From: Escherichia coli
Lineage (GTDB): Bacteria; Pseudomonadota; Gammaproteobacteria; Enterobacterales; Enterobacteriaceae
NCBI RefSeq assembly: GCF_003334765.1
Contig: NZ_QOWT01000002.1
Length of the DNA stretch: 64,000 bases
Reading direction: 5' to 3' (one strand)
Shown here: one piece after another, positions 1-64,000 of the stretch
How positions within the stretch are numbered: position 1 is the stretch's first letter
Layout of the letters: each line of letters opens with the position of its first letter
Translations under genes and position numbers: made by a program
The notes under the pieces: generated by a model
Told to the model about the DNA's origin: nothing
The model's database searches: none
The model's input: only the letters and a program-made list of their open reading frames with translations

Positions 1-870
1 ATTGATGTCGATACCTTTCGTGGCACCCGTGAAGGCGTGCCGCGTCTGCTGGAAATCTTGAGTAAGCATAATATTCAGGCCAGCATTTTTTTCAGCGTCG
101 GCCCGGACAATATGGGCCGCCATCTCTGGCGACTGGTGAAGCCACAGTTTTTGTGGAAGATGCTGCGCTCAAACGCGGCATCGCTTTATGGCTGGGATAT
201 TTTACTGGCAGGTACGGCCTGGCCAGGTAAAGAGATTGGTCATGCCAATGCCGATATCATTCGTGAAGCGGCTAAACATCACGAAGTCGGCCTGCACGCC
301 TGGGATCACCATGCCTGGCAAGCCCGTAGCGGTAACTGGGATCGGCAAACAATGATCGACGATATTGCACGCGGTCTTCGCACTCTGGAAGAGATTATCG
401 GTCAACCGGTAACCTGTTCTGCCGCTGCGGGCTGGCGTGCCGACCAGAAGGTGATCGAAGCAAAAGAAGCGTTCCATTTGCGCTACAACAGCGATTGTCG
501 TGGGGCCATGCCGTTCCGTCCATTGCTCGAATCAGGAAACCCTGGCACTGCGCAAATTCCGGTGACCTTACCCACCTGGGATGAAGTGATTGGTCGGGAT
601 GTGAAAGCAGAAGATTTTAACGGTTGGTTACTCAACCGCATCCTGCGAGATAAAGGCACGCCGGTTTATACCATTCATGCAGAAGTTGAAGGCTGCGCTT
701 ATCAGCATAATTTTGTGGATCTCCTCAAACGCGCAGCTCAGGAAGGCGTGACATTTTGCCCTTTAAGCGAACTGTTATCAGAGACGTTGCCGCTCGGACA
801 AGTTGTTCGCGGAAATATTGCCGGACGTGAAGGCTGGCTGGGTTGCCAACAAATTGCGGGTAGTCGCTGA
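1..870 (+). CDS. arnD: ArnD, 4-deoxy-4-formamido-L-arabinose-phosphoundecaprenol deformylase (5'-truncated by window edge)
   Basis: Frame open from position 1 with no start codon in window; translated sequence recognised as ArnD C-terminal ~290 aa; stop TGA overlaps arnT ATG at 868-872. Confidence 0.9.
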
Positions 871-2522
871 TGAAATCGGTACGTTACCTTATCGGCCTCT
901 TCGCGTTTATTGCCTGCTATTACCTGTTACCGATCAGCACGCGTCTGCTCTGGCAACCCGATGAAACGCGTTATGCGGAAATCAGTCGAGAAATGCTGGC
1001 ATCCGGCGACTGGATTGTGCCCCATCTGTTAGGGCTACGTTATTTCGAAAAACCCATTGCCGGATACTGGATTAACAGCATTGGGCAATGGCTATTTGGC
1101 GCGAATAACTTTGGTGTGCGGGCAGGCGTTATCTTTGCGACCCTGTTAACTGCCGCGCTGGTGACCTGGTTTACTCTGCGCTTATGGCGCGATAAACGTC
1201 TGGCTCTACTCGCCACAGTAATTTATCTCTCATTGTTTATTGTCTATGCCATCGGCACTTATGCCGTGCTCGATCCGTTTATTGCATTCTGGCTGGTGGC
1301 GGGAATGTGCAGCTTCTGGCTGGCAATGCAGGCACAGACGTGGAAAGGCAAAAGCGCAGGATTTTTACTGCTGGGAATCACCTGCGGCATGGGGGTGATG
1401 ACCAAAGGTTTTCTCGCCCTTGCCGTGCCGGTATTAAGCGTGCTGCCATGGGTAGCGACGCAAAAACGCTGGAAAGATCTCTTTATTTACGGCTGGCTGG
1501 CGGTTATCAGTTGCGTACTGACGGTTCTCCCTTGGGGACTGGCGATAGCGCAGCGGGAGCCTAACTTCTGGCACTATTTTTTCTGGGTTGAGCATATTCA
1601 ACGCTTTGCACTGGATGATGCCCAACATAGAGCTCCGTTCTGGTACTACGTGCCGGTCATCATTGCCGGTAGCCTGCCGTGGCTGGGATTACTCCCCGGT
1701 GCACTGTACACAGGCTGGAAAAACCGCAAGCATTCCGCAACCGTCTATTTGTTGAGCTGGACGATAATGCCGCTGCTGTTTTTCTCCGTCGCTAAAGGTA
1801 AATTGCCCACCTATATTCTTTCCTGCTTTGCATCTCTGGCAATGCTGATGGCGCATTACGCTTTGCTGGCAGCAAAAAATAATCCTCTGGCGCTGCGGAT
1901 TAATGGCTGGATTAACATCGCTTTTGGCGTCACTGGCATTATTGCCACATTTGTGGTCTCCCCGTGGGGACCAATGAACACGCCGGTGTGGCAAACCTTC
2001 GAGAGCTATAAAGTCTTTTGTGCCTGGTCGATTTTTTCGCTATGGGCATTTTTCGGCTGGTACACCTTAACAAACGTCGAAAAGACCTGGCCTTTTGCCG
2101 CGCTTTGCCCGCTGGGGCTGGCGTTGCTGGTAGGATTTTCAATTCCTGACAGAGTTATGGAAGGAAAACATCCGCAATTTTTTGTCGAGATGACACAAGA
2201 ATCACTTCAGCCAAGCCGCTATATTCTTACTGATAGCGTCGGTGTTGCCGCAGGTCTGGCATGGAGCCTGCAACGCGATGACATCATCATGTATCGCCAG
2301 ACAGGTGAGTTGAAATACGGCCTTAATTATCCGGATGCGAAAGGGAGATTTGTCAGCGGTGATGAGTTCGCAAACTGGCTTAATCAACATCGTCAGGAGG
2401 GGATTATTACTCTCGTGCTTTCGGTTGACCGCGATGAAGATATCAACAGTCTCGCCATTCCGCCCGCAGATGCCATCGATCGTCAGGAGCGTCTGGTGCT
2501 GATTCAGTATCGTCCCAAATGA
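870..2522 (+). CDS. arnT: ArnT, undecaprenyl-phosphate 4-amino-4-deoxy-L-arabinose transferase (lipid A modification)
   Basis: 550-aa ORF, strongly hydrophobic multi-pass membrane protein; start overlaps arnD stop; operon context. Confidence 0.95.
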
Positions 2523-2854
2523 TCTGGCTAACATTAGTCTTTGCCAGCTTGCTTAGCGTTGCCGGGCAGTTGTGTCAGAAACAGGCAACCTGCTTTGTGG
2601 CGATAAACAAACGGCGCAAACATATCGTGCTGTGGCTGGGACTGGCGCTGGCTTGTCTTGGTCTTGCCATGGTGCTCTGGCTGCTGGTCTTGCAGAACGT
2701 ACCGGTAGGCATTGCTTACCCGATGTTAAGTCTGAATTTTGTCTGGGTGACGCTGGCTGCAGTAAAACTGTGGCACGAACCGGTATCGCCGCGTCACTGG
2801 TGTGGGGTGGCGTTCATTATTGGCGGCATTGTGATCCTCGGGAGTACGGTGTAA
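2519..2854 (+). CDS. arnE: ArnE, small membrane flippase subunit for undecaprenyl-phosphate-L-Ara4N
   Basis: 111-aa hydrophobic ORF; ATG overlaps arnT stop (ATGA at 2519-2522). Confidence 0.92.
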
Positions 2855-3240
2855 TGGGCCTGATGTGGGGATTATTCAGCGTCATTATTGCCTCAGTTGC
2901 GCAATTAAGCCTGGGTTTTGCGGCGAGTCATCTGCCGCCGATGACGCACTTATGGGATTTTATCGCGGCTCTGTTAGCTTTTGGCCTGGATGCCCGGATA
3001 CTGTTACTCGGGCTGCTGGGTTATCTGCTTTCCGTTTTTTGTTGGTATAAAACGCTTCATAAACTTGCGCTAAGCAAAGCCTATGCCTTGCTCAGTATGA
3101 GTTATGTGCTGGTATGGATTGCTTCAATGGTACTTCCCGGCTGGGAAGGGACTTTTTCGCTGAAAGCACTACTGGGAGTAGCCTGTATTATGAGCGGGTT
3201 GATGCTGATTTTCCTGCCCACGACAAAACAACGTTACTGA
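2854..3240 (+). CDS. arnF: ArnF, small membrane flippase subunit
   Basis: 128-aa hydrophobic protein starting MGLMWGLF at the ATG overlapping arnE stop (TAATG at 2852-2856); the ORF track shows a longer same-frame ORF from 2572 that I reject. Confidence 0.88.
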
Positions 3241-3500
3241 GTTTTCCCTGCCACTTTACACTGCCGTTCCCACTCATCGGGGCTATAACTGCTTGCCGAG
3301 AGGACTTTCACCGTATGCAGCTTTTCACGATTAATACAATAAAGCGCATTCTGCAAAGGCGAGAGTAAATCCCCCACTTTCACGGCGAAGTCACTCTTCA
3401 CTTCGGCGATCATTTTTATCGCGCCGCCAGCATCGCAGAGCATAAGTACATGTCTGTTATCTTGTTTATTGCAGCACGATTTTTTGACCAGCCATTCCAT
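3234..3500 (-). CDS. pmrD: PmrD, connector protein linking PhoPQ to PmrAB (BasRS) signalling
   Basis: 88-aa product starting MEWLVKK recognised as PmrD; ORF track allows a 10-codon upstream extension to 3530; stop overlaps arnF stop tail-to-tail. Confidence 0.85.
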
Positions 3501-3609
3501 TGCATTATCCTGTTTGCTAAGAGTTTTCACATCAATTTACAGATTAACAGATAAACTCTTTATCAACGGCAATGGAATGGCAGAAATGAGAAGTGAAACG
3601 GAGGGTTAA

Positions 3610-4965
3610 TTATTGCTGACGTTGCACCCACTCTTTTAGCGCCTGACGTGAAATTTTAATACCGCCGTTTTTCAGCTCCGGCGGCAGAGTTAGCCAGCGC
3701 ACCGGTTGTTGAAAACGGGCCAGCTTATCTTTCACCCATTCACTAAGATCAACGCTCTCGTGGTCATACTCCATCACCGCCACCGGTCGATGACCAAACT
3801 CCTTGTCGGCAACGGGGACGATAAACACCTGCAAAACCGCAGGATGTGCAGCAATTACGCGCTCGACTTCTTCCGGCTGAATACCCTCTCCGCCACTGAA
3901 GAATAGATTGTCTAAACGTCCGACAATGGTCAGCTTGCCATTATGCATCTCACCGCGATCGCGCGTAGCGTACCAGCCTTCGTCATTAACCAGTGAAACC
4001 AGTTGCCCGTTACGCCAGTAACCTTCTGCCATACTGGCAGCCCGCAGCCACACTTCATTATTAACGATTTTCACTTCCCGACCCGGCAGCGGCGAACCAA
4101 CGTCTGCCAGGCCGTCGGCTTCTTTCGCACACACCGTGGAGGCAAACTCGGTCAGACCATAGCCGCAAAAGCAACGAATCCCCTGCTCGCGCGCCTGTTC
4201 CGTCAACTCGACCGGGATAGCCGCGCCGCCAAGTAACACCGCTTTCAGGGAAACGGAACTACGGTTAACCAGCAAACGCCAGAGTTGTGTTGGCACCAGT
4301 GAAGCGTGAGTACAGCCTGCCAGCATTTGCTCCAATGGCTGTTTATCACGTACCGTCATCCGCGCACCAGCGTATAACCAGCGCCACATAATTCCCTGAC
4401 CGGAGACGTGAAACAGCGGTAAAGAGAGCAACCAATCATCGTGATCGCCAAACGGAATCAGCGATAACACACCTTGCGCACTGGCAAGATGGGCCTGATA
4501 AGTATGGACAGCGGCTTTCGGCAAACCGGTAGAACCCGAGGTCAACGTCATTGAGCACAGACGCGTCGGCTGCCACGTAGCGGCATGTGCGCCTTCAACC
4601 AGCTGAATGTGCAGCGACGTTAATGCCGGAAACGTGTTTTCCCCATCCGGCACCAGAGCAAATTGCAGCGTCAGATTGGGCAGCAATTCTTCAAGCAACG
4701 GTTGCGGCAGCTGAGGGTTCACGGGCAACACCCGCGCCCCGCATTGCAGTAACGCCAGCCAGGCGAGCAGCGTTTGCGGCGTATTCCACGCCCGCAACAT
4801 CACGCCGCTGCCCTCAACCACCCCCTGCACCGCAAATCCGGAGGCTAATTCATCGACGCGAGCACAAAGCTCGCGCCAGTTGAGTTGCTCGTCATTAAGA
4901 CGTAAGGCGATGGTTTCTCCCCGCACTTGCCGCCAGTGACGCCACGGCCAGTCAGAGAAGATCAT
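3610..4965 (-). CDS. menE: MenE, o-succinylbenzoate-CoA ligase
   Basis: 451-aa ORF with AMP-binding motif [10 protein letters not shown]; start overlaps menC stop; men operon context. Confidence 0.95.
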
Positions 4966-5924
4966 AACAACCGCTCCAGTGCATCAACTTCCACGACAGG
5001 CAGCGTGCTACCCGGCCAGCGACGTACCTGCTGCGCCTGCATCAGATCCAGCGTGTCCAGCCCTGGAATGGTGTCCGGCGTTAACCAGGCGGCAATCCGC
5101 GCCAGTTGCGTTAAGCCTAAGCTCGATTCAATGGAAGAACTGATCACCGCCGTCAGCCCCAGCGCGTGCGCCGCCTGTACCTGCTCGCGTACTTTTTCCA
5201 GACTGCCCGTGAGCGTGGGTTTGATAACTACCGCGCGCACGCCCTCTTCAGCCACAAAGGCAAAATCCGGCTCGCGCAGGCTTTCATCCCAGGCAATGGC
5301 AATGCCGGTTTCACGGGCAAACGCTCGCGAATCATCGCGGGTTTTGCACGGCTCTTCGAGAAACGCGATGCGGTCGCGATAATCCGGGTTAACGTATTTG
5401 GCAAACTGCTGACCTTTCAGCGGTGTCCAGGCGCGATTTGCGTCAAGACGCAAATGCAGATCCGGAATTGCCTCCAGCAACAGATTCACCACCATGCCGT
5501 CGCGCACCGCTTCGTACAATCCCACTTTGACCTTCGCCACTTTCTCGCCTGGCATATCTGCAAGTTTGAGGATCAGATCGTCCGGATCGCCATTACACAG
5601 CGGTGCCGCACGGTAGTTGGCTGCTTGCGGCAACGTATCTGTCAGTTCTGCCAATGCACAGCTTACGCCAAAGGCCACGGAAGGCATCTGCGGTAGCTCG
5701 CAATCGCCTGCCAGCCAGTTATTTACCCAGGCAAGCAGCACACTTTGCGCCTCTTCCCAGGTTTCCTGACTGAAGCCCGGCAGTGGGGAGATCTCCCCCC
5801 ACCCTTCGCGCTCGCCTTCACGCAGGCAAACATACAGCCCGTCGCGGGTTTTTAACCGCCTGTCGCGCAGAACCACCCCCGCGTCCATGGGGATCTGCCA
5901 GCGGTATACCTGCGCGCTACGCAT
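4962..5924 (-). CDS. menC: MenC, o-succinylbenzoate synthase (enolase superfamily)
   Basis: 320-aa ORF recognised as MenC; overlaps menE (4 nt) and menB (1 nt). Confidence 0.95.
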
Positions 5925-6781
5925 TACGGATTCCGTTTGAATTTGCTGAAGTCAGGCTGACGTTTCTGGTTGAAGGCGTTGCGACCTTCCTGACCTTCTT
6001 CCGTCATGTAGAACAGCATGGTGGCGTTGCCCGCCAGCTCCTGCAGCCCCGCCTGCCCGTCACAGTCGGCGTTCAGTGCAGCTTTCAGGCAGCGCAGCGC
6101 CATCGGGCTGTTTTGCAGCATTTCGCGGCACCAACGGACGGTTTCTTTTTCCAGATCCGCCAGCGGTACCACGGTGTTCACAAGGCCCATATCCAGCGCC
6201 TGTTTTGCGTCGTACTGACGGCACAGGAACCAGATTTCACGCGCTTTTTTCTGCCCGACGATGCGAGCCATGTAGGAAGCGCCCCAGCCGCCGTCGAAGG
6301 AACCGACTTTCGGGCCAGTCTGACCGAAGATGGCATTATCTGCCGCGATAGTCAGGTCGCACATCATGTGCAGAACGTGACCGCCGCCGATGGAGTAGCC
6401 AGCCACCATCGCGACAACCGGTTTCGGACAGGTACGGATCTGACGCTGGAAGTCCAGCACATTCAGGTGATGTACGCCGGAATCATCTTTATAGCCGCCG
6501 TAATCACCACGCACTTTCTGGTCACCACCGGAGCAGAACGCTTTATCGCCTGCACCAGTCAGAATGATCACGCCGATGTTGTCGTCATAACGCGCATCTG
6601 CCAGCGCCTGGATCATCTCTTTTACCGTCAGAGGACGGAAGGCATTGCGCACCTGCGGACGATTAATGGTGATTTTTGCGATACCGTCGGTGGATTTTTC
6701 ATAACGAATGTCCTCGAAACCTTCGGAGCAGTCGTGCCATTCAACCGGTGCGTAAAGCATTGCTTCATCAGGATAAATCAT
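5924..6781 (-). CDS. menB: MenB, 1,4-dihydroxy-2-naphthoyl-CoA synthase (crotonase fold)
   Basis: 285-aa ORF recognised as MenB; operon context. Confidence 0.95.
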
Positions 6782-6795
6782 ATTGTGTCCTTTAG

Positions 6796-7554
6796 TCAGA
6801 AACGCAAGATCTGCGCCAGACTTGCGATTACGCCAGCGGGATTTTCCCGATGCGCGTTATGTCCGGCGCGAGGAATGACATGGCAGTCGGCAGCCAGTTC
6901 CGCCGCCAGGGCGCGGAATTTGCTGTCACGTTCACCACATAAATAATAAAACGCAAATGTGCGGGCGCTAAGGTTAGCACGTAAATCAGGCTGGACGGCG
7001 AGAGAAGTCGCCTCCAGCATGGCGGCAAGCGTTGCGCCATTATTGTTGCTGCGCAGCGCCACCAGCTCCCGGCGTTGATCGTCATTGAGTGAGGCAAAAA
7101 CAGGCTGTTGATACCAGTCGGCAAATACCGCCGTTAACGGTTCTGTGAGAAAACGCTGCACCCATTGGCGATCGGAACGCTGACGTTCCGCACGTTGTTC
7201 AGCATTTTGCAGCCCCGGATGCCCGCCTTCGACAATAACCCCACAAAGCCCCGCCAGCCCCTGGCAAGCCGCCATCATCGCCACCCGTCCACCAAGCGAG
7301 TACCCCACCAGCCAGAAGTCAAGGATGTTGTAACTAACCAAGGTTTTACGCAGTAAGTCGGTGACATCATCAAATCCATCGACGCTAATCGCCGCCGAAC
7401 CACCGTGACCTGGGAGATCAACATACAACCGTGAGTAGTCGGCAAACGCCTCGCCCACTTCTTGCCATTCGTGGCAATCGCCGGAAAAACCGTGCAAAAA
7501 CACCAGCCAGGGTAAACCTGGTTTTCCGTGTTTTGCCTGCGCGTGCAGGATCAT
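6796..7554 (-). CDS. menH: MenH, SHCHC synthase (alpha/beta hydrolase)
   Basis: 252-aa ORF with hydrolase nucleophile motif GYSLGG; start overlaps menD stop by 4 nt. Confidence 0.93.
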
Positions 7555-9221
7555 AAATGGCTTACCTGCGCCAGAAGTTGCTGGAGCGTTTGCGCACCAT
7601 CGGTGTCGTTAACCACCATTTCAATCACCGTGGTGGTTGGCGTGCGCCAGGCGTCGGCAAATGCCGTTTCAAGTTCCTGCCAGTTTTGCGGACGATGATA
7701 TTTCAGCTCGAACATCGCGGCGGCGTGCTCAAAATGGACGTTTTGCGGCATCAGATAGAAACGCTCACGCTCGCTTTGCGGCGTTGGCAACAGCGAGAAA
7801 ATTTGCCCGCCGTTGTTGTTCACCACAATTAATACCAGCGGCGCAGAAACCTGACGCAATAACGCCAGCGCGTTGAGATCGTAAAGTGCGGAGAGATCGC
7901 CCACAATCGCCAGCGTCGGTTTGCCGCTTGCCCGCTGAACGCCGGCGGCGGTCGAAAGCAGCCCGTCGATACCGCTGGCCCCACGGTTGCTGTACACCGG
8001 GTAACCTGCCGGAAGTTGCGAAAGCGCATCAATCAGACGTACCACCAGGCTGTTACCAACAAACAATTGCCCCTGTTCAGGCAGATAGTCGCAGATGCGA
8101 TGCGCCAGTTGCGCTTCGCCAAACGCATCACGGCGGGCAATAACCGCCTGCATTGCCTGTTCCGCCAGGCGCGGGATTTCAACGCACCAGGGCTGGCGTT
8201 TTTCTGCCGGATGCAGCTCCAGCCAGTCGGCAATATTGGCAATTAAGCGACGTCCGCGATGGTGTGCCGGATCAAGTCGCCCTTCAATGTCATCAACAAT
8301 CCAGTACTCTTCTGGTTCACAGCTTGCCTGCCATTGCAGGAGCCGTTTCCCCGTCAGGCTGCTTCCCAGTTGCACCACAATTTGCGCCTGCTGCAGCTCG
8401 CTGGTCGCTTTGGCATTGCCTAACCAAAGATCGGCACACGGCAGCGGCTGCCCGGTTTGTGACAGCACATCGCCAATCAGCGGCCAGCCAAGAGTTTGCG
8501 CCCACAGGGCAACTTTTTTGCCCTCTTCCGCACTCATGCGCCCGGCAACCACCACGCCGCGCTTTTGTCGCCAGAAGAACCAGTCGCGCTGTTTTTCACT
8601 TTCCAGACGAGGCGCTTCACGCAGCCACGGTTTGTCGTCCTGCCACCAGTCACCCAGACGCTGTTGCCAGCTAAGCCCGGTATCGTCCATTTCGCCATAC
8701 AGCGGTTCAGCAAACGGGCAGTTGATATGGACTCCCCCCGCATGAAGCGTACCGAGAGCGTGGTCGATGGTAGAAACCAGCCAACGTGCGGGGATATCCT
8801 GGGTCGGGCGCGGCAATGAAATACTGTGCGTGGGGTGAGAGGCGAACATTCCCGGCTGGCGAATTGCCTGATTCGCGCCGCAGTCAATTAGCTCCGGCGG
8901 GCGATCGGCGGTTAAGAGAATCAGTTTTTCTCCGGTTAACCCGGCTTCAATCAGTGCTGGATAGAGATTTGCCACCGCCGTGCCGGAGGTCACAATCACC
9001 GCCACCGGCTGCTTGCTGACTTTCGCCAGCCCCAGCGCCAGATGCCCCAACCCACGCTCATCGAAATGGGTGTGGTGAATGAATGCGGAATTCTCCGCCG
9101 CCGCTAACGTTAACGGTGTAGAACGCGAGCCTGGGGCGATACAGATGTGTCTGACGCCGTGACGCGTTAATGCTTCCAGAATGACCGCCGCCCAGCGTCG
9201 GTTAAATGCGCTTACTGACAT
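7551..9221 (-). CDS. menD: MenD, SEPHCHC synthase (ThDP-dependent)
   Basis: 556-aa protein starting [10 protein letters not shown]; ThDP motif [12 protein letters not shown]...NNNGG present; the ORF track extends the frame 117 codons further upstream (to 9572), which I treat as non-coding. Confidence 0.9.
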
Positions 9222-9309
9222 GAGTTTGTCCGGTATCAATATTGCGGCTAAGTATAAGGAGCTACAAAAATAGATTATTGATATGAATCGGTAATGATGC
9301 GACTCATTA

Positions 9310-10605
9310 CTATTCCATTTGTAATAAAGTACGCAGCCCTGCCGCTTTGTTGTCGATTTCCTGCCACTCTTGCTCGGGGTCGGAACCACGGACAATGCCC
9401 GCGCCAGCATATAATCGCACGACATTGCCGCTAATTTTTGCTGAGCGCAGGGAAACGCAGAATTCGCTTTGTTGTAATGAGAGATAGCCCGCAGAACCGG
9501 CGTACCATTCTCGGGTGAACGGTTCGTGACGGGCGATAAACTGTCGCGCCAGATCGCGCGGTAAGCCAGCAACTGCTGCCGTTGGCTGCAACTGATGTAA
9601 ACAGATCACATCATCCGCTTTGTTGAGTGAAGTCCAGATACAGCGGCGAAGATGCTGCACTTTACGCAGACGCAGTACCTGCGGCGGTAAAACATCCAGC
9701 GTCTGGGTATCGGCCTGTAATCGTTGACAGATATCTTCCACCACCAGCATGTTCTCGCGCTGGTTTTTATCATCCGCCATCAGCCACTCTCCTAACTGCT
9801 GCGCCTGCTTATCATCAGGATTATTTGCTACTGTTCCCGCCAGCGCTTCAGTACGCAGCGCTTTGTCACGCCGCCGCCATAACCGTTCCGGTGAAGAGCC
9901 AAGAAAAGCATTTTCGCCATCAAAGGCCATGTAAAAATGGTAGCAATTCAGATTCAGTCGACGACTGGCAGCCATCATCGCCGCCGCGTTGACCGGACTT
10001 GCGAAATGCAGGTCAGTTGCCCGAGCGAGCACCACTTTGTCGAGCTCACCTTCGGCGATGGTTTTCGTTGCCAGTTCGATTAATTGCGTCCAGCCCGTTT
10101 TGTCCGGCCAGTGTTGTTCTCGCGTGGTGGTTAAATGTAACCCAGGCAAGGGCTTGATACTCACCAGTGTGGCGATAAATTCTTTTGCCTGAATCGCATC
10201 GTGCTGAAGGGAGCTTTCGCTGAATAGCGTCAGCCGCAGCGTGGCTTTACCGCCACAGCGTCGCCATTCCAGGCGGGGTAAAAGTAAATTGCCCTGCGAC
10301 GGGTCAAAAGCATTCAGCCCCCAAATGCGTAAGTCGGCGTGTTCCGGGTGCTGGCGAAGAAAACGTTGTGCCTGGTCCAACGACGTAAAACGGGTAATCG
10401 CGCCCAGGACGACAGCTTCTTCATCACCATTACGTTGTTGCCAGTAGAATTGCGGGTATGTTTGCTGACTGGCCAGCCAGCTCAAGGCATCAAAAGCGTC
10501 TTTGAGAGGGAAAGGAATATCGATAACCCGAATGCCGGGTGTCGCCGGAATCTCTTGCGACAAATGGCGCAGTAGATTTTCCAGCGCCGTAGTAAGTGAT
10601 TGCAC
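9310..10605 (-). CDS. menF: MenF, isochorismate synthase (menaquinone-specific)
   Basis: 431-aa chorismate-binding enzyme; GTG start codon; first gene of the men cluster. Confidence 0.93.
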
Positions 10606-10683
10606 GCGGACCTCTCCCTGTTAAAAGCCTCACATTATACGGGGTACTACAAAAAAAATGCAGTACCCCGGTGTAGGGAGGTT

Positions 10684-10989
10684 TTAACGGCGTGCCAGCA
10701 ACAGTCCTAGTACCAGCCCAACGGCCGCGCCCACACCAATTCCTTGCCAGGGTTTTTCGTGGACGTAGTCATCAGCACGATAAACTGCCTGCTTCGCCCG
10801 ATAGTAATAACTGTCTGAAGCCTGGCTAACCCGTTTTTTCACATCATCCAGCGCTTTTTCTGCACGCGCTTTCAGCTCAACATATTTCTGATCGGCGGGA
10901 TCGCCAGAGGAGCGGAGCACCTCTTCCAGTGTTTCACTAAGCAGCGTCAGGTCGTCATCGATACGTGTATCACCAAACTGATTAGACAT
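10684..10989 (-). CDS. elaB: ElaB, small tail-anchored membrane protein (DUF883 family)
   Basis: 101-aa ORF with C-terminal hydrophobic anchor GAAVGLVLGLLLA; recognised as ElaB. Confidence 0.9.
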   Translation of the reverse strand: MSNQFGDTRIDDDLTLLSETLEEVLRSSGDPADQKYVELKARAEKALDDVKKRVSQASDSYYYRAKQAVYRADDYVHEKPWQGIGVGAAVGLVLGLLLARR

Positions 10990-11043
10990 TCTCGTTCTCC
11001 ATTTGCGTAAAACCTGTCACTAACTATAGACAAGGGTTGTTGA

Positions 11044-11505
11044 TTACGCCTGAATTACCTCGCGTGCCATCCCAATGTGTGGGATACCATCTTCTTCATA
11101 GACCTCCGTCACAGGGATAAAACCGAAACTCTGGTAGAAGTTTTGCAGATGCGCCTGCGCCCCGAGGTAAACAGGCTTATCAGGCCAGTGATGCGTACAT
11201 GTTTCGAGTGTTTTACTCATCAGCTGCTGCCCCACTTTTTCGCCACGCAACGCTTCACTGACAATCACCCGACCTATAACGACCGGCTCAAGATCATCAT
11301 CACTTTTCAGAATCCTCGCATACGCCACCAGTTCATCATTTTTCCAACCGAGAATATGGCGATTATCCCCCGTCAAATCATCACCATCGATATCCTGATA
11401 AGGGCAATTCTGCTCGACAACAAACACCGCGCAACGCAGTTGTAATAAGGCATAAAGCTGGGAAACCGATAATTCAGAGTGATGCAGATCTTGCCATTCA
11501 ATCAT
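11044..11505 (-). CDS. elaA: ElaA, GNAT-family N-acetyltransferase
   Basis: 153-aa ORF recognised as ElaA; divergent from rbn. Confidence 0.9.
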   Translation of the reverse strand: MIEWQDLHHSELSVSQLYALLQLRCAVFVVEQNCPYQDIDGDDLTGDNRHILGWKNDELVAYARILKSDDDLEPVVIGRVIVSEALRGEKVGQQLMSKTLETCTHHWPDKPVYLGAQAHLQNFYQSFGFIPVTEVYEEDGIPHIGMAREVIQA

Positions 11506-11569
11506 AATGCTCTCCTTTTAGATGTATGCCTTATACTAGCCGGAATATTTTTTGAAACGTGATGAACTC

Positions 11570-12487
11570 ATGGAATTAATTTTTTTAGGTACTTCAGCCG
11601 GTGTGCCAACCCGCACGCGCAATGTCACGGCAATATTGCTTAACCTGCAACATCCGACCCAGAGCGGACTTTGGTTGTTTGACTGCGGTGAAGGCACCCA
11701 GCATCAGCTACTGCATACCGCCTTTAACCCTGGAAAACTGGACAAGATTTTTATCAGTCACCTTCATGGCGATCATCTTTTTGGTTTACCCGGCTTGCTG
11801 TGCAGTCGTTCTATGTCAGGCATTATCCAACCCTTAACGATTTATGGTCCGCAAGGTATCCGTGAATTTGTGGAAACCGCGCTGCGGATTAGCGGCTCAT
11901 GGACCGATTATCCGCTGGAAATTGTCGAAATTGGCGCTGGCGAAATTCTCGATGATGGCCTGCGCAAAGTAACCGCTTATCCGCTGGAACACCCACTGGA
12001 ATGTTATGGCTATCGTATTGAAGAACATGATAAACCGGGTGCATTAAATGCCCAGGCATTAAAAGCTGCTGGCGTGCCGCCTGGCCCACTGTTTCAGGAA
12101 TTAAAAGCGGGCAAAACAATCACGCTGGAAGATGGAAGGCAGATTAACGGCGCAGATTACTTAGCTGCTCCAGTGCCAGGTAAAGCGCTCGCTATTTTCG
12201 GCGATACCGGCCCCTGCGATGCCGCACTTGACCTGGCTAAAGGTGTCGATGTCATGGTGCACGAAGCGACGCTGGATATAACCATGGAAGCCAAAGCCAA
12301 TAGTCGCGGCCATAGCTCTACACGCCAGGCTGCGACACTAGCCCGTGAGGCTGGAGTCGGCAAGCTAATCATTACCCACGTCAGCTCGCGCTATGATGAC
12401 AAAGGTTGTCAGCACCTGTTACGTGAATGCAGGTCAATTTTCCCGGCGACTGAACTGGCGAATGATTTCACCGTGTTTAACGTTTAA
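11570..12487 (+). CDS. rbn: RNase BN / RNase Z (metallo-beta-lactamase fold tRNA 3' processing nuclease)
   Basis: 305-aa protein starting [11 protein letters not shown] with HLHGDH zinc motif; ORF track starts at an upstream TTG (11552), ATG at 11570 preferred. Confidence 0.9.
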
Positions 12488-12504
12488 CTCTGCTTATTAT
12501 TAAA

Positions 12505-23003: not shown

Positions 23004-23090
23004 GGCGATCTTTATTCCTTGTAAAAGTCCCGTCAGGACCGGATTTTCAACGAATTCTCACGACAGAAAATTCTCTTCGGACTGGGGGTA

Positions 23091-23129
23091 GTGTCGGATG
23101 CACCGCGAAGGCGGCTTATCCGACCTACG
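23091..23129. repeat. REP (repetitive extragenic palindromic) element in the nuoM-nuoL intergenic gap
   Basis: Imperfect palindrome GTGTCGGATGCACCGCGAAGGCGGCTTATCCGACCTACG resembling the E. coli REP consensus. Confidence 0.7.
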
Positions 23130-23166
23130 TTCTTATATGCCCAGGGGCAATCCCACAATCCTTAAC

Positions 23167-25008
23167 TCAACGCAGTACCATCAACAGTGCCAGCACCACG
23201 ACCGCACCGATGCTCATGGATGCCACATACCAGCGCAGATAGCCGTTCTCACTTAACAGCAGACCTTTACCTGCAAAGCGGGAAAGGACAGCCGGGATGT
23301 TCATCATTGAGTTCAGCGGATCGCGTTTCAGCAACCAGGCAATACCCAGGAACGGCTTGACGAACACTTTGTCATACAGCCAGTCAAATCCCCAGGCGTT
23401 GTACCACCAGGTGCCCAGCAGACGGCCCGGCGCACTGTTGGCGATGGAGGTCACCAGAGTACGTTTACCCAGCCACAGCCAGGCTGCCAGCAGAATGCCG
23501 ACCACCGCGACCACGCCAGAGGTAATTTCCAGGGTCAACATGCTGCCGTGCGCCAGTTCCGTCGTTTGCGGAAGCACGCCCTGCAGCGGCGGTACAATCA
23601 GTGCGCCAACGAAGGTGGAAAGGATCAGCAGCACAATCAGCGGCAGGCTGTGAGTTACCCCTTTCACGGCGTGAGCGTGAATTTGTTCTTTTCCGTGGAA
23701 GACGATGAAAATCATACGGAAGGTGTAGAGCGAGGTCATAAACGCACCGACCAGACCTGCCACCATCAGATTGATATGACCATTCGCCATCGCACCCGCG
23801 AGGATCTCATCCTTACTGAAGAAGCCCGCAGTGACCAGCGGTAGTGCCGACAGTGCTGCGCCGCCCACCAGGAAGCAGAGATAAACCAGCGGAATAGATT
23901 TACGCAGACCGCCCATCTTGAAGATGTTCTGTTCGTGATGGCAGGCCAGAATGACGGAACCGGATGCCAGGAACAGCAGCGCTTTAAAGAACGCGTGGGT
24001 CATCAAGTGGAAAATCGCCGCATCCCATGCCTGCACGCCAAGCGCGAGGAACATGTAGCCAATCTGGCTCATGGTAGAGTAAGCGAGAACACGTTTGATG
24101 TCGGTCTGTACCAGCGCGGCAAAACCGGCCAGCAGCAGCGTAACCGCCCCGACAATACCCACCAGATGCAGAACTTCCGGCGTCATCAGGAACAGGCCGT
24201 GGGTACGGGCGATCAGGTAGACACCCGCGGTTACCATGGTTGCGGCGTGGATCAGCGCGGAGACAGGCGTCGGGCCCGCCATCGCGTCGGCAAGCCATGT
24301 CTGCAACGGCAACTGCGCAGATTTACCGACCGCACCGCCCAGCAGCATCAGCGTCGCCCACATCAGCATGTTATTGCCGTCAGCAAAGTGCGCTGGTGCC
24401 AGTTCCACCATTTCGCGGAAGTTCAGGGTGCCCAGTTCGTTGTAAAGAATGAACAGTGCGAAAGCGAGGAACACGTCACCCACACGGGTCACGACGAACG
24501 CTTTCATTGCCGCTGCGCCATTCTTCGGATCGGTGTAATAGAACCCGATCAGCAGATAGGAGCACAGGCCCACGCCTTCCCAGCCGAGGTACATCAGCAG
24601 CAGGTTGTCGGCAAGCACCAGAACCACCATGCTGGCGATGAACAGGTTGGTGTAAGCGAAGAAGCGAGAGTAGCCCTCTTCACCGCGCATATACCAGGAG
24701 GCGTACATGTGAATAAGGAAACCCACACCAGTGACCACCGAGAGCATGGTCAGCGACAGGCCGTCCAGCACCAGGTTAAAACCGATGTTAAAGTCGCCTA
24801 CCGACATCCACGTCCACAGCGGCTGGCTGTATGTCTGCTCGCCGTTAGCGAAGAAATCAACGCCGATAAAGGCGGTTACCAGCGCCGCCAGGCCCACAGA
24901 GCCTACGCCGACGATCGCCGAGACGTTTTCAGACCAGCGCCCACGGGAGAATGCCAGCAGGACGAAGCCAATCAATGGCAAAATAATGGTTAAGGCAAGC
25001 ATGTTCAT
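23167..25008 (-). CDS. nuoL: NADH:quinone oxidoreductase subunit L (antiporter-like)
   Basis: 613-aa membrane protein; start overlaps nuoK stop by 4 nt. Confidence 0.96.
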
Positions 25009-25307
25009 CCGCGCATCTCACTTACTGAATCGATGTTCAGGTTCTGGCGACGACGGTGAAGTTGCAGCAGCAGCGCAAGGCCGATACTCGCTTCTGCCGC
25101 CGCGAGGCTGATGGCGAGAATGTACATCACCTGACCGTCGGTCTGGCCCCAGTAGCTTCCGGCGACCACGAAGGCCAGCGCGGAGGCGTTAATCATGATT
25201 TCCAGACCAATCAACATAAACAGCAGATTGCGACGGATAACCAGACCGGTTAAGCCAAGAACGAATAAGATTGCCGCGAGGATCAGTCCATGTTGTAAGG
25301 GGATCAT
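25005..25307 (-). CDS. nuoK: NADH:quinone oxidoreductase subunit K
   Basis: 100-aa membrane protein; overlaps nuoL and nuoJ by 4 nt each. Confidence 0.95.
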
Positions 25308-25858
25308 GCGTGCTCCTCCGTTTTTCTTTTCGCGCTGTCGTCTTTACGATTGCTCAGCACTTCACCCGCACGCTCTTCACGACCGACGTGGAAGGCCACA
25401 ACCAGACCTGCGAGCAGCAGCATAGAAGCCAGTTCCACCGCCAGTACGTAAGGCCCGAACAGCGTAATACCCACTGCTTTAGCACTGATTGGCGTACCGT
25501 CGATACCCTGATCGTTAACACCGAGGATGGCGTAAACAATCACCACCAGCATGATGGCCGACAAAATTGCCGGACCAATCCACACCTGCGGTTTCAGCCA
25601 CTGGCGTTCCTGTTCGATTTCTGAACCGCCCAGGTTGAGCATCATCACCACGAACACGAACAGCACCATAATGGCACCCGCGTAGACGATAATTTCCAGC
25701 GCACCGGCGAAGTAAGCGCCCAGTGAGAAGAACACCCCGGAAATCGCCAGCAGCGAAATAATCAGGTACAGCAGTGCGTGTACCGGATTGGTATGGGTGA
25801 TCACTCGCAAGGTCGCAAGTATGGCTATCAGGCCACAGATATAAAAAGCGAACTCCAT
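25304..25858 (-). CDS. nuoJ: NADH:quinone oxidoreductase subunit J
   Basis: 184-aa membrane protein; operon context. Confidence 0.95.
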
Positions 25859-25869
25859 TGCCCCTCTCC

Positions 25870-26412
25870 TTACGGTAACAGGCTCTTGACGTCGATAGGC
25901 TTGGCTTCGTTCTCTGCTTCGCCCTTATCTTTGCCGTCGATTGCCATACCTGCCATCCGGTAGAAGTTATATTCCGGGTATTTGCCCGGACCGGAGATCA
26001 GCAGATCCTCTTTCTCGTAAACCAGATCCTGGCGCTTGTATTCCCCCATTTCGAAATCCGGGGTTAACTGAATCGCCGTGGTCGGACAGGCTTCTTCGCA
26101 CAGACCACAGAAAATGCAGCGTGAGAAGTTGATGCGGAAAAATTCCGGGTACCAGCGACCGTCTTTGGTTTCTGCTTTTTGCAGCGAGATACAGCCGACC
26201 GGGCAGGCTACCGCGCAGAGGTTACAGGCTACGCAACGCTCTTCGCCGTCCGGGTCGCGGGTCAGAACGATACGACCACGATAACGGGGCGGCAGATAGA
26301 CCGGCTCTTCCGGGTACATTCGCGTTTCGCGTTTGGCGAACGCGTGCAGGCCGATCATCCAGATACTACGAACCTGGGTGCCGAAACCTACTAACAATTC
26401 TTTTAAGGTCAT
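25870..26412 (-). CDS. nuoI: NADH:quinone oxidoreductase subunit I (2x[4Fe-4S] ferredoxin)
   Basis: 180-aa ORF with two Cys clusters CxxCxxCxxxCP ([12 protein letters not shown] and [12 protein letters not shown]). Confidence 0.96.
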
Positions 26413-26426
26413 GGTCTTATTGCCCC

Positions 26427-27404
26427 TTATTGCGCCTGCCAGAGAATGACAGCCGCCGTTACCAGCAAGTTGATCAGCGTCAGCGGCAGGCAGATTTTCC
26501 AGCCGAAGGACATTACCTGGTCATAACGCGGACGCGGTAACGACGCACGAATCAAAATGAACATCATCATAAAGAACGCGGTTTTCAGCGCGAACCAGAT
26601 GAATGGCGGTAACAACGGGCCTTGCCAGCCACCGAAGAACAGCGTCACCATCAATGCAGAGATGGTCACAATCCCGATGTACTCACCCACGAAGAACAGA
26701 CCGAACTTCATACCGGAATATTCAATGTGGTAACCATCCGCCAGTTCCTGCTCGGCTTCCGGCTGGTCAAACGGGTGACGGTGACATACCGCCACGCCCG
26801 CGATGGCAAAGGTAATAAAACCAAAGAATTGCGGGATAACGTTCCACACATGCGCCTGGCTGTTGACGATGTCGGTCATGTTGAATGAACCGGCCTGCGC
26901 CACCACGCCCATCAAGGAAAGCCCGAGGAACACTTCGTAGCTCAGGGTCTGCGCAGAAGCACGCATCGCACCCAGCAACGAGTATTTGTTGTTACTTGAC
27001 CAGCCCGCAAACAGCACCGCGTAAACCGCCAGACCTGCCATCATCAGGAAGAACAAAATCCCGATGTTCAGGTCGGCAACCACCCAACCCGGACTGACTG
27101 GCACAATCGCAAAGGCCAGCAGCAGCGAGGTAAAGGCAATCATCGGTGCCAGGGTAAAGATGACGCGATCCGAGAATTTCGGGATCCAGTCTTCTTTAAA
27201 GAACATTTTGATCATGTCCGCAACCAGCTGGAGCGAACCGCCCCAGCCAACACGGTTAGGTCCGTAACGGTTCTGGAACAGACCCAGCAGGCGACGTTCG
27301 CCAAAGCTCATGAATGCCCCGCAGGTGACAACCACCAGCAGGATCACCACCGCTTTGAGGATGGTCAGCAGGATCTCAATCAGTTCCGGTGATATCCAAC
27401 TCAT
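26427..27404 (-). CDS. nuoH: NADH:quinone oxidoreductase subunit H
   Basis: 325-aa membrane protein; start overlaps nuoG stop by 4 nt. Confidence 0.96.
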
Positions 27405-30127
27405 TGTTGTGCCTCCTTGAGATCCTCAAGATGCGCGCCAGCCAGCACCGGAGCAATGCCGGACATACCCATCGGCAAGCCCACCTGCCCTGCCGTCAGT
27501 CCTTCGGCGATTTCAACCGGCAGCGTGACCGTGTTGCCATCGTAACTAAAGGAGACGCGTGTACCTGCGTTCACACCCAACTTCGCGGCATCCGCTGGGT
27601 TGAGTTTGATGTACGGCTGCGGCATACGGCTCTGGAAGACCGGAGCACGCTGTGACAATTCATCGCTGCCAAACAGGTGGTAATACGGCGCGATACGCCA
27701 TTTCCCGTCCTGCGGCTGGAAGCGTGCCGGTACGCTGGTGAAGTAATCCAGACCATTTTCGCTGGTTTCAAACAGACGCACGCCCGGATCGCCAAAGCGC
27801 AGTTTGCCGCCCACTTCGTCCTGGAATTTGTTCCACGCCTGCGGGGAGTTCCAGCCCGGCGCCCAGGCAAACGGCACTTGCGAACGGTGCGCAGTCGGCT
27901 GGTTGTTACCTTCCATCGAGAAGGTGAACATGGTGTCAATATCCTGCGGCTGACGCGGCTCATGAACGCTGATATTGGCGCGCATGGCGGTACGACCGCT
28001 GTAACGGTGCGGTTCACGGGCCAGTTTCTGCCCACGAATACGGAATGTCGCATCCGGCGCAGCATCTTTGATACCTGCCAGTTCCGGGATTTTCGCCACA
28101 ACAGCGTCAATCACATGGTCGAGCTGCGTCCAGTCCACTTCACGGCTCAGCAGGGTGCTGTGCAGCGAGTGTAACCAGCGCCAGCTTTCCAGCATGACAG
28201 TTTTGCTGTCGTAATAAGCAGGATCGTAAACCTGGAAGAAACGTTGGGCGCGGCCTTCGTTGTTGATCACCGTACCGTCGCTTTCAGCAAAGCTGGCAGC
28301 AGAAAGTACCAGATGGGCGTTTTCCATAATCGCTGTGCGTTGATGATCAACCACCATCACCAGCGGTGCTTTAGCCAGCGCAGCATTCACGCGGATAGCA
28401 GAAGCGTGACGATGCAGATCGTTTTCCAACACCACCACCGCGTCGGCGCGTCCGGTTTCCAGTTCGGTTAACGCTTCTTCAAGCGAACCGCCACCCATAA
28501 TGCCCAGCCCCATGCTGTTGACGGAACGGGCAATCATGGTGATACCGACGTCAGCGCCGCGACCTTTCAGGGCTTTCGCGACGTTAGCCGCCGCCTGAAT
28601 CACCTCTAAGCTACCGGCGTTCGTCCCGGAGATAATCAACGGTTTCTTCGCACCTGCCAGTGCCTGCACGATGACGTCGATTTTGCTTTGCAGCTCAGGT
28701 TCGATACCGTCAACCGCTGGTGCAGAGTTATCCAGCGCATGGGCGATGGCAAAACCTAAACGCGCCTGATCTTCAACCGGTGCGCGGTAAGTCCACGCCG
28801 CGATATCATCCAGACGGGTGTCATCAACGTTGGTAACAAACAGCGGATGCTTCGCACGTTGACCGATGTTGAGGATTGCCGCAATCTGCCAGTCAGCCAC
28901 TTTCTGTGCTGCCGCCATTTCGCGCGCTTTACCTTTCACAGCCTGACGCACTGCCAGCGCGACGCGCGCGCCGGTCTGGGTAACGTCTTCGCCCAGCACC
29001 AGTACCGCATCGTAAGATTCGATTTCGCGCAGAGCCGGAGTATAAATGCCGCCTTCACGCAGCACTTTCAGCGCCAGTTGCAGACGTTCCTGCTCACCGT
29101 GAGCGATACCGGTGTAGAAGTTTTCTTCGCCCACCAGTTCACGCAGCGCAAAGTTGCTTTCCACGCTGGCACGCGGAGAACCAATACCGATCACTTTCTT
29201 CGACTGACGCAGAATATCTGCCGCGCCCTGCATTGCCTGTTCGGCGTTGAGGGTAATGAAATCATCGCCACGACGCTGTACTGGCTGACGCGGACGATCC
29301 TTCAGGTTGACGTAACCGTAACCGAAACGACCACGGTCGCAGAGGAAGTAGTGGTTTACCGTACCGTTGTAACGGTTTTCGATACGACGCAGTTCGCCGT
29401 AACGTTCACCGGGGCTGATGTTACAGCCGATGGAACATTGCTGGCAGATGCTCGGCGCAAACTGCATATCCCATTTACGGTTGTAACGCTCGGAGTGCGT
29501 TTTGTCGGTAAATACGCCGGTCGGGCAAATTTCGACCAGGTTACCGGAAAATTCGCTTTCCAGCGTGCCGTCTTCCGGGCGACCGAAGTAGACGTTGTCG
29601 TGCGCACCGTAAACGCCCAGATCTGTACCGTCAGCGTAATCTTTGTAGTAACGCACACAGCGGTAGCAGGCGATGCAGCGGTTCATTTCGTGAGAGATGA
29701 ATGGCCCCAAATCCTGATTACGGTGGGTACGTTTGGTGAAACGGTAGCGACGGAAGCTGTGTCCGGTCATCACAGTCATATCCTGAAGATGGCAGTTACC
29801 GCCCTCTTCACATACCGGACAGTCGTGCGGGTGGTTGGTCATCAACCACTCGACCACGCTTTCACGGAACTGTTTCGCTTCTTCGTCGTCAATGGAAATA
29901 AAGGTGCCATCGGAAGCCGGTGTCATACAGGACATCACCAGGCGACCACGCGTGTCTTCCGCGTTTTGGTATTGCTTCACCGCACACTGGCGGCAAGCAC
30001 CGACACTTCCCAGCGCCGGATGCCAGCAAAAGTAAGGAATATCAAGGCCCAGAGACAGACAAGCTTCCAGCAGGTTGTCCGCTCCGTTGACCTCGTATTC
30101 TTTGCCGTCTACATGAATTGTAGCCAT
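27401..30127 (-). CDS. nuoG: NADH:quinone oxidoreductase subunit G (Fe-S, molybdopterin-like fold)
   Basis: 908-aa protein starting MATIHVDG with N-terminal 2Fe-2S Cys cluster; ORF track has two extra N-terminal codons (start 30133). Confidence 0.95.
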
Positions 30128-30179
30128 TAGCATGCTTCCAGTTTTCTCAGTCAGAGACTGAGCGTTAATCGAAATTCGG

Positions 30180-31517
30180 TTACCAGCGCTCTTTCAGCAG
30201 GTTCGGCTGAATCCCATTAATCAAATGGGTATTGCTGAACGGCTGTTTGATTCCCGCCTCAAATTCTTCGCGGAAATATTTGATGGCGCTCTGTAACGGC
30301 TCCACTGCACCAGGTGCGTGGGCACAGAAAGTTTTACCCGGGCCTAAGAATCGACACAGTTGCTCAAGTGTTTCGATATCGCCCGGCTGACCTTCACCAC
30401 GCTCCAGCGCACGCAGAATTTTCACGCTCCACGGCAGACCGTCGCGGCACGGCGTACACCAGCCGCAGGACTCACGGGCGAAAAACTCTTCCAGGTTACG
30501 CACCAGCGACACCATGTTGATCTCATGGTCAACCGCCATCGCCAGCGCCGTACCCAGACGGCTGCCCGCTTTACCGATACTTTCGAATTCCATCGGCAGA
30601 TCAAGGTGCGCTTCGGTCAGGAAGTCAGTCCCCGCGCCGCCTGGCTGCCAGGCTTTAAATTTCAGACCATCACGCATACCACCGGCGTAATCTTCGAGGA
30701 TCTCGCGTGCGGTGGTGCCGAACGGCAGTTCCCACAGTCCCGGATTTTTCACCCGACCGGAGAAGCCCATCAGCTTGGTGCCAGCATCTTTACTTTTCGA
30801 GATGTTCTGATACCACTCCACGCCGTTAGCGAGGATCGCCGGAACGTTACACAGGGTTTCGACGTTGTTGACACAGGTCGGTTTACCCCATGCGCCGGAG
30901 GTTGCCGGGAAGGGTGGCTTCGAGCGTGGGTTAGCACGACGTCCTTCCAGGGAGTTGATTAACGCTGTTTCTTCCCCGCAGATGTAGCGCCCTGCCCCGG
31001 TATGGACGAACAGTTCGAAATCGAAACCTGTTCCCATAATGTTTTTGCCAAGCAGACCCGCTTCGGTGGCTTCGGCAATGGCACGGCGCAGATTAACTGC
31101 CGCTTCGATATATTCGCCACGCAGGAAGATGTAGCCACGGTAAGCTTTCAGCGCAAACGCGGAGATGAGCATACCTTCCACCAGCAGGTGCGGCAGTTGC
31201 TCCATCAACAGGCGGTCTTTATAGGTGCCCGGCTCCATTTCATCGGCATTACACAGCAGGTAACGGATGTTCATGGATTCGTCTTTCGGCATCAGGCTCC
31301 ATTTCAGGCCAGTCGAGAAGCCCGCGCCGCCGCGCCCTTTCAGACCAGCGTCTTTTACCTGATTAACGATTTCGTCCGGAGACAGCCCGGTCAGCGCCTT
31401 ACGCGCGCCTTCGTAACCGTTTTTGCTGCGGTATTCGTCCAGCCACACTGGCTGTTTGTCATCGCGCAGACGCCAGGTCAGCGGATGCGTTTCGGGAGTA
31501 CGGATAATGTTTTTCAT
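30180..31517 (-). CDS. nuoF: NADH:quinone oxidoreductase subunit F (NADH/FMN binding, 4Fe-4S)
   Basis: 445-aa ORF with nucleotide-binding motif [19 protein letters not shown] and C-terminal Cys cluster; overlaps nuoE start by 4 nt. Confidence 0.96.
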
Positions 31518-32014
31518 TTATACCGCTCCAGCAGTTCAGGGATCGCTTCCGGGGTCAGATGCGCGTGAGTGTCCTCATCGATCATCATGTTTGGCCCTTT
31601 ATCACAGTTCCCCAGGCAGCAAGTTGGCAGCAGCGTAAAGCGGCCATCAAATGTCGTTTGCCCTGGTTTGATGTTCAGCTTTTTCTCGAGCGCCGCCTGA
31701 ATACCCTGATAACCGTTGATATGACAGACCACGCTGTCACAATAACGGATCACATGGCGACCAACCGGCTGGCGGAAGATCTGACTGTAGAACGTTGCCA
31801 CACCTTCGACGTCGCTTGCCGGAATACCCAGCACATCGGCGATCGCGTGGATCGCACCATCCGGCACCCAGCCACGCTGCTTCTGAACGATTTTCAGCGC
31901 TTCAATGGACGCCGCACGCGGGTCTTCGTAGTGGTGCATCTCGTGCTCGATCGCTTCACGCTCTGCCGCACTCAGCTCAAAAGCCTCGGTTTGTGGTTGT
32001 TGATTCTCGTGCAT
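31514..32014 (-). CDS. nuoE: NADH:quinone oxidoreductase subunit E (2Fe-2S)
   Basis: 166-aa ORF with Cys motif CDSVVC...[10 protein letters not shown]. Confidence 0.96.
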
Positions 32015-32016
32015 AA

Positions 32017-33819
32017 TTAGCGGTCCACATCTGACATAACAAAATCGATACTGCCCAGATAAACAATCAGGTCAGACACCAGGCTGCCGCGGATCGCCGC
32101 CGGAATTTGCTGCAAATGCGCAAAGCTCGGGGTACGAACACGGGTGCGGTAACTCATGGTGCTGCCGTCGCTGGTCAGGTAGTAACTGTTGATCCCTTTG
32201 GTCGCCTCAATCATCTGGAAAGATTCATTGGCAGGCATCACCGGACCCCACGACACTTGCAGGAAGTGGGTGATCAGGGTTTCGATATGTTGCAGCGTGC
32301 GCTCTTTCGGCGGCGGCGTGGTCAGCGGGTGATCCGCTTTGAACGGGCCTTCCGGCATGTTGTTGAGGCACTGCTCAAGAATGCGCAGACTCTGGCGCAG
32401 CTCTTCCACTTTAAGCATTACGCGGGTGTAGCAGTCAGAAACGCCACCACCCACCGGGATTTCAAAGTCGAAGTTTTCATAGCCAGAATAAGGACGCGCC
32501 TTACGCACGTCGAAGTCGATCCCGGTAGCACGCAGGCCCGCGCCAGTGGTGCCCCACTCCAGCGCCTCTTTCGCGCCATAGGCGGCAACGCCCTGGGAAC
32601 GACCTTTCAGAATGGTGTTTTGCAGCGCCGCTTTCTCGTAAGACGCCAGACGTTTCGGCATCCAGTCGAGGAACTCACGCAGCAGGCGATCCCAGCCGCG
32701 CGGCAGGTCGTGCGCTACGCCGCCAATACGGAACCACGCCGGGTGCATACGGAAACCAGTGATTGCTTCCACCAGATCGTAAATTTTCTGACGATCGGTA
32801 AAGGCGAAGAACACTGGCGTCATTGCGCCGACGTCCTGAATAAAGGTCGAGATATACAGCAGGTGACTGTTGATGCGGAACAGTTCGGAGAGCATAACGC
32901 GAATGACGTTAACGCGATCCGGCACGGTGATCCCGGCCAGTTTCTCTACCGCCAGCACGTAAGGCATTTCGTTAACGCAGCCGCCGAGGTATTCGATACG
33001 GTCAGTATACGGAATGTAGCTGTGCCAGGACTGGCGTTCGCCCATTTTCTCCGCACCACGGTGGTGGTAACCGATGTCTGGTACGCAGTCGACAATCTCT
33101 TCGCCATCGAGTTGCAAAACGATACGGAAAGCCCCGTGCGCCGACGGGTGGTTCGGACCGAGGTTGAGGAACATGAAGTCCTCGTTTTCGGTGCCGCGCT
33201 TCATCCCCCACTCTTCCGGTTTGAAGGTCAGGGCTTCCATCTCCAGATCCTGTTTGGCTTTGGTCAGCTCAAACGGCGAGAATTCGGTAGCGCGCGCCGG
33301 ATAATCTTTACGCAGCGGGTGACCTTTCCAGGTTTGCGGCATCATGATGCGTCGCAGGTTCGGGTGACCGTCGAAAGTAATGCCAAACAGATCCCAGGTT
33401 TCACGCTCATACCAGTTAGCGTTCGGGAACAGTTTGGTGAAGGTCGGTACGTGCAGGTCGTTTTCTGCCAGCGCCACCTTCAGCATGATGTCGCGGTTAC
33501 GATCGATAGAAATCAGATGGTAGAAAACGGAAAAATCCGCGGCAGGTAACCCTTCGCGGTGTGTGCGCAGACGTTCGTCCATGCCGTGTAAGTCAAACAG
33601 CATGACGTAAGGTTTCGGCAGTTTCTTTAAGAAATCGCCAACTTCCAGTAATTGTTCACGCTTGATCCACACAACGGGAACCCCGGTGCGAGTCGCCTGA
33701 ACAGTAAAGGCATCCGGCCCAAAACGGTTGCGCAGTTCGCCAATCACCGGATCATCAAGATGATCGCGGGTCTGCCAGGCGGGTTCTTGCGCGGTTAAGT
33801 CGGTCATATTGTTCACCAT
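32017..33819 (-). CDS. nuoC: NADH:quinone oxidoreductase fused subunit C/D
   Basis: 600-aa maximal ORF spanning both NuoC-like and NuoD-like halves; annotated start may be the ATG four codons downstream (33807). Confidence 0.93.
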
Positions 33820-33912
33820 TGCAAATGGTCCGTGGTGACTGTCGGCGCAGTAAGCTTCGCGAAATAGATTTAGGAATAAGCGAAGAAAAATCCCTTTGCC
33901 GACAGGCGCAAA

Positions 33913-34575
33913 TTAAATCTCGTCAGGTGTACGCAGGTTAGTTACGGCAATGCGTTCACCGCGCTTGCGTTCGCGCTCTGATTGCATATTGGCGCGATAA
34001 ACGCCCTGATCGCCAACCACCCAGGAGAGCGGACGACGTTCTTTGCCGATAGATTCCTGCAACAGCATCAGTGCCTGCATGTACGCTTCAGGACGCGGCG
34101 GGCAGCCCGGGATATACACATCAACCGGGATGAATTTATCGACGCCCTGCACAACGGAATAAATATCGTACATACCACCAGAGTTGGCACAGGCACCCAT
34201 TGAGATAACCCATTTTGGTTCCAGCATCTGGTCATACAGACGCTGAATAACCGGTGCCATTTTGGTAAAGCAGGTTCCTGCAACCACCATCAGGTCAGCC
34301 TGACGCGGCGAAGCACGCAATACTTCTGCGCCAAAACGCGCCACGTCATGCACCGCGGTAAACGAAGTCACCATCTCAACGTAACAGCAGGAAAGACCGA
34401 AGTTATACGGCCAAATTGAGTTTTTACGACCCCAGTTAACCATGTCATTGAGCTTGCCCATAAACACGTTTTTGTTAACTTCTTGCTCCAGAGGGTCGGT
34501 TACGATCTCCTGCTTTTGCAGGGGGTAACGGTCGTTCTCACCGTTGGGATCTATGCGGGTGAGCGTATAATCCAT
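33913..34575 (-). CDS. nuoB: NADH:quinone oxidoreductase subunit B (4Fe-4S N2)
   Basis: 220-aa ORF with CCYVEM and GCPP motifs. Confidence 0.96.
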
Positions 34576-34590
34576 CTTAATGCCTCGCGG

Positions 34591-35034
34591 TTAGCGTTGA
34601 CGATTAGCGATACTGTTCGTTTCCGGGTTCATACGCTCGCGGCGTGAACGCGCGGGCGTCCAGTCCAGCGCGCCAATACGCACCAGATAAACCAGACCTG
34701 CCAGTAACACAAAAATAAAAATTGCAGCTTCCACAAAGCCTACCCAGCCGCTTTCGCGGATAGAGGTTGACCATGCGAACAGATACAGCGCTTCAACGTC
34801 GAAGATAACGAAGAACATGGCCACCAGATAAAACTTGGCGGACAGGCGTAAGCGGGCGGAGCCGACCGAGTCGATACCGGATTCAAACGGCACGTTTTTC
34901 GACCTCGCGCGTGCGCGACCGCCTAAAAACCAACCGCCTACCAGCATCAGGCAACACAGGCCAATGGCAACGATAAGAAAGATAGCGAATGCCCAGTGAT
35001 GAGCGATGACTTCAGTGGATGTTGACATACTCAT
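34591..35034 (-). CDS. nuoA: NADH:quinone oxidoreductase subunit A
   Basis: 147-aa membrane protein; first gene of the operon, preceded by a 630-bp intergenic region. Confidence 0.95.
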
Positions 35035-35580
35035 TGCTTACTCATCAAAAGTAGCGCCAGATTCACTGCTCTTCACGGCAGATGGACGCCACATCGATTC
35101 ATGGGGAGGAATAAAAAAAACCTTACAATCACTGTAGAAATTCTTTTATACAGCTAATTGATGTGGTTTTTTACTCCTTTCTATAACCTTTTGTCAACTT
35201 TAACAAAAGTTTCTTCACATTAGTTTACATAATATCAACACCATTAGCATTTAATGCCCTTTCACCCCAGATCCTTGACGACTCCAGGATAATTAGATGT
35301 TGTTGAATCGTGTCCGTTGTGAAGCAATGGAAAAAATACGGGTCTATTTTGACAGGAATTTGTGTCGATTCCTCCCCCCAAAAGAGAGTATTTTCTTGAT
35401 CTGTGACACGCTTTTGTCATTCCATAACAAAAACGCAGCAACAAATTTACGTATTTTTTAACATCATTGTAGCAGGTGATTTTTTTCAGGCGATTATTTG
35501 TGCGTTCGGGACGTGAATCTCTGGTGGTTGAAAAATGAACAGTTTTGTACGTTCTGCACTATGCGATGAAGGATTTTTAC
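35035..35580 (-). promoter_or_regulatory. nuo operon promoter/leader region
   Basis: AT-rich intergenic region upstream of nuoA; individual sites not resolved by eye (a weak TTGACA-like -35 near 35192-35197 on the minus strand). Confidence 0.45.
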
Positions 35581-35581
35581 T

Positions 35582-35628
35582 AAAAAAAAGCCGCTGGGGT
35601 TTAAAACACCCCCAGCGGCTCGTTTTTT
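35582..35628. terminator. Bidirectional intrinsic terminator downstream of lrhA
   Basis: 11-bp stem AGCCGCTGGGG/CCCCAGCGGCT flanked by A8 upstream and T6 downstream, so it is U-tailed on both strands. Confidence 0.75.
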
Positions 35629-35664
35629 ACACTATTGTCTCAGGAATTATCTATCGTCCGTCGA

Positions 35665-36606
<942 letters not shown>

Positions 36607-37522
36607 TTATCACTTACTGGCGGCTCATACTGAGCTGGTTAATGCTGTGCACACACAAACAAGCAATTCCATTTGTAATGTGCCTCCCTGGCAGTTTCAT
36701 CCGGAACCCGGACGAAAGTAAAAATGCATATGAGTTGCACTAAAAAAGCGACTCACATTGTTCCGTTATAATGCCTGAAGTAGATCACAGAATATATCTT
36801 CAGGGATCGCATATCTATTAAGTTACTCACTCTTTTCTATTTATGACATGCGCGTGTTTGTATAAATGTAAATGTGAGTCCTTGTTCCACTCTCGTGCAG
36901 CATCGCTGGTCATACGCGAACACGTACCAACAGCAATGGTGAGGCGGCATCAAGAGCAGGGATCCGTCATTTATCCGAGCATTTTACCCCAAAAACCTTT
37001 TATTTATAAGGGTCATTGCGAATTATCTGATGCAAAGTTATGTTATGTTAGGCAAAGTAATCTTCTATTATTAATAAGCACATCAAAACCTTTTTGAATA
37101 TTAAATAATAATTAATTAGCATCATCCTCATTCATTAATTCCGCTTAACAATAGTTTCACACCTTGCCCCCATTGCGACACCTCGGAAATCATCACGCAG
37201 TTAAACTCTCCGTAATGAGGAAATATCATCATCGCGTTTCATTAGTGAATTCTTAAATGAGGCATTTTCACACAATTATCTTACAGATAAAAAAACCAGA
37301 CTTACAATTAAGAATCAGAACAATTCACTATATAACATTGCATGTAAAGCATATACACCTCATTATTTTGTCATTATTAAGTTATTAACAGCACAATCGA
37401 GCCTTCCCCTCTGGCAAAATCTTATTCTGCAGACCTTCAAAACACCGTCCTGGGGGAGTACATTGTTCTAAGCTGACTTCCACGGCAGGGAGTGGCGATA
37501 ACAGCAAAAAAGGTCAAGATTC

Positions 37523-38740
37523 ATGTCCCCCATTGAAAAATCCAGCAAATTAGAGAATGTCTGTTATGACATCCGTGGTCCGGTGCTGAAAGAAGCAAAA
37601 CGCCTGGAAGAAGAAGGTAACAAGGTACTGAAACTGAACATCGGCAACCCAGCCCCGTTCGGTTTTGACGCGCCAGATGAAATCCTCGTTGACGTGATAC
37701 GCAACCTGCCTACCGCTCAAGGGTATTGCGATTCCAAAGGTCTTTACTCCGCGCGTAAAGCCATCATGCAGCACTACCAGGCTCGTGGCATGCGTGATGT
37801 TACCGTGGAAGATATTTACATCGGCAATGGTGTATCGGAGCTTATCGTTCAGGCAATGCAGGCATTGCTGAACAGCGGGGACGAAATGTTGGTTCCTGCA
37901 CCAGATTACCCACTCTGGACCGCGGCGGTTTCGCTTTCCAGCGGTAAAGCGGTGCATTATCTTTGCGATGAATCCTCTGACTGGTTCCCGGACCTCGATG
38001 ATATTCGCGCTAAAATTACGCCTCGTACGCGTGGGATCGTTATTATCAACCCAAATAACCCAACCGGCGCGGTATATTCCAAAGAGCTTTTAATGGAGAT
38101 TGTGGAGATTGCACGTCAGCATAATCTCATTATCTTCGCCGATGAAATTTATGACAAAATTCTCTACGACGACGCTGAGCATCACTCAATTGCGCCGCTG
38201 GCACCTGACCTGCTGACCATTACCTTTAACGGACTGTCGAAAACGTACCGCGTTGCAGGCTTCCGTCAGGGGTGGATGGTGTTGAACGGGCCGAAAAAAC
38301 ACGCCAAAGGCTACATCGAAGGTCTGGAAATGCTGGCTTCAATGCGCCTGTGTGCTAACGTTCCTGCGCAACACGCCATTCAGACCGCGCTAGGTGGTTA
38401 TCAGAGCATCAGTGAATTTATTACCCCTGGCGGTCGTCTTTATGAGCAGCGTAACCGCGCGTGGGAACTGATCAACGATATTCCGGGCGTTTCCTGCGTG
38501 AAACCTCGTGGTGCGCTGTATATGTTCCCGAAAATCGACGCCAAACGCTTTAACATTCACGACGATCAGAAAATGGTGCTGGATTTCCTGTTGCAGGAAA
38601 AAGTTCTGTTGGTGCAAGGGACGGCATTCAACTGGCCGTGGCCGGATCACTTCCGCATTGTCACGCTACCGCGTGTCGATGATATCGAGCTGTCTTTGAG
38701 CAAGTTCGCGCGTTTCCTTTCTGGTTATCATCAGCTGTAA
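37523..38740 (+). CDS. alaA: AlaA (YfbQ), glutamate-pyruvate aminotransferase
   Basis: 405-aa class-I aminotransferase with PLP-lysine motif LSKTYRVAG. Confidence 0.94.
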   Translation: MSPIEKSSKLENVCYDIRGPVLKEAKRLEEEGNKVLKLNIGNPAPFGFDAPDEILVDVIRNLPTAQGYCDSKGLYSARKAIMQHYQARGMRDVTVEDIYIGNGVSELIVQAMQALLNSGDEMLVPAPDYPLWTAAVSLSSGKAVHYLCDESSDWFPDLDDIRAKITPRTRGIVIINPNNPTGAVYSKELLMEIVEIARQHNLIIFADEIYDKILYDDAEHHSIAPLAPDLLTITFNGLSKTYRVAGFRQGWMVLNGPKKHAKGYIEGLEMLASMRLCANVPAQHAIQTALGGYQSISEFITPGGRLYEQRNRAWELINDIPGVSCVKPRGALYMFPKIDAKRFNIHDDQKMVLDFLLQEKVLLVQGTAFNWPWPDHFRIVTLPRVDDIELSLSKFARFLSGYHQL

Positions 38741-38823
38741 TCTTAATTTCACTGCCGGAGATTGCATCCGGCAGCGTTATCCCGCCACAATGACCTGATG
38801 ATGTCATCATACGTAAGGTCACT

Positions 38824-39423
38824 ATGAAACAGAGCCATTTTTTTGCCCATCTCTCCCGCCTGAAACTCATTAACCGCTGGCCGCTCATGCGCAACGTGCG
38901 GACGGAAAATGTGTCCGAACACAGTTTGCAGGTAGCGATGGTCGCCCATGCGCTGGCAGCTATCAAAAATCGAAAATTTGGCGGTAATGTCAACGCCGAA
39001 CGTATCGCTTTACTGGCGATGTACCACGATGCCTCAGAAGTGCTCACCGGCGATCTCCCTACTCCGGTGAAATACTTCAATTCGCAAATCGCTCAGGAGT
39101 ACAAGGCTATTGAAAAAATCGCTCAGCAAAAACTGGTCGATATGGTTCCGGAAGAGCTGCGGGATATCTTTGCGCCGTTAATTGACGAGCATGCATATAG
39201 CGATGAAGAAAAATCGCTGGTGAAACAGGCAGATGCACTGTGTGCATATCTGAAATGTCTGGAAGAACTCGCGGCCGGAAATAATGAATTCTTGCTGGCA
39301 AAAACGCGACTGGAAGCGACGCTTGAAGCGCGTCGCAGCCAGGAGATGGACTACTTCATGGAAATATTTGTTCCCAGCTTCCATCTTTCGCTCGATGAGA
39401 TTAGCCAGGATTCACCGCTGTAA
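38824..39423 (+). CDS. yfbR: YfbR, HD-domain 5'-deoxynucleotidase
   Basis: 199-aa ORF with HD motif (MYHDASEV). Confidence 0.93.
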
Positions 39424-39435
39424 GCAGCCGGAGTC

Positions 39436-39476
39436 TGCGTCGCATCAGGCAATAAGCGCCGGATGCGACATCAGGC
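39436..39476. repeat. REP-like palindromic element between yfbR and yfbS
   Basis: GCGTCGCATCAGGC...GCCGGATGCGACATCAGGC inverted repeat of the REP type between convergent genes. Confidence 0.65.
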
Positions 39477-39481
39477 TCTTG

Positions 39482-41314
39482 TCAAAACGGAAACAGCATC
39501 GGGATCATCACCACACAAACCGCCATCACGATAATGGTGAACGGTACCCCCAACTTCACAAAGTCACTGAAGCTGTAATTTCCCGGACCTAAAACCAGTG
39601 TGTTAACAGGTGAAGAAACCGGTGTCATAAAGGCGGCGGATGCTGCCATCGCCACGACCATCGCGAATGGATAAGGCGACACCCCCATCGTTTTGGCAGC
39701 AGCCAGCGCAATCGGAGCCATCAACACCGCCGTCGCGGTATTAGAGATAAATAGCCCAATAACCGCCGACAAGACAAACAAACACCCCAGCATCATATGT
39801 GGCCCGTAACCACCGCCAATGTCCATCAGCCCTTTCACCGCCAGCGCGACACCTCCCGTTTTCTGTAATGCCACAGCAAACGGCATCATCCCAACGATCA
39901 AAATAATGCTTGGCCAGTGAATGGATTTATAGGCGCTTTCAGCATCTATACAGCGGAATTTCCCCATCAGCAGGCAGGCGATGATAGCGGCAACAGGATT
40001 AGGAATTTCATCTGTCAGCATTAACGCCACCATTAGCACCAGACAGAAAATGGCATGGGGTGCCTGGCTGTGCGCGGGTGATGCTTCACTCACCTCTTCC
40101 GGTAAGTTCAGCGCTACGAAGTCGCGGCCCTGTTTGGCCAGCATACCGATCAGTTTCCAGTTACCCACAACCAGGATGATATCGCCCAGCAGCAGAGGCT
40201 CATCCGCCAGCGAACCTTCCAGCGCCACGCCATTGCGCTTTAGCCCCACCACATTCAGTCCGTAGCGGGTACGAAAACCAATTTCGCGCACCGATTTACC
40301 AATCAGTTCTGACTCAGGAATTAATGAAATCTCTGCCATGCCCACATCAAGGGCCTGGTCAGAAAAATACTCGCCGCGCAGTACCATCGGCTCCAGCAAT
40401 TGCTCACTACAAAATTGCCGGAGATCGACATCAGCCGCAGACATATCAATAAGCAAAACGTCACGCGCGCGAAATTCAGAAACCCCATTAACGTTCACGA
40501 TAACGCGACGAAAACGCCGCCAGCGTTCAACACCGATGACGTTAGCGCCATAACGCTCACGTAATTTGAGATCATCCAGCCGTTGACCAATCATTGGCGA
40601 TCCGGGGCGAATAGCCAGACGTCGCGCACGCCCGGTCAGTCGATATTCACGGATAAGATCGCGAAAGGTTCGACGCGTCCAGCCTTCGCGCTGCGGGGTC
40701 TGGGTATCCCCTTTCAGCATGAAACGCATCACTAACATATACAAAATACCCAGCACCAGCACGACCAGGCCAATAGGTGTTACGCTAAAGAAACTGAAGC
40801 CGTGATAGCCTTCACGCAGCAATTCACTGTTGACTACCAGGTTCGGCGGCGTCGCCACCAGCGTCATCATGCCGCTAATCAGCCCGGCAAAACTTAACGG
40901 CATCATCAGACGTGACGGCGACGTTTGCATACGCATGGCAACGCTTAACACCACGGGAATAAAGATAGCGACAACGCCGGTTGAACTCATAAACGCGCCA
41001 AGCCCCGCGACGGTCAGCATCAACAAAACCAACATTTTGATTTCACTATTGCCCGCAACTTTGACCAGCCATGTTCCCATTACGGTGGCAACACCGGTAC
41101 GGACCAAACCATCGCCAATAATAAACAAGGCGGCAATCAGGACAACGTTAGGATCAGAAAAGCCGGAAAATACTTCTGGGACTGTCAGCGTTCCGCTTAA
41201 TGCAAACGCGACAATAACAAACAAAGCGACCGCATCCATACGCACTCTGCCCGTCGCAAACAAGACGATGGCAACGGCCAGTAATGAAAGAACCCAAATC
41301 AATTCACCGTTCAC
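39482..41314 (-). CDS. yfbS: YfbS, predicted transporter with tandem cytoplasmic TrkA-C (RCK_C) domains
   Basis: 610-aa ORF, GTG start; hydrophobic N- and C-terminal halves flanking a soluble central region. Confidence 0.92.
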
Positions 41315-41356
41315 AACTTATCCTTGTTAATTGAGGGGGATGACTTGATTCTGCCA

Positions 41357-41382
41357 TAAAAAAGCCCCGACGAGACGGGGCT
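41357..41382 (-). terminator. Intrinsic terminator after hxpA (yfbT)
   Basis: Minus strand AGCCCCG-loop-CGGGGCT followed by UUUUUUAU, 19 nt after the hxpA stop. Confidence 0.7.
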
Positions 41383-41400
41383 AAATCATGATCAGGTGTT

Positions 41401-42051
41401 TCACTGAATAATAACATCGCCATTTGGCTGTTTGGTCACAGTAATTTGCTCCAGACTGTGGAGGACCAAATCGACCTCATTCAGGCGCGGGGTATCTGCC
41501 GGAGCGTTAACCGCAATGACATGACAACCCGCCGCCAGGCCAGAAAGCACGCCAGCGGGAGCATCTTCCACCACCACACACTCCTGCGGCGCAAGCCCCA
41601 GCAGCTGCGCGCCTAACAGATACGCATCAGGTTCTGGTTTTCCGCGCTTCACTCGCTCAGCGGTTACAAACACCTCTGGTGCGGGAAGCCCAGCTATTTT
41701 ATGGCGCGCTCGCGCTACCGGCATGGAGCCAGAAGTCACAATGGCCCACGGAATACCTGCTTTATTCAAATGACTGAGTAAGGCGATTGCCCCCGGAAGC
41801 GCGGTAATACCTTCGGTTTCCGTGGCCTCGATGTGCTCCAGACGCGTAAACTCGGCGGCAATATCAGCCTCGGATTTGCCCGCCATAAAATGGCGCAGAG
41901 AGGTGATCGCCTGTTTACCGTGAATGAAAGCCAGCACCTCTTCCGGCGCTAACCCATGACGTCTGGCCCAGTTGCTCCACGCCCGTTCTACCGCAGGCAG
42001 GGAATCCACCAGCGTTCCATCAAGATCAAACAGAAAACCTTTGCACCGCAC
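41401..42051 (-). CDS. hxpA: HxpA (YfbT), HAD-family sugar-phosphate phosphatase
   Basis: 216-aa protein from GTG at 42049-42051 with HAD motif I FDLDGTLVDS; ORF track extends 6 codons upstream to 42069, overlapping the yfbU stop. Confidence 0.88.
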   Translation of the reverse strand: MRCKGFLFDLDGTLVDSLPAVERAWSNWARRHGLAPEEVLAFIHGKQAITSLRHFMAGKSEADIAAEFTRLEHIEATETEGITALPGAIALLSHLNKAGIPWAIVTSGSMPVARARHKIAGLPAPEVFVTAERVKRGKPEPDAYLLGAQLLGLAPQECVVVEDAPAGVLSGLAAGCHVIAVNAPADTPRLNEVDLVLHSLEQITVTKQPNGDVIIQ

Positions 42052-42061
42052 GCGGGCCTCC

Positions 42062-42634
<573 letters not shown>

Positions 42635-42638
42635 TCAA

Positions 42639-43094
42639 TTACAAATCATCAAGGAAAGTTTTATCCAGTTGTTTGAAGGCGCGCTTAAGCGTGTCAGCTA
42701 ATGCCTGGTAATCAGGCTTGCCTTCAACGGGTGCCAACACCTGTCCAGACTCCTGCAATTTACCGCGAACTTCATAAAACCAGTTAAGGATTGCAGGGGG
42801 TAATGGCGTGACAGAACGCTTGCCCAGCCACCACAATCCCTGCATGGGTAAACTTAAGGCGAACAGGGCAGTGGCAACTGCCGGCCCAAGCTGACCGCCC
42901 AGGGCAATCTGCCAGCAGAGAGTAAATACGGCGATCGGCGGCATAAAACGGATCGCATAACGCGTCATCTTGATAACGCGATTTTCGACAAAGACCGGGG
43001 CAAGGCGTTTTTCCAGCGGCCACGTCTTTGAGTAATGCTGTCCCCGGCGAAACAAGCTAAAAAAATTAACAGAACGATTATCCGGCGTTGACAT
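42639..43094 (-). CDS. yfbV: YfbV, UPF0208-family inner membrane protein
   Basis: 151-aa ORF with two hydrophobic segments. Confidence 0.9.
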
Positions 43095-43431
43095 GCTTCA
43101 CCTCAACTTCACATATAAAGATTCAAAAATTTGTGCAAATTCACAACTCAGCGGGACAACGTTCAAAACATTTTGTCTTCCATACCCACTATCAGGTATC
43201 CTTTAGCAGCCTGAAGGCCTAAGTAGTACATATTCATTGAGTCGTCAAATTCATATACATTATGCCATTGGCTGAAAATTACGCAAAATGGCATAGACTC
43301 AAGATATTTCTTCCATCATGCAAAAAAAATTTGCAGTGCATGATGTTAATCATAAATGTCGGTGTCATCATGCGCTACGCTCTATGGCTCCCTGACGTTT
43401 TTTTAGCCACGTATCAATTATAGGTACTTCC
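43095..43431 (+). promoter_or_regulatory. ackA promoter/leader region
   Basis: 337-bp AT-rich region upstream of ackA; individual sites not resolved. Confidence 0.4.
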
Positions 43432-44634
43432 ATGTCGAGTAAGTTAGTACTGGTTCTGAACTGCGGTAGTTCTTCACTGAAATTTGCCATCATCGATGCA
43501 GTAAATGGTGAAGAGTACCTTTCTGGTTTAGCCGAATGTTTCCACCTGCCCGAAGCACGTATCAAATGGAAAATGGACGGCAATAAACAGGAAGCGGCTT
43601 TAGGTGCAGGCGCCGCTCACAGCGAAGCGCTCAACTTTATCGTTAATACTATTCTGGCACAAAAACCAGAACTGTCTGCGCAGCTGACTGCTATCGGTCA
43701 CCGTATCGTACACGGCGGCGAAAAGTATACCAGCTCCGTAGTGATCGATGAGTCTGTTATTCAGGGTATCAAAGATGCAGCTTCTTTTGCACCGCTGCAC
43801 AACCCGGCTCACCTGATCGGTATCGAAGAAGCTCTGAAATCTTTCCCACAGCTGAAAGACAAAAACGTTGCTGTATTTGACACCGCGTTCCACCAGACTA
43901 TGCCGGAAGAGTCTTACCTCTACGCCCTGCCTTACAACCTGTACAAAGAGCACGGCATCCGTCGTTACGGCGCGCACGGCACCAGCCACTTCTATGTAAC
44001 CCAGGAAGCGGCAAAAATGCTGAACAAACCGGTAGAAGAACTGAACATCATCACCTGCCACCTGGGCAACGGTGGTTCCGTTTCTGCTATCCGCAACGGT
44101 AAATGCGTTGACACCTCTATGGGCCTGACCCCGCTGGAAGGTCTGGTCATGGGTACCCGTTCTGGTGATATCGATCCGGCGATCATCTTCCACCTGCACG
44201 ACACCCTGGGCATGAGCGTTGACGCAATCAACAAACTGCTGACCAAAGAGTCTGGCCTGCTGGGTCTGACCGAAGTGACCAGCGACTGCCGCTATGTTGA
44301 AGACAACTACGCGACGAAAGAAGACGCGAAGCGCGCAATGGACGTTTACTGCCACCGCCTGGCGAAATACATCGGTGCCTACACTGCGCTGATGGATGGT
44401 CGTCTGGACGCTGTTGTATTCACTGGTGGTATCGGTGAAAATGCCGCAATGGTTCGTGAACTGTCTCTGGGCAAACTGGGCGTGCTGGGCTTTGAAGTTG
44501 ATCATGAACGCAACCTGGCTGCACGTTTCGGCAAATCTGGTTTCATCAACAAAGAAGGTACCCGTCCTGCGGTGGTTATCCCAACCAACGAAGAACTGGT
44601 TATCGCGCAAGACGCGAGCCGCCTGACTGCCTGA
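43432..44634 (+). CDS. ackA: Acetate kinase
   Basis: 400-aa ORF recognised as AckA (starts [20 protein letters not shown]); followed by hairpin and pta. Confidence 0.97.
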
Positions 44635-44639
44635 TTTCA

Positions 44640-44669
44640 CACCGCCAGCTCAGCTGGCGGTGCTGTTTT
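44640..44669 (+). terminator. Hairpin in the ackA-pta intergenic region (partial terminator/attenuator)
   Basis: 10-bp stem CACCGCCAGC/GCTGGCGGTG followed by CTGTTTTG, 6 nt after the ackA stop. Confidence 0.6.
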
Positions 44670-44708
44670 GTAACCCGCCAAATCGGCGGTAACGAAAGAG
44701 GATAAACC

Positions 44709-46853
44709 GTGTCCCGTATTATTATGCTGATCCCTACCGGAACCAGCGTCGGTCTGACCAGCGTCAGCCTTGGCGTGATCCGTGCAATGGAACGCAAAGG
44801 CGTTCGTCTGAGCGTTTTCAAACCTATCGCTCAGCCGCGTACCGGTGGCGATGCGCCCGATCAGACTACGACTATCGTGCGTGCGAACTCTTCCACCACG
44901 ACGGCCGCTGAACCGCTGAAAATGAGCTACGTTGAAGGTCTGCTTTCCAGCAATCAGAAAGATGTGCTGATGGAAGAGATCGTCGCAAACTACCACGCTA
45001 ACACCAAAGACGCTGAAGTCGTTCTGGTTGAAGGTCTGGTCCCGACACGTAAGCACCAGTTTGCCCAGTCTCTGAACTACGAAATCGCTAAAACGCTGAA
45101 TGCGGAAATCGTCTTCGTTATGTCTCAGGGCACTGACACCCCGGAACAGCTGAAAGAGCGTATCGAACTGACCCGCAACAGCTTCGGCGGTGCCAAAAAC
45201 ACCAACATCACCGGCGTTATCGTTAACAAACTGAACGCACCGGTTGATGAACAGGGTCGTACTCGCCCGGATCTGTCCGAGATTTTCGACGACTCTTCCA
45301 AAGCTAAAGTAAACAATGTTGATCCGGCGAAGCTGCAAGAATCCAGCCCGCTGCCGGTTCTCGGCGCTGTGCCGTGGAGCTTTGACCTGATCGCGACTCG
45401 TGCGATCGATATGGCTCGCCACCTGAATGCGACCATCATCAACGAAGGCGACATCAATACTCGCCGCGTTAAATCCGTCACTTTCTGCGCACGCAGCATT
45501 CCGCACATGCTGGAGCACTTCCGTGCCGGTTCTCTGCTGGTGACTTCCGCAGACCGTCCTGACGTGCTGGTGGCCGCTTGCCTGGCAGCCATGAACGGCG
45601 TAGAAATCGGTGCCCTGCTGCTGACTGGCGGTTACGAAATGGACGCGCGCATTTCTAAACTGTGCGAACGTGCTTTCGCTACCGGCCTGCCGGTATTTAT
45701 GGTGAACACCAACACCTGGCAGACCTCTCTGAGCCTGCAGAGCTTCAACCTGGAAGTTCCGGTTGACGATCACGAACGTATCGAGAAAGTTCAGGAATAC
45801 GTTGCTAACTACATCAACGCTGACTGGATCGAATCTCTGACTGCCACTTCTGAGCGCAGCCGTCGTCTGTCTCCGCCTGCGTTCCGTTATCAGCTGACTG
45901 AACTTGCGCGCAAAGCGGGCAAACGTATCGTACTGCCGGAAGGTGACGAACCGCGTACCGTTAAAGCAGCCGCTATCTGTGCTGAACGTGGTATCGCAAC
46001 TTGCGTACTGCTGGGTAATCCGGCAGAGATCAACCGTGTTGCAGCGTCTCAGGGTGTAGAACTGGGTGCAGGGATTGAAATCGTTGATCCAGAAGTGGTT
46101 CGCGAAAGCTATGTTGGTCGTCTGGTCGAACTGCGTAAGAACAAAGGCATGACCGAAACCGTTGCCCGCGAACAGCTGGAAGACAACGTGGTGCTCGGTA
46201 CGCTGATGCTGGAACAGGATGAAGTTGATGGTCTGGTTTCCGGTGCTGTTCACACTACCGCAAACACCATCCGTCCGCCGCTGCAGCTGATCAAAACTGC
46301 ACCGGGCAGCTCCCTGGTATCTTCCGTGTTCTTCATGCTGCTGCCGGAACAGGTTTACGTTTACGGTGACTGTGCGATCAACCCGGATCCGACCGCTGAA
46401 CAGCTGGCAGAAATCGCGATTCAGTCCGCTGATTCCGCTGCGGCCTTCGGTATCGAACCGCGCGTTGCTATGCTCTCCTACTCCACCGGTACTTCTGGTG
46501 CAGGTAGCGACGTAGAAAAAGTTCGCGAAGCAACTCGTCTGGCGCAGGAAAAACGTCCTGACCTGATGATCGACGGTCCGCTGCAGTACGACGCTGCGGT
46601 AATGGCTGACGTTGCGAAATCCAAAGCGCCGAACTCTCCGGTTGCAGGTCGCGCTACCGTGTTCATCTTCCCGGATCTGAACACCGGTAACACCACCTAC
46701 AAAGCGGTACAGCGTTCTGCCGACCTGATCTCCATCGGGCCGATGCTGCAGGGTATGCGCAAGCCGGTTAACGACCTGTCCCGTGGCGCACTGGTTGACG
46801 ATATCGTCTACACCATCGCGCTGACTGCGATTCAGTCTGCACAGCAGCAGTAA
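44709..46853 (+). CDS. pta: Phosphate acetyltransferase
   Basis: 714-aa ORF, GTG start preceded by AAGAGG RBS; recognised as Pta; strong terminator downstream. Confidence 0.97.
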
Positions 46854-46863
46854 TCTCGTCATC

Positions 46864-46925
46864 ATCCGCAGCTTTGCGCTGCGGATATCTGAACCGGAAA
46901 TAATCACTATTTCCGGTTTTTTATT
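46864..46925 (+). terminator. pta terminator (tandem hairpins, second U-tailed)
   Basis: ATCCGCAGC-TTTG-GCTGCGGAT then CCGGAAATA-loop-TATTTCCGG followed by TTTTTT. Confidence 0.8.
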
Positions 46926-47042
46926 CTCTTAATTTGCATTAATCCTTTCTGATTATCTTGCTTAACTGCGCTGCATCAATGAATTGCGCCATCCCACTTT
47001 GCATACTTACCACTTTGTTTTGTGCAAGGGAATATTTGCGCT

Positions 47043-48563
47043 ATGTCCGCAATCACTGAATCCAAACCAACAAGAAGATGGGCAATGCCCGATACGTTGG
47101 TGATTATCTTTTTTGTTGCTATTTTAACCAGCCTTGCCACCTGGGTAGTTCCGGTGGGGATGTTTGACAGTCAGGAAGTGCAGTATCAGGTTGATGGTCA
47201 AACAAAAACACGCAAAGTCGTAGATCCACACTCATTTCGCATTCTGACTAACGAAGCAGGCGAACCTGAGTATCACCGCGTACAGCTGTTCACGACGGGC
47301 GATGAACGCCCGGGCCTGATGAACTTCCCGTTTGAAGGATTAACCTCAGGATCGAAATACGGGACAGCCGTTGGCATCATCATGTTTATGCTGGTGATTG
47401 GCGGCGCGTTTGGCATTGTGATGCGTACAGGAACCATTGATAACGGTATCCTGGCGCTTATTCGCCATACCCGCGGGAATGAAATTCTCTTTATTCCTGC
47501 GCTGTTTATTCTGTTTTCACTTGGCGGCGCGGTATTTGGTATGGGAGAAGAGGCCGTCGCCTTTGCCATTATCATCGCACCGCTAATGGTCCGGCTGGGC
47601 TATGACAGTATTACCACCGTCCTGGTGACCTATATTGCCACGCAAATCGGTTTTGCCAGTTCGTGGATGAACCCGTTTTGTGTGGTCGTTGCTCAGGGGA
47701 TTGCCGGCGTTCCGGTGCTTTCTGGCTCCGGGTTGCGCATCGTGGTGTGGGTTATCGCCACTCTGATTGGCCTGATCTTTACCATGGTGTACGCCTCACG
47801 AGTGAAAAAGAATCCTCTTCTGTCACGCGTGCATGAGTCCGACCGCTTCTTTCGTGAAAAGCAGGCTGATGTTGAACAACGTCCGTTTACCTTTGGTGAC
47901 TGGCTGGTATTGATTGTCCTGACCGCCGTAATGGTCTGGGTGATTTGGGGCGTGATCGTTAATGCCTGGTTTATTCCAGAAATTGCCAGCCAGTTCTTCA
48001 CCATGGGTCTGGTGATTGGCATCATCGGCGTTGTTTTCCGCCTTAACGGCATGACGGTTAATACCATGGCTTCATCCTTTACCGAAGGGGCGCGAATGAT
48101 GATCGCCCCTGCCCTGCTGGTGGGTTTCGCCAAAGGGATTTTGCTGCTGGTCGGTAATGGTGAAGCGGGTGATGCCAGCGTGTTAAATACCATCCTCAAC
48201 AGCATTGCCAATGCCATTAGCGGTCTGGACAACGCGGTCGCGGCCTGGTTTATGTTGCTCTTCCAGGCGGTATTTAATTTCTTCGTGACGTCCGGTTCTG
48301 GTCAGGCGGCGTTAACCATGCCGTTACTGGCACCGCTTGGCGATCTGGTCGGTGTTAACCGTCAGGTTACCGTGCTGGCGTTCCAGTTTGGTGATGGCTT
48401 CAGTCACATCATTTACCCAACCTCAGCGTCGTTAATGGCAACGCTCGGTGTGTGCAGGGTGGACTTCCGTAACTGGCTGAAGGTGGGCGCGACCCTACTT
48501 GGACTGCTGTTTATTATGTCCAGCGTCGTAGTGATCGGCGCTCAGTTGATGGGCTACCACTAA
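47043..48563 (+). CDS. yfcC: YfcC, predicted inner-membrane transporter
   Basis: 506-aa polytopic membrane protein starting MSAITESKP; ORF track begins 7 codons upstream. Confidence 0.88.
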   Translation: MSAITESKPTRRWAMPDTLVIIFFVAILTSLATWVVPVGMFDSQEVQYQVDGQTKTRKVVDPHSFRILTNEAGEPEYHRVQLFTTGDERPGLMNFPFEGLTSGSKYGTAVGIIMFMLVIGGAFGIVMRTGTIDNGILALIRHTRGNEILFIPALFILFSLGGAVFGMGEEAVAFAIIIAPLMVRLGYDSITTVLVTYIATQIGFASSWMNPFCVVVAQGIAGVPVLSGSGLRIVVWVIATLIGLIFTMVYASRVKKNPLLSRVHESDRFFREKQADVEQRPFTFGDWLVLIVLTAVMVWVIWGVIVNAWFIPEIASQFFTMGLVIGIIGVVFRLNGMTVNTMASSFTEGARMMIAPALLVGFAKGILLLVGNGEAGDASVLNTILNSIANAISGLDNAVAAWFMLLFQAVFNFFVTSGSGQAALTMPLLAPLGDLVGVNRQVTVLAFQFGDGFSHIIYPTSASLMATLGVCRVDFRNWLKVGATLLGLLFIMSSVVVIGAQLMGYH

Positions 48564-48572
48564 AAATGTTAA

Positions 48573-48598
48573 GAGCCGCAATTGCGGCTCTTTTTTCA
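48573..48598. terminator. Bidirectional terminator shared by convergent yfcC and yfcD
   Basis: GAGCCGCA-AT-TGCGGCTC stem followed by TTTTTT; the yfcD stop codon lies in the T-tract. Confidence 0.8.
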
Positions 48599-49138
48599 TT
48601 CTGCCGTTTCAGTCTCTACGGCTTCATTTTTGGCATTGCGCTTCATCCACAACGCTAGCGCTTTCAGCGAGTCTGGAGTGAACTCATCGCAGCGTGCGGT
48701 GATTTCTTCCGGCGTCAGCCAGCAAACTTCACTGACTTCATCTTCCTGTAGTGCGAAGGGACCGTGAGAGACGCAGCTGAACAATGCGCCCCAGACACGG
48801 CAATTTTTATCTTCGAAATAGAACTGCCCGTGCTCGGCAAAGGGGACACCGGCAATGCCCAACTCTTCTTCCGCTTCGCGACGCGCGGATTCCAGCAGTT
48901 GCTCATCGGCCTGGACTACACCGCCTGCGGTCGCATCTAACATGCCGGGTAAAAAGTCTTTTGTCTCGGTACGACGCTGGACCAGAATTTTGCCCATGCC
49001 ATCATGCACGACGATGTAAGTTGCACGATGACGCAGACACTGTGCCCGCATTTGTTCCCGGCTGGCTTGTGCAATGACTTCGTTCTCTTCATTGACAATA
49101 TCCACCCATTCAGTACTTGCCAAACGACGCTGTTCCAT
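48596..49138 (-). CDS. yfcD: YfcD, Nudix hydrolase
   Basis: 180-aa ORF with Nudix-box-like REAEEELGI; stop codon sits inside the yfcC terminator T-tract. Confidence 0.9.
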
Positions 49139-49195
49139 TATCAGGAAACCTTCTTTTTCTGGCGCTCTTACGGCGCATTTTGAGTTGTGGGTAAA

Positions 49196-49750
49196 TTACG
49201 GATTAATCGCGACCTGCGCAATGATACTTTGATCATTGAGTGCGATTACACTAAGTACGTCATTATCCAGCATGCCATAACTCGCCGGATTACCGCCTTT
49301 CGGAATACTCACCGAGCCGGGGTTGAAGTGGAAAATCTCCCCCCGCTGTTCTGCCACTGGCAGATGGGTATGACCGTACACCAGCACATCGTTCTGGTTT
49401 AAAGCAGGCAGATTTTCCGGGCCAAAAAGATGACCATGCGTCAAAAACAGACGTTGTTTTTCCAGTAATACCTGTTGCCACGGCGCGGTTATCGGGAAAT
49501 GCAGCAGCATTTGATCCACTTCGCTGTCGCAGTTGCCGCGCACAGCGATAACCTTATGTGCCACTTCATTAAGCCGTTCAGCGACTTTGGCTGGCGCGTA
49601 ACCCTCCGGTAAAGCATTACGCGGGCCGTGATTCAACACGTCGCCAAGGATCACCAGCCACTGGGCACCGCTTTGGGCAAACAACTCCAGAACACGTTCC
49701 GTCGCCGGTAACGACCCATGAATGTCCGATGCAAACATCAGTTTCATCAC
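49196..49750 (-). CDS. yfcE: YfcE, Mn-dependent metallophosphoesterase (phosphodiesterase)
   Basis: 184-aa ORF with DIHGS and GNCD motifs. Confidence 0.92.
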   Translation of the reverse strand: MMKLMFASDIHGSLPATERVLELFAQSGAQWLVILGDVLNHGPRNALPEGYAPAKVAERLNEVAHKVIAVRGNCDSEVDQMLLHFPITAPWQQVLLEKQRLFLTHGHLFGPENLPALNQNDVLVYGHTHLPVAEQRGEIFHFNPGSVSIPKGGNPASYGMLDNDVLSVIALNDQSIIAQVAINP

Positions 49751-49753
49751 TCA

Positions 49754-51230
<1,477 letters not shown>

Positions 51231-51286
51231 CAGAAACAGGTTCTCGTGTATTATTTCATCCTAAGTAAAACAACGGAGAACCTGCA

Positions 51287-51649
51287 ATGGCACAACCTGC
51301 CGCTATTATTCGTATAAAGAACCTTCGTTTGCGTACGTTTATCGGAATTAAGGAAGAAGAAATTAACAACCGTCAGGATATTGTTATCAATGTGACGATC
51401 CACTACCCCGCCGATAAAGCGCGCACTAGCGAAGATATCAACGATGCGCTGAATTATCGCACCGTAACGAAAAACATTATTCAGCATGTAGAGAATAACC
51501 GTTTCTCTTTGCTGGAAAAATTAACTCAGGATGTGCTCGATATCGCACGTGAACATCACTGGGTGACGTATGCTGAAGTGGAGATCGATAAACTGCACGC
51601 GCTGCGCTACGCCGATTCGGTATCCATGACCTTAAGCTGGCAGCGTTAA
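51287..51649 (+). CDS. folX: FolX, dihydroneopterin triphosphate 2'-epimerase
   Basis: 120-aa ORF recognised as FolX. Confidence 0.93.
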
Positions 51650-51669
51650 TCGCCATATCGGGAGGCTGC

Positions 51670-52563
51670 ATGAACATAGTGATCACCGGAGGGACAGGAT
51701 TAATTGGTCGCCATTTGATTCCGCGTTTGCTGGAGCTGGGCCATCAAATTACGGTAGTGACGCGTAACCCGCAGAAAGCCAGTTCCGTTCTCGGCCCTCG
51801 GGTGACACTATGGCAAGGGCTTGCCGATCAAAGCAACCTCAACGGCGTTGATGCGGTAATCAACCTGGCCGGAGAACCGATTGCTGATAAACGCTGGACT
51901 CACGAGCAAAAAGAGCGTCTCTGCCAAAGCCGCTGGAATATCACGCAAAAACTGGTCGATTTGATTAATGCCAGCGACACGCCACCGTCGGTACTCATTT
52001 CCGGCTCGGCAACGGGCTATTATGGTGACTTAGGTGAAGTGGTGGTTACCGAAGAGGAACCGCCGCATAACGAATTTACCCATAAACTCTGCGCTCGCTG
52101 GGAAGAAATTGCCTGCCGGGCGCAAAGTGACAAAACGCGAGTGTGCCTGCTGCGTACCGGTGTAGTGCTGGCACCGGATGGCGGTATTCTCGGTAAAATG
52201 CTGCCGCCGTTTCGTCTTGGCCTGGGCGGGCCGATTGGCTCTGGTCGGCAGTATCTGGCCTGGATTCATATTGATGATATGGTCAACGGTATTCTCTGGC
52301 TGCTGGATAACGAGCTGCGCGGGCCATTTAATATGGTTTCGCCCTACCCGGTACGCAATGAACAATTTGCCCATGCGCTCGGTCATGCGCTGCATCGCCC
52401 GGCCATTTTGCGCGTCCCCGCGACCGCCATTCGACTGTTAATGGGCGAATCTTCAGTACTGGTATTAGGTGGACAACGCGCGCTGCCTAAACGGCTGGAA
52501 GAAGCGGGTTTTGCGTTTCGCTGGTACGATTTAGAAGAGGCGCTGGCGGATGTCGTTCGCTGA
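51670..52563 (+). CDS. yfcH: YfcH, NAD-dependent epimerase/dehydratase-family protein
   Basis: 297-aa ORF with N-terminal Rossmann motif ITGGTGLIG. Confidence 0.9.
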
Positions 52564-52610
52564 TGTGGTTTACAGCAAACATCCGCCAGTTAACTCCCGG
52601 TGTTACAGGA

Positions 52611-53501
52611 TTAGTGGCTTTGCGCGATAAGATCGTCTGGTGAAAGTCGGGTCACCATCATAACTAACTCTCTGTCTAAACCTCTATCCAGCATCTCCTG
52701 AGCAATACGCAGGGCTTCTTCGTGTTTGCCCTGCATTGCGCCTTCTTCACGTAATCTGTCAGCAATGGTCATCAGTTTCTCCTTTTCTTGTGGTGCGCGT
52801 TCCGCTATCTCACCAATAAATGCACGAAAACGCTGGGCATCCCCTGTTTGTAATACGTAATTAAACAGGGCTTTTAGCTGTCTGTCATTAGTGTTCCCTG
52901 TAACTAGCAGCGAAACAATTTGGTCGACTAATCCCAACAGATCGCGCTGACGAATATGTTTCTGAATTAACTCCAACAGCGCCATTTTGCGGTGTTGCAT
53001 AATCTCGTCATCCGGCACCACGGTAATATCCACCAACGGAAAAGCCGATGAATATATTTTGCGGGCTATAGCAGGCTCGGCAAATTCATCAAGCCAGCAG
53101 AGTGAATAAGGATAAGGACTTCTGCAACCATGATAAAACAGCATCGGGAGCACCAATGGAAGCTCTTTATAGCCCGCATCAAGATGGTTTTGCATTGCCG
53201 CAATGGAATAACGCATCATGCGAAAAGCCATTAATTCTTCCGGCTTACTTTGGTGCTCTATCACTACATAAATATAACCCACTCCCTCCTGCGTTTTCAC
53301 AGACCACAAGAGGTCGGAATAATATTGCCGCAGGTCTTCATCAATAAAACTGTTTGGTTCCAGTTTAAGCGTCGTTAAATCACACAGTTTGCGCAGCGGC
53401 GCGGGAAGATGAATATCAATAAAATCCCGCGCGGTGTCTGGATGGCGTAAAAAAGATTTAAATACCGCATCATGCGGCGTGGAAGTTGTCGATATTGTCA
53501 T
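52611..53501 (-). CDS. rpnB: RpnB (YfcI), recombination-promoting nuclease of the transposase_31/PD-(D/E)xK family
   Basis: 296-aa ORF recognised as YfcI/RpnB; solitary, no terminal inverted repeats seen. Confidence 0.88.
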
Positions 53502-53667
53502 GGCGTTCCGTCACCCCTCAAATTTAAGATGACGCGACAATAACCACGATTAACACCCAATGCAGCAGGCAGTTTTTATCTTTGGACAGCGAATTCAGAA
53601 GTATTTTTAGCGGACTGTAACTTTTACATTTCAGCGGAAGCTGACTCGCAAATTCCCCATGAAAATA

Positions 53668-53691
53668 CTCCGGCAGCGTTAGCCACCGGAG
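53668..53691 (-). terminator. Hairpin just downstream of hisP (candidate operon terminator)
   Basis: CTCCGG...CCGGAG 6-bp stem with long loop, followed on the minus strand by UAUUUUC. Confidence 0.4.
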
Positions 53692-53697
53692 AGGAAA

Positions 53698-54471
53698 TTA
53701 TTTCAGCGATCCCTTAAGGAACCGTTGCAGACGAGGGCTTTGCGGGTTGCCAAATAACTGCTCCGGCGCGCCCTCTTCTTCTATTTTCCCCTGATGGAGG
53801 AAAATGACATGAGTAGAAACATGGCGAGCAAAGCCCATTTCGTGAGTCACTACCACCATGGTTTTCCCCTCTTCTGCCAGTTGCTGCATAATACGCAACA
53901 CTTCGCCTACCAGTTCAGGATCGAGCGCCGAGGTAGGTTCATCAAACAGTAAAACTTCCGGTTCCATCGCCAGCGCCCGCGCGATAGAAACACGCTGTTG
54001 CTGACCGCCGGAAAGATGCACCGGATATTTCCCCTGCGCACGTTCGTCTATCCCGACTTTTGCCAGATACTTCACCGCCCGCTCGCGCGCTTCCTGCTTG
54101 CTCAGGCCCAACACCTGAATCGGCGCTTCCATGACGTTTTCCAGCACCGTCATATGGCTCCAGAGATTGAAGTGCTGGAATACCATCGTCAGGCGTGTGC
54201 GCAGTAAGCGCAGTTGATTTTTATCGGCGACTTTGAGTTGACCGTCTTTGTCGCGCACCAGATTGATCGTCTGGCCATTGACCACGATCGACCCTTCACT
54301 CGGTTTTTCGAGGAAGTTAATGCAGCGCAGAAAGGTACTTTTCCCCGATCCCGACGATCCGATGATGCTTATTACATCTCCGGCATTCGCTTGCAGTGAT
54401 ACCCCTTTCAGCACTTCATGTTCGCCGTAGCGTTTGTGCAAATCGATAACGTTTAATTTATTCTCGGACAT
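53698..54471 (-). CDS. hisP: HisP, histidine/lysine-arginine-ornithine ABC transporter ATPase
   Basis: 257-aa ORF with Walker [10 protein letters not shown], signature LSGGQQQR, Walker [12 protein letters not shown]. Confidence 0.97.
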
Positions 54472-54478
54472 CGTATTC

Positions 54479-55195
54479 TCAGTGCGTTGAAGAAGGTTTC
54501 ACATGCTGCAACCAGCGTTTTTCCGCTCTGCGAAAGAGGCTGATCAGGACATAAGAGATGATTAAATAGAGCACCGCGGCAATGCCGAAGGCGGTAAAAG
54601 GTTGATACGTGGCGGCGTTAATATCGCGGGCTATTTTCAGCAGATCCGGCACCGTGGCAGTAAATGCCAACGCAGTAGAGTGCAGCATCAGGATCACTTC
54701 GTTGCTGTATGCCGGTAACGCAATACGCAGCGCAGAAGGCAAAATAATGCAGCGATACATTTTAAAAGTCGAGAAGCCATAGGCTCTGGCGGCTTCAATT
54801 TCCCCATGCGGAACCGAACGGATTGCCCCAGCAAAAATCTCGGTAGTGTAAGCGCAGGTGTTAAGCGTCAGCGCCAGCACGGTACAGTTCAGGCCACTGC
54901 GGAAGAAAGCGTTAAGGAATTCGGTTCCCTTAACAATCTCAAGCGTGTACATGCCGGAATAGAACACCAGCAACTGAACATACAGCGGCGTACCGCGAAA
55001 AATATAGGTAAATAACCAGATTGGAAACTGGATGTATTTATTACTGGAGACACGACCAATCGCCAGAAACAGCGCCAGGACTCCGCCTATCACTACCGAC
55101 AAAATAAGCAGCCACAGAGTGATCGCCACACCAGTAAAGCGATAACCGTCGGTCCACAGCAGCGGTTTCCAGTATTCATGTAAGATTTCGATCAC
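54479..55195 (-). CDS. hisM: HisM, ABC transporter permease
   Basis: 238-aa membrane protein; start overlaps hisQ stop by 4 nt. Confidence 0.95.
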
Positions 55196-55878
55196 AGGTC
55201 AGCCCTCTTCACACCCACGGAGTAGCGGCGCTCAAGGAACAGCAGCACACCATTGGAAACAGTGGTGAAAACCAGGTAAATCACGCCACAGACGATGGCG
55301 AAATAGAACGGTTCCCAGGTACTTTTGCCTGCCAGTTGGGTGGCTTTGACCACATCTTCCAGGCCGAGTAACGAAACCAGTGCGGTAGATTTGAGGATCA
55401 CCTGCCAGTTGTTGCCAATGCCTGGCAGGGCGTAACGCATCATCGACGGAAACATGATCCGCCGAAACACTTGCCCACGAGTAAAACCGAACGCCGTCGC
55501 CGCCTCTATATGTCCTTTCGGCACTGCCATAAAAGCACCACGGAACGTTTCGGTAAAATAAGCACCGTAGATAAAACCGAGAGTGATAATACCAGCGACC
55601 ATCGGATCGATATCAATCTGCCCGACGCCCATCGCCTCCGTCACCGTGTTTAGCGCAATCTGCAAACCGTAGAAAATCAGCAGCATCAACACTAAGTCCG
55701 GCACGCCACGAATCAGCGTGGTGTACCCTTCGAAAATCAGCCCCGAAAGCCGATTTTGCGAGAGCTTACCGCCAGCGCCAATTAAACCGATGATTACAGC
55801 GAGCACTACAGAGCTGATAGCCAGCTCCAGCGTGACGAGCGCACCCTGTAAAATAACACCTGAAAACCCATACAACAT
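55192..55878 (-). CDS. hisQ: HisQ, ABC transporter permease
   Basis: 228-aa membrane protein; operon context. Confidence 0.95.
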   Translation of the reverse strand: MLYGFSGVILQGALVTLELAISSVVLAVIIGLIGAGGKLSQNRLSGLIFEGYTTLIRGVPDLVLMLLIFYGLQIALNTVTEAMGVGQIDIDPMVAGIITLGFIYGAYFTETFRGAFMAVPKGHIEAATAFGFTRGQVFRRIMFPSMMRYALPGIGNNWQVILKSTALVSLLGLEDVVKATQLAGKSTWEPFYFAIVCGVIYLVFTTVSNGVLLFLERRYSVGVKRADL

Positions 55879-55967
55879 GCTGCCTGTCCTGTCGTGTGTG
55901 GTGAATTACCGCCTCTTGTCTCCCTCCGGTTACCCGAAGGGAGCGGGCTTTCTTTCACCGATGGCGA

Positions 55968-56750
55968 TTAGCCACCATAAACATCAAAATCGAAGTACTT
56001 TTTCGCTAATTTCTCGTAAGTACCGTCAGCGCGCATTTCGGCAAAGGCTTTGTTCAGTGCTTCGCGCAGTTCGTTATCTTCTTTACGCAGGCCCATGCCG
56101 GTCCCTACGCCAAACAGTTTTTCATCTTTAACAGACGGGCCACCGAATTTGTAATCTTTACCGACAGGTTGTTTGAGGAAACCTTCGCTGGCAGCGACCT
56201 CATCCTGGAACGCGGCATCAATACGTCCGGCAGTCAGGTCAGAATAAATGTTGTCCTGCCCCTGATACGAGACGATTTCAATGCCTTTTGGTGCCCAATG
56301 TTCATTACCGAACGTCTCCTGGGTGGTGCCCTGCAATACGCCTACCCGTTTGCCTTTCAGCGACTCGACTGTCGGCTGAATGTCAGAATTTTTCGCCACC
56401 ACCAAACGAGAATCGGCAGCGTACAGTTTGTCGGTGAAGGCTATTTCTTGCTGACGTTTTTCCGTAATGGAAAGCGATGACATGATGGCGTCAATCTTCT
56501 TCGCTTTTAAGGACGGGATTAACGCATCCAGCGGATTTTCGACAAACGTACATTGCGTATTGATGCGTTTGCATAATTCCTTTGCCAGATCGATATCGAA
56601 GCCAACCAGTTCGCCTTGTGAATTTTTTGATTCAAATGGCGCATAGGTCGGGTCGGTACCGATGCGGATGTTTTGCGGAATCGCAGCAAACGCCGCAGTT
56701 GCGCTGGAGAAGGCCAGAACCAGAGAGAGCGATAGCACCAGTTTTTTCAT
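55968..56750 (-). CDS. hisJ: HisJ, periplasmic histidine-binding protein
   Basis: 260-aa ORF with signal peptide; paralogous to adjacent argT. Confidence 0.95.
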
Positions 56751-56970
56751 AATGTCCTCAACTGACAGTCTTTTTATAGGGAATATTTACAGGTTTGTTA
56801 CACTTATCGTGCCATAAAATTGACCATCAAGGCAAAATATCCCGCCCCGTTAGACGTATTATTTTTCATTAAAAATGCTTAAGTATGCATTTCAATGCAC
56901 CACGATAGTGCAACAAACCTGGCGTGCACCATGATGATCATTCCATCAGGTACAGCTTCCCAGCGACGTA

Positions 56971-57753
56971 TCAGTCACCGTAGACATTAAAGTCGAAATA
57001 CTTTTTCGCCATCTTGTCGTAGGTGCCGTCCTGACGCAGCTCGCCAAGCGCCTTATTGAAGGCAGCCGTCAGTTCAGCATCATCTTTACGTAGCCCTACA
57101 CCGGTGCCATCACCGAAGTATTTTTTGTCTTTTACTGATGAGCCAGCAAAGGCGAAATCTTTACCAGCAGGTTGCTTGAGGAATCCTTCGCTGGCAGCAA
57201 CTTCATCTTGTAACGCAGCATCCAGACGTCCTGCAGCCAGATCGGAATAGACCAAATCCTGGTTGGCATAGGCCACCACATCCACGCCTTTACTACGCCA
57301 GGTCTCGTTAGCGTAAGCTTCCTGGGTTGATCCCTGCAGCACACCAACATGTTTACCTTTCAGTGAATCCAGCGTTGGCTGAATCGGTGAACCTTTGGCC
57401 GCAATCAAACGAGAATCTGCGGCGTACAGCTTGTCGGAGAAGGCAATCTCCTGCTGACGTTTATCGGTAATGGAAAGCGACGAAATAATAGCGTCGATTT
57501 TTTTCGCTTTCAGTGAGGGGATCAGCGCGTCAAAGTCACTGGCAACCCAGGTACATTTCACCTGCATCCGTTTGCACATCTCGTTACCGAGATCGATATC
57601 AAAGCCAACAAAATCACCTTTAGCATCTTTCGATGAGAACGGTGCGTAGGTGGTATCGGTTCCGATACGTACCGTCTCCGGTAGCGCCGCATAGCTGGAA
57701 GCCGCTGTGGAGAGACCGACTAACAAAGACAGAGCGAGAATCGACTTCTTCAT
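56971..57753 (-). CDS. argT: ArgT, periplasmic lysine/arginine/ornithine-binding protein
   Basis: 260-aa ORF with signal peptide; about 70% identical to HisJ by eye. Confidence 0.95.
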
Positions 57754-57821
57754 ACATAACCCTCAAGTGAAAATGGCTTTTTTATGTTGTGTATTGTGTT
57801 GTGTGTTTGCAGGCTCTTTCA

Positions 57822-57837
57822 TGCAGGTCTTATGCCA
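57822..57837 (-). promoter_or_regulatory. Candidate sigma-54 (-24/-12) promoter of argT
   Basis: Minus strand reads TGGCATAAGACCTGCA (GG-N10-GC spacing of the TGGCAC-N5-TTGCA consensus), about 70 bp upstream of the argT ATG. Confidence 0.6.
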
Positions 57838-57987
57838 TCTTGACGACAACAGTAACATTCAACGTTAAATATGTTAATAAGACGTTGCATTATTGTCCTG
57901 AAGTTGAAGATAGCAGGTATAGCGGTTGAATCGCAGCGTTTCGATTGAATGGCAGAAACAAAATGTCGAGGATTTGATCGCGGTTGC

Positions 57988-58010
57988 AAAATTGCCCTGA
58001 AACAGGGCAA
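57988..58010 (-). terminator. Hairpin downstream of ubiX (candidate terminator of cvpA-purF-ubiX)
   Basis: TTGCCCTG-AAA-CAGGGCAA stem followed on the minus strand by UUUUGCAA, 9 nt after the ubiX stop. Confidence 0.55.
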
Positions 58011-58018
58011 CAGCGGAG

Positions 58019-58588
58019 TTATGCGCCCTGCCAGCGGGCAAAGAGATCTTCAGGAAGGGTTATCGCAAACTGGTCAAGAACACGATTAACCGTCTGATTT
58101 ATCACATCATCAAGGGATTGCGGGCGATGATAAAACGCCGGAACGGGAGGCATAATCACCGCACCGATTTCTGCCGCCTGAGTCATTAAACGCAGATGGC
58201 CTAAGTGCAATGGTGTTTCACGCACGCAGAGCACCAACGGGCGACGCTCTTTCAGCACCACATCTGCCGCACGGGTCAGTAAGCCATCAGTATAGCTATG
58301 GACAATGCCGGAAAGGGTTTTGATTGAACAGGGTAAAATCACCATCCCCAGCGTCTGGAAAGAACCGGAAGAGATGCTGGCGGCAATATCGCGCGCATCG
58401 TGCGTGACATCGGCTAATGCCTGCACTTCGCGCAGAGAAAAATCCGTTTCGAGGGATAAGGTCTGGCGCGCTGCCTGGCTCATCACCAGATGCGTTTCGA
58501 TATCTGTGACATCGCGCAGAACCTGTAATAAGCGCACGCCATAAATCGCGCCGCTGGCACCGCTGATGCCTACAATGAGTCGTTTCAT
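58019..58588 (-). CDS. ubiX: UbiX, flavin prenyltransferase
   Basis: 189-aa flavoprotein-fold ORF starting MKRLIVGISGASGA; last gene of the cvpA-purF-ubiX unit. Confidence 0.95.
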   Translation of the reverse strand: MKRLIVGISGASGAIYGVRLLQVLRDVTDIETHLVMSQAARQTLSLETDFSLREVQALADVTHDARDIAASISSGSFQTLGMVILPCSIKTLSGIVHSYTDGLLTRAADVVLKERRPLVLCVRETPLHLGHLRLMTQAAEIGAVIMPPVPAFYHRPQSLDDVINQTVNRVLDQFAITLPEDLFARWQGA

Positions 58589-58682
58589 AAATAGTTGCCC
58601 TGTCAGACTTGCAGGCAGACTTTGCAGGATTTCGGCGGGAGTTGCAAGTCAGGGTGCCAGACCGGCACCCTCAGCGAAGGCA

Positions 58683-60200
58683 TCATCCTTCGTTATGCAT
58701 TTCGAGATTTTCCACTTCGTTCTGACGTTGCACTGCTTTGGCGTCATCATTACGTAACGTATCGAGGAAATCGAGGTAGCCCTGATCAACATCTTTGGTG
58801 ACGTAGACGCCGTTGAACACCGAGCATTCAAACTGCTGGATATCCGGATTTTCAGCGCGAACGGCGTCGATCAGATCGTTCAGATCCTGGAAAATCAACC
58901 CGTCAGCACCGATGATCTGGCGAATTTCATCAACTTCGCGACCGTGAGCGATCAGTTCCGTGGCGCTCGGCATATCAATACCATAAACGTTCGGGAAGCG
59001 AATTTCCGGTGCCGCAGAAGCGAGGTACACTTTCTTCGCTCCGGCTTCGCGTGCCATCTCGATAATCTGCTCAGAAGTGGTGCCACGGACGATGGAGTCG
59101 TCGACCAGCAGGACGTTTTTATCGCGGAACTCGGCGCGGTTGGCATTCAGTTTACGGCGCACGGACTTACGACGCAGCTGCTGGCCCGGCATGATAAAGG
59201 TGCGGCCAACATAGCGGTTTTTAACGAAGCCCTGGCGGTACGGTTTGCCCAGAATACGAGCAATTTCCAGCGCGATATCACACGAGGTTTCTGGGATCGG
59301 GATCACCACGTCGATATCCAGATCTTCCCATTCGCGGGCAATTTTCTCGCCCAGTTTCGTGCCCATATTCACACGCGCGCTGTAAACGGAAATTTTGTCG
59401 ATAAACGAGTCCGGGCGGGCAAAGTATACATACTCAAACAGGCACGGATTGCTGACCGGATTGTCAGCACATTGACGGGTAAACAACTGCCCTTCTTCAG
59501 TGATGTAAATCGCTTCGCCCGGCGCGACGTCACGCAGGAAATCAAAGCCCAGCGTATCGAGCGCTACGCTTTCGGAAGCGACCATATATTCTGTACGGTT
59601 CTCGTCAATATCACGTTTTCCCAGTACCAGCGGACGAATCCCGTTTGGATCGCGGAAAGCAACCATACCGTGGCCGATAATCATCGCCACACAGGCATAC
59701 GCGCCGCGGATTAAGCGGTTTGTGGCAGCAATGGCAGCGAAAATATTGTCGGCTTCCAGCGGGTAGTGGCGGAAGTTGTCCAGCTCGCTGGCGAAGATAT
59801 TAAGCAGAATTTCCGAGTCGGAAGTGGTGTTGATGTGGCGGCGTTTTTCTTCAAACAGTTTTTTACGCAACTCGTGAGCGTTGGTCAGATTGCCGTTGTG
59901 GGCAAGCGTAATGCCATACGGGGAGTTAACGTAAAACGGCTGCGCTTCAGAGGCGCTGGAGCTGCCAGCCGTGGGGTAACGCACATGACCAATGCCCATA
60001 TTGCCCTGCAAACGCTGCATATGGCGAGCTTCAAATACATCGCTCACCAGCCCGTTCGCTTTACGCAAACGGAAGCAGTTATTGGCATCTATGGTGATGA
60101 TGCCGGCGGCATCCTGACCGCGATGCTGAAGCACCGTTAAGGCATCATAAATCGACTGGTTAACCGGCATAACACCGGCGATACCGACAATACCGCACAT
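58683..60200 (-). CDS. purF: PurF, amidophosphoribosyltransferase
   Basis: 505-aa ORF with N-terminal catalytic Cys (MCGIVGI) and PRPP-binding motif [13 protein letters not shown]. Confidence 0.97.
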
Positions 60201-60236
60201 ACGTCTTTTTCCTCGTTAAGCCACATCTCAGAGCAC

Positions 60237-60725
60237 TTACGCTCTGGGCAAGAAACTTGACGAGCTTTGCAGATAATCAAAAAACCATCTGATGATAAAA
60301 CTGAATTGCGGGATCAGCTGTGATTTGCTCCAGTCTTCGCTTTTCGACACCCCGGTAAAGGAGTCGAGAAAGAAGAGAATGGCAGCAACAATCAACACAC
60401 CGCGCAACGCACCGAAACAGACGCCCAGCACCCGATCGGTGCCTGACAACCCCGTTTTCTCCACCAACTGGCCTATCACGAAGTTCACGATAGCACCAAC
60501 GATCAGGGTAGCGATAAACAGTACCGCGATGGCAATCCCATTTCGAACCAGTTCGTCTTCAAAGCCCGTAAACCAGACTGACAGGTAAGTGTAGTAATGA
60601 CTGGCAACAAAGAAAGCACAACCCCATGTCACCAGCGATAACGCTTCACGAACAAAGCCGCGGATCAGGCTAACCAGAGAGGAAAAAGCAATCACCGCGA
60701 TTATGGCGTAATCAATCCAGACCAT
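60237..60725 (-). CDS. cvpA: CvpA, colicin V production membrane protein
   Basis: 162-aa membrane protein; PurR operator about 60 bp upstream. Confidence 0.94.
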   Translation of the reverse strand: MVWIDYAIIAVIAFSSLVSLIRGFVREALSLVTWGCAFFVASHYYTYLSVWFTGFEDELVRNGIAIAVLFIATLIVGAIVNFVIGQLVEKTGLSGTDRVLGVCFGALRGVLIVAAILFFLDSFTGVSKSEDWSKSQLIPQFSFIIRWFFDYLQSSSSFLPRA

Positions 60726-60781
60726 ATGTGTCCCACGATTTTACGCCCTGTCATCCTGTTCGGGGCGCATTCTAACAGAAA

Positions 60782-60797
60782 AAGAAAACGTTTGCGT
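60782..60797 (-). promoter_or_regulatory. PurR operator (pur box) in the cvpA-purF-ubiX promoter
   Basis: Minus strand reads ACGCAAACGTTTTCTT, a perfect match to the 16-bp PurR box, about 57-72 bp upstream of the cvpA start. Confidence 0.85.
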
Positions 60798-60890
60798 AGG
60801 GATTTCCTTCCCGCGCATCAATAAAAATGGCGCTGAAAAAATATTCAACGCCATCGACTTTTTATGCCTTTGCGGCATCGGGCAATGCGT

Positions 60891-60974
60891 GTCGGATGCG
60901 GCGTAAACGCCTTATCCGACCTACGGTTCTACCCCTGCGTAGGCCTGATAAGACGCGCCAGCGTCGCATCAGGC
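60891..60974. repeat. BIME (two inverted REP elements) between cvpA and dedD
   Basis: GTCGGATGCGGCGTAAACGCCTTATCCGACCTACG followed by GTAGGCCTGATAAGACGCGCCAGCGTCGCATCAGGC. Confidence 0.8.
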
Positions 60975-60983
60975 AAGACCGTA

Positions 60984-64000: not shown

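Follow-up and report, generated by a model that had tools for sequence, protein, structure and literature searches.

A tail-to-tail coding overlap of arnF and pmrD in Escherichia coli and the putative PhoP-dependent promoter of pmrD

Related pmrD loci and the arnF–pmrD junction

The PhoPQ–PmrD–PmrAB circuit controls the modification of lipid A and, through it, polymyxin/colistin resistance. The strength of the PmrD link between the two systems in E. coli is disputed. PmrA has been demonstrated to repress pmrD in Salmonella, and mutation of the PmrA box reportedly abolished this PmrA-dependent repression. The pmrD locus of Salmonella enterica shares with that of E. coli K-12 the gene order menE–pmrD converging on arnF, the overlapping stop codons, and a promoter comprising a direct PhoP box 12 nt from the −10 hexamer, a proximal GTTTA, and a leader of 27–28 nt. 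On the other hand, the two loci differ in the length of the overlap (7 nt in K-12 and 6 nt in Salmonella), in the −10 hexamer (TAAATT and TAACGT, respectively), and at the PmrA repression site, where Salmonella has ATTAAT-N5-GTTAAT and K-12 has CTCCGT-N5-TTCTCA; the PmrD proteins of E. coli and Salmonella are approximately 55–59% identical. Klebsiella pneumoniae differs from K-12 in that its pmrD (L019:2501–2746) does not adjoin the arn operon; the neighbors of the gene are one for an alpha/beta hydrolase and amn (AMP nucleosidase), and it is followed by a co-directional gene. The K. pneumoniae gene is PhoP-activated and carries a PhoP box without a PmrA box (PMC2565834). As pmrD of Klebsiella is located elsewhere, the tail-to-tail layout appears to be confined to the Escherichia/Salmonella/Citrobacter group.

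Bidirectional intrinsic terminators are said to lie between convergent genes, as detected by SEnd-seq. Their setting is shared with arnF–pmrD, as two convergent units must stop in a very short space. The arnF–pmrD junction differs from them, however, as a GC-rich hairpin with A and U runs on its two sides is missing at and near it, and termination on the pmrD strand is Rho-dependent and distant. Like the convergent excludons, arnF and pmrD are convergent, functionally related genes with overlapping transcripts. The excludon pairs of E. coli have a mean intergenic distance of 95 nt (ExcludonFinder), whereas the coding regions of arnF and pmrD overlap.

Altogether, we consider, with a probability of about 0.8, that the locus is the known arn–pmrD–men junction, with a PhoP-dependent pmrD and with terminator-less, convergent, overlapping transcription units, in which the coding overlap is structural and any interference is at most modulatory. 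What is already known comprises the annotated overlap, the PhoP-target promoter, and the catalogued transcript overlap; beyond these there is only a testable hypothesis, which is treated in the last section.

The stretch of DNA analyzed here (64,000 nt; termed the window) covers MG1655 2370039–2434038, so that window position 1 corresponds to MG1655 2370039, and its first 5 kb, when compared with NC_000913.3, showed 0 mismatches. The plus strand carries arnD′, arnT, arnE, and arnF, and the minus strand pmrD, menE, menC, and menB. Based on open reading frames, translations, and the RefSeq annotation, arnF (2854–3240, plus strand; 128 aa) closes the arnBCADTEF operon, with an ATG that overlaps the arnE stop codon by 1 nt (TAATG), and pmrD (3234–3500, minus strand) encodes a protein of 88 aa (MEWLVKK...). 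The two coding regions share TTACTGA at 3234–3240 (7 nt), which comprises the TAA of pmrD on the minus strand (3234–3236) and, on the plus strand, a Tyr codon and the TGA of arnF (3238–3240). The sequence-only reading, which was made from the letters without database searches, had named both genes and had placed both stop codons and the shared 7 nt correctly, as we confirmed in the sequence and in RefSeq. The identical 7-nt overlap is annotated in MG1655 (arnF, 2372892–2373278; pmrD, 2373272–2373538) as well as in E. coli strains down to approximately 96% identity, and a 901-nt query around the junction matched 5420 of the 5426 complete genomes of E. coli. The junction is thus a known, annotated feature of E. 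coli K-12. Seven convergent gene pairs occur in the window, and arnF–pmrD is the sole overlapping one; the other six are separated by gaps of 32–272 nt.

Across genera, the genes stay adjacent while the spacing of the junction varies, namely −7 nt in Escherichia (including E. albertii), −6 nt in Salmonella (TCATGA), and +2, +3, and +9 nt in Citrobacter. Because of this variation, and because pmrD is found elsewhere in Klebsiella, we take the overlap for a structural trait rather than a tuned device. In the mechanism we favor, pmrD, a small connector gene acquired horizontally, stands tail to tail with arnF, and the coding overlap is regarded as a by-product of compact insertion.

The arnF side of the junction is altered in some genomes. 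In E. coli SCPM-O-B-8794 (NZ_JAATUR010000019; L006:2471–3803), only the last ~22 codons of arnF are left downstream of pmrD, and ORFs resembling ais, nudI, and yfaZ, recognized by eye from their translations, follow directly after the remnant. The remaining arn operon appears to be deleted in this strain, and its PmrD has a changed C-terminus (90 aa). The arnF of Escherichia sp. MOD1-EC7003 (L005:2764–3033) matches only over residues 39–128 and contains an in-frame stop codon, and that of S. enterica subsp. arizonae (L012:2782–3126) is a 114-aa ORF matching only over residues 1–84; both may be pseudogenes.

The promoter region of pmrD

The sequence-only reading had quoted a 22-mer upstream of pmrD, GTTTATCTGTTAATCTGTAAAT, as bearing imperfect PhoP-box-like (GTTTA) and PmrA-box-like (TTAAT) elements. 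The 22-mer is present as quoted at 3556–3535 on the minus strand, and we assign it to the putative core promoter of pmrD, as it would reach from the proximal half-site of the PhoP box across the spacer into the −10 hexamer, most of which it includes. By ungapped alignment to the footprinted Salmonella box, the PhoP box of pmrD is CGTTGA-TAAAG-AGTTTA (3552–3568, minus strand), in which GTTTA (3556–3552) is, by homology, the promoter-proximal half-site. Between AGTTTA and TAAATT lies a 12-nt spacer, TCTGTTAATCTG (3540–3551, minus strand), which contains the TTAAT at 3547–3543; the −10 hexamer TAAATT (3534–3539, minus strand) is homologous to Salmonella TAACGT, and a Shine-Dalgarno sequence, AGGA (3511–3508, minus strand), is found in the leader. 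From the alignment and the S1-mapped architecture of the Salmonella promoter (5 nt from −10 to +1 and a 27-nt leader), we infer that transcription of pmrD starts near 3528, corresponding to MG1655 2373566, giving a leader of approximately 28 nt.

The alignment included E. albertii, another Escherichia species, Citrobacter amalonaticus, C. freundii, and three subspecies or serovars of Salmonella enterica. Over the 130 nt 5′ of pmrD, no gaps were found through the core promoter among Escherichia, Citrobacter, and Salmonella. GTTTA was invariant in all of the 10 aligned sequences, which represent 3 genera, as were the 12-nt spacing and the TGTA leading into the −10 hexamer; Salmonella Infantis, for example, has CTATTGCCGTTTTGTTTAT and then TAACGT 12 nt on. 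The Salmonella pmrD box, TATTGC-CGTTT-TGTTTA, has been DNase-footprinted, and its −10 hexamer and 27-nt leader have been described (Zwir et al., 2012; PMC3335776). The GTTTA was thus rightly taken for part of a PhoP box, as borne out by homology with the footprinted site. The spacing of 12 nt between the box and the −10 hexamer defines the 'architecture I' promoters of PhoP (PMC3335776), and in K-12 one box in the direct orientation is located exactly 12 nt upstream of TAAATT, in place of a −35 element. We therefore favor a mechanism in which a class II ('architecture I') promoter dependent on PhoP, made up of the box at 3568–3552, the 12-nt spacer, and TAAATT, would drive pmrD. Activation of E. 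coli pmrD by PhoP in low Mg2+ and binding of PhoP are reported in the literature, as cited in PMC2565834 and PMC3140997.

Motif statistics are of little help in recognizing this box. The K-12 site agrees with the consensus (T/G)GTTTA-N5-(T/G)GTTTA at 9 of 12 positions, so that a scan retrieves it only when 3 mismatches are allowed, and at that threshold the window contains 180 matches vs approximately 126 expected. A PhoP-box scan, one of the checks proposed with the sequence-only reading, hence picks up the site, but at a level that the pattern alone could give by chance. The half-site GTTTA itself is found 120 times when both strands of the window are counted. In Salmonella, the pmrD box is just as degenerate and is missed by a single weight matrix (PMC2681069), yet it has been footprinted. 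Thus, the meaning of GTTTA comes from homology, not from motif statistics.

The second element fared differently. If the TTAAT in the spacer were a PmrA (BasR) element acting at the promoter, the GTTAAT there, which fits a PmrA half-site at 5 of 6 positions, would overlap the region contacted by RNA polymerase, and a protein bound to it would repress. A PmrA box, however, consists of two YTTAAK half-sites with N5 between them (PMC3973317), that is, 11 bp apart, and in the PmrA/BasR scan proposed with the sequence-only reading, YTTAAK-N5-YTTAAK was not found on the pmrD strand between 3501 and 3609, even with 3 mismatches allowed. The TTAAT has no partner in the 11-bp phase, and the two strands of the window hold 163 copies of the pentamer, approximately 2.5 per kb, as expected by chance. 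Outside Escherichia it is unconserved, as Salmonella has TTGAT and Citrobacter CTAAT or CTACT in the aligned columns. In Salmonella, the ATTAAT-N5-GTTAAT lies approximately 35 bp upstream of the PhoP box in the sequence, and the PmrA and PhoP boxes of pmrD are described as being approximately 38 bp apart (PMC2681069). The homologous position in K-12 (3587–3603, minus strand) reads CTCCGT-TTCAC-TTCTCA, with 7 mismatches to YTTAAK-N5-YTTAAK; in the alignment, Citrobacter and some of the Escherichia sequences have the first half-site of the box but not the second. Furthermore, E. coli pmrD is not among the promoters named as having PmrA sites (PMC2681069), and the feedback loop from PmrA to pmrD is described as absent in E. 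coli (PMC3140997). We thus find a PmrA element in the spacer very improbable and treat the TTAAT at 3547–3543 as a probable chance occurrence. The proposal of PhoP/PmrA-like half-sites upstream of pmrD therefore held for GTTTA, by homology, and was not supported for TTAAT, a lone and unconserved half-site.

In a genomic SELEX study, GTGAAA-16-GATAAT in the menE–pmrD spacer is listed as a 'constitutive promoter' of RpoD (PMC3946193). It maps to 3528–3523 and 3506–3501 on the minus strand, its −10 hexamer being merely 3 nt from the start codon of pmrD, and could bear on PhoP-independent expression of pmrD.

The start of pmrD is embedded in an array, ATGCAATGGAATGG (3505–3493, minus strand), with three ATGs in three reading frames, of which the second is the start codon; its use in E. 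coli has been shown experimentally (bioRxiv 10.1101/2021.07.26.453917). The same preprint describes a frameshift in Shigella flexneri, caused by the insertion of 1 bp, with which the function is lost (bioRxiv 10.1101/2021.07.26.453917). A 98-aa ORF starting at a GTG (3530) was discarded for pmrD, as the inferred transcription start lies inside that GTG and start site 2 is the one used experimentally, and a 46-aa plus-strand ORF (3469–3609) was rejected as well.

Transcript ends around the junction

The sequence-only reading had noted that the overlap leaves no room for a terminator between arnF and pmrD, and our scans agree with it, as no canonical intrinsic terminator was found nearby on either strand: none was detected downstream of the stop codon of arnF or that of pmrD, nor in the Salmonella junction. 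Folds of the junction showed no extra stability over shuffled sequence on either strand (z = −0.35 and −0.19), and Rfam gave no match in 2400–3800 even at E = 1. No Term-seq 3′ end was recorded in MG1655 2372600–2373799 on either strand in an LB culture (Adams et al., 2021). The sole match to Rfam at the gathering threshold in the whole window was the nuoG RNA element (30135–30177, minus strand; 50.3 bits) between nuoG and nuoF, and a search for tRNA genes in the window found none.

Beyond arnF, a brute-force hairpin scan picked up a single hairpin with a U-run, CGGCGAAGTcactcttcACTTCGGCG and then ATCATTTTT (3383–3417, plus strand), inside pmrD and antisense to it. We set it aside as the arn terminator, for which it is a weak, non-canonical candidate, as the hairpin (3383–3408) has a stability of only −9.3 kcal/mol, its U-run is displaced by 5 nt, and the standard scan missed it. 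Conserved PmrD codons account for the sequence, which E. coli strains share unchanged but E. albertii, Citrobacter, and Salmonella do not. A plus-strand promoter-like site at 3484–3511 was dismissed as chance, being a single consensus match vs 1.7 expected. Within arnF, approximately 90 nt before its stop codon, another terminator-like hairpin, CTTCCCGGCTGGGAAG followed by GGGACTTTTTC (3133–3148, plus strand), is probably due to chance; 5 such sites were found vs 1.7 expected in 1.5 kb.

On the pmrD strand, the menE stop codon (3610–3612, minus strand) is separated from pmrD by a spacer of 109 nt (3501–3609), in which the scan found no terminator-like site. Read-through from the men operon can therefore also enter pmrD, and may add to the pmrD mRNA and to RNA antisense to arnF and arnE. 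Downstream of pmrD, the most C-rich and G-poor stretch of the RNA is found at 2873–2794 (C/G ratio of 2.67), just upstream of a published minus-strand Rho peak at MG1655 2372815, which is window position 2777 and antisense to arnE (Rho score of 6.5, p = 2e-21; Adams et al., 2021, supplementary file 2). Bicyclomycin raises the read-through 6.5-fold there (Adams et al., 2021). As the Rho score was computed from 800-nt windows, with 163 reads per 800 nt in LB, the point at which the RNA stops is coarse. Both marks of a Rho-dependent terminator, C-rich and G-poor RNA and bicyclomycin-sensitive read-through, are thus found on the pmrD strand, and together they delimit a region at 2777–2873. The pmrD-strand RNA extends approximately 460 nt beyond the pmrD stop codon and is antisense to all of arnF; part of it may stem from the men operon. 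In the preferred reading, the pmrD promoter, probably together with men read-through, would be the source of this RNA, which would run through arnF into arnE, where Rho would stop it.

The 3′-end and Rho data come from LB, in which arn is poorly expressed, and hence carry no information on where arn transcripts end. We infer that the RNA of the arn operon would end inside or beyond pmrD, where either Rho or the weak hairpin (3383–3417) would fix its end. The arnF–pmrD pair would accordingly be a convergent overlapping transcription unit, or 'excludon', and its geometry is that of the convergent excludons, with overlap of the transcripts seen in published RNA-seq and bicyclomycin data. ExcludonFinder lists arnF–pmrD among 165 convergent excludons of MG1655, detected in half or more of the 58 RNA-seq data sets (NAR 2025), and picked it out as a functionally related pair (NAR 2025). 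Overlapping convergent transcription at arnF–pmrD is therefore already published.

Possible interference across the junction and the distribution of pmrD

The sequence-only reading had gone further and had taken arn read-through, antisense to pmrD, for a built-in negative feedback. In such a dedicated loop, PmrD stabilizes phospho-PmrA, PmrA activates arnBCADTEF, and the read-through beyond arnF would collide or pair with pmrD transcription and lower PmrD, as an Escherichia substitute for the PmrA-box repression of Salmonella. The junction without a terminator and the place of arnF–pmrD on the excludon list as a functionally related pair are in its favor, and as K-12 is without a Salmonella-type PmrA box, an alternative route of feedback would make sense. 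On the other hand, the layout in Salmonella is identically tail to tail (−6 nt), yet mutation of the PmrA box there reportedly abolished the repression, so that an antisense effect could hardly be strong. The Klebsiella PmrD is a working connector without an arn neighbor, and the sole read-through that has been measured goes the opposite way, being pmrD-strand RNA antisense to arnF and arnE.

Expression data bear on the same loop. In a ΔmgrB mutant of W3110, in which PhoPQ is hyperactive, pmrD was at 0.31-fold (PMC8355897, supplementary file 5) while arnB, arnC, arnA, and arnD (yfbE, yfbF, yfbG, and yfbH) were at 2.1–5.9-fold, mgtA at 36-fold, and yrbL at 5.8-fold (PMC8355897). This 3-fold fall in pmrD together with the rise in arnBCAD and other PhoP targets is in favor of the feedback loop and hints, against the reading we prefer, that interference may be more than marginal; however, it comes from one RNA-seq data set with a single comparison and unspecified strandedness. 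For the pair as a convergent excludon, the opposite changes of pmrD and arnBCAD would likewise hint at reciprocal expression. Weighing both sides, we hold a dedicated antisense feedback to be unlikely. The authors of the ΔmgrB study left the fall in pmrD, which occurred despite the activation of pmrD by PhoP, unexplained (PMC8355897).

The direction of the measured read-through raises the reverse possibility, in which PhoP-driven pmrD transcription and constitutive men read-through, running antisense across arnF and arnE, would damp the flippase genes, the overlap mainly tuning the distal genes of arn. The minus-strand Rho region at 2777 with its 6.5-fold response to bicyclomycin and the lack of a terminator between menE and pmrD agree with it, and the excludon listing applies to it too. 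Nevertheless, the read counts are low (163 per 800 nt in LB), Rho normally confines the antisense RNA to arnF and arnE, and the arrangement is absent in Klebsiella. Such a control of arn by pmrD therefore seems quite improbable to us.

Both directions could be combined in a two-way switch of Escherichia, in which arn read-through driven by PmrA would lower pmrD, closing the PhoP–PmrD–PmrA loop by antisense transcription, and pmrD-strand RNA driven by PhoP or from men would trim arnE and arnF. Its premise is that the PmrA box found at pmrD in Salmonella was lost or never gained in Escherichia. We rate this switch as rather unlikely. The antisense closure of the PhoP–PmrD–PmrA loop in E. coli is nonetheless a plausible, testable hypothesis with a modest prior. 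If arn transcription does lower pmrD, this would account in part for why the connector activity of E. coli is weak and condition-dependent, and would be a clean example of rewiring, with antisense transcription taking over a feedback from a repressor site. In the preferred reading of a structural overlap, mutual antisense interference is possible and would be at most modulatory.

The homologues of PmrD belong to Pfam PF11183, and the family is small, with 52 matches in a profile search of 1.84 billion representative proteins. PmrD-like ORFs of approximately 38% identity were also seen on plasmids of Klebsiella and Enterobacter, most of them annotated as hypothetical. In the K. pneumoniae IncFIB/IncHI1B plasmid pK55602_1, such an ORF (L020:3001–3255) is located beside genes for a helix-turn-helix regulator and an RND efflux pump.

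Follow-up and report, generated by a model that had tools for sequence, protein, structure and literature searches.

The closest described counterpart of the long open frame at menD is the longest-ORF start miscall: a stop-free, in-frame run ahead of a well-supported start codon, called as coding by some gene callers, that is unconserved and has no ribosome-binding site (RBS). The frame upstream of menD in Escherichia coli shares these properties, and differs in that the run is unusually long (128 codons), crossing the 3' end of the preceding gene, menF, in the +1 frame and then an 88-nt spacer that contains no stop. A second counterpart is the class of alternative N-terminal proteoforms described in E. 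coli by Ribo-RET and N-terminomics, which menD recalls in having in-frame NTG codons upstream of its start. In contrast to such proteoforms, the menD candidates have no N-terminomics signal, no conservation and no Shine-Dalgarno (SD) sequence, and a putative internal promoter lies downstream of them. The spacer itself resembles class II FNR-activated promoters, in which the activator site is near -41.5 and the -35 element is weak or absent: it carries xxGAT-N4-ATCAA, TATACT and no -35 match, published FNR and sigma70 ChIP peaks are located at menD, and menDBCE is FNR-dependent in Shigella. It differs from these promoters in its imperfect left half-site and in a second FNR-like block downstream of the -10 box; moreover, no FNR-dependent change in expression was seen in E. 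coli (PMC3688515).

Our analysis indicates that the 117-codon extension of the menD frame is almost certainly a chance stop-free stretch and not part of MenD, that the spacer is kept as promoter-region DNA or RNA, and that MenD starts at ATG 9221. The evidence used here comes from this analysis or from published data: an open frame that is lost in relatives, the pattern of selection, the experimental N-terminus, and occupancy by FNR and sigma70. Nothing supports a longer MenD, and the extension is already handled correctly in the reference annotation.

The window is the whole 64,000-nt (64-kb) stretch of E. coli DNA that was analysed, and the features of the locus are collected in Table 1. The menF-menD region is identical to the sequence of E. 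coli K-12 MG1655; with an identity of at least 95%, it was found in 5,421 of the 5,426 complete genomes of E. coli. The initial annotation had taken 9221 as the accepted start of the 556-aa MenD, which agrees with the RefSeq annotation, and had described the menD frame as open to 9572. Re-derivation gave the same frame: on the minus strand, 128 stop-free codons precede ATG 9221 and the upstream stop is TGA 9608-9606. The first ATG, GTG or TTG past this stop is TTG 9572, which adds 117 codons and makes a 673-aa ORF; the other in-frame starts are ATG 9425, ATG 9410, TTG 9395, GTG 9389 and TTG 9239. The overlap with the menF 3' end in a different frame was borne out as well, the menD frame being the +1 frame relative to menF. 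The extension overlaps menF from 9310 to 9572 and then spans the spacer (9222-9309), and the sequence from 9310 to 9608 is menF and nothing else.

Table 1. Features of the menF-menD locus, in window coordinates.
Feature	Coordinates	Strand	Remarks
menD CDS, 556 aa	7551..9221	-	RefSeq annotation; ATG at 9221
menF-menD intergenic spacer, 88 nt	9222..9309	-	conserved non-coding regulatory region, taken as menD promoter and 5' UTR
In-frame open extension, 117 codons from TTG 9572 to the menD ATG	9222..9572	-	not coding
Near-invariant block TTGATACCGGACAA	9226..9239	-	holds weak GGA Shine-Dalgarno (9229-9231); at least 95% conserved in 75 species
TATACT, -10-like hexamer	9251..9256	-	conserved in 75 species; no recognisable -35
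FNR-like site CCGATTCATATCAA	9278..9291	-	2 mismatches to TTGAT-N4-ATCAA; conserved in 75 species
menF CDS, 431 aa	9310..10605	-	RefSeq annotation; last 88 codons read by the extension in the +1 frame
Remaining stop-free run (11 codons) and bounding stop TGA 9608-9606	9573..9608	-	

Comparison of the menF-menD locus from 80 Enterobacteriaceae species distinguished the annotated start from the frame upstream of it. An ATG followed by MSVS(A/S)FNRRW was present at the annotated menD position in 80 of 80 species. The conservation of the extension in other Enterobacteria, which the initial annotation had proposed as a check, was absent: in most genera an in-frame stop closes the frame 6-45 codons upstream of menD. 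The stop lies 6 codons upstream in Salmonella, 9 in Klebsiella and Raoultella, 31 in Escherichia albertii and 32-44 in Enterobacter; in Citrobacter the distance is mostly 9-29 codons, with 73 in one strain. Stops in close relatives, which had been named as evidence against an extension, were thus found both in E. albertii and at 6-29 codons in Salmonella, Klebsiella and Citrobacter. Upstream runs of at least 109 codons were confined to three lineages of Escherichia and to two of the nine Kluyvera. All sampled E. coli (five divergent genomes and K-12) keep the frame open for all 128 codons, and it is also open in two sister Escherichia lineages; E. albertii and one divergent lineage have stops in it. 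The spacer measures 47, 71, 73, 76-80, 82-85, 87-89, 103 or 219 nt in different species, and all three phases of menD relative to menF occur among the genera while the sequence blocks of the spacer are kept regardless. No reading frame is kept across the spacer, and a coding extension could not tolerate such variation.

The two exceptional Kluyvera, K. georgiana and K. intermedia, have in-frame runs of 183 and 159 codons, longer than that of E. coli; in seven others of the genus the frame is closed after 9-92 codons. The two long runs are independent, sporadic cases of the same chance phenomenon.

The initial annotation had regarded the extension as long for a random frame in DNA of 50% GC, and this argument was not supported. 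Of the 45 genes annotated completely within the window's first 50 kb, menD does have the longest upstream open run (128 codons), followed by arnF with 99 and the others with 39 or fewer. Stop-free windows of 99 codons make up 1.1% of the +1 frame of the annotated genes in the window. Same-strand off-frame runs within the 54 long ORFs of the 64-kb window reach 179, 168, 126 and 117 codons in the +1 frame and 126 and 122 codons in the +2 frame. When the last 99 residues of MenF were re-encoded with synonymous codons at local codon usage, the +1 frame contained 1.3 stops on average and the probability of no stop was 0.23. The comparison with a random frame at 50% GC therefore overstates the rarity of the run, because the C-terminal sequence of MenF by itself yields few stops in the +1 frame. 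Shuffling of the 88 nt of the spacer gave a probability of 0.16 for no stop in the extension frame. The joint probability that the MenF tail and the spacer are both stop-free is about 0.04 for menD, which is noticeable, yet unremarkable when about 60 genes are scanned for oddities. The length of an off-frame run should accordingly be judged against the sequence of the overlapped protein (0.23 here) and not against random DNA of 50% GC. The caveat already attached to the extension, that it may be chance, was the correct reading.

The pattern of substitution agrees with a single coding frame in the overlap. When the final 100 codons of menF were compared across species, 1413 differences from the E. 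coli sequence fell on first, 939 on second and 4239 on third codon positions of menF; these third positions, where changes concentrate, are the second positions of the extension frame. Amino-acid identity averaged 80% when read in the menF frame and 39% when read in that of the extension. In E. coli and in its sister lineages, substitutions nearly always altered the peptide of the extension frame: 9, 8, 28 and 43 nucleotide changes gave 8, 7, 27 and 39 amino-acid changes. In the four more divergent relatives, menF-synonymous change per codon was 0.23-0.38 in the overlap, 0.34-0.41 in the rest of menF and 0.21-0.31 in menD. The overlapped segment is thus about 30% below the rest of menF, which could reflect weak extra constraint, though it equals the level of menD. 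Because synonymous divergence in the overlap equals that of menD, there is no dual-coding signature, and the strong suppression of synonymous change that dual coding predicts was not seen in these four relatives. From these sequence comparisons, the extension appears to be under no amino-acid constraint. A codon-usage score gave -0.05 log2 odds per codon for the extension frame and +0.13 for the menF frame; it separated the frames poorly and was not used as evidence.

Protein data place the N-terminus of MenD at the annotated start. All crystal structures of E. coli MenD are of the 556-aa protein, which begins at residue 118 of the long ORF, and the MenD chains of Bacillus, Listeria, Staphylococcus and Mycobacterium in the PDB align only from residue 127-134 onwards. 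A search of 5.8 billion proteins with the 117-residue extension peptide gave 10 matches, all of them short fragments and mostly frameshifted pieces of MenF. N-terminal proteomics, which the initial annotation had suggested for menD, is available in published form and supports the annotated start: TRAINSPOTTER N-terminomics (PMC13245402, Table S1, row 482) lists menD (b2264) at the database start (ATG), with the peptide SVSAFNR, residues 2-8 of the 556-aa proteoform. This peptide is preceded by Met rather than by Lys or Arg, so that its N-terminal end is non-tryptic, as expected if the initiator Met is removed after initiation at 9221. No alternative-start row for menD is present in the same table, and the menD row gives no Ribo-RET evidence in either direction (PMC13245402). 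N-terminomics shows the main N-terminus and could let a rare longer species escape. The calculated energy of the anti-Shine-Dalgarno duplex was +1.3 to -3.2 kcal/mol for the upstream candidate starts and -3.2 kcal/mol for the annotated ATG, the median of the neighbouring annotated genes being -5.4 kcal/mol. The annotated ATG has a weak SD only (GGA), and none of the upstream in-frame candidates pairs better than it does.

These data bear on the possibility that a minor, lineage-restricted MenD with an extended N-terminus (612-673 aa) is made from TTG 9572, ATG 9425, ATG 9410 or GTG 9389 on transcripts reading through from the menF promoter. In its favour, every sampled E. coli and the two sister Escherichia lineages have the frame open, in-frame ATGs are present, and some GenBank records annotate forms of 673, 624 and 619 aa. 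Against this, the peptide is unconserved even within Escherichia, the candidate starts have no SD, the N-terminome shows the annotated start only, and a longer protein would place about 60-117 residues without homologues ahead of the N-domain of a ThDP enzyme. The long forms themselves are few: exact 673-, 624- and 619-aa forms were found on 2, 9 and 3 GenBank contigs, versus at least 1000 for the 556-aa form, as fits longest-ORF calling. Examples of long forms are AKK15721.2 and EGI11920.1; AFG41203.1 is a 619-aa entry identical to K-12, and the same cluster contains a related entry of 619 aa, ABF04446.1 from Shigella flexneri 8401. Forms of 612 and 562 aa were absent from 15 billion database proteins. 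The 673-, 624- and 619-aa MenD entries are longest-ORF miscalls, and we regard an extended MenD as very unlikely.

A different product would arise if a programmed +1 frameshift near the end of menF joined MenF to MenD, much as men modules are fused in plant PHYLLO. A single-base shift does join the two ORFs, and public assemblies contain ORFs of 1013-1017 aa (P0012-P0016) in which MenF residues 1-342 are joined to the whole 673-aa frame. Each of these is made by a single-base frameshift near window position 9575-9580 and is found on one or two contigs; they have the appearance of indels or sequencing errors, and sequencing errors or rare mutants are their probable source. Such a fusion would also lose the last ~89 residues of the chorismate-binding domain and gain 117 unconserved residues, and the frame is closed in nearly all relatives. 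Neither a frameshift-prone motif nor a stimulatory structure was found, with nothing from Rfam and a spacer-region folding z-score of -1.8. The probability of a programmed fusion is practically negligible. Taking all such products together, the chance that any extended or fused protein is both made and functional is very small; a young Escherichia-restricted extended MenD, or a rare +1-frameshift MenF-MenD fusion, produced at a low level from menF read-through and having some function, has a slim chance at best. The long menD frame is better known as a documented gene-caller trap, which has given rise to the 673-, 624- and 619-aa entries and, through indels, to the apparent fusions of 1013-1017 aa.

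The spacer is the only biologically interesting part of the interval. It bears on the tie between menaquinone synthesis and anaerobiosis, which is largely already known. Four of five relatives of the Escherichia lineage, including E. albertii, have 0 substitutions in 88 nt and the fifth has 1, while 21-41% of the flanking synonymous sites differ in the four more divergent of these five. Three blocks show at least 95% conservation in 75 species, even though indels occur between them: CGAyTCATATCAA (9278-9291), TATACT and TTGATACCGGACAA. This invariance raises the question of whether the last 29 codons of the extension are held by constraint on a protein, for example a short extension starting at TTG 9239, which lies within the near-invariant TTGATACCGGACAA. 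The invariance, however, covers would-be synonymous positions too, which indicates constraint at the level of nucleic acid. In Citrobacter amalonaticus S646 one base fewer separates the block from the ATG, so that the TTG is no longer in frame. We rejected TTG 9239 as a 6-codon extension of MenD on this frame break, the SVSAFNR peptide, the missing 562-aa form and the lack of an SD, and we consider protein-level constraint on the spacer exceedingly improbable.

Conservation of the spacer as nucleic acid is consistent with a promoter region for menD. TATACT follows the FNR-like site at a distance of 21 nt, no -35 hexamer intervenes, and a scan with the sigma70 consensus gave no -35/-10 pair on the men strand. 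The missing pair fits an activator-dependent promoter and provides no independent support for one. Matches to the FNR consensus with two mismatches are common, with 54 in the 64-kb window, so that the sequence match is weak evidence alone. Published occupancy data add to it: in the FNR study of Myers 2013 (PMC3688515), Table S5 gives an FNR ChIP-seq peak labelled menD with its centre at 2377346 (U00096.2), which was detected by three ChIP-seq peak callers and by ChIP-chip and has a PatSer PWM ln(p) of -9.36. The same study reports a sigma70 ChIP peak, also labelled menD, at 2377297 (PMC3688515). Its Table S9 records no FNR-dependent change in menD expression in E. coli (PMC3688515). In Shigella flexneri, RNA-seq showed that menD, menB and menC (reported as menDBCE) were induced anaerobically and reduced in an fnr mutant, and that menF was not (PMC4229854). 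The menD start in U00096.3 is 2379259 (PMC13245402). In the window, the FNR-like site is centred at 9284.5. We take the offset between U00096.2 and U00096.3 to be 1975-1978 bp, which would put the FNR peak at about 9283-9286 and thus on the site.

If the A at 9243, 8 nt past TATACT, is the first transcribed base, the centre of the FNR-like site is at -41.5. We infer both the start at about 9243 and the class II geometry of the promoter. Neither a menD entry nor matching coordinates occurred in the Cappable-seq supplement or in that on Shigella M90T TSSs. In the proposed arrangement, the menD promoter region would consist of an FNR-like site centred about 41.5 nt upstream of the start, a TATACT -10 element, a short 5' UTR and a weak GGA RBS. 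The block TTGATACCGGACAA would then be +4 to +17 of the menD-specific mRNA, GGA included. With the promoter inside the spacer, menD-specific transcripts could not carry any upstream candidate start codon. MenD is made from ATG 9221 and, after removal of the initiator Met, has Ser2 at its N-terminus. The distal three quarters of the open extension are the menF 3' end read in the +1 frame, where the MenF C-terminal sequence happens to give few stops, and the proximal 88 nt are the spacer, conserved as DNA or RNA for the menD promoter region and not for amino acids.

The block TTGATACCGGACAA, 14 nt long, is itself two mismatches from the FNR consensus and is situated past the -10 box, within the presumed 5' UTR. 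On read-through RNA it can pair with UAUCAAUA (9279-9286). It may act as an operator or a UTR element, or may simply be RBS context. RNA folding of 9200-9320 placed a UAUCAAUA/UAUUGAUA stem in the MFE structure, with a modest z-score of -1.8, and 11 of 200 shuffled sequences folded equally well; the paired cores of the stem are invariant across species, so that covariation is uninformative. An Rfam scan of 9000-9800 at a permissive E-value gave one chance hit to a snoRNA model (E = 0.81) and no known RNA element.

Several minor observations were made on the spacer and its surroundings. Immediately after menF, a 10-codon mini-ORF in the region of window positions 9296-9305 (TAGTAATG) has an ATG that overlaps the TAA following the menF TAG stop. 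We dropped this candidate, as indels in Citrobacter, Salmonella and Klebsiella alter its frame and length and it is unconserved outside Escherichia. The spacer of 219 nt belongs to C. amalonaticus S646 (positions 2282-2500 of locus L015), in which an element of ~135 nt lies between the TATACT and TTGATACCGGACAA blocks. It has the terminal inverted repeats GGAGCCTGTCCCATCAGGC ... GCCTGATGGGTCAGGCTC and resembles a miniature inverted-repeat insertion.

An enterobacterial menF-menD locus is present on contig CACSKA010000019.1, which is labelled Chryseobacterium sp. 18061. The MenD encoded there is 88% identical to that of E. coli, and the spacer is almost the same as in "Citrobacter sp. 18056", a record of the same study; contamination or mislabelling is probable. 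In E. coli MS20659 (NZ_CP082073.1; positions 1820-3153 of locus L087), IS30 is inserted between the menF 3' end and menD. There menF is annotated as slightly shorter (1275 nt), and the spacer is disrupted and menD is cut off from the menF transcript. Despite the insertion, menD of MS20659 is annotated as an intact 556-aa protein.

Follow-up and report, generated by a model that had tools for sequence, protein, structure and literature searches.

The REP element between nuoL and nuoM of Escherichia coli is probably a tolerated insertion in an older spacer

The nuo operon and the nuoL-nuoM spacer

The nuo operon lies on the minus strand of the window (the whole 64-kb stretch of Escherichia coli DNA that was analysed), where its open reading frames run from nuoA (34591-35034) to nuoN (20010-21467). 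The window is collinear with E. coli K-12 MG1655, a window position being the K-12 position minus 2370038, and its nuoL-nuoM stretch is identical to that of MG1655. Both nuoL (23167-25008) and nuoM (21474-23003) are minus-strand reading frames; the sequence places the TGA stop codon of nuoL at 23169-23167 and the ATG start codon of nuoM at 23003-23001, and therefore the minus-strand intercistronic spacer (23004-23166), which was characterised from the ORF ends, the sequence and the fold, is exactly 163 bp long. This is the largest junction of the nuo operon. Taking the longest ORFs, the remaining gaps are of 15 bp (A-B), 93 bp (B-C), 2 bp (C-E), 46 bp (F-G), 14 bp (H-I), 11 bp (I-J) and 6 bp (M-N), and the E-F, G-H, J-K and K-L junctions overlap, the J, K and L cistrons being joined via 4-nt overlaps. 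A first-pass annotation of this DNA had described a 163-bp gap with a REP palindrome between nuoL and nuoM, and its coordinates proved to be exact, with a canonical E. coli REP present. It had also stated that every other junction overlaps or is shorter than 100 bp, which is slightly too strong because the nuoB-nuoC junction (33820-33912), although 93 bp by the longest ORF, becomes 105 bp when measured to the nuoC start annotated in K-12; the others do overlap or are short, and the idea of one large intercistronic gap stands, as the nuoL-nuoM spacer is clearly the largest in spite of this. The nuoB-nuoC spacer is the second-largest in the operon.

The whole 163-nt spacer folds with a predicted energy of -57.9 kcal/mol (z = -3.5). 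A scan of 23004-23166 for sites resembling promoters or terminators, the latter on both strands, came back empty, and an internal promoter or intrinsic terminator in the gap was rejected on the strength of this; a G+C-rich hairpin leading into a run of U is lacking, and ACACUACCCCC comes after the REP. Small ORFs inside the gap were also without support. A covariance-model search against Rfam 15 found no family in the gap, and the sole match in 19500-36000 was the nuoG RNA motif (RF01748) in the nuoF-nuoG spacer (30135-30177, minus strand; 50.3 bits against a gathering threshold of 33, E = 3e-08).

The REP element

An imperfect palindrome with arms at 23093-23106 and 23111-23124 occupies 23093-23124 on the minus strand, and was recognised by these inverted-repeat arms, by its fold and by its belonging to a multi-copy family. 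A GTAG tetranucleotide (23125-23128, minus strand) abuts it 5' on the mRNA strand, where the element reads GTAG-GTCGGAT-AA-GCCGC-CTTC-GCGGT-GC-ATCCGAC, with CTTC as the loop. The predicted hairpin is very stable (-20.9 kcal/mol, z = -4.3, with none of 200 shuffled sequences as stable) and, in both the MFE and the centroid fold, AA (23117-23116) is left unpaired opposite GC (23101-23100). REPs have been defined as palindromes of 20-50 nt with a conserved GTAG at their 5' side, and the E. coli types as imperfect palindromes with a conserved AA/GC mismatch (PMC8266576). At 23093-23128 there is such a 20-50-nt imperfect palindrome, with GTAG abutting the stem and the AA/GC mismatch within it; it is extragenic, no part of it reaching into nuoL or nuoM, and it has many dispersed copies per genome. 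A 46-nt REP query matched all 5426 complete E. coli genomes, in a median of 24 places per genome, and the genomes matched include those that lack the nuo copy. Within the window the pattern GGATGC...CTTATCC occurs twice against 0.02 expected occurrences, and the 14-mer CTTATCCGACCTAC of the nuoL-nuoM REP recurs at 60911. The palindrome at 23093-23124 is a genuine REP, not a chance palindrome, and is an ordinary copy of an already known kind of element.

Across the 64-kb window REP patterns were found only here and in an inverted pair, BIME-like in arrangement, between cvpA and dedD (60891-60975). The left copy of that pair (60891-60924) has the same 7-bp outer stem, AA/GC bulge and GTAG as the nuoL-nuoM REP but differs from it in the inner stem and loop (GGCG-TTTA-CGCC as against GCCGC-CTTC-GCGGT). 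Few repeats of E. coli K-12 are as well catalogued as REPs. The copy of RefSeq NC_000913.3 used for comparison lists no repeat_region feature in the 64-kb stretch, not even for the obvious pair at 60891-60975, and therefore the missing annotation of a REP there says nothing. A literature search on repeats at the nuoL-nuoM junction gave nothing specific and no experiment on this REP, and PMC4448311 names nuo only as the operon downstream of a different region.

The REP module in the upstream half of the gap

The gap is composite, with an upstream REP module of about 85 nt followed by about 76 nt of older spacer. The upstream half (about 23075-23166) is absent from the 76-nt spacers of relatives and aligns positionally with the REP modules of K. 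oxytoca, Citrobacter R56 and NCU1, P. vulneris and Superficieibacter. In the predicted fold the module is enclosed by an outer inverted repeat on the minus strand, of which the 5' arm GGATTGTGGG (23152-23161) begins 5 nt beyond the nuoL stop codon and the 3' arm CCCCCAGTC (23079-23087) is seen in both fold and alignment; CTAC (23088-23091, minus strand) pairs with the GTAG, which is itself separated by 38 nt (23128 to 23167) from the nuoL stop. The fold of the module (23075-23162) is predicted at -42.4 kcal/mol (z = -5.2), and the same outer arms flank the REP module in K. oxytoca, Citrobacter R56 and Superficieibacter.

Alignment A6 also points to a putative vestigial inverted REP partner, TGCCCCTGGGCATA (23136-23149, minus strand), which aligns with the 3' end of the left REP in relatives, has lost its CTAC and folds as a small 4-bp hairpin. 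Two intact inverted REPs with a short linker, the mark of a BIME or REPIN, are not found here as the left partner is a stump of ~14 nt, and hence the element is a solo REP and not a complete BIME. From the alignment and fold we infer that the module is a decayed BIME/REPIN in which one REP is intact, its inverted partner is vestigial and an outer stem of 9-10 bp closes the whole.

The older spacer in front of nuoM

The older spacer of ~76 nt starts, by comparison with relatives and in alignment A3, at the conserved motif GAATTCGTTGAAAATC (23042-23057, minus strand). In full, GAATTCGTTGAAAATC is followed by a small G+C-rich hairpin and then by the Shine-Dalgarno region of nuoM, and the E. coli counterpart lies at 23001-23057. 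The motif is present with at most 2 mismatches in 23 of the 79 species compared and is nearly invariant in alignment A3, in which the Shine-Dalgarno sequence AAGGA (23016-23020, minus strand; 12 nt before the ATG at 23001-23003) is invariant. Just upstream of this ribosome-binding site is the small conserved hairpin GGTCCT GAC GGGACT (23026-23040, minus strand), which is supported by covariation. Its 7-bp helix is paired in 96.4% of cells of the 12-sequence alignment A3, from which Pantoea was left out (a MAFFT alignment that included Pantoea misaligned the hairpin); 3 of the 7 pairs vary on both sides among these 12 sequences, slid registers are far worse, and RNAalifold predicted the same hairpin independently. 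In E. coli alone the hairpin is weak (-6.3 kcal/mol, z = -1.15). RNAalifold also gives an AUUC/GAAU helix overlapping the nuoM Shine-Dalgarno, the columns of which are invariant and show no covariation, and GA|AUU in the core (23057-23053) fits the RNase E motif RN|WUU.

A covariance model built on the small hairpin has 17 strong loci, among them its single match in the window, at 23001-23056. The core (23001-23057) is conserved across Enterobacteriaceae (loci L006-L051) and may have a regulatory role in front of nuoM. A metagenome scan with the 16-mer GAATTCGTTGAAAATC gave mostly chance matches, only 2 of 80 loci being real matches to the spacer model, and so the covariation test stays at 12 sequences.

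The junction in E. coli strains and other Enterobacterales

The junction was compared in 79 species-representative Enterobacterales genomes and in 5426 complete E. coli genomes. Among the 79 species the nuoL-nuoM spacer ranges from 24 to 289 bp (median 146). A 76-nt spacer without the REP module is found in Enterobacter (including E. cloacae), Atlantibacter, some Citrobacter and others, and is apparently, by alignment, the empty site for the module. A GTAG-hairpin is present at the junction in 10 of the 79 species, the other 69 having no REP, and K. oxytoca, Citrobacter R56 and NCU1 and P. vulneris carry REPs of their own species type at the same position, single or as inverted pairs (the pairs being intact in Citrobacter R56 and P. 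vulneris). An ERIC-like palindromic element of ~125 nt, apparently inserted next to the conserved hairpin, occupies the junction in 23 of the 79 species, from Salmonella and Citrobacter to Pantoea and Erwinia (loci L007, L010, L012, L031, L053, L085 and others), canonical ERIC is found there in 3 Serratia, and other species have unique hairpins. An Rfam scan of 11 related loci found no family in the gaps, the ERIC-like element included. Spacers are significantly structured (z < -2) in 58 of the 79 species by way of unrelated sequences (REP, ERIC-like, unique hairpins), and 8 species have a spacer of 45 nt or less without structure. A second copy of the ERIC-like element, 84% identical over 91 nt, is located between the pheM leader and pheS in many E. 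coli (L087, 701-792).

Within E. coli the junction is polymorphic. The 163-bp REP allele is carried by 4699 of the 5426 genomes, all 4699 of which have kept the REP without deletion, and in one variant of it (L006) two stem positions have changed with pairing kept through G-U/G-C. Such retention and a pairing-preserving variant are compatible with some constraint. An unrelated 230-bp spacer with the ERIC-like element is found in 724 genomes (13%), including O157:H7 and E2348/69. Over this allele (L002 400-629, L003, L007 971-1200) and the 50 nt of nuoM that follow it, identity to Salmonella enterica subsp. arizonae CCUG 6322T is 100%, falling to 82-88% in the flanks, so that it looks like a short patch of interspecies recombination. 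A mosaic spacer was seen in E. coli O157:H7 TR01 (L086), with the first 41 nt and the last ~45 nt of the REP allele around an ERIC-like middle from the 230-bp allele; it is a genuine recombinant or else an artefact of assembly. The spacers compared here mark the nuoL-nuoM junction as a hot spot for palindromic repeats of different kinds, which have inserted or been exchanged there, also across species.

Expression across the REP

Published ribosome density and mRNA values (Burkhardt et al. 2017, eLife 6:e22037, Supplementary file 1) are 97.9 and 378 for nuoH, 92.6 and 369 for nuoJ, 115.9 and 319 for nuoK, 88.6 and 336.5 for nuoL, 92.4 and 264.5 for nuoM, and 97.8 and 273.9 for nuoN, with translation efficiencies of 0.263 for nuoL, 0.349 for nuoM, 0.259 for nuoH and 0.251 for nuoJ. 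The nuoM/nuoL ratio from these values is 0.79 for mRNA and 1.04 for ribosome density, and is to be read as coming from single published growth conditions, with ribosome profiling being imprecise for membrane proteins and a step of ~20% not being zero. Steps just as large occur in the mRNA at junctions that have no REP (0.76 from nuoG to nuoH and 0.78 from nuoH to nuoI), and the mRNA declines gradually along the whole operon, such that there is no large expression step at the REP. nuo was among the 390 operons analysed for differential decay by Dar and Sorek (2018, Table S2), and nuoK, nuoL, nuoM and nuoN have no entry in their tables of differentially decaying operons.

The first-pass annotation had proposed that the REP sets a differential stoichiometry of the distal membrane subunits. 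This is not supported: ribosome density is equal on nuoL, nuoM and nuoN, the mRNA step is no larger than at REP-free junctions and nuoK-N have no entry although the operon had been analysed for differential decay; the REP also lies 38 nt past the stop and is absent from 13% of E. coli and from most relatives. Equal levels on the two sides of the REP had been named as the outcome that would speak against the proposal, and this is largely what the published values give, with translation equal but mRNA at 0.79. Nor do these published data have the malEFG pattern, in which the upstream part is clearly more abundant or stable and protein output is unequal. Complex I contains one copy of each Nuo subunit, and therefore there is no differential stoichiometry to explain.

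Discussion

The account of the junction that we favour is that an older nuoL-nuoM spacer of ~76 nt would have received a REP module of ~85 nt directly after the nuoL stop codon, and that the gap is large because the repeat was inserted there. On the nuo mRNA the module is predicted to fold into a very stable hairpin. Such a hairpin, as is established for REPs, can slow exonucleases that work 3' to 5', and the nuoA-L portion of the transcript could gain slightly from this. nuoM has a ribosome-binding site of its own, 89 nt downstream of the REP, from which it is translated. The junction may be unusually permissive for palindromic insertions, so that a selfish or neutral repeat is tolerated in it. 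With an mRNA step of ~20% at most, and the same ribosome density on nuoL, nuoM and nuoN, the repeat is most likely a selfish or neutral one that is tolerated, and its effect on subunit amounts is most likely near-neutral. We consider it probable that the REP module is a passenger of this kind and not a stoichiometry device, its hairpin acting as, at most, a slight barrier to exonucleases.

If the REP instead stabilised mRNA as in malE-malF, 3' exonucleases acting after an endonucleolytic cut or a termination event downstream would halt at the hairpin, and nuoA-L would outlive nuoMN, perhaps in some conditions only. The great stability of the hairpin (-20.9 kcal/mol, or -42.4 kcal/mol once the outer stem is included), the resistance of REPs to exonucleases and their stabilisation of upstream mRNA (PMC6061677, PMC5927463), the nuoM mRNA level 21% below that of nuoL and the presence of some stable hairpin right after nuoL in many genera all fit this, but the step is matched at the REP-free G to H and H to I junctions, ribosome density is equal on either side, the differential-decay tables have no nuoK-N entry, the subunits of complex I are needed 1:1, and the REP is missing in 13% of E. 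coli genomes, which makes a stabiliser fairly unlikely. A DNA-level or transcriptional role of the BIME kind, by which the element would be a candidate gyrase or IHF site or would bring about Rho-dependent attenuation before nuoMN, would agree with the slight fall in mRNA after the REP and with the functions described for BIMEs generally (in the parts of the literature cited in PMC8266576 and PMC6061677). Such a role is nevertheless very doubtful for a single intact REP, which is not a complete BIME, in a gap where a terminator-like site was not found and in an operon whose mRNA declines gradually throughout.

Two further alternatives concern translation. By analogy with a "ribosome termination structure", the hairpin might evict terminating ribosomes and so uncouple nuoM initiation from nuoL translation; the outer stem does begin at 23161, 5 nt after the stop ending at 23167, stable structures just past stop codons have been reported to control re-initiation and insulation (PMC7518266), and nuoM has its own Shine-Dalgarno and a higher translation efficiency than nuoL (0.349 against 0.263). 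A distance of 163 nt, however, already prevents coupling by itself, and species with unstructured spacers of 24-41 nt do without a hairpin, so that an insulator seems distinctly improbable. The REP might also down-regulate the gene upstream, ribosomes ending nuoL being stalled and NuoL lost in a tmRNA-dependent manner (the Liang-Rudd-Deutscher mechanism). The efficiency of nuoL is one of the lowest in the operon and the outer stem of the module falls within 15 nt of the stop, but nuoH and nuoJ are equally low without such a structure, and the REP itself, at 38 nt past the stop, is well beyond the distance of less than 16 nt at which alone, in the account of Liang et al. (2015) cited in PMC12306157, a translational effect is reported. 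We therefore regard down-regulation of nuoL as highly improbable.

The recurrence of structured spacers in the comparison could be a sign that a stable hairpin after nuoL is selected for, and not simply that the site is permissive. It is unlikely that the Enterobacterales junction is selected for such a hairpin and that 23026-23057 is an undescribed cis-regulatory element for nuoMN processing or translation; if this were so, REPs, ERIC-like elements and lineage-specific hairpins would be interchangeable upstream stem-loops punctuating a 15-kb mRNA. On the reading that we prefer, that of a tolerated passenger, the stoichiometry idea can be dropped on existing data, and this REP copy is of little consequence, having no measurable effect on subunit balance. 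The hot-spot junction is also a convenient natural series in which intercistronic REP and ERIC hairpins can be tested on the mRNA of a long respiratory operon, and the analysis has yielded as by-products the conserved core hairpin and motif before nuoM, the dimorphic spacer with its Salmonella-identical patch and the ERIC-like occupancy of the junction.

Among known systems, the E. coli REP or palindromic unit family has y, z1 and z2 types, is arranged in BIMEs and REPINs and is mobilised by TnpA_REP/RAYT. The nuo element resembles this family in having GTAG directly 5' of an imperfect palindrome of ~32 nt, in its AA/GC bulge, and in being extragenic and multi-copy, but differs in that it is solo, its partner being a stump, and is embedded in an extra outer stem of 9-10 bp. 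ERIC/IRU elements are likewise transcribed palindromes in intercistronic spacers and occupy the same junction in many relatives and in 13% of E. coli, but their sequence of ~125 nt is unrelated and absent from the window. The REPs that reduce upstream translation, as far as the work of Liang, Rudd and Deutscher (2015) is represented in the source that cites it, are like the nuo REP in lying downstream of a stop on the same transcript, but they lie 15 nt or less from it and the nuo REP, at 38 nt, is outside this effective range. A predicted likeness also exists to the ribosome termination structure (Chemla et al. 2020), a stable mRNA structure a few nt past a stop inside an operon, which is a statistical and functional category and not a sequence family. 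With the REPs of malE-malF and of Salmonella hisJ-hisQ the nuo REP shares its position as an intercistronic hairpin inside a polycistronic mRNA; those are mRNA stabilisers, with unequal amounts of product needed and clear differential decay, whereas the nuo products are 1:1, the ribosome densities are equal and the operon is not flagged as differentially decaying. The hisJ-hisQ spacer is a classical REP site in Salmonella. In the window the GTAG-type REP is absent from the hisJ-hisQ spacer (55879-55967, minus strand) and a different hairpin (CTCCCTTCGGGTAACCGGAGGGAG) is present in it.

Follow-up and report, generated by a model that had tools for sequence, protein, structure and literature searches.

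Which RNAs end at the hairpin that lies between lrhA and the nuo operon in Escherichia coli? In the 64-kb window analysed here, that is, the whole stretch of DNA under study, lrhA precedes the nuo operon, which lies on the same strand, and the hairpin in the gap between them is flanked by a run of A on one side and a run of T on the other. The original prediction was that such a structure can end lrhA on the minus strand as well as any plus-strand transcript running out of the nuo regulatory region, and that it may be the sign of a transcript, divergent or antisense, that comes out of the nuo promoter region. We combined the anatomy and conservation of the hairpin with published RNA 3′ ends. 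The best explanation, to which we assign a probability of about 0.7, is that lrhA ends at this hairpin by Rho-independent termination, that the terminator belongs to the classical symmetric kind, and that it partly stops low-level plus-strand transcription as well.

The lrhA-nuoA locus

The window comes from E. coli K-12: adding 2370038 to a window position gives the MG1655 (NC_000913.3) coordinate, and the sole mismatch to MG1655 in the 5001 bases compared falls at window position 36370, inside the lrhA coding sequence. The nuoA and lrhA reading frames leave a gap of 630 bp (35035-35664), exactly as originally delimited, and the gap consists of the lrhA 3′ UTR, the terminator and the nuo control region (Table 1). 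In the TRS tables of Bar et al. 2023 (PMC10687069), the lrhA 3′ UTR is listed as 85 nt long. The annotation of MG1655 contains no features in 35035-35664, in agreement with the earlier remark that no plus-strand gene is annotated here. The nuoA-lrhA region is present in 5424 of 5426 E. coli genomes, and in the 20 listed out of these 5424 the gap carries no annotated plus-strand gene. Going upstream, one has to cross the whole nuo operon and 15 kb in all to reach the nearest annotated plus-strand gene, yfbP; the start of a plus-strand RNA reaching the hairpin would therefore have to lie in the intergenic region or, antisense, within nuo.

Table 1. Features of the lrhA-nuoA locus in window coordinates
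Feature	Position	Strand	Basis
nuoA	34591-35034	-	ORF coordinates/MG1655 annotation
nuo regulatory region and nuoA 5′ UTR, conserved	35035-35465	-	conservation profile
Poorly conserved spacer, nuo control region to terminator	35466-35581		column identity
U8 tail of the lrhA terminator (plus-strand A8)	35582-35589	-	sequence; published 3′ terminus
Terminator hairpin, 10-bp GC-rich stem GCCGCTGGGG/CCCCAGCGGC and 10-nt loop	35590-35619		sequence, fold, covariation
Plus-strand tail UCG+U6	35620-35628	+	sequence; MFE fold; conservation
Published plus-strand RNA 3′ terminus	35624-35633, dominant 35627	+	TRS LB RNAtag-seq
lrhA 3′ UTR, stop codon to hairpin	35620-35664	-	ORF coordinates
lrhA	35665-36603	-	ORF coordinates/MG1655 annotation

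The side of the gap adjoining nuoA is conserved: positions 35032-35465 have 70-100% column identity to K-12 in 74 species, with blocks of near-100% identity at 35167-35225 and 35392-35420 and variable stretches between them. In about 70 of the 74 Enterobacteriaceae species, lrhA and nuoA are about 617-648 bp apart. The constant length and the identity blocks suggest that the regulatory architecture upstream of nuo is unusually rigid. The best minus-strand promoter, TTGACA-18-TAAAAA (PWM score 10.7), has a predicted transcription start near 35161. It is the constitutive nuoA promoter of a genomic SELEX list (PMC3946193), and its predicted start agrees with the 128-nt nuoA 5′ UTR given in an EHEC Cappable-seq table, which reports sense-strand 5′ UTR lengths only, for nuoA and lrhA. 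The recovery of this promoter serves as a positive control for the promoter scan.

The nuoA leader carries a 3′ end of its own. A very strong minus-strand end was reported at MG1655 position 2405082, 10 nt ahead of the start codon of nuoA, with Term-seq scores of 475924 and 124622 (Adams 2021, PMC7815308); the TRS tables class it as a nuoA '5′ UTR' terminus (PMC10687069). The end follows a hairpin and CUACUUUUGAU in a highly conserved stretch at window 35041-35092 on the minus strand (MG1655 2405079-2405130). The stability of the fold before it is unremarkable (z -1.2), and the main texts of Adams 2021 and Bar 2023 do not discuss the end. This end could be an attenuator, a processing site or the end of a 5′-UTR-derived RNA.

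A hairpin with U-tails on both strands

The stem of the lrhA hairpin is formed by GCCGCTGGGG (35590-35599), which pairs with CCCCAGCGGC (35610-35619), and adding one A-T pair extends it to 11 bp at 35589-35620. The structure begins 45 nt past the lrhA stop codon and can form in the RNA of both strands. On the minus strand, U8 follows immediately after the stem. On the plus strand the order is stem, T-C-G and T6 (35623-35628), so that a 3-nt UCG spacer separates U6 from the stem and the U-tract on this side is imperfect. The hairpin and its A8 and T6 flanks are thus as first described, except that T6 begins 3 nt past the stem instead of abutting it. Read on the lrhA strand, UCG+U6 becomes an A6 tract upstream of the hairpin that pairs with U8, and in the minimum free energy folds of both strands the A-run is paired with the U-run outside the GC stem. 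These folds reach -26.8 kcal/mol on the plus strand and -28.9 kcal/mol on the minus strand (z about -5 on both), a stability matched by 0 of 200 shuffles; the core hairpin folds at -21 to -25 kcal/mol. The built-in terminator scan missed the hairpin because it accepts loops of 3-8 nt only, and the loop here has 10 nt.

Hairpins with tails on both sides are rare in the window. A scan for GC-closed hairpins with dG ≤ -10 and a T-rich tail on at least one strand returned 15 in the 64 kb, and only two of them are two-sided, namely the lrhA hairpin, with 8 A and 6 T, and the terminator of the convergent pair yfcC/yfcD. Over thirty dinucleotide shuffles, two-sided hairpins averaged 0.13 per window when at least 5 T were required on both sides, and there were none when at least 6 were required. 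Elsewhere in the window, the co-directional terminators of hxpA, ackA and pta have a tail on one side only and no A-tract, which shows that an A-tract is not a default feature. There are two weaker cases than lrhA: the yfbV terminator (42591-42617) has T-rich flanks on both strands between co-directional neighbours, and the rbn terminator (12505-12527) looks similar by eye and was unconfirmed under stricter counts.

Published RNA 3′ ends at the hairpin

Both strands have entries at this hairpin in the TRS data of Bar et al. 2023 (PMC10687069; Supplementary Data 3, sheet 'LB RNAtag-seq'). On the minus strand the sheet gives a terminus at 2405617-2405626 (dominant position 2405619, signal 0.985, rank 242), annotated as the primary lrhA end. 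It corresponds to window 35579-35588 with the dominant position at 35581, and bears out the claim that the hairpin terminates lrhA. On the plus strand the same sheet gives a terminus at 2405662-2405671 (dominant 2405665, signal 0.613, rank 1491) under the label 'nuoA.lrhA.IGR', with adjusted p values of 1, 2e-8 and 1e-15 and hence significance in two of three libraries. Its dominant position in the window, 35627, is the fifth T of T6 and lies 8 nt past the stem, which is the usual geometry of intrinsic termination. The lower signal on this strand (0.61) fits the 3-nt setback of the U-tract from the stem.

The record of the plus-strand end is uneven. Two other TRS call sets, as tabulated in Supplementary Data 2 (PMC10687069), have no plus-strand end beside the lrhA end. 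The Term-seq of Adams et al. 2021 (PMC7815308) has minus-strand ends here at 2405082, 2405672/3 and 2406933, with 2406691 in a second table, and zero plus-strand ends from 2405082 to 2422635. A plus-strand 3′ end near 35628 had been predicted from the sequence alone. It has a counterpart one nucleotide away in one TRS dataset, where it is an unremarked table entry, and is missing from the Adams Term-seq and from the two other TRS sets as published. A mis-mapped palindromic read was considered as the source of the call and rejected, as the asymmetric loop and flanks should keep the two strands distinguishable.

Read-through antisense RNA trimmed by 3′-to-5′ exonucleases up to a stable hairpin would leave plus-strand 3′ ends at a similar place, an account that we regard as possible but improbable. 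The hairpin is very stable (-21 to -27 kcal/mol), the offset of the U-tract from the stem should weaken true termination, and the called peak, spanning 35624-35633 in the TRS sheet, is broad. However, the dominant end in that sheet lies inside U6 and 8 nt from the stem, as termination predicts, the TRS signal of 0.61 measures a drop in coverage across the site, and the sheet has no plus-strand ends called further downstream inside lrhA. We infer that the plus-strand ends arise by termination and not by trimming.

The two published sources place the lrhA end differently. The 'primary' lrhA end of Adams 2021 (PMC7815308) is at 2405672/3 (window 35634-35635, minus strand) and precedes the A-tract and hairpin by 4-5 nt, with no end called at U8; the TRS sheet instead has the lrhA end at U8. 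Position 2405672/3 also adjoins the plus-strand terminus range of that sheet, 2405662-2405671. Endonuclease cleavage at the foot of the extended hairpin could produce the Term-seq end, as could inefficient ligation of the adaptor to a 3′ end that is fully paired; alternatively, the end could mark the edge of a sense/antisense duplex.

Conservation of the hairpin and its flanks

We examined one genome per species with LrhA, which gave 80 Enterobacteriaceae loci. A clear hairpin with a T-tract was found at 69 of these, 28-57 nt past the lrhA stop codon and mostly at 40-47 nt. Stem sequences vary widely among the 69 species, and pairing is retained through compensatory changes: 93% of the cells in the 69-sequence alignment are paired and 167 are changed on both sides, a result as high as which was seen in 0 of 500 shuffles, and sliding the partner by 1-3 columns lowers pairing to 46-62%. 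The flanking tracts are the most conserved part of the terminator in these species. At least 5 A of 8 are present in the upstream flank in 63 of the 69 and at least 6 T of 8 in the downstream flank in 66, and columns 13-15 and 53-55 of the alignment are essentially invariant, with A:U in 67-69 of 69. At the border between tract and stem, columns 16-18 covary with columns 50-52 (AU/CG/UA/GC; for example AAAAAC...GTTTTT and AAAAAT...ATTTTT). Both tracts are thus nearly invariant while the stem drifts, which indicates that the two-sided design is conserved at the lrhA locus. The antisense U-tract of Citrobacter, Salmonella and many others lies directly against the stem and is better formed than in Escherichia.

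Within E. coli the two sides differ in strength. A B2-type allele, which Nissle 1917 and ATCC 11775 carry among others, has T5 and a weakened stem base and accounts for 1043 of 5426 genomes; its A8/U8 side is unchanged, and this side is invariant in divergent E. coli. The weaker side within Escherichia is the plus-strand tract. E. coli has at least three alleles of the lrhA terminator: the K-12 type in about 4183 genomes, the B2-type, and a further form, with a different stem and loop, found in strain SCPM-O-B-8794 (L006), the representative of its species in the scan. About 200 genomes match neither query. The A- and T-tracts are retained in all three alleles.

Flanks conserved in this way might still serve the lrhA strand alone. 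The terminator would then be functionally one-way: the A-tract would be retained only for pairing with the U-tail, in termination or in 3′-end protection, T6 would be a by-product, and the plus-strand call would reflect noise or pervasive transcription. We hold this to be a possible but rather unlikely reading. The covariation at the tract-stem border (columns 16-18 with 50-52) indicates selection for complementarity, as it requires, and it would account for the lack of plus-strand ends in the Adams Term-seq and in the two other TRS sets as tabulated, as well as for a plus-strand tract that is offset by 3 nt in K-12 and shortened to T5 in the B2-type while U8 is invariant. Yet the covariation does not discriminate, since a two-way terminator also needs complementarity. 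A one-way terminator also sits poorly with a TRS plus-strand terminus at the expected position, for which two libraries give adjusted p values of 2e-8 and 1e-15, and with an A-tract whose invariance across 69 species equals that of the U-tract.

The conservation of the A-tract by itself is explained equally well by a role on the sense strand, in which its pairing with the U-tail aids termination or 3′-end stability. The sense-strand and insulating roles are not discriminated, because complementarity is needed for both. Given the sense-strand explanation, two-sidedness alone does not imply a plus-strand gene.

Search for a plus-strand gene or RNA

The 115 nt that adjoin the hairpin on the nuo side (35466-35581) have about 20-40% column identity to K-12 in 74 species, which is the background level. 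A short plus-strand RNA would have to start in this spacer. The nuo regulatory region at 35035-35465 is a possible source of plus-strand transcription, and it was scanned with the rest of the gap. A consensus scan of the region found no plus-strand promoter, and sigma-70-like PWM matches on the plus strand are weak, scoring 7.5-8.4 against 10.7 for the nuo promoter. Two of these motifs are conserved: TTTACA-15-TAGCAT, with its -10 element at 35245 and a predicted start near 35257, in 91% of species, and TTGTCA-19-CACATT, with its -10 element at 35216. Their conservation is not independent evidence, because they overlap the block of about 100% conservation at the nuo promoter.

No plus-strand reading frame made a convincing gene. 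An ORF of 54 aa at 35297-35461 is intact in 3 of 74 species and one of 37 aa at 35403-35516 in 1 of 74; a 150-aa ORF at 35535-35987 crosses the hairpin into antisense lrhA and looks spurious. A permissive Rfam scan of 34900-35800 returned nothing at the gathering score; the best match, at 23 bits against a gathering score of 40, is generic and covers the terminator hairpin alone. With this result and the 20-40% identity of 35466-35581, the region has neither the conserved body nor the family membership of an RNA gene. A literature search found no description of lrhA/nuoA antisense or intergenic transcripts. There is no sign of a new plus-strand gene. The suggestion that the nuo promoter gives rise to a discrete transcript, divergent or antisense, is not supported, given the weak 3′ call, the lack of a strong plus-strand sigma-70 promoter and the unconserved 115 nt.

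A discrete functional non-coding RNA running from the nuo control region to the terminator would have its last ~50 nt complementary to the lrhA 3′ UTR, and might act by transcriptional interference at the nuo promoters or by pairing with lrhA mRNA. We judge it very unlikely. The TRS sheet does record a plus-strand terminus, the two-sided design and both promoter-like motifs (TTTACA-15-TAGCAT and TTGTCA-19-CACATT) are conserved, and the Adams minus-strand end at 2405672/3 abuts the plus-strand range of that sheet, as the boundary of a sense/antisense duplex might. Against this, the motifs are weak and lie inside the ~100% conserved block of the nuo promoter, the 115 nt adjoining the terminator are unconserved, and the plus-strand signal in the published tables is low and inconsistent. 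The RNA also belongs to no Rfam family, is unannotated in MG1655 and in the 20 genomes listed of 5424, and has no mention that we found in the literature.

A conserved unannotated plus-strand RNA of this kind throughout the Enterobacteriaceae, reaching from the nuo control region to the lrhA terminator with its 3′ ~50 nt fully complementary to the lrhA 3′ UTR, is a long shot. If it existed, activity of the control region of nuo (respiratory complex I) could be tied to how stable lrhA mRNA is or how it is processed, and the Term-seq cut at 2405672/3 might reflect this coupling. LrhA is a regulator of the flagellar and RpoS pathways. A real plus-strand RNA would mean a further regulatory connection between the nuo control region and LrhA; the evidence for it is thin. 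We infer that the plus-strand RNA represents diffuse low-level transcription and not a gene.

Discussion

The hairpin behind lrhA has the features of an intrinsic terminator: it is stable and GC-rich, it is followed by a U-tract, and it lies downstream of a gene whose in vivo 3′ ends, in the TRS sheet, fall at the U-tract. Its assignment as Rho-independent, which should be read as putative, draws on this anatomy, on U8 and on the mapped 3′ ends. It also has the paired flanks of a bidirectional terminator, an A-tract and a T-tract (A8/T6 in K-12), both of which are retained in 63-66 of 69 species. Two convergent transcription units are missing here; they are the usual context of the class and not its mechanism.

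Textbook bidirectional terminators lie between convergent genes. The classical symmetric Rho-independent example is reportedly the E. coli tonB/P14 terminator, described by Postle and Good in 1985. The lrhA terminator shares with this type a single GC-rich hairpin, A-tract and T-tract flanks and a U-tail on each strand; 3′ ends at the flanks are reported for both strands in the TRS sheet, that of the plus strand in two of three libraries. It differs in being located between the co-directional lrhA and nuoA, with no annotated plus-strand gene, and in its imperfect plus-strand side, where UCG precedes U6. Terminators that work one way are also known to carry A-tracts: pairing of an upstream A-tract with the U-tail is said to have been reported by Chen et al. 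in 2013 to strengthen terminators. The A6:U8 pairing likewise extends the lrhA stem, and complementarity at the border is kept by covariation. Unlike in such one-way terminators, a plus-strand 3′ end is recorded at the lrhA terminator in the TRS sheet; its A-tract is as conserved as its U-tract in 69 species, whereas the neighbouring one-way terminators in the window have no A-tract.

A further class, the overlapping bidirectional terminators described by the Liu laboratory, is summarised as lying between convergent genes, as dissimilar to intrinsic terminators and as needing head-on collisions of RNA polymerases (bioRxiv 10.1101/2022.10.23.513370, on Ju, Li and Liu 2019). In both cases an RNA stem-loop sets 3′ ends on both strands in one short zone, going by that summary and the TRS sheet. 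The lrhA terminator has canonical U-tracts, co-directional genes and, in the TRS sheet, only weak opposing transcription. The convergent-gene context and the non-intrinsic form of the collision-driven class, as summarised there, rule out membership.

As a symmetric intrinsic terminator, the hairpin would have as its main job the efficient ending of lrhA mRNA about 84 nt past the stop codon, which would keep lrhA transcription out of the adjoining nuo control region downstream. In the lrhA transcript the A-tract would extend the terminator stem. Termination on the plus strand is possible because the A-tract of the lrhA transcript is a U-tract on the other strand. Antisense transcription that begins somewhere in the AT-rich nuo regulatory region, or at a point deeper in the nuo operon, may be stopped at the same element, less efficiently; without this stop it would run antisense into lrhA. 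The terminator is thus probably also a barrier to low-level antisense transcription coming out of the nuo control region, and the insulation of lrhA may be what maintains the A-tract.

Terminators of this kind are well known, and a published table already lists both 3′ ends of the one behind lrhA. The lrhA terminator is a clean example of a symmetric terminator between co-directional genes that is conserved in that form across a bacterial family. The conserved symmetric form points to selection on the A-tract side, either for termination or stability on the sense strand or for shielding lrhA from antisense read-in, which would come from a long AT-rich regulatory region.

Follow-up and report, generated by a model that had tools for sequence, protein, structure and literature searches.

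The 756-codon open reading frame (ORF) that lies opposite pta in Escherichia coli is almost certainly a by-product of codon bias in a highly expressed gene, and not a hidden gene. It had originally been predicted, from the sequence alone, that bias against rare Leu and Ser codons in pta explains this frame, and four lines of evidence agree with that explanation: the absence from pta of the rare codons TTG, TCG and AGT, the comparable genes of high expression, the pta orthologues in other species, and the dN/dS values of the two strands.

The pta Locus and Its Antisense Frame

The window, i.e., the whole stretch of 64,000 nucleotides that was analyzed, is a segment of the E. coli chromosome extending from arnD to accD. 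It holds 61 complete genes, arnT to accD, the annotation of which was transferred from strain ER1709 and MG1655. The part between 44400 and 47100 matches many E. coli chromosomes at 100% identity and occurs, annotated as ackA-pta-yfcC, in every one of the 5426 complete E. coli genomes. The features of this locus are the following:

43432..44634, plus strand: ackA (transferred annotation)
44709..46853, plus strand: pta (phosphate acetyltransferase), 714 codons; all 5426 of these genomes carry this annotation
44637..46907, minus strand: antisense (shadow) ORF opposite pta, 756 codons including the GTG start, codon-aligned, judged non-coding
46891..46919, plus strand: intrinsic-terminator-like hairpin of pta, a 12-bp stem followed by a T-run, found by a terminator scan

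The antisense ORF spans the whole of pta, together with 74 nt of the ackA-pta spacer and 54 nt 3' of pta. Its triplets share their boundaries with those of pta (44709 and 46905 are both divisible by 3). As the two frames are in exact codon register, antisense stops (TAA, TAG, TGA) can occur only opposite sense TTA, CTA and TCA. The 714 codons of pta, 65 for Leu and 50 for Ser, include none of these three (0 + 0 + 0), and the original prediction of a minus-strand ORF in exact register with a pta gene devoid of TTA, CTA and TCA is borne out by both the ORF list and the codon counts. The gene-by-gene count that had been proposed along with it sets 0 of 714 in pta against 451 of 18968 codons, or 2.38%, in the window as a whole.

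Codon Usage of pta

The Leu residues of pta are encoded by 59 CTG, 3 CTT and 3 CTC codons, and the Ser residues by 16 TCT, 18 TCC and 16 AGC codons. TTG, TCG and AGT, which form no antisense stop, are likewise absent. The joint absence of TTG/TCG/AGT and TTA/CTA/TCA indicates that non-optimal Leu and Ser codons are avoided in general, and that the avoidance is not specific to stops. This bears directly on the main alternative, namely that the 756-codon frame, wholly or in part, is a genuine overlapping gene that encodes a functional, possibly young and E. coli-specific protein, with stops being selected against. Selection of that kind concerns the stop-forming codons, but the rare codons that form no stop are equally missing from pta. 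In view of this and of the evidence presented below, such a gene is considered very unlikely.

Only six non-optimal Leu/Ser codons are left in pta (3 CTT and 3 CTC). In a ribosomal-protein and elongation-factor reference set, consisting of 30 ribosomal-protein, EF-Tu, EF-G and RpoA genes from MG1655, the stop-forming codons make up 24 of the 106 non-optimal Leu/Ser codons, which gives a probability of about 0.2 for finding none among the six in pta. When codon usage was modeled as a mixture, with the weights estimated without Leu and Ser, the weight towards the ribosomal-protein reference was 0.91 for pta and 0.98 for ackA. The codon bias of pta is ribosomal-protein-like, and pta belongs to the highly expressed class from which a shadow ORF is expected.

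We infer that translational selection is the force behind this bias. In the proposed mechanism, translational selection on pta as a highly expressed glycolytic-overflow gene would drive Leu almost entirely to CTG and Ser to TCT, TCC and AGC. TTA, CTA and TCA, all of which are non-optimal, would then be absent in the same way as the other missing non-optimal Leu and Ser codons, and the open frame would continue by chance across about 42 flanking intergenic codons until a stop is met. A like origin is proposed for the shorter ORFs opposite menB, ackA, purF, folC and the genes of the nuo operon.

Expected Number of Antisense Stops

The apparent improbability of the frame depends strongly on the null model. 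Under window-average codon usage, the probability of zero stop-forming codons in 714 is 3.5e-8, and none of 2000 resamplings with this usage reached zero (0/2000). On this naive expectation, 2.27 kb of open frame speaks for an antisense gene, but the binomial null with window-average usage was rejected, because it ignores the codon bias that is linked to expression.

Two models that take account of the bias were examined, and both are crude. A linear mixture of window and ribosomal-protein usage gave P(0) = 0.003 for pta; it was not trusted as a calibrated test, since it fits the nuo genes poorly (nuoL has 4 stop-forming codons observed vs. 16 expected). A regression on the non-optimal codons of the other amino acids gave P(0) = 0.035 for pta, a value that is not corrected for the 80 genes examined and that comes from an overdispersed null (chi2/df 1.8). 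Similar scores were obtained elsewhere under the regression null, including 0.018 for rpoB, 0.007 for nuoL and 0.026 for folC. Within-gene synonymous shuffling says nothing for pta and menB, as the state of a codon-aligned frame that covers the whole gene depends on codon counts alone.

Empirical rates can be taken from genes of the same kind. In ten long, highly expressed K-12 genes (dnaK, rpoB, rpoC, aceE, aceF, lpd, adhE, pflB, fusA, and tufA), 17 of 8127 codons, 1037 of which encode Leu or Ser, are stop-forming. This rate predicts 1.5-1.9 such codons in pta, and the corresponding P(0), at the pooled rate of the ten genes, is 0.15-0.22. The fraction of zeros observed among 79 pta orthologues is 0.18. 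The open frame of pta is unremarkable under nulls that respect the codon bias of the gene, with the values of the mixture (0.003) and of the regression (0.035) still smallish. At the other end of the range, the low-expression genes chiA and gspD contain 15 and 19 stop-forming codons, respectively.

Long codon-aligned antisense runs also occur in the comparison genes. The open runs are as follows:

rpoB: 991 codons
rpoC: 844 codons
aceE: 803 codons
pflB: 752 codons
adhE: 605 codons
fusA: 528 codons
dnaK: 409 codons, the E. coli K-12 frame being broken by 2 CTA
tufA: 394 codons, the whole gene

The runs in rpoB, rpoC and aceE are longer than the frame opposite pta, which argues against reading length as a sign of an antisense gene. 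The pta frame is not the longest of its kind even in a sample of ten genes, and its length is normal for its expression class.

Conservation of the Frame in Orthologues and Strains

An overlapping gene would be expected to keep its frame open. Orthologues were collected from one genome per species, which yielded 80 Enterobacteriaceae pta loci with 90-99% protein identity, 79 of which were analyzed. The antisense frame is fully open in 14 of the 79 and interrupted in 65, with a median of 2 stops and a maximum of 22. When three low-bias outliers are left aside, the mean number of stops is 2.08; a Poisson distribution predicts 12.5% zeros, as compared with the 18% observed. The interruptions begin close to E. 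coli: E. albertii has one antisense stop, at codon 326 of pta, and E. whittamii has two, at codons 255 and 526. Open frames occur sporadically, in Citrobacter werkmanii, Enterobacter asburiae, a Raoultella, two Pluralibacter, a Buttiauxella and others, while congeners of these have stops.

Nine E. coli strains were chosen among the most divergent in the identity ranking. Eight of them have the frame open, and the remaining one, strain 2017.09.02CC, carries CTA at pta codon 704. The frame is also open in two close Escherichia lineages. This distribution would suit a young antisense gene, but an open frame in almost every E. coli strain sampled, and in the two Escherichia lineages as well, is no more than expected for a state shared by recent descent, and the breaks in 65 orthologues, E. 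albertii and E. whittamii included, and in one E. coli strain count against such a gene. Conservation of the antisense frame beyond what the sense strand imposes had been named beforehand as evidence that would overturn the codon-bias explanation; the orthologues and strains show no such conservation. On this comparison of sequences, an old, conserved antisense gene at pta is ruled out.

ackA, the operon partner of pta, was used as the cross-species control, after yfcC, a low-expression control, had been dropped because only 12 of the 79 usable loci retain it in a syntenic position. Across species, stop-forming codons amount to 0.39% of codons in pta vs. 0.99% in ackA, about 2.5-fold fewer in pta, and ackA is never found with zero stop-forming codons. 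This difference speaks against a mere by-product; in E. coli, the stop-forming codons of ackA are confined to its first 57 codons.

Substitution Pattern

In the most divergent E. coli strain, 54 nucleotide differences produce 4 changes in Pta and 49 changes in the antisense translation. Calculated by NG86, dN/dS is 0.014-0.034 for the sense frame of pta; for the antisense frame it is 2.2-3.9 among E. coli strains, and the median over species is 2.5. As NG86 takes no account of overlap, the antisense dN/dS is a coarse test. One locus (L014) was left out because its pta dN/dS was nonsensical, probably as a result of a frameshift or misalignment. The median ratio of pta dS to ackA dS is 1.17, i.e., pta has slightly more synonymous change than ackA, the codon bias of which is equally strong. 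An antisense dN/dS above 2, together with a pta dS not below that of ackA, indicates constraint on the sense frame only, and the absence of extra synonymous constraint on pta is a further point against an antisense gene. Judged from these substitutions, Pta appears to be under strong purifying selection and the antisense translation under none.

Expression Signals and Database Matches

Signals for expression of the antisense frame were searched on the minus strand. The antisense GTG start (46905-46907) sits inside the loop of the terminator-like hairpin of pta, and no Shine-Dalgarno-like motif was found upstream of any of the 13 in-frame ATG, GTG or TTG codons in the antisense frame of pta. 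A sigma-70-like match is present upstream of the antisense ORF, at 46979..46952 on the minus strand. It would favor an antisense gene, but a single match is within the expectation from shuffled sequence (1 found vs. 1.4 expected). A usable promoter together with a ribosome-binding site and a start, as would mark an overlapping gene, was not found for the antisense ORF.

The predicted product is equally unpromising. The composition of the antisense translation is atypical (R 10.7%, F 8.7%, Q 7.8%, K 1.1%, P 0.9%, M 0.3%). Scans of the translation against Pfam and NCBIfam gave no match, and a scan of the region against Rfam gave no family. Three start variants, one with the GTG start read as M and two with ATG starts, were looked up as exact sequences among about 15 billion predicted proteins, and none was found. 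An E. coli survey of antisense overlapping genes (OLGs) does not mention pta in its text and 18 supplements, in which tables may index candidates by coordinates, and a full-text literature search for such a gene or transcript at this locus yielded only a spurious hit on an author's name. The lack of family and protein matches and the silence of the survey also weigh against an antisense gene.

From these features the antisense frame of pta is probably not translated. That a part of it is translated weakly from an internal start, as a species-restricted proto-gene whose stops had already been cleared by codon bias, is highly improbable.

Other Antisense Frames and the Role of Base Composition

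The frame opposite pta is one of many in the window. Of the 50 ORFs that are 100 aa or longer and carry no annotation, 27 are in the codon-aligned antisense frame, including the seven longest. Besides the ORF opposite pta, the following were considered, all of them codon-aligned:

5783..6946, plus strand: antisense ORF over all of menB, 387 codons
23935..24993, plus strand: antisense ORF opposite nuoL, 352 codons
28847..30130, plus strand: antisense ORF opposite the 5' half of nuoG, 427 codons
32107..33549, plus strand: antisense ORF opposite nuoC, 480 codons
43600..44640, minus strand: antisense ORF opposite ackA, 346 codons
58944..59714, plus strand: antisense ORF opposite purF, 256 codons
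62386..62916, plus strand: antisense ORF opposite the 5' part of folC, 176 codons

These seven ORFs had been described as similar to the one opposite pta. All of them lie at the coordinates then given and are codon-aligned, but the likeness does not extend to complete coverage of the gene, which is found only for pta and menB. The genes ackA, nuoG, nuoC, nuoL, purF and folC, which contain 3-6 TTA/CTA/TCA codons each, are covered in part. menB has none in 285 codons, and its P(0) under the regression null is 0.23. nuoE, which was not included in the earlier description, also has zero TTA/CTA/TCA codons.

The four TTA/TCA codons of ackA are at positions 5, 15, 33 and 57, and the antisense ORF ends at this cluster; within-gene shuffling showed that they are more clustered than random placement (P = 0.003). 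In nuoC the TTA/CTA/TCA codons are at 8, 57, 64, 77, 91 and 596, and shuffling likewise revealed 5' clustering. Those of nuoG are at codons 457, 507, 553, 652 and 825. The antisense ORFs of ackA, menB, purF, folC and the nuo genes are the same by-product of codon bias, with high GC3 adding to it in nuo, where it would additionally disfavor A-ending codons.

This contribution of GC3 raises the question of whether base composition, and not translational selection, could account for pta as well, with GC3 or mutational pressure against A-ending codons removing TTA, CTA and TCA. The nuo genes, with a GC3 of 0.62-0.72, have fewer such codons than the mixture predicts (in nuoN 5 vs. 15, besides the deficit in nuoL given above), and AT-rich genes of the window are rich in TTA/CTA/TCA (8.2% in elaD, GC3 0.32). 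The GC3 of pta is only 0.60, near the window norm, the T-ending codon TCT is favored (16 of 50 Ser) while the G-ending TTG and TCG are absent, and the bias in the other amino acids of pta fits the ribosomal-protein reference. The use of TCT in the absence of TTG and TCG is characteristic of selection in favor of major-tRNA codons and does not reflect GC pressure. Base composition as the cause of the frame opposite pta is extremely unlikely; it probably contributes to the ORFs of the nuo operon but not to that of pta, for which codon bias of a highly expressed gene remains the preferred explanation.

Relation to Known Antisense ORFs

Long ORFs in frame -1 have been described before (Merino et al., 1994, NAR 22:1903; Silke, 1997, Gene 194:143), as cited by Mir et al. 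(2012; PMC3454372), who analyzed EHEC E. coli. The ORF opposite pta shares with these shadow ORFs the frame, the restriction of stops to positions opposite TTA, CTA and TCA, and the organism group, and it shows no difference of substance from them. The phenomenon behind the pta antisense ORF is already known (Merino et al., 1994; Silke, 1997; Mir et al., 2012); in the parts of this literature that were consulted, the pta instance was not found to be named.

A close parallel is the frame -1 ORF antisense to dnaK. This ORF, longer than 1800 bp, was once annotated as an NAD-specific glutamate dehydrogenase (PF10712), and an analysis of 929 genomes reported that it is without purifying selection whereas dnaK is under it, and that it is phylogenetically scattered, without a clade-defining origin (Moshensky and Alexeevski, bioRxiv 10.1101/724807). 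The results for the pta orthologues and their substitutions fit the same pattern. The two cases differ in that the dnaK ORF had received a protein annotation and a Pfam family, whereas the antisense translation of pta matches neither Pfam nor NCBIfam and its three start variants are missing from the collection of predicted proteins.

Overlapping genes on the antisense strand have been described for E. coli (PMC9927249; bioRxiv 10.1101/2020.11.18.388249), and as precedents they lend an antisense gene at pta some plausibility. According to their abstracts, the OLGs of O157:H7 (e.g., laoB, PMC5810103; three in PMC9927249) have RNA-seq and Ribo-seq signals and the typical structural elements for expression. 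The pta ORF is likewise embedded antisense in an annotated E. coli gene. Unlike the O157:H7 OLGs, it lacks a Shine-Dalgarno motif, starts within a terminator hairpin and is not conserved.

Implications

The original prediction had added that such frames are raw material for antisense gene birth. This remark is a general one, and the pta locus speaks neither for nor against it. Should translation occur, the frame would represent a large instance of gene birth made possible by codon bias; no finding points there. The pta case is rather a caution: judged by the average codon usage of a genome, very long antisense ORFs seem extremely improbable (about 1e-8 here), and they become ordinary once the bias of the sense gene is counted. 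Three controls are suggested for genome scans, namely whether rare codons that form no antisense stop are absent as well, whether genes of the same expression class look alike, and whether the frame is open in orthologues.

Antisense Frames at the ackA-pta Locus

Two further features accompany the 756-codon minus-strand ORF that lies codon-aligned opposite pta (the pta-antisense ORF):
45125-45592, minus strand: second antisense ORF within pta, 155 aa, with an ATG start and not codon-aligned.
44640-44662: GC-rich hairpin of 10 bp with a T-rich tail after it, in the ackA-pta spacer immediately 3' of the ackA stop.

The second ORF occupies a frame other than that of the pta-antisense ORF, and ORFs of similar size are present in every alternative frame of the window. 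The hairpin, possibly a terminator or attenuator acting within the operon, is where the end of the pta-antisense ORF (44637-44639) meets the start of the ackA-antisense ORF (44640), and these two ORFs are in different frames.

Distribution of Stop-Forming Codons

The sense codons that give stops in the codon-aligned antisense frame, TTA, CTA and TCA, are clustered toward the 5' end in ackA (codons 5, 15, 33, and 57; 43432-43605; P = 0.003 against random placement) and in nuoC (codons 8, 57, 64, 77, and 91; 33545-33819; P < 0.0005 against random placement). Window-wide, they account for 3.2% of the first 60 codons versus 2.2% of the remaining codons, and a 5' concentration was also found in rpoC, aceE, and pflB, three of the long, highly expressed K-12 genes used as comparators. 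Codon use at gene starts is known to be relaxed and AT-rich, and the clustering is consistent with this.

The same codons are common in an AT-rich block of the window:
12000-20000: elaD, yfbK, yfbL, yfbM, yfbN, yfbO, and yfbP; GC 0.40-0.45, versus 0.50-0.58 in the flanking sequence on both sides.

GC3 in this block is 0.31-0.47, and the three codons make up 8.2% of elaD; its genes look horizontally acquired and poorly adapted. Small indels separate the window from E. coli strain ER1709 (NZ_CP030240.1), one source of the transferred annotation, within the first 19 kb (region compared, 1-20000), with coordinate offsets passing from 2 to 1 to 0. The ER1709 annotation lists both purF and yfbO as frameshifted pseudogenes; the window's copy of purF (58683-60200) has an intact reading frame, and no internal stop occurs within the span annotated as yfbO.

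Weakly Biased pta Orthologues

Codon bias is much weaker in three enterobacterial pta orthologues, L081 and L083 (Cedecea sp. and Klebsiella sp. BIGb0407) and L074, with GC3 of 0.47-0.62 and 40 CTG codons. Since these genes carry 19-22 antisense stops while their proteins are still 90-91% identical, the comparison shows that openness of the antisense frame goes with codon bias rather than with protein sequence.

What the first reader, a model, noticed from the sequence alone, without database searches (positions are those of the whole stretch)
44635..44708. ackA-pta spacer: U-tailed hairpin immediately after ackA followed by an independent pta RBS and GTG start
A 10-bp GC-rich stem plus CUGUUUUG sits 6 nt after the ackA stop, yet pta follows 40 nt later with a strong AAGAGG RBS and a GTG start. 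This arrangement is consistent with partial termination giving more ackA than pta mRNA, and with a separate pta promoter.
Basis: partly seen in the sequence, partly recalled or inferred. Interest (0 to 1): 0.2.

Follow-up and report, generated by a model that had tools for sequence, protein, structure and literature searches.

The report
Conserved leaky terminator hairpin between ackA and pta
The 74-base gap between the E. coli K-12 acetate genes ackA and pta holds a real, strongly conserved terminator-like RNA hairpin right after the ackA stop codon; it is an ordinary kind of intra-operon element, most likely a leaky terminator that ribosomes finishing ackA can suppress, and the known pta promoter lies upstream of it, not after it.

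Summary
The window matches E. coli K-12 MG1655 exactly here. ackA ends at 44634. A perfect 10-bp stem with 8 GC pairs (44640-44662, -18.9 kcal/mol) starts 5 nt later and is followed by CTGTTTTGT. pta starts with GTG at 44709, behind a moderate AAGAGG ribosome-binding site. The hairpin is not chance (0.04 comparable sites expected per shuffled 64 kb).

It is under strong selection:
- The stem and TGTTTT are identical in 21 Enterobacteriaceae species, where only 15% of ackA four-fold sites are invariant.
- It covaries across 39 Enterobacterales.
- Unrelated hairpin-plus-T-run elements sit at the same place in Vibrionaceae, Pasteurellaceae, Aeromonas and Orbales.
- It is always close to the ackA stop (median 9 nt, against 26 nt for the operon-end terminator).

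The published pta start site (window 44449) lies inside ackA and upstream of the hairpin, so pta-specific transcripts must also read through it. One published Term-seq list has no 3' end here.

Best model: a leaky intrinsic terminator that translation of ackA can suppress, possibly also a 3' stabiliser. It is ordinary in kind and of low to moderate interest.

The parts
44414..44442 (+). Putative internal pta promoter P2, inside ackA: -35 TTGTAT (44414-44419), 17-nt spacer, -10 GAAAAT (44437-44442).
   Evidence: Inferred from the published start site 7 nt downstream of the -10. The T at position 6 of the -10 is a synonymous Asn site present only in E. coli and E. albertii; the other 19 Enterobacteriaceae have C. 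The consensus scan does not detect it.
44449..44449 (+). Published transcription start site assigned to pta. It is the A of the in-frame AUG for AckA Met340.
   Evidence: Kim et al. 2012 Table S1: NC_000913.2 position 2412509, + strand, 79 reads, 5' UTR of 260 nt. The 51-nt string maps to window 44399-44449. Translation from 44449 gives a 61-codon ORF that ends at the ackA stop.
44632..44634 (+). ackA stop codon TGA.
44640..44662 (+). Hairpin 1: CACCGCCAGC / TCA / GCTGGCGGTG, 10 bp, -18.9 kcal/mol, starting 5 nt after the stop codon.
   Evidence: The stem is identical in 21 Enterobacteriaceae while the loop varies. Across 39 Enterobacterales, 4 of the 10 core pairs show changes on both sides and 5 never vary. 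Two sampled E. coli variants differ only in loops and linker.
44663..44671 (+). Interrupted U-rich tract CTGTTTTGT. It also contains GU|UUU, which fits the RNase E cleavage motif as I recall it.
   Evidence: TGTTTT is invariant in 21 Enterobacteriaceae. T-runs follow the analogous hairpins in other orders. The RNase E motif match is from memory of the published consensus and was not tested.
44675..44689 (+). Hairpin 2: CCGCC / AAATC / GGCGG, -9.2 kcal/mol, between the U-tract and the pta ribosome-binding site.
   Evidence: Four of its 5 pairs show changes on both sides in Enterobacteriaceae, for example CCGTC/GACGG and GCGCC/GGCGC (other variants are visible).
44691..44701 (+). AACGAAAGAGG: an A-rich stretch plus the Shine-Dalgarno AAGAGG (44696-44701). 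It is predicted to pair with the U-tract in read-through RNA.
   Evidence: MFE and partition function: mean unpaired probability of the Shine-Dalgarno is 0.23 in wild type and about 0.59 when hairpin 2 or the U-tract is mutated in silico. The columns are almost invariant, so covariation is uninformative.
44709..46853 (+). pta CDS, GTG start, 714 aa.
   Evidence: The GTG start is conserved in Enterobacterales.
46891..46919 (+). Operon-end terminator of pta (12-bp stem plus T-run), used as an internal comparison.
   Evidence: It begins about 38 nt after the pta stop, and its sequence differs between genera.

Best explanation
Hairpin 1 plus its U-rich tail is a conserved intercistronic intrinsic (Rho-independent) terminator of deliberately limited efficiency.

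Proposed mechanism:
- RNA polymerase coming from the ackA promoter, and in Escherichia also from the internal promoter at 44449, transcribes the hairpin and the interrupted U-tract. A fraction of transcripts ends there, and the rest continue into pta.
- pta is translated independently from its own ribosome-binding site and GTG.
- The hairpin begins only 5 nt after the ackA stop codon. A ribosome finishing ackA close behind the polymerase covers the 5' arm and suppresses termination. The element therefore terminates mainly when ackA translation lags or is absent.
- Any terminated or processed ackA RNA ends in a stable hairpin that should also protect it from 3' exonucleases.

Shown here: the structure, its conservation and covariation, its fixed position next to the stop codon, and the position of the published pta start site.

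Inferred: that termination occurs in vivo, that it is partial, and that ribosomes gate it.
For: 1. Anatomy: a 10-bp, 8-GC stem at -18.9 kcal/mol followed by CUGUUUUGU. It is far beyond chance.
2. Selection within the family: both arms and TGTTTT are invariant in 21 Enterobacteriaceae, while only 26 of 168 four-fold sites of ackA are invariant in the same species.
3. RNA-level pairing: compensatory changes at 4 of the 10 core pairs across 39 Enterobacterales, with essentially all cells of the core pairs forming standard pairs.
4. Functional rather than sequence conservation: unrelated stems followed by T-runs occupy the same place in Orbales, Aeromonas, Pasteurellaceae, Vibrionaceae and some Shewanella. 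68 of 78 spacers have a hairpin plus at least 5 T in 8. A T-run is needed for intrinsic termination but not for a purely protective hairpin.
5. Position: the hairpin is a median 9 nt (range 5-22) from the ackA stop, even in spacers of 150-215 nt. The operon-end terminator is a median 26 nt from the pta stop. The ackA distance is the shorter one in 61 of 62 loci and in all 7 taxon groups.
6. Published experiment: moving a stop codon to 5 bp upstream of terminator tR2 lowered its efficiency from about 90% to under 10%, and removing translation abolished that repression (Li et al. 2016, PMC4824070).
7. Leakiness is required: ackA-pta is described as one bicistronic mRNA (PMC6393394), and the mapped pta start site is upstream of the hairpin.
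Against: - No 3' end is listed in the spacer in the curated Term-seq tables of Adams et al. 2021 for three growth conditions. Those tables also miss the pta terminator.
- ackA-pta is not among the operons with a 2-fold or greater difference in abundance and decay in Dar & Sorek 2018. The pair may have been filtered out before that test.
- The U-tract is interrupted by C and G at +1 and +3, so efficiency could be very low.
- SdhX represses ackA translation without a significant change in Pta (PMC6393394, PMC9438474). A strictly ribosome-gated terminator would predict some polarity on pta.
- Short stop-to-hairpin distances also occur at ordinary gene-end terminators, for example 48571-48592, which is 7 nt after the stop of the upstream ORF. 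The short distance is therefore not diagnostic on its own.
Confidence: 0.55

Rival explanations
1. The hairpin is mainly an RNA-stability element. The bicistronic RNA is cut by RNase E in the single-stranded GU|UUU between the two hairpins. Hairpin 1 then protects the ackA segment from 3' exonucleases, and hairpin 2 forms a 5'-proximal stem that protects the pta segment. This gives the two genes independent mRNA half-lives.
For: - Two stable, covarying hairpins flank a conserved U-rich single-stranded stretch.
- Protective 3' hairpins inside E. coli operons are common (Dar & Sorek 2018, PMC5927463).
- This would fit SdhX lowering AckA without changing Pta.
Against: - Dar & Sorek state that their protective hairpins are not followed by a U-tract. 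Here a T-run is conserved even across lineages with unrelated stems.
- ackA-pta is not in their list of differentially decaying operons.
- No processing site has been mapped here in anything I could access.
Confidence: 0.25
2. The hairpin is an effective terminator that separates two transcription units, and pta relies on its own promoter located after, or independent of, the hairpin.
For: [quoted passage not shown]
- The hairpin is more stable than the pta operon-end terminator.
Against: - The mapped pta start site is at 44449, upstream of the hairpin.
- Only 38 nt lie between the U-tract and the GTG, and no promoter-like site is found there.
- The -10 of that promoter is Escherichia-specific, while the hairpin is conserved order-wide.
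- The operon is described as bicistronic.
Confidence: 0.05
3. The spacer is chiefly a translational control module for pta. In read-through RNA the U-tract pairs with the A-rich stretch overlapping the Shine-Dalgarno, stacked on hairpin 2. This throttles pta translation initiation.
For: - In silico, the Shine-Dalgarno is mostly paired (mean unpaired probability 0.23). It opens to about 0.59 when hairpin 2 or the U-tract is mutated.
- The same helix appears in longer RNA contexts.
- Hairpin 2 covaries.
Against: - The U:A helix is weak (A-U and G-U pairs), and its columns barely vary, so covariation neither supports nor rejects it.
- In Cedecea and Enterobacter sp. Ag1 the U-tract instead pairs with GAAAAC upstream of a free Shine-Dalgarno.
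- A-rich sequence next to a ribosome-binding site is generic.
Confidence: 0.12
4. The 23-bp perfect palindrome is a DNA operator for a dimeric regulator, or a repeated palindromic element of the REP type.
For: The palindrome is perfect and its sequence is invariant within Enterobacteriaceae.
Against: - Loop length, and so half-site spacing, varies from 3 to 6 nt between species while the arms stay fixed.
- Changes are compensatory and pass through G-U intermediates, which only make sense in RNA.
- There is a single copy per genome.
- Rfam gives no match.
Confidence: 0.03

Closest known systems
Intra-operon (partial) Rho-independent terminators that set unequal mRNA levels within an operon
   Same: A GC-rich stem-loop plus U-rich tail between two co-transcribed genes. 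Read-through is required for expression of the downstream gene, which has its own ribosome-binding site.
   Different: Termination at this site has not been demonstrated. The U-tract is interrupted. One accessible Term-seq list shows no 3' end.
Ribosome-repressed terminators close to a stop codon (Li et al. 2016, NAR, terminator tR2; the pyrBI attenuator of Roland et al., cited there)
   Same: The stop-to-hairpin distance is 5 nt, the same as the construct in which tR2 efficiency fell from about 90% to under 10%. The distance is short in every lineage examined.
   Different: Those are engineered constructs or leader-peptide systems. This one follows a full-length enzyme gene, and its dependence on translation is untested.
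Protective intercistronic hairpins that give differential operon decay (malEFG REP; Dar & Sorek 2018)
   Same: A stable, conserved hairpin immediately after the upstream gene of an operon.
   Different: Those hairpins lack a following U-tract. This one keeps a T-run across distant lineages, is single-copy and not a REP element, and ackA-pta is not in their regulated set.
Classical attenuators with alternative terminator and antiterminator folds (trp, his, pyrBI leaders)
   Same: A terminator hairpin whose action could depend on ribosome position.
   Different: No competing antiterminator structure is predicted; hairpin 1 pairs with probability about 1.0. Hairpin 2 lies downstream of the U-tract and cannot prevent termination. 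There is no leader peptide.

Membership tests
Rho-independent (intrinsic) terminator | A GC-rich stem-loop with a short loop. | tested here: met
   10 bp, 8 GC, 3-nt loop, -18.9 kcal/mol.
Rho-independent (intrinsic) terminator | An uninterrupted or nearly uninterrupted U-tract of about 7-9 nt directly after the stem. | tested here: inconclusive
   CUGUUUUGU has 6 U in 9, but C at +1 and G at +3. It passes the loose scan. The tract is more canonical in other orders.
Rho-independent (intrinsic) terminator | RNA 3' ends mapped in the U-tract in vivo or in vitro. | tested here: inconclusive
   The Adams 2021 Term-seq tables have no entry at MG1655 24146xx or 24147xx. The same tables lack the pta operon-end terminator.
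Rho-independent (intrinsic) terminator | The hairpin plus U-run is conserved at the orthologous position regardless of stem sequence. | tested here: met
   68 of 78 spacers across 7 taxon groups. Covariation is seen within Enterobacterales.
Ribosome-repressed terminator near a stop codon | The hairpin starts within about 15-20 nt of the stop codon of a translated ORF. | tested here: met
   5 nt in E. coli; median 9 nt, range 5-22 nt.
Ribosome-repressed terminator near a stop codon | Termination efficiency rises when upstream translation is removed or the distance is lengthened. | not testable with these tools
   This needs reporter or RNA measurements.
Protective 3' hairpin of a differentially decaying operon segment | [quoted passage not shown] | tested here: not met
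   ackA-pta is absent from Table S3 and S6 of Dar & Sorek 2018, and a T-run is present and conserved. Caveat: the pair may have been excluded by their filters.
Attenuator with alternative antiterminator fold | A mutually exclusive structure that can form before the terminator is completed. | tested here: not met
   The hairpin 1 arms have an unpaired probability of 0.00 in a 200-nt context, with no upstream competitor.
REP/BIME or other repeated palindromes | Many copies per genome. | tested here: not met
   One place per genome in 5424 E. coli genomes and one match in the window.
Any curated RNA family (Rfam 15) | A covariance-model match. | tested here: not met
   Only three chance-level snoRNA hits with E > 2, none in the spacer.

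The most novel reading that the evidence does not exclude
Hairpin 1 is a translation-gated terminator. In Escherichia, the internal promoter evolved through a synonymous Asn AAC-to-AAT change that creates its -10. That promoter starts transcription exactly at the A of the in-frame AUG for AckA Met340.

These pta-specific transcripts would then be leaderless mRNAs. Translating their 61-codon AckA tail would deliver a ribosome to the stop codon 5 nt before the hairpin and license read-through into pta. pta expression from its own promoter would depend on leaderless translation of an ackA fragment.

Separately, the unusual sequence invariance of hairpin 1, compared with the fast-evolving operon-end terminator, could reflect tight tuning of the AckA:Pta ratio and therefore of acetyl-phosphate.
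Probability: 0.1. Interest if true: 0.55.

Novelty: new member of a known kind. Interest (0 to 1): 0.27.

Why it matters
AckA and Pta make and consume acetyl-phosphate, a global signalling and acetyl or phosphoryl donor, so their ratio matters for the cell. The small RNA SdhX is known to repress ackA but not pta (PMC6393394, PMC9438474). How the two halves of one operon are uncoupled is not fully explained.

A conserved, leaky terminator hairpin that sits next to the stop codon, with the pta promoter upstream of it, is a concrete and testable piece of that uncoupling. The kind of element is well known, so the gain is local to this operon. For annotation, the spacer should not be read as a clean boundary between two transcription units.

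Tried and rejected
Literature:
No accessible paper describes this hairpin.
- Searching for the hairpin sequence itself found only knockout-primer listings.
- Not held: De Mets 2019 PNAS, Wolfe 2005, Lalanne 2018, Ju 2019, Thomason 2015.
- Supplements not held: Dar & Sorek NAR 2018, Conway 2014, BacTermFinder.
- The SMRT-Cappable-seq supplements do not mention ackA or pta.
- Klebsiella start-site rows for KPN_02687 and KPN_02688 were not in the stored part of the Kim 2012 table.

Computation:
- Rfam gave nothing.
- The consensus promoter scan found no + strand promoter in ackA or in the spacer, and it also misses the published P2.
- I looked for synonymous-site conservation that might mark an internal promoter. 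The P2 region is not conserved. The low-variation stretch at codons 266-290 has no obvious promoter and remains unexplained.

Considered and rejected:
- An antiterminator role for hairpin 2. It shares CCGCC/GGCGG with hairpin 1, but it lies downstream of the U-tract, and hairpin 1 is far more stable.
- A terminator on the minus strand. There is no T-run after either hairpin on the reverse complement (read).
- A DNA operator or REP element.

Full report
**What the locus is.** The window around the finding is identical to E. coli K-12 MG1655: 0 mismatches over 5,001 bases, where MG1655 coordinate = window coordinate + 2,370,038. ackA is 43432-44634 (400 aa) and pta is 44709-46853 (714 aa, GTG start). 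The finding's coordinates, 44635-44708, are exactly the 74-nt spacer between them.

**Check of the observation.** The sequence reads: TGA, then TTTCA, then CACCGCCAGC-TCA-GCTGGCGGTG (44640-44662), then CTGTTTTGT, then AAC, then CCGCC-AAATC-GGCGG (44675-44689), then TAACGA-AAGAGG (Shine-Dalgarno at 44696-44701), then ATAAACC, then GTG (44709).
- Hairpin 1 is a perfect 10-bp stem with 8 GC pairs, at -18.9 kcal/mol.
- The spacer folds better than all 200 shuffles, z = -3.9.
- With stringent criteria, only this site and one other (48571-48592) exist in the 64-kb window, against 0.04 expected per shuffled window.
The U-tract is interrupted. The ribosome-binding site is moderate (-5.8 against -12.5 kcal/mol for an ideal site). 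A second hairpin was overlooked.

**Comparative evidence.** With AckA as query I fetched 80 loci, one per species, from Enterobacterales, Orbales, Aeromonas, Pasteurellaceae, Vibrionaceae and Shewanellaceae.
- Gene order: ackA is directly followed by pta in 77 of the 80 loci, with spacers of 41-215 nt.
- Enterobacteriaceae, 21 species: both arms of hairpin 1 and TGTTTT are invariant, while the loop varies in sequence and length from 3 to 6 nt. In the same species only 26 of 168 four-fold degenerate sites of ackA are invariant. The constraint is therefore strong.
- Enterobacterales, 39 species: the hairpin is recognisably homologous as CCG(C/T)CAG(C/T/G)...(G/A/C)CTG(G/A)CGG. It evolves through G-U intermediates to full compensatory pairs. 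Four of the 10 core pairs show changes on both sides, 5 never vary, and the core pairs form standard pairs in essentially all cells.
- Other orders: the stem sequences are unrelated, but a hairpin followed by a T-run is again found directly after ackA, often with a more canonical run such as TTTTTTTT in Vibrio. In total, 68 of 78 spacers carry a hairpin of -8 kcal/mol or better with at least 5 T in 8.
- Exceptions: Yersinia thracica, two Rosenbergiella species, an endosymbiont-like MAG, Photodesmus, and three Shewanellaceae loci (two Shewanella and Parashewanella curva).
- E. coli population: 5,140 of 5,424 genomes are identical over the 80-nt spacer query. Two sampled variants differ only in the two loops and the 5-nt linker.

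**Position relative to the stop codon.** The hairpin stays next to the ackA stop even when the spacer is 150-215 nt long. Its median distance is 9 nt (range 5-22). In the same loci, the operon-end terminator is a median 26 nt from the pta stop. The ackA distance is the shorter one in 61 of 62 loci and in all seven taxon groups. The operon-end terminator also turns over in sequence between genera, whereas hairpin 1 does not.

**Hairpin 2 and the U:A helix.**
- Hairpin 2 shows changes on both sides at 4 of its 5 pairs in Enterobacteriaceae, so it is also a selected structure.
- RNAfold additionally pairs the U-tract with ACGAAAG(AG), which overlaps the Shine-Dalgarno.
- In silico, the Shine-Dalgarno unpaired probability is 0.23. 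It rises to about 0.59 if hairpin 2 or the U-tract is mutated.
- These columns hardly vary, so covariation cannot judge this helix. In Cedecea and Enterobacter sp. Ag1 the U-tract pairs with a different A-run and leaves the Shine-Dalgarno free.

**The pta promoter.**
- The literature says pta has its own promoter as well as the ackA promoter (PMC5670510).
- Kim et al. 2012 (PMC3415461, Table S1) list a start site assigned to pta at NC_000913.2 position 2412509, + strand, with 79 reads and a 260-nt 5' UTR. The two ackA start sites have 5 and 4 reads.
- The 51-nt string from that table maps to window 44399-44449. The start site is therefore inside ackA and 190 nt upstream of hairpin 1.
- A plausible promoter is TTGTAT, 17 nt, GAAAAT. 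The critical last T of the -10 is a synonymous site present only in E. coli and E. albertii. This promoter is probably young, while the hairpin is ancient.
The hairpin must be leaky for pta to be expressed at all.

**Evidence on termination in vivo.**
- The curated Term-seq tables of Adams et al. 2021 contain no 3' end between MG1655 2,414,600 and 2,414,799. They also lack the pta operon-end terminator, so sensitivity at this operon is limited.
- ackA-pta is in the operon list of Dar & Sorek 2018 but not among the differentially decaying pairs. Their filters remove pairs with an internal start site or a terminator-like 3' end, so this is uninformative.
- I found no accessible dataset that shows or excludes a 3' end at the hairpin.

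**Mechanism.** Li et al. 2016 (PMC4824070) showed that moving a stop codon to 5 bp before terminator tR2 lowers its efficiency from about 90% to under 10%. Deleting the upstream translation signals restores termination, and efficiency rises gradually to its maximum beyond about 30 bp.

The ackA stop is 5 nt from hairpin 1, and the distance is short in every lineage. The best-supported reading is therefore an intercistronic intrinsic terminator of limited efficiency:
- It is largely suppressed when ribosomes finish ackA close behind the polymerase.
- It becomes active when translation lags.
- It leaves a hairpin-protected 3' end on any terminated or processed ackA RNA.

Tensions with this reading:
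- No 3' end is listed in the one dataset I could read.
- SdhX represses AckA without a significant change in Pta.
- Short stop-to-hairpin distances also occur at ordinary gene ends.

The main rival is a pure stability role after RNase E cleavage in the U-rich linker. The conserved T-run argues against that being the whole story.

**Comparison with known elements and novelty.** The element works like known partial intra-operon terminators and like ribosome-repressed terminators near stop codons.
- It is not a classical attenuator, because there is no competing fold.
- It is not a REP element, because it is single-copy.
- It is not in Rfam.
- I found no paper that describes it, but the kind is ordinary, and E. 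coli K-12 is saturated with genome-wide data I could not access. I file it as a new member of a known kind, of low to moderate interest.

- the depth and strength of conservation;
- the fixed position next to the stop codon;
- the second hairpin;
- the pta promoter lying upstream of the hairpin;
- the published start site coinciding with the A of the in-frame AUG for AckA Met340. This would make those transcripts leaderless-type mRNAs whose 61-codon ORF ends 5 nt before the hairpin. That last idea is speculative.

Noticed in passing
window 44449 (TSS), 44449-44634 (ORF): The published pta start site (Kim 2012, 79 reads) is the A of the in-frame AUG for AckA Met340. Transcripts from it would begin 5'-AUG and encode the last 61 residues of AckA, ending at the ackA stop 5 nt before hairpin 1. 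This is a possible leaderless mRNA.
   Followed up: partly
window 44437-44442: The -10 hexamer GAAAAT of the internal pta promoter owes its last T to a synonymous Asn codon (AAT). That T is present only in E. coli and E. albertii; the other 19 Enterobacteriaceae have AAC. The promoter looks Escherichia-specific.
   Followed up: partly
window 43432-43470: The first 12 or so codons of ackA are almost invariant at the codon level across 21 Enterobacteriaceae (mean codon entropy 0.07 bits against 0.78 for the whole gene). This fits the translation-initiation region that the small RNA SdhX targets.
   Followed up: no
window 44227-44300 (ackA codons about 266-290): This stretch has reduced synonymous variation (codon entropy 0.26-0.4) with no obvious promoter or structure. 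It is unexplained.
   Followed up: partly
window about 43755, minus strand: Kim 2012 lists an antisense start site assigned to yfbV inside ackA (NC_000913.2 position 2411815, 33 reads). This matches the remark for Salmonella in PMC6393394 that a yfbV transcript overlaps ackA.
   Followed up: no
window 46891-46919, and the same position in L001-L080: The operon-end terminator of pta has many different stem sequences among 18 Enterobacteriaceae, whereas the hairpin 1 stem is identical in all 21. The internal hairpin is far more constrained than the terminal one.
   Followed up: partly
window 48571-48592, both strands: This is the only other stringent terminator-like site in the 64-kb window. It scores on both strands, so it may be bidirectional, and it starts 7 nt after the stop of the ORF 47022-48563 (yfcC).
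   Followed up: no
L018, L022, L027, L028, L032, L035, L038, L042 (spacer 3' parts): Non-Enterobacteriaceae Enterobacterales share a different conserved block upstream of pta, (T)AACGAGCAACCGT(A/T)AAGAGGTTT(AG)CCGTG. It is predicted to pair around the Shine-Dalgarno and the start codon, and it replaces hairpin 2.
   Followed up: no
L051, L054-L057, L060, L062, L065, L078, L080 (Vibrionaceae spacers of 106-164 nt): After the ackA-proximal hairpin, these long spacers carry a second large, stable stem-loop before pta. Its function is unknown.
   Followed up: no

Follow-up and report, generated by a model that had tools for sequence, protein, structure and literature searches.

The rpn genes of Escherichia coli have been described as genes that carry a second, internal start in the same reading frame. 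Ribo-RET peaks at in-frame internal sites of rpnA to rpnE were reported by Meydan et al. in a preprint (10.1101/520783), Ribo-RET and Onc112 peaks are on record in all rpn genes (10.1101/520783; PMC10400941), and dRNA-seq places a start site inside every one of them (PMC10400941). The two-product arrangement was shown experimentally for rpnB itself by Zhong et al. (2023, PNAS, PMC10400941), and the toxicity of RpnB-L, the SOS induction and the specific neutralisation by RpnB-S are all published for this gene. In that study SPA-tagged RpnB-S, encoded on the chromosome, was detected by immunoblot; the RpnB-L* variant, in which the iTIS/RBS was mutated and RpnB-S abolished, inhibited growth more strongly than the wild type; supplied in trans, RpnB-S neutralised RpnB; and RpnB-dependent SOS induction was blocked by RpnB-S and not by RpnA-S, a block that was abolished by a stop codon at D29 of RpnB-S (PMC10400941). 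For RpnA, the same authors found that the tagged small protein was lost in an iTIS mutant and that DNA cleavage was inhibited in vitro, and they described the crystal structure of RpnA-S as well as an L2S2 complex, which comes apart at alkaline pH (PMC10400941); a commentary by Koonin (PMC10400984) summarises the same model. In the work of Kingston et al. 2017 (PMC5350276), deletion of rpnA-D left basal recombination unchanged and RpnB was among the more toxic paralogues.

RpnA-L and RpnA-S resemble their RpnB counterparts in having the same domain, catalytic residues that bear the same numbers, and an M244 that stands behind AAGGAG (PMC10400941). The two small proteins differ in length, RpnA-S having 49 aa and RpnB-S 53 aa with one more four-residue unit in helix 1, and they do not cross-protect (PMC10400941); in vitro inhibition of the nuclease, the L2S2 complex and the pH dependence of its dissociation have been measured for RpnA only. 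A second comparison is offered by RpnE and the free-standing RpnS gene ypaA (rpnE-Ss), which, like RpnB-S, starts with MTIAERL-type sequence behind an AAGGAG, in its case MTIAERL itself. The existence of ypaA as a gene of its own shows that the C-terminal module is able to function as a separate protein. Unlike rpnE with ypaA, rpnB has no adjoining free-standing copy, and tblastn identified no other RpnB-S-like ORF in the window (the whole stretch of 64,000 nucleotides of E. coli DNA analysed here). The plasmid-borne RpnP2 L/S pair of ECOR13 belongs to the same family and has the same gene-within-gene layout as rpnB (PMC10400941); RpnP2 protects against T-even phages (PMC10400941) and is the sole Rpn for which this has been shown, whereas rpnB is chromosomal and lies among housekeeping genes.

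Two broader classes of element also invite comparison. In classical type II toxin-antitoxin systems a protein antitoxin likewise binds a protein toxin and is present in excess; these systems, however, consist of two adjacent genes, whereas the antitoxin of rpnB is the toxin's own C-terminal domain, which behaves in a manner resembling a dominant negative and co-evolves with the toxin. Insertion sequences, whose ISNCY label is attached to proteins of this kind, are like rpnB patchily distributed among strains and present as several paralogues per genome. Unlike them, rpnB has no inverted repeats, no target duplication and no DDE-type fold, and occupies one chromosomal place.

Against this background, a sequence-only reading of the window had stated that Rpn genes are reported to encode an internal small protein that antagonises the full-length nuclease, and had called the arrangement toxin/antitoxin-like. 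The statement was right and applies to rpnB, and the phrase is now the published description (PMC10400941). The L/S arrangement of rpnB is already known, having been established by experiment in this same strain, and the finding is correct and not new. What we add to it is minor: numbers on its hypervariability in the population, two classes of allele, a candidate promoter in four paralogues, and a remnant of rpnB in genomes from which the gene is absent.

The rpnB locus and the nuclease domain of RpnB-L

The following features define the locus.

52611..53501, minus strand: rpnB (b2305, formerly yfcI), full-length ORF encoding RpnB-L, 296 aa plus stop (ORF list, K-12 identity, TIGR01784)
52875..53480, minus strand: Transposase_31 / PD-(D/E)XK nuclease domain, residues 8-209 (Pfam PF04754, E 2.8e-90)
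52543..52589, minus strand: stable hairpin directly 3' of the rpnB stop, between rpnB and yfcH, overlapping the yfcH stop (RNA fold)
53502..53697, minus strand: intergenic region upstream of rpnB, with a hisP terminator-like hairpin at 53691-53668 and weak promoter-like matches only

The 4,501 nt around rpnB are 100% identical to E. coli K-12 MG1655 (NC_000913.3, 2420000-2424500; K-12 coordinates equal window coordinates + 2,370,038), in which the ORF is annotated as rpnB, b2305, 'recombination-promoting nuclease RpnB'. An ATG-to-stop ORF of 296 codons occupies exactly the interval 52611-53501 that the sequence-only reading had assigned to rpnB, on the minus strand, which that reading had left out. 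It had also described the gene as solitary, in line with tblastn searches using RpnB and its last 53 residues, which returned no other match at E<0.5 in the window. In K-12 as in the PGAP genomes, RefSeq has one CDS at this locus. The gene is flanked by the convergent yfcH and by hisP, and its neighbours folX, yfcH and hisJQMP are housekeeping genes.

The rpnB stop is separated from yfcH by just 47 nt and a hairpin. The hairpin has a folding energy of -31.8 kcal/mol (z -5.07), equalled by 0 of 200 shuffles, and is a probable transcript-end structure; its outer edge also forms the left-hand junction between genomes with and without rpnB, considered below. Judged by position, a putative promoter for full-length rpnB would lie in 53502..53697. 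An Rfam scan of 52300-53900 at E<=1 identified no RNA family.

The assignment of RpnB to the transposase_31 family of PD-(D/E)xK nucleases is borne out both by the PF04754 match and by the conservation of the catalytic residues: D11, D63, E82, Q84, R94 and D165, the last within the PDDEI acidic cluster, are all present in RpnB at RpnA numbering. The positions considered here are those mutated in RpnA by Kingston et al. 2017 (PMC5350276). Among the NCBIfam models, TIGR01784 ('Rpn family recombination-promoting nuclease/putative transposase') matched with 186.9 bits against a cut-off of 52.1, the 'RpnA' equivalog model scored RpnB under its cut-off, and NF007418 ('ISNCY family transposase') gave 459 bits, under its curated cut-off of 583.

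The internal start and the fold of RpnB-S

Three further features lie within the 3' part of the gene.

52611..52772, minus strand: rpnB-S, in-frame internal ORF from the ATG of M244 (52772-52770) to the shared stop, 53 aa, M244-H296
52779..52784, minus strand: Shine-Dalgarno sequence of the internal site, AAGGAG, encoded by K240-E241, 6 nt before the ATG
52860..52888, minus strand: candidate internal promoter for a short rpnB-S transcript, ATGACA (52888-52883), 17 nt, TTTAAT (52865-52860), within codons N205-N214 (prediction)

The candidate internal C-terminal small ORF put forward by the sequence-only reading is real: it begins at the M244 ATG behind AAGGAG with a 6-nt spacer, and is published for rpnB. 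The Met codons that had been noticed in the tail are there and in frame (M244, M256, M270, M281 and M282), as is the quoted 15-letter motif beginning LKALFNY, at residues 209-223. The proposed extent, a C-terminal third from LKALFNY onward, has to be revised, the product being the last 53 residues (18%) of the protein and beginning MTIADRL. From residue 189 to M244 the frame is devoid of ATG, GTG and TTG codons, and a product that starts near LKALFNY (residue 209) is therefore impossible.

The Shine-Dalgarno sequence of M244 pairs with the 3' tail of 16S rRNA with a duplex energy of -8.7 kcal/mol, the best among all internal ATGs. The annotated rpnB start has the same pairing energy with a poorer geometry, its SD-like GAGGGG lying about 11-12 nt from the ATG. 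A masking of the internal start by RNA structure was rejected, as the RNA around M244 is not extra-structured (z +1.2 relative to shuffled sequence). Counted from M244, residue 29 is D272, and no other Met gives an Asp at this position; the D29 stop mutant in the literature is consistent with no start but M244, which identifies the published RpnB-S as the M244 ORF.

The paralogue comparison that had been proposed as a check revealed an SD and ATG at the homologous position in all five K-12 paralogues and in ypaA. In rpnA, rpnC, rpnD, rpnE and ypaA the SD reads AAGGAG, AGGGAG or GGAGGGGAG and is separated by 5-6 nt from the ATG of the homologous MTIAERL / MTLAQW motif. Differences in the encoded residues leave this arrangement intact: the SD of RpnD is encoded by R-E and that of RpnC by G-G-E, with the same distance to the ATG. 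The free-standing ypaA starts exactly at the homologous Met with the same SD. In the 8 sequenced alleles of rpnB itself the SD does not vary. The locus thus codes for two proteins that oppose each other; translation of RpnB-S and the internal transcript are as reported in the cited papers.

These observations bear on two other accounts of the tail. It could be argued that rpnB makes a single product, that the internal AAGGAG and ATG are a by-product of encoding K-E-K-L-M, and that the tail is only a nuclease domain. The SD is indeed encoded by the conserved K240 and E241, so that constraint on the protein could account for some of the conservation of the SD, and the single annotated CDS in K-12 and PGAP genomes points the same way. 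We nevertheless consider this extremely unlikely, given that the paralogues encode their SDs with other amino acids at an unchanged distance from the ATG, that ypaA exists as a free-standing gene starting at the homologous Met, and that the tagged small protein is lost in the rpnA iTIS mutant while RpnB-S in trans neutralises RpnB (PMC10400941). Alternatively, a small protein might be made from elsewhere, either from M256 (41 aa) or from a codon further upstream. M256 is preceded by a weak SD-like GAAGAAGG (-4.8 kcal/mol), yet this Met is absent from the 300-aa alleles described below, which have I or L there; an upstream start is countered by the stretch from residue 189 to M244 that is free of start codons; and both run against the D29 mutant (PMC10400941) and against the crystallised RpnA-S chain, which aligns from RpnB residue 244. 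A start other than M244 is accordingly very improbable, and we keep to M244.

RpnB-S and RpnA-S are 43% identical (E 1e-10), and in a phmmer search residues 1-48 of the 49-aa RpnA-S chain in PDB 7TH0 align to RpnB 244-295 (E 0.0026). An AlphaFold model of RpnB-S, built from a nine-sequence alignment, has a pLDDT of 81.8 and helices at residues 3-29 (long), 34-41 and 45-49; the PDB entry that it matches best is 7TH0, 'E. coli RpnA-S' (probability 1.00, TM 0.69/0.78, rmsd 2.2 A). RpnB-S is thus predicted to share the RpnA-S fold, a three-helix bundle with a long first helix. Neither full-length RpnB nor the 53-aa product matched Pfam DUF4351 (PF14261), the free-standing RpnS-like family, at E<=10, so that kinship to RpnS proteins rests on the match to RpnA-S and 7TH0. 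The remaining Pfam matches to the 53-aa product were insignificant (Cas3-like_C_2, RecX_HTH2 and PPR, E >=0.08). Designer pentatricopeptide proteins in the PDB, which phmmer matched at E values down to 3e-10, were rejected as a repeat artefact rather than homology; these scores add up some ten weak repeat matches to residues 253-287, and each of those matches taken singly has E >100.

Upstream of the internal start, a PWM scan identified ATGACA-17-TTTAAT as the best sigma-70-like site within 200 nt of the iTIS. The hexamers are identical in rpnA and rpnE and lie at the same distance from the iTIS, the -10 ending 87 nt before the internal ATG, and rpnD carries a variant, ATGACA-18-TAAATT, one nucleotide closer to its internal ATG. 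Across rpnA, rpnB, rpnD and rpnE the codons AAT GAC, CTG and AAT are identical, synonymous positions included. TTTAAT is a poor -10 that lacks the consensus A at position 2, which is why the stock promoter scan leaves the element unlisted. The LKALFNY point singled out by the sequence-only reading coincides with this candidate promoter and not with the start of RpnB-S. From its position, a short transcript would begin about 80 nt upstream of M244, and the element would be an internal promoter common to the four genes, through which the ratio of antitoxin to toxin would be set. No entries for the rpnB region occur in the supplements of the Cappable-seq and SMRT-Cappable-seq papers, and the internal promoter therefore stays a prediction.

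Variation, possible loss and the transposon question

We then considered rpnB across E. coli. The gene was found in 4,745-4,756 of 5,426 complete genomes, on the chromosome and in one place per genome, and every inspected locus except that of AR_0077 has it at the yfcH-hisP position; RpnB is also present in E. fergusonii. The two parts of the gene vary to very different degrees. The 162-nt S-coding part is less than 95% identical to K-12 in 2,121 of 4,756 genomes (45%), with 2,092 genomes at >=99% identity, 543 at 95-99%, 841 at 90-95% and 1,280 at 80-90%, whereas the 729-nt nuclease part (residues 1-243) falls below 95% in only 3 of about 4,750 genomes (0.06%). For the 56 nt that surround the SD and ATG, 3,912 genomes match exactly and none of the 4,756 drops below 95% identity. 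Likewise, in an alignment of eight alleles, 24 of the 57 amino-acid columns after M244 are variable compared with 8 of the 243 before it (Fisher p 1.7e-13), and mean pN/pS is 0.47 in the C-terminal part compared with 0.06 in the N-terminal part (pS 0.175 and 0.078, respectively). The dense blocks of substitutions suggest mosaic replacement. Gene conversion from the K-12 paralogues was considered as a source of the RpnB-S variants and found no support: a blastn-short comparison of the eight allele tails with rpnA, rpnC, rpnD, rpnE and ypaA gave only matches of <=20 nt.

The variation includes a difference in length within the first helix.

52728..52751, minus strand: four-residue-repeat hypervariable stretch in helix 1 of RpnB-S, K-12 REEG-AMQG (residues 251-258) (allele alignments)

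Alleles of 296 aa carry REEG-AMQG, and alleles of 300 aa carry REEG-RNDG-LILG, with 12 additional nt placed 11 residues after M244. Four-residue repeats have been located 8-20 residues after the internal Met (PMC10400941), and the RpnB indel falls inside this reported range; a simple tandem duplication of the adjacent 12 nt does not account for the extra sequence. With two and three units respectively, the 296-aa and 300-aa alleles may split E. coli into RpnB classes whose long and short forms do not fit one another, an incompatibility of the kind engineered for RpnC.

About 12% of E. coli genomes lack rpnB. In two of these (L007 and L014) the gap between yfcH and hisP measures 158 nt, and its 28-nt filler together with the left junction matches the rpnB interior at 53028-53057, on the same strand, at 25 of 30 positions, a match equalled by 0 of 500 shuffles. 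Such a 30-nt remnant of the rpnB interior is what a deletion would leave behind, and is not expected of an unoccupied target. This comparison of junctions suggests that rpnB may be ancestral at the yfcH-hisP position, its absence reflecting a deletion and not the lack of an insertion.

A further account would make rpnB the transposase of a degenerate or unconventional insertion sequence, with the tail as its DNA-binding domain. The Pfam family is named Transposase_31, the gene is still often annotated 'ISNCY family transposase' or 'putative transposase', NF007418 yields the 459 bits given above, the gene is patchily distributed among the 5,426 genomes, and each E. coli genome holds 4-8 related copies, some of them on plasmids. 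That score, however, is below the curated cut-off, and the paralogues have about 70% DNA identity and so are not copies of one element. The sequence-only reading had seen no flanking inverted repeats and had concluded that this is not an active transposon, and on both counts the searches agree. Terminal inverted repeats are lacking around rpnB: in a search for flanking inverted and direct repeats the sole pair spanning the gene has one arm in rpnB and the other in hisP (16 nt, 88%) and is a chance match. A comparison of the junctions of occupied and rpnB-less sites gave no target-site duplication, and the rpnB-less site keeps its match to the rpnB interior. Moreover, the gene has one chromosomal place per genome in 4,756 of 4,756 genomes, and no autonomous transposase with a PD-(D/E)XK fold is known (PMC10400941). 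An insertion sequence or autonomous transposon was thus rejected for want of inverted repeats, duplication and near-identical copies, a conclusion also reached in PMC10400941; we regard the transposase reading as effectively refuted and give it next to no credence.

The intragenic toxin-antitoxin module and its significance

Taken as a whole, rpnB is very probably to be explained as a gene-within-a-gene toxin-antitoxin module, and nothing in the sequence contradicts this. To that explanation the present work contributes the initiation signals, their conservation, the modelled fold, and the C-terminal hypervariability that lies beside fixed initiation signals. In this module RpnB-L (296 aa) is a PD-(D/E)XK DNA endonuclease, which causes DNA damage and toxicity if nothing opposes it, and RpnB-S is made in the same frame from the internal SD and ATG, probably mostly from a shorter transcript begun inside the gene. 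RpnB-S, predicted to be a three-helix bundle, is identical to the domain at the C terminus of RpnB-L. On the model of RpnA, it would bind that domain via its long helix 1 and thereby keep the nuclease inactive, and the geometry of the RpnB complex may likewise be L2S2. Specificity would be set by the number of four-residue repeats in helix 1, as suggested by RpnA and RpnC. Because toxin and antitoxin share codons, their co-variation is automatic.

As for defence, PADLOC 2.0 returned no match for RpnB-L or RpnB-S, the locus, with its neighbours folX, yfcH and hisJQMP, is not in a defence island, and the literature reports a phage phenotype for RpnP2 and none for RpnB; a role of RpnB in phage defence may be envisaged by analogy with its plasmid relative. 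It is possible, although we lean somewhat against it, that a shared internal promoter, an ancestral and since deleted rpnB, and incompatible allele classes together exceed the published account.

The locus also has implications for annotation, since RefSeq lists one CDS where two opposing proteins are encoded, and many records still label relatives of rpnB as transposases. Finally, an internal SD and ATG, conserved among paralogues and directly followed by a hypervariable stretch, is a recognisable signature of an intragenic antitoxin and can be searched for in other toxin genes, and rpnB is a useful positive control for such a scan from sequence.

Promoter-like sequence upstream of the internal start codon

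We identified a promoter-like sequence inside rpnB, upstream of the internal ATG (M244) from which the 53-residue product RpnB-S starts in frame.

52860-52888, minus strand: ATGACA-17-TTTAAT, within rpnB codons N205-N214

The same ATGACA-17-TTTAAT lies equally far upstream of the internal ATG in rpnB and in the paralogues rpnA (L010) and rpnE (L012), and rpnD (L013) has a near-identical counterpart at the same relative position. Furthermore, all four genes make identical synonymous codon choices at this site. As judged from these sequence comparisons, it is a candidate internal promoter, common to rpnA, rpnB, rpnD and rpnE, that would drive short transcripts.

Within the C-terminal module that RpnB-S shares with the full-length nuclease RpnB-L, residues 253-287 (window 52640-52745) matched designer pentatricopeptide-repeat proteins in a phmmer search of the PDB, with whole-sequence E-values down to 3e-10. 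Each of these scores adds up roughly ten weak hits, in which a single 19-residue RpnB helix-turn-helix segment aligns with one repeat after another. We therefore set the resemblance aside as a likely repeat-protein artefact, since every single-repeat match has an individual E-value above 100.

The rpnB-yfcH boundary and genomes that lack rpnB

A stable structure is predicted between the convergent genes rpnB and yfcH.

52543-52589, between rpnB and yfcH: hairpin, fold -31.8 kcal/mol, z -5.07

This hairpin, which takes in the stop codon of yfcH, is probably a transcript-end structure common to both genes; the rpnB-strand sequence shows no clear U-tract. The outer edge of the hairpin coincides with the left end of the presence/absence polymorphism of rpnB. 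In two E. coli genomes that lack rpnB, yfcH and hisP are spaced by 158 nt (L007 2664-2823; L014 1364-1523). When these loci were set against window 52581-52589 and 53028-53057, their 28-nt filler together with the left junction proved identical at 25 of 30 positions to the rpnB interior on the same strand (window 53028-53057), a score reached by none of 500 shuffles. Because the filler resembles the rpnB interior in this way, the absence of rpnB at this site suggests loss by deletion, rather than a site that was never occupied. Such a deletion possibly proceeded through the microhomology ATCC(G/A)CCA.

Natural disruptions and allelic variation

Several natural rearrangements of rpnB were also found. 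In E. coli ST2747 (NZ_CP007394.1; L015 1480-1700), a deletion joins rpnB to a truncated yfcH after about residue 31 of RpnB-S, so that both rpnB products lose the final two helices of their common C-terminal module; rpnB and yfcH are both annotated as pseudogenes there. In strain SEC470 (NZ_CP007594.1, 2648824-2650951), rpnB is split in two by an IS1B insertion. In strain AR_0077 (NZ_CP026755.1; L008 1-3373), nhaC and a trans-sulfuration enzyme gene replace yfcH 3' of rpnB, and the RpnB tail has a different ending, SPEELLNQKQ; the altered neighbours and tail together place the rearrangement breakpoint either at the end of the RpnB-S coding sequence or inside its last part.

Finally, differences between RpnB-S alleles (window 52611-52772 compared with loci L001-L008) fall in dense blocks between identical stretches: a block of four-residue units, repeated in differing number in helix 1, a 13-residue block replaced by MEKGFDHEVILTL, and a tail block. 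Synonymous divergence is higher in the RpnB-S part (0.175 vs 0.078 in the nuclease part). The K-12 paralogues were considered as donors of the variant blocks and rejected. On sequence grounds, the block pattern looks like mosaic replacement from donors outside the K-12 paralogues.

Follow-up and report, generated by a model that had tools for sequence, protein, structure and literature searches.

Among promoters transcribed by sigma-54 RNA polymerase, glnAp2 is the archetypal NtrC-activated example and carries paired NtrC sites. Another promoter of the NtrC regulon in Escherichia coli and Salmonella is argTp, which is named argTr in the Salmonella literature. The promoter region of the neighboring hisJ gene of Salmonella (dhuA) reportedly has an NtrC site and a nif-like −24/−12 sequence, in work attributed to Ames and Nikaido in 1985 and to Schmitz et al. 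in 1988. As in the argT–hisJ cluster, duplicated class II periplasmic binding proteins serving one ABC permease are found in the artJ/artI and artPQM genes; the art promoters differ in being controlled by sigma-70 and ArgR (and Lrp) and not by sigma-54 (PMC6640053).

The locus described here lies within a 64,000-nt stretch of E. coli DNA (the window) and is the same argTp locus. The ubiX-argT-hisJ-hisQMP stretch is 100% identical to that of E. coli K-12 over the 2401-bp region searched, argTp motif included, and the 17-mer of the promoter is the published site OS22. The gene cluster and its common permease, like the sigma-54 promoter and the dependence of that promoter on NtrC, are already documented and belong to textbook knowledge. 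Nothing in argTp differs from the known promoter, and the addition made by our comparison is that Escherichia is without the canonical NtrC site located 203 bp upstream in many other genera. argTp shares the −24 GG/−12 GC architecture of glnAp2, and in relatives of E. coli its two NtrC sites are ∼31 bp apart, like the paired glnAp2 sites. In E. coli, however, the upstream sites of argTp are missing or degenerate and lie farther away (around −190), and the strongest local NtrC site is found downstream of the gene. The region upstream of hisJ in the window resembles Salmonella dhuA in containing an NtrC palindrome, ARG boxes, and then TGGCAC-N5, but in Escherichia the −12 element reads GTGTA, no sigma-54 occupancy has been reported, and E. 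coli hisJ is described as driven by sigma-70 (PMC6640053).

The argT and hisJ paralogues

Both binding-protein genes are located on the minus strand, and each encodes 260 aa, as originally predicted. argT (56971–57753) encodes the periplasmic binding protein for lysine, arginine, and ornithine, and its open reading frame matches that of K-12 argT at 100% identity; the paralogue hisJ (55968–56750), coding for the histidine periplasmic binding protein, was assigned from its open reading frame and the K-12 annotation, as were hisQ, hisM, and hisP (53698–55878, minus strand), which constitute the shared membrane permease and ATPase. The names argT and hisJ are correct, being those used by RefSeq for the identical K-12 sequence, and the proteins passed the equivalog cut-offs of the NCBIfam models NF011586 (ArgT, 582.5 bits, cut-off 440) and NF011965 (HisJ, 599.4 bits, cut-off 459), neither protein reaching the threshold set for its paralogue. 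The ArtJ and ArtI models matched both proteins at 177–191 bits, under their cut-offs. The proposal that a single HisQMP permease serves both proteins is in line with the literature, in which HisQMP2 is the docking partner common to HisJ and ArgT (PMC6640053).

BLASTP alignment of HisJ with ArgT gave 175 identical residues of 259 (68%) with no gaps (E = 9e-139), and the two shared peptides of 15 and 14 residues quoted in the original prediction were found in both proteins. At the nucleotide level, fourfold-degenerate sites of the two genes are 37% identical and third positions 43.5%, and argT and hisJ occur in the same order in all 80 Enterobacteriaceae genomes that formed our comparative sample. 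Because synonymous sites are saturated and both genes are present in all 80 genomes, the suggested ancient tandem duplication is supported, and, judged from the sequences, the tandem pair consists of old paralogues. The identical peptide stretches could instead stem from recent gene conversion between the two genes, and not from purifying selection on an old duplicate; nucleotide identity does reach 82–87% in two segments, at gene positions 241–330 and 511–570. This is very unlikely, however, as the divergence at third positions and fourfold sites given above argues against it, and the two genes share no identical nucleotide stretch longer than 14 nt, a length that is below the permutation mean of 16 and is matched by 80% of codon shuffles. 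In 78 genomes the median paralogue identity was equal within a genome (0.701) and across genomes (0.695), and the segments deviating by >3 sd in this test were only six in number, none of them in Escherichia. Alignment of hisJ with argT thus revealed no detectable conversion tracts, and gene conversion between the tandem genes was rejected. Local alignment of the argT and hisJ promoter regions was no better than that of shuffled sequences, with the exception of the sigma-54 motif.

The sigma-54 promoter argTp

The argTp promoter, the 17-mer ATGGCATAAGACCTGCA at 57822–57838 on the minus strand, is backed by a matrix score, by conservation, and by published ChIP-seq and gSELEX data. Its core reads TGGCAT-AAGAC-CTGCA and is oriented toward argT, with the GG doublet at 57835–57836 (−24) and the GC doublet at 57823–57824 (−12) separated by the 10 bp characteristic of sigma-54 promoters. 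The sequence TGGCATAAGACCTGCA occurs once in the window (57822–57837, minus strand), 68 nt upstream of the argT ATG. The predicted start is 57811, 19 nt from the motif centre, which would give a 58-nt leader; no mapped argT transcription start was found in a literature search. A paper on an 'E. coli argT promoter', said to be by Hsu et al. from 1991, appears to deal with a tRNA gene that is also called argT, and was set aside.

When the window was searched with the loose consensus TGGCAC-N5-TTGCA, allowing up to two mismatches, 29 matches were found against 28.7 expected. Since the loose consensus was not enriched, it was replaced by a matrix trained on 41 ChIP-verified sigma-54 sites, from which argT was left out. 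With this matrix argTp scored 14.77 bits and ranked second among 127,968 window positions; it outscored 13 of the 41 training sites and lies within their range (8.7–21.7, median 16.1). Chance matches with this score are expected ∼1.3 times per 64 kb and ∼0.001 times per given 100-nt upstream stretch. The motif alone is therefore not decisive, and the assignment is decided by its position together with conservation and published sigma-54 occupancy. TGGCA-N7-TGC is kept in 80 of 80 Enterobacteriaceae loci, at 50–89 nt from the ATG, and the neighboring bases vary. In published sigma-54 ChIP-seq, site OS22 (motif centre 2425890, corresponding to window position 57830) is the same 17-mer, 58 nt from argT, with a signal 12-fold over threshold and a PSSM score of 9.457 on the scale of that paper, and an RpoN gSELEX peak (55–61%) was reported in the argT/ubiX spacer. 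The coordinate mapping was checked with ChIP site IS28 (arnT), which falls on a matrix match at 2256–2272. When the ChIP-seq paper appeared, the argT promoter was only 'predicted' in EcoCyc.

A further published observation concerns a 198-bp fragment running from 58009 to 57812, which gave the top GFP signal among the sigma-54 promoters compared on plasmids; the text consulted describes no test of rpoN or ntrC dependence for this fragment. argT is described as sigma-54/NtrC dependent and hisJQMP as controlled by sigma-70 and ArgR (PMC6640053). The −24/−12 promoter put forward in the original prediction is thus borne out, and the nitrogen (NtrC) control attributed to it agrees both with this literature and with the NtrC ChIP-seq signal. 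A chance resemblance to a −24/−12 element, with argT transcribed by sigma-70 RNA polymerase only, would fit the absence of enrichment of the loose consensus and the ∼1.3 equal-scoring sites expected per 64 kb. It is almost certainly not the case, as the GG and GC doublets are kept in all 80 genomes, sigma-54 binding was reported in vivo and in vitro, the NtrC/sigma-54 dependence of argT is published, and a simple sigma-70 scan found no consensus site in the argT spacer. Elsewhere that scan gave one intragenic promoter-like match.

NtrC-like sites on both sides of argT

A search of the E. coli ubiX–argT spacer for TGCACC-N5-GGTGCA returned no match with three or fewer mismatches. The best match had 4 mismatches of 12, a quality that, by our own estimate, chance alone would produce in a spacer of this length, and the earlier remark that no convincing NtrC sites are visible by eye upstream of argT holds. 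Relatives from many genera have NtrC sites with 0–2 mismatches at two constant distances upstream, 203 and 172 bp. The first of these, the canonical one, is present in Enterobacter, Klebsiella, Trabulsiella, Pseudocitrobacter, and others, and is deleted in all seven Escherichia sequences among the upstream regions compared. At the position of the second site, ∼171 bp ahead of the centre of the sigma-54 motif, E. coli has a perfect dyad, TGCCCTGTTTCAGGGCA, followed by TTTT (57993–58009, minus strand). This dyad is the four-mismatch match named above, and it aligns with the TGCGCC-N5-GGTGCA-type sites of Klebsiella and Raoultella. Folded as RNA, the dyad has an energy of −15.1 kcal/mol (z = −4.1) and looks like a terminator hairpin of ubiX; it was missed by a simple terminator scan because only four T residues follow. 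From its alignment to relatives, it is also a candidate site for NtrC binding. Published NtrC ChIP-seq at argT gave a weak, 5.4-fold signal that had been added by eye. The argTp fragment that is active on a plasmid begins exactly at the dyad end, 58009.

Between the dyad and the promoter lies an A/T-rich block, TGCAACGTCTTATTAACATATTTAACG (57863–57889, minus strand; approximately −52 to −78 from the predicted start), which is near-invariant over 25 genera and has variable flanks. It may serve as a putative DNA-bending or architectural site between enhancer and promoter; inspection of the block by eye for the IHF consensus found only a match with two mismatches.

The top match to the NtrC consensus is located on the other side of the gene, in the argT–hisJ spacer upstream of hisJ. 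This site, TGCACCACGATAGTGCA on the plus strand and TGCACTATCGTGGTGCA on the gene strand (56896–56912), is the sole match with one mismatch in the 64 kb, and an additional GGTGCA half-site is present at 56925–56930. It falls inside a strong published NtrC ChIP-seq peak (2424941–2425021, corresponding to 56881–56961 in the window; 23.7-fold), and NtrC binding here is taken from published data. Most relatives also have NtrC-like sites in this spacer. A pair of 18-mers resembling ARG boxes, with a 3-bp spacer between them (AATGCATACTTAAGCATT ttt AATGAAAAATAATACGTC; 56853–56891, minus strand), was set by eye within a highly conserved block and is probably the operator for ArgR at the hisJ promoter. 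The layout agrees with the published description of this operator, in which a 3-bp gap separates two boxes of 18 bp in front of the −35 (PMC6640053); the −10 element of the published sigma-70 hisJ promoter was not placed with confidence in the window sequence. A sigma-54-like element, ATGGCACGATAAGTGTA (56799–56815, minus strand), is located 48 nt upstream of hisJ, ∼97 bp downstream of the NtrC site, and scored 12.80 bits, the eighth-best value in the window. Its −24 half is perfect, with TGGCAC invariant in 24 genera. In Escherichia the −12 half has decayed, reading GTGTA in place of CTGCA. Citrobacter (ATGGCACGATAACTGCA), Franconibacter, and Superficieibacter retain an intact −12 TGCA, and there the element scores 17.5–18.4 bits. 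Published sigma-54 ChIP and gSELEX datasets report no peak at this element in E. coli. The original prediction made no mention of the strong NtrC site or the second sigma-54-like element on the hisJ side.

NtrC enhancers act over kilobase distances and from downstream, as known from work on glnAp2. The NtrC cluster at 56896–56930 could be the working enhancer of argTp in Escherichia, acting by DNA looping from ∼925 bp downstream, with the weak ChIP signal at argTp as a sign of the loop. The deletion of the canonical 203-bp site in seven of seven Escherichia sequences speaks for this arrangement, as do the fact that the window has just one good match to the NtrC consensus and that it lies downstream of argT, the 23.7-fold peak there compared with 5.4-fold at argTp, and the lack of reported sigma-54 binding at E. 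coli hisJ that the site might serve. We nevertheless consider it unlikely. The 198-bp upstream fragment was highly active on a plasmid without the downstream sites, and relatives that have upstream sites also keep those in the argT–hisJ spacer, so that the two sets coexist and form no complementary pattern. In addition, the ∼97 bp to the sigma-54-like element of hisJ is a classical distance, suggesting that the sites belong to hisJ. An evolutionary account of the same features would have both copies once under NtrC/sigma-54 control, followed in Escherichia by deletion of the argT NtrC site and decay of the hisJ −12 element, leaving an 'orphan' enhancer to act on argTp ∼925 bp away or on the sigma-70 hisJ promoter or read-through transcription; taken as a whole, this account appears doubtful.

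Transcript features and proposed regulation

Two spacers of the cluster contain C/A-rich stretches. The argT leader includes CAAACACACAACACAATACACAACAT (57783–57808, minus strand), a block that is conserved in relatives and is the predicted pairing target expected for the GcvB R1 seed. In agreement with this, argT is listed among the R1 targets of GcvB, having been verified in Salmonella, with conservation in E. coli, and hisQ is a verified R1 target in E. coli (PMC9299463). The 92-nt hisJ–hisQ spacer folds with −33.2 kcal/mol (z = −4.2) and contains a stable hairpin (55911–55948, minus strand) followed by a C/A-rich stretch (55879–55903) just before hisQ. Folding of the argT 3′ spacer gave no significant structure (z = −0.9), and an Rfam scan of 55600–58150 with E up to 1 gave no match.

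The preferred reading is that the argT-hisJQMP cluster consists of old paralogues that share HisQMP2, with argT driven by a sigma-54 promoter fired by NtrC, and we regard it as very probably correct. The present analysis provides the gene identities and paralogy, the lack of gene conversion, the quality and conservation of the motif, and the positions of NtrC-like sites. Papers provide the occupancy by sigma-54 and NtrC, the dependence on NtrC, and the sharing of HisQMP; the DNA used by NtrC to activate E. coli argTp and the read-through into hisJ are what we infer. ArgT brings lysine, arginine, and ornithine, and HisJ histidine, to the single HisQMP2 ABC importer. In the proposed mechanism, RNA polymerase–sigma-54 would wait on argTp as a closed complex, which phosphorylated NtrC would remodel upon nitrogen limitation, so that the promoter fires. 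With no terminator-like structure after argT, some of this transcription probably reads on into hisJQMP. In addition, hisJ has a control region of its own, comprising the strong NtrC site, the ArgR boxes, and the published sigma-70 promoter.

The comparison leaves a modest addition: Escherichia and its relatives arrange the enhancers of a classic NtrC-regulon promoter differently, and the strongest local NtrC site of E. coli adjoins no sigma-54-bound promoter. The locus represents no new kind of system, and the differences in enhancer layout would make a small case of the rewiring of enhancer-dependent promoters after gene duplication.

Age and independence of the hisJ/argT gene pair

Six open reading frames (ORFs) occupy 53698–58588 on the minus strand: a 189-aa ORF (58019–58588) comes first, followed by argT (56971–57753) and hisJ (55968–56750), each encoding 260 aa, and by three ORFs of 228, 238 and 257 aa. 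A megablast search found the region 55700–58100 in every one of 5,426 complete E. coli genomes, with 100% identity in K-12 MG1655, for which the RefSeq annotation gives ubiX, argT, hisJ, hisQ, hisM and hisP. The two binding proteins belong to separate NCBIfam equivalogs (HisJ, 599 bits with a cut-off of 459; ArgT, 582 bits with a cut-off of 440), and neither reaches the cut-off of the model for the other. Their BLASTP alignment contains 175/259 identities (68%) and no gaps, and both peptide stretches quoted in the original prediction are found in HisJ and ArgT alike. This is in agreement with its description of tandem 260-aa paralogues, and the single HisQMP permease that it assigned to both is also stated in the literature, according to which HisQMP2 is used by HisJ and ArgT (PMC6640053).

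In an ungapped DNA alignment, argT and hisJ are 68.7% identical (77%, 86% and 43.5% at codon positions 1, 2 and 3, and 37% at fourfold-degenerate sites in identical codons), so silent sites are essentially saturated. The comparative set comprised 80 Enterobacteriaceae loci from a scan of genome contigs (Escherichia, Salmonella, Citrobacter, Enterobacter, Klebsiella, Raoultella, Kosakonia, Pluralibacter and others), and the order ubiX-argT-hisJ-hisQ is kept in all 80. Among the 78 genomes with ungapped argT and hisJ, median identity between the two genes was 0.701 within a genome and 0.695 between argT of one genome and hisJ of another (orthologue identity, ∼0.80–0.82). The shared order and the equal identities within and between genomes indicate that the duplication is older than the sampled genera, as the term 'ancient' had implied, and that the copies evolve independently. 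Gene conversion would offer another explanation of the identity, but the alignments revealed no conversion tracts: the longest identical nucleotide run is 14, whereas codon-column shuffles gave a mean of 16 and did as well in 80% of cases. Only six sliding 90-nt windows across the 78 genomes exceeded 3 sd, none of them in Escherichia. We therefore regard conversion as very improbable and effectively excluded; the sequence comparison points to selection as the reason for the identical peptides.

The sigma-54 promoter of argT

The sequence TGGCATAAGACCTGCA occurs once in the window, at 57822–57837 on the minus strand. Matches to a loose sigma-54 consensus (≤2 mismatches) showed no enrichment in the window (29 observed, 28.7 expected), so a log-odds matrix was built instead from the remaining 41 intergenic sense sites reported by a sigma-54 ChIP-seq study (PMC4591121), with the argT site excluded, and applied to both strands of the window (127,968 positions). 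The argT 17-mer ATGGCATAAGACCTGCA scored 14.77 bits, ranking second and outscoring 13 of the 41 training sites. In first-order Markov surrogates, matches of this quality arise 1.3 times per 64 kb, and the chance of one in a given 100-nt upstream stretch is 0.001. In 80/80 loci, the homologous element gives the highest forward-strand score of the ubiX-argT spacer (12.8–17.2 bits, 50–89 nt from the ATG); TGGCA and TGC are kept in it while adjoining bases vary. The identical 17-mer is ChIP-seq site OS22 (motif centre 2425890, window 57830; 12-fold above threshold, 58 nt from argT, EcoCyc status 'predicted'; PMC4591121), the argT/ubiX spacer was selected by the RpoN holoenzyme in gSELEX, and argT has been described as sigma-54/NtrC dependent (PMC6640053). 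The proposed sigma-54 promoter is thus upheld, and a chance resemblance to the motif is so remote as to be effectively excluded. With the predicted start at 57811, the GC doublet has its C at −12; the literature searched contained no mapped argT start.

Three further blocks of the spacer are strongly conserved among relatives: GCGATCAAATCCTCGACATTT (57961–57981, minus strand), which includes GATC and is near-invariant in ∼25 genera, CTGCTATCTTC, and TGCAAC-N5-ATTAACATATTTAACG (57863–57889, minus strand; about −52 to −78), where the non-coding TGCAACGTCTTATTAACATATTTAACG is near-invariant in ∼25 genera.

Elsewhere in the window, the third-ranking match, CTGGCATGGAGCCTGCA (2256–2272, plus strand; 14.75 bits), is located in a 550-aa ORF and corresponds to IS28, an intragenic site in arnT from the published sigma-54 ChIP-seq data. 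This agreement validates both the matrix and the coordinate offset (window = U00096.2 minus 2,368,060). The top score, 15.25 bits, belongs to CTGGCACTATTTTTTCT (1568–1584, plus strand) in the same ORF; this match is probably a false positive, because it lacks the −12 GC and has no entry in the main text of the sigma-54 ChIP-seq paper. A weak RpoN gSELEX peak (31–32%) is reported at 2429072 in the cvpA/dedD spacer (window ∼61012), and the spacer upstream of cvpA contained none of the top 25 matrix matches.

Read-through and post-transcriptional layers

No significant RNA structure is predicted for the spacer 3′ of argT (z = −0.9), which makes read-through from argTp into hisJQMP plausible; argT-hisJQMP is an operon entry in the gSELEX tables. 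A GGCCCGG-N4-CCGGGCC hairpin directly after the argT stop is present in Klebsiella, Raoultella, Pluralibacter and Kosakonia (loci L029, L046, L051, L057 and others) and absent in Escherichia, so read-through from argT into hisJ may differ among genera. Between hisJ and hisQ, a spacer with a folding energy of −33 kcal/mol (z = −4.2) contains a very stable hairpin at 55911–55948 (minus strand). This is probably the intercistronic element to which the Salmonella literature attributes the control of hisJ expression relative to hisQMP. Rfam gave no match in the region. Minus-strand C/A-rich stretches in the argT leader (57783–57808) and just before hisQ, after the spacer hairpin (55879–55903), fit the published control by the R1 seed of the small RNA GcvB, for which argT is a listed target and hisQ a verified one (PMC9299463).

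The search for NtrC sites upstream of argT and hisJ

A consensus scan of the ubiX-argT spacer found no match to TGCACC-N5-GGTGCA at ≤3 mismatches, which bears out the earlier failure to see convincing NtrC sites there by eye. The best match is a perfect dyad, TGCCCTGTTTCAGGGCA (57993–58009, minus strand), with 4/12 mismatches, a quality that we estimate to arise by chance about once per two stretches of spacer length. Because it forms a hairpin (−15.1 kcal/mol, z = −4.1) followed by UUUU just after ubiX, the dyad also looks like a ubiX terminator. In other genera, NtrC-like sites with 0–2 mismatches occupy two fixed positions relative to the sigma-54 motif centre, 203 and 172 bp upstream of it and 31 bp from each other. 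Enterobacter, Trabulsiella, Pseudocitrobacter, Silvania and K. pneumoniae have the 203 site (in E. cloacae it is perfect, TGCACCTGCAGGGTGCA); in Salmonella and Citrobacter it is degenerate, and it is deleted in all Escherichia sequences, in which the end of ubiX directly precedes the dyad. The 172 position corresponds to the E. coli dyad and carries an NtrC-like site in Klebsiella and Raoultella (loci L028, L029, L051 and others). NtrC ChIP-seq in nitrogen-starved cells gave a 5.4-fold signal, added by eye, at 2425861–2425941 (window 57801–57881, 'argT'; PMC4066584).

The sole one-mismatch NtrC match in the 64 kb (56896–56912) lies in the argT-hisJ spacer and not upstream of argT, where the original prediction had searched. 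It is accompanied by an additional GGTGCA (56925–56930) and lies under a strong, 23.7-fold NtrC ChIP-seq peak (2424941–2425021, window 56881–56961, 'hisJQMP'; PMC4066584). Downstream of it are two ARG-box-like 18-mers separated by 3 bp (56853–56891) and a sigma-54-like element, ATGGCACGATAAGTGTA (56799–56815, minus strand; 12.8 bits, rank 8). This element is 48 nt upstream of the hisJ start codon, at a distance of ∼97 bp from the NtrC site. Across 24 genera, the −24 half of this element (TGGCAC) is invariant and the −12 half is variable: CTGCA in Citrobacter, Franconibacter and Superficieibacter (17.5–18.4 bits), CCGCA in Salmonella, CGGCA in Enterobacter and GTGTA in Escherichia. No sigma-54 peak at hisJ in E. 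coli was found in the ChIP-seq tables, supplements and gSELEX lists searched, and hisJQMP is reported to have a sigma-70 promoter repressed by ArgR (PMC6640053). The simplest reading is that the element is an ancestral NtrC/sigma-54 promoter weakened in Escherichia, where the sigma-70 promoter is reported to be at work.

Under nitrogen limitation, NtrC would activate argTp and thereby argT transcription, and in E. coli it could act through the degenerate dyad at ∼−190, from solution at high NtrC concentration, or from the strong downstream cluster. We consider it unlikely that this cluster, ∼925 bp downstream, serves argTp as an enhancer, because in a published plasmid comparison of sigma-54 promoters a 198-bp fragment (58009 to 57812) gave the highest GFP signal, an argument that these 198 upstream bp are sufficient. 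Taken together, we hold with high confidence that argTp is a genuine sigma-54 promoter, which NtrC activates when nitrogen is limiting, before the first of two old paralogues with one permease. The original observation is confirmed and its interpretation supported, and this finding was already known. What is mildly new is the comparative picture only, namely enhancer loss upstream of argT in Escherichia and decay of the −12 element upstream of hisJ.

Follow-up and report, generated by a model that had tools for sequence, protein, structure and literature searches.

A predicted internal ubiX promoter, conserved in Enterobacteriaceae, adjoins the 3′-end hairpin of purF in the cvpA-purF-ubiX operon

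The spacer between purF and ubiX in Escherichia coli most probably (with a probability of roughly 0.7) carries an internal promoter for ubiX, predicted to be weak and of the sigma-70 type, which adjoins a hairpin at the 3′ end of purF and would allow a basal, PurR-independent expression of ubiX. According to this reading, a fraction of the cvpA-purF transcripts would end at the hairpin (H1) or be trimmed to it, and the promoter located immediately downstream of H1 (TTGCAA, 17 bp, CAAAGT) would start RNA at the G of position 58612. The ubiX mRNA made from this base would have a leader of 24 nt, and the basal supply of ubiX would be independent of the PurR-repressed promoter of cvpA. The junction is of an ordinary and known kind for an operon. 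In the literature searched, it is not described in this way, though both RNA ends are found in published supplementary tables.

The window, that is, the whole stretch of 64,000 nt that was analysed, contains on its minus strand cvpA (60237-60725), purF (58683-60200, an ORF of 505 aa), and ubiX (58019-58588), as determined by the ORF list and the RefSeq annotation. UbiX is a flavin prenyltransferase required in ubiquinone synthesis, and the PurR site of the operon is located upstream of cvpA. The spacer of 94 bp (58589-58682) is bordered by the TGA stop codon of purF (58683..58685) and the ATG start codon of ubiX (58586..58588) and has no RefSeq annotation of its own. A likely Shine-Dalgarno sequence of ubiX, AGGG (58598..58601, minus strand), is placed 9 nt 5′ of the ATG, within a G-rich block that is retained in the alignment. 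Since the genes and the transcript lie on the minus strand, the motifs of the sequence-only reading, which were given on the plus strand, are the reverse complements of the functional reading.

The segment 58000-60800 has a match in all 5426 complete E. coli genomes and differs from K-12 MG1655 in one of 2801 bases. The spacer sequence is that of K-12 with no differences and corresponds to U00096.3 2428627-2428720 (K-12 coordinate = window coordinate + 2370038). The spacer region is single-copy in each of the 5426 genomes, without length variants. Rfam covariance models, scanned over 57500-61500 at E values up to 10, matched no family within 58589-58682.

The comparative set was obtained by a genome scan with UbiX, which gave 80 listed loci, all from Enterobacteriaceae; in 70 of them, purF is directly upstream of ubiX. 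With the window included, 71 spacers from about 25 genera were aligned. The protein search for relatives outside the Enterobacteriaceae gave close relatives only. The length of the spacer is 88-102 nt in most loci and 117-143 nt in Klebsiella, Raoultella, Siccibacter, and one Franconibacter-type genome. The alignment consists of three zones: a hairpin 3′ of the purF stop codon, a block of 36 nt free of indels, and a variable leader with a G-rich Shine-Dalgarno sequence ahead of the ubiX start codon.

The block (58613..58648, minus strand; positions -36 to -1 in the anchored matrix of the 71 spacers) reads TTGCAA-17 nt-CAAAGT in E. coli. The pattern TTGCNN-N17-CANNGT is matched in 71/71 spacers; indels are absent between the hexamers and abundant in the flanks. 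In detail, the -35 hexamer (TTGCAA, 58642..58647) has an invariant TTGC in all 71 spacers (TTGCAA in 61, TTGCGT in seven, TTGCAT in three). The -10 hexamer (CAAAGT, 58619..58624), which follows 17 bp after the -35 hexamer, is invariant in the C, A, G, and T of its positions 1, 2, 5, and 6 (CAAAGT in 48 spacers, CACAGT in 20, CATTGT in three). Thus, A-11 and T-7 never change, while -10 and -9 vary. The information content is high across -36 to -1 and then drops to 0.06 bit at +1.

The conserved block ends exactly where a published transcript begins. In the data set of Kim et al. (2012, PMC3415461), 5′ ends were sequenced after terminator-exonuclease enrichment for triphosphates, and only ends found in both replicates were kept. 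A 5′ end at NC_000913.2 2426672(-), assigned to ubiX with an untranslated region of 24 nt, is included with eight reads, compared with a mean of 108 for the data set. This end corresponds to the G at 58612 on the minus strand, the first position past the block, and is taken here, from this single data set, as the transcription start of ubiX. It lies 7 nt past the -10 hexamer (5-8 nt is the sigma-70 criterion). With the start mapped to 58612, CAAAGT occupies -12 to -7 and TTGCAA occupies -35 to -30. The sequence-only reading had offered a separate promoter for ubiX as one option, and the published start, together with the persistence of the block where another gene precedes ubiX (see below), argues for it. 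The supplements of Yan 2018 and Cho 2014 have no ubiX entry, and the Salmonella supplement of Ramachandran 2012 has no entry either.

The match to the sigma-70 consensus is partial. TTGCAA shares four of six bases with TTGACA and CAAAGT three of six with TATAAT, a total of 7/12; the 17-bp spacing, found in 71/71 spacers, falls inside the sigma-70 range of 16-18 bp. A consensus promoter scan of the window did not call the ubiX site, and the bare hexamer pattern occurs in the window at chance frequency. The weight matrix built from the block finds a single site in the window with a score of 53.6, the runner-up scoring 1.3. The discriminator is GC-rich. Several bases outside the consensus are invariant across the approximately 25 genera, namely C-32, A-19 to C-15, G-13, C-12, G-8, C-6, G-4, and C-3, and of these a plain sigma-70 promoter leaves C-32, G-13, C-12, and G-8 unexplained.

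The association of the block with ubiX is also evident where the gene order changes. In 10 of the 80 listed loci, purF is not directly upstream of ubiX. Six of them (L021, L024, L027, L052, L055, and L076) keep the block about 29-30 nt upstream of ubiX in the form TTG(C/T)NN-N17-CANNGT, with the variant TTGTCT in L027, and lack the purF hairpin. Three others (L044, L048, and L068) have only a diverged block, and L072 has none. Upstream ORFs were listed for one of the ten loci, that of Klebsiella oxytoca (L052, 514-2459), where genes for a ROK-family kinase and a LacI-family regulator have replaced purF directly upstream of ubiX. The reading frame of this regulator enters the block, and its stop codon lies inside the spacer of the ubiX promoter. 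The upstream sequences of L055 and L076 contain the C-terminus of a similar regulator. The persistence of the block without the hairpin under other upstream genes assigns the block to ubiX and the hairpin to purF. The locus L072 (1-240) of Salmonella enterica subsp. arizonae contains a UbiX-like gene, with 90% identity to UbiX of E. coli, in another context; purF, hairpin, and promoter block are all absent upstream of it. A purF-linked Salmonella locus is absent among the 80 listed loci.

H1 (58651..58671, minus strand) is a GC-rich stem-loop, AGGGUGCC-GGUCU-GGCACCCU, without a U-tract; it was recognised as an inverted repeat and is present in both the minimum-free-energy and the centroid folds. 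It begins 11 nt past the purF stop codon and has a loop of 5 nt. The sequence-only reading had described a stem of 7 bp (GGGTGCC/GGCACCC); the stem is there, but its real length is 8 bp, with AGGGTGCC (58651-58658) pairing with GGCACCCT (58664-58671) through six G-C pairs. On the sense strand, the tail of H1 is GACUUGCAAC, with two U in the first 8 nt, that is, no U-tract, and the terminator scan of the E. coli window did not call H1. In E. coli, the segment from the stop codon to TTG, which holds the hairpin, has a folding energy of -16.5 kcal/mol (z = -2.2). For the orthologous segments, the mean is -21.7 kcal/mol and the mean z is -3.8, with z < -2 in 65 of the 71.

A hairpin 3′ of the purF stop codon is found in 71/71 spacers, with stem sequences that are unrelated between lineages and arms that are sometimes swapped; the zone directly after the stop codon is unalignable between genera. 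Within the group of Escherichia, Citrobacter, and Enterobacter, the outer pairs are compensatory (UA 15 / CG 11 at one pair, GC 12 / AU 8 / CG 5 at another). In Enterobacter and Citrobacter, the 3′ arm of the purF hairpin extends into the -35 hexamer. In Klebsiella and Raoultella (L038, L043, L053, L065, L066, L073, and L080), as well as in L023, a hairpin followed by a T-run lies between purF and the block, and the terminator scan calls the hairpin of L053. A canonical hairpin with a T-run is similarly present at the orthologous position of Franconibacter. Because the hairpin and T-run separate purF from the block, ubiX would need a promoter of its own in Klebsiella, Raoultella, and L023. Judged from the alignment, the block is the sole conserved candidate for a ubiX promoter in the genomes where a full terminator follows purF.

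An RNA 3′ end was mapped by Term-seq at U00096.3 2428685(-) and is classified as "primary" for purF in two condition lists (Adams et al. 2021, PMC7815308). It corresponds to 58647 on the minus strand, 4 nt past the stem of H1, where the -35 hexamer has its first T. Term-seq cannot tell termination from trimming. For a large part of the cvpA-purF transcripts, H1 could set or protect the 3′ end, either as a weak terminator without a U-tract or as a barrier to 3′-to-5′ exonucleases; if it is a terminator, the E. coli hairpin is a leaky one at best. The earlier statement that the hairpin is not a terminator goes beyond what can be established, considering this 3′ end in vivo and the orthologues of Klebsiella, Raoultella, and Franconibacter with hairpin and T-run. 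The suggestion of an element for RNA processing or stability is plausible for the hairpin, with its Term-seq end 4 nt downstream; the repeat region fits the other option, a promoter.

A second 5′ end of the same strand, at 58696 (NC_000913.2 2426756(-), 10 reads), is located in the last codons of purF (Kim et al. 2012, PMC3415461), with no good -10 hexamer at a suitable distance. Should this end and the 3′ end at 58647 come from one molecule, they would bound an RNA of about 50 nt consisting of a hairpin CGAAGG/CCUUCG over the purF stop codon (58675-58692) and H1.

The mapped ends have to be weighed against an interpretation based on RNA alone. An obligatorily polycistronic mRNA would be cut between the U at 58613 and the G at 58612, the downstream product carrying the mapped 5′ end; shortening of the upstream product as far as the hairpin would leave the 3′ end at 58647, and the block would serve in RNA recognition or structure instead of as a promoter. 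One cut would account for both mapped ends, and the low read count of the 5′ end and the lack of a U-tract after H1 are in line with it, as is the predicted fold, in which the -35 and -10 regions pair as RNA (ACUUGCA with UGCAAAGU). However, the 5′ end resisted terminator exonuclease in two replicates, and since the conservation halts at +1, the stable downstream RNA would hold no conserved sequence at all. The strict spacing of 17 nt, with invariance limited to TTG and A-11/T-7 of the hexamers, is the geometry of a promoter, and the block is retained under a different upstream gene and behind a strong terminator. The stem between the -35 and -10 regions was rejected as unsupported, its core being invariant and hence without covariation, and the bases beside it varying without compensation. 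Processing as the only source of the ubiX 5′ end is therefore considered improbable. A second proposal at the RNA level, likewise improbable although compatible with a promoter, is that a hairpin between the discriminator and the Shine-Dalgarno sequence (GCCUG/CAGGGC, ~58597-58616) masks the ribosome-binding site of ubiX. The masking would be restricted to read-through RNA because the 5′ arm of this hairpin lies upstream of the start site, and ubiX would be translated mainly from the promoter-derived mRNA. GCCC(U) can pair with AGGGC in most orthologues, and cognate arms pair at -8.44 kcal/mol versus -7.78 kcal/mol for non-cognate arms, a value reached in 8 of 2000 permutations. On the other hand, the effect is small, and both relatedness and the G-richness of the Shine-Dalgarno sequence confound it; in several divergent lineages, the lineage's own arm pairs no better than the majority arm, and part of the Klebsiella/Raoultella lineage (L038, L043, and L080) folds an alternative hairpin that leaves the ribosome-binding site free.

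The remaining alternatives accept a promoter and differ in its control. In one of them, an operator for some regulator overlaps the promoter, or a sigma factor other than the housekeeping one recognises it, so that ubiX would be specifically regulated rather than constitutively expressed at a basal level. The invariance of bases outside the consensus over -36 to -1 and the GC-rich discriminator speak for such control; no palindrome of the operator type is present, and the matrix of the block stays silent upstream of the other ubi genes examined (ubiE/J/B, ubiD, ubiCA, ubiG, and ubiHI), by which a shared motif of a "ubi regulon" was also rejected. Other sigma factors fit poorly. In Escherichia only, the 3′ arm of H1 and the -35 hexamer together read TGGCAC-N6-TTGCA (58643-58659, minus strand), which is a near-perfect sigma-54 consensus apart from one extra base. 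A sigma-54 promoter was discarded, as TGGCAC (58654-58659) and TTGCA (58643-58647) are one base beyond the 12-position spacing of GG and GC, genera other than Escherichia lack the GG element, and genomic SELEX lists no RpoN peak for the spacer. The sigmaE-like GCAACT...TCTG has its two parts 3-4 bases too far apart, and the comparison by eye with the consensus sequences of sigmaE, sigma-32, sigma-28, the PurR box, and the CpxR box gave spacings or half-sites that either misfit or are not conserved. A dedicated regulator or an alternative sigma factor is accordingly regarded as quite improbable. Likewise unlikely, the block from -36 to -1 may be a composite promoter-operator for some regulator, or may act as a buffer, with the internal promoter occluded when transcription from the PurR-controlled one reads through. 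This possibility arises because the non-consensus bases are invariant and the arm of the Enterobacter and Citrobacter hairpin reaches the -35 hexamer. If buffering were true, the output of UbiX, that is, prenyl-FMN, would be constant at any purine status.

The repeats, GTTGCAAG, and the GC stem without a U-tail are all present in the 94 bp as had been described from the sequence. On the plus strand, CAGACTTGCAGG at 58604-58615 adjoins CAGACTTTGCAGG at 58616-58628, forming a tandem repeat of 12/13 nt over 58604-58628 (Tandem Repeats Finder: period 13, 2.0 copies, score 43), and GTTGCAAG is located at 58641-58648. What had been counted as a third repeat is simply the -35 hexamer. In addition, GACTTGCA (58606-58613) and TGCAAGTC (58643-58650) form an exact inverted repeat, which the sequence-only reading had missed. 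Of 1500 sequences made by shuffling the mononucleotides of the spacer, six had an equally good tandem repeat, and just three matches with a Tandem Repeats Finder score of at least 40 exist across the 64-kb window.

On the sense strand, copy 1 (CCTGCAAAGTCTG, 58616..58628) coincides with the end of the promoter spacer, the -10 hexamer, and the discriminator, and copy 2 (CCTGCAAGTCTG, 58604..58615) with positions -3 to +9, that is, the start site and the early leader. The long form of copy 2 is restricted to Escherichia. Other genera read GCCC(T/A)GAA.. there with unchanged length and retain the promoter block without the long tandem repeat; for instance, the nearest Citrobacter sequences, of the same length, read ...AAGTCAGCCCAGAAGTCAGA... 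This equality of length shows that the long repeat was born of point changes on a shorter and older repeat rather than by duplication. This distribution does not support the tandem repeat itself as the functional unit, and the repetition per se is probably a lineage-specific by-product.

No variation in the copy number of the repeat was found over a region of 201 nt: 5425 of the 5426 E. coli genomes have at least 95% identity, and none falls in the band of 90-95%, where an indel of 12-13 nt in such a region would be placed. A variable-number tandem repeat was thus rejected. The sole E. coli genome with less than 95% identity is that of strain B27 (L082, NZ_AP027424.1), with numerous small indels from the -10 hexamer into ubiX, which is unannotated there; this looks like an assembly error or a decayed gene.

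The junction can be compared with known systems. Sigma-70 promoters within operons, for instance, the internal promoter p2 of the trp operon in E. coli, provide a low constitutive expression of the distal genes. Common to trp p2 and the ubiX promoter is a weak promoter in a regulated operon, ahead of a distal gene that is needed apart from the main control, here PurR. The start of ubiX is mapped, and the geometry of -35, 17 bp, and -10 is canonical. In contrast to trp p2, the ubiX promoter is intergenic and not in a coding region, it directly abuts a 3′-end hairpin, and its block is kept base-for-base throughout the family over -36 to -1, non-consensus positions included.

REP hairpins between malE and malF are intercistronic stem-loops which fix or stabilise the 3′ terminus of the mRNA segment preceding them. 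Similarly, H1 is a GC-rich hairpin without a U-tract that follows the upstream gene, the one in greater demand, and has an RNA 3′ end at its base, but it is a single hairpin of lineage-specific sequence and not a REP element. A REP or BIME element was rejected for the spacer, in which no Rfam naRNA4/REP match was found at E values up to 10 and which occupies one place per genome in the 5426 genomes. With intrinsic terminators, H1 shares the stable GC-rich hairpin soon after a stop codon and a 3′ end nearby; unlike them, the E. coli tail GACUUGCAAC has no U-tract, which is found only in the orthologues of Klebsiella, Raoultella, and L023.

The cvpA-purF-ubiX unit of the textbooks is refined by these data, as ubiX apparently has a promoter of its own, conserved family-wide, and many of the purF transcripts appear to stop before ubiX. 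This would explain how an enzyme of ubiquinone synthesis stays expressed under purine repression of the operon. In the Enterobacteriaceae, the splitting of the operon is seen at several stages, that is, a hairpin without a U-tract, a full terminator, and inserted genes. The results may be of use for the annotation of transcription units (of the RegulonDB/EcoCyc type) and for the engineering of prenyl-FMN supply, and no concept is changed by them.

Some further sites were recorded in the neighborhood. Between dedD and cvpA, upstream of the promoter region of cvpA, three overlapping matches to Rfam naRNA4 (REP-like) occur at 60865-61010; they are below threshold, with 35-38 bits against a gathering score of 59.5. 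On the other side of the junction, a very strong "orphan" 3′ end, 2427825(-), is located in the argT leader (window ~57787), just past the sigma-54-type TGGCATAAGACCTGCA (Adams et al. 2021, PMC7815308). The same study includes 3′ ends internal to the genes of the operon, in purF at 2429969/70 (window 59931-59932, minus strand) and in cvpA at 2430294 and 2430606 (window 60256 and 60568, minus strand).
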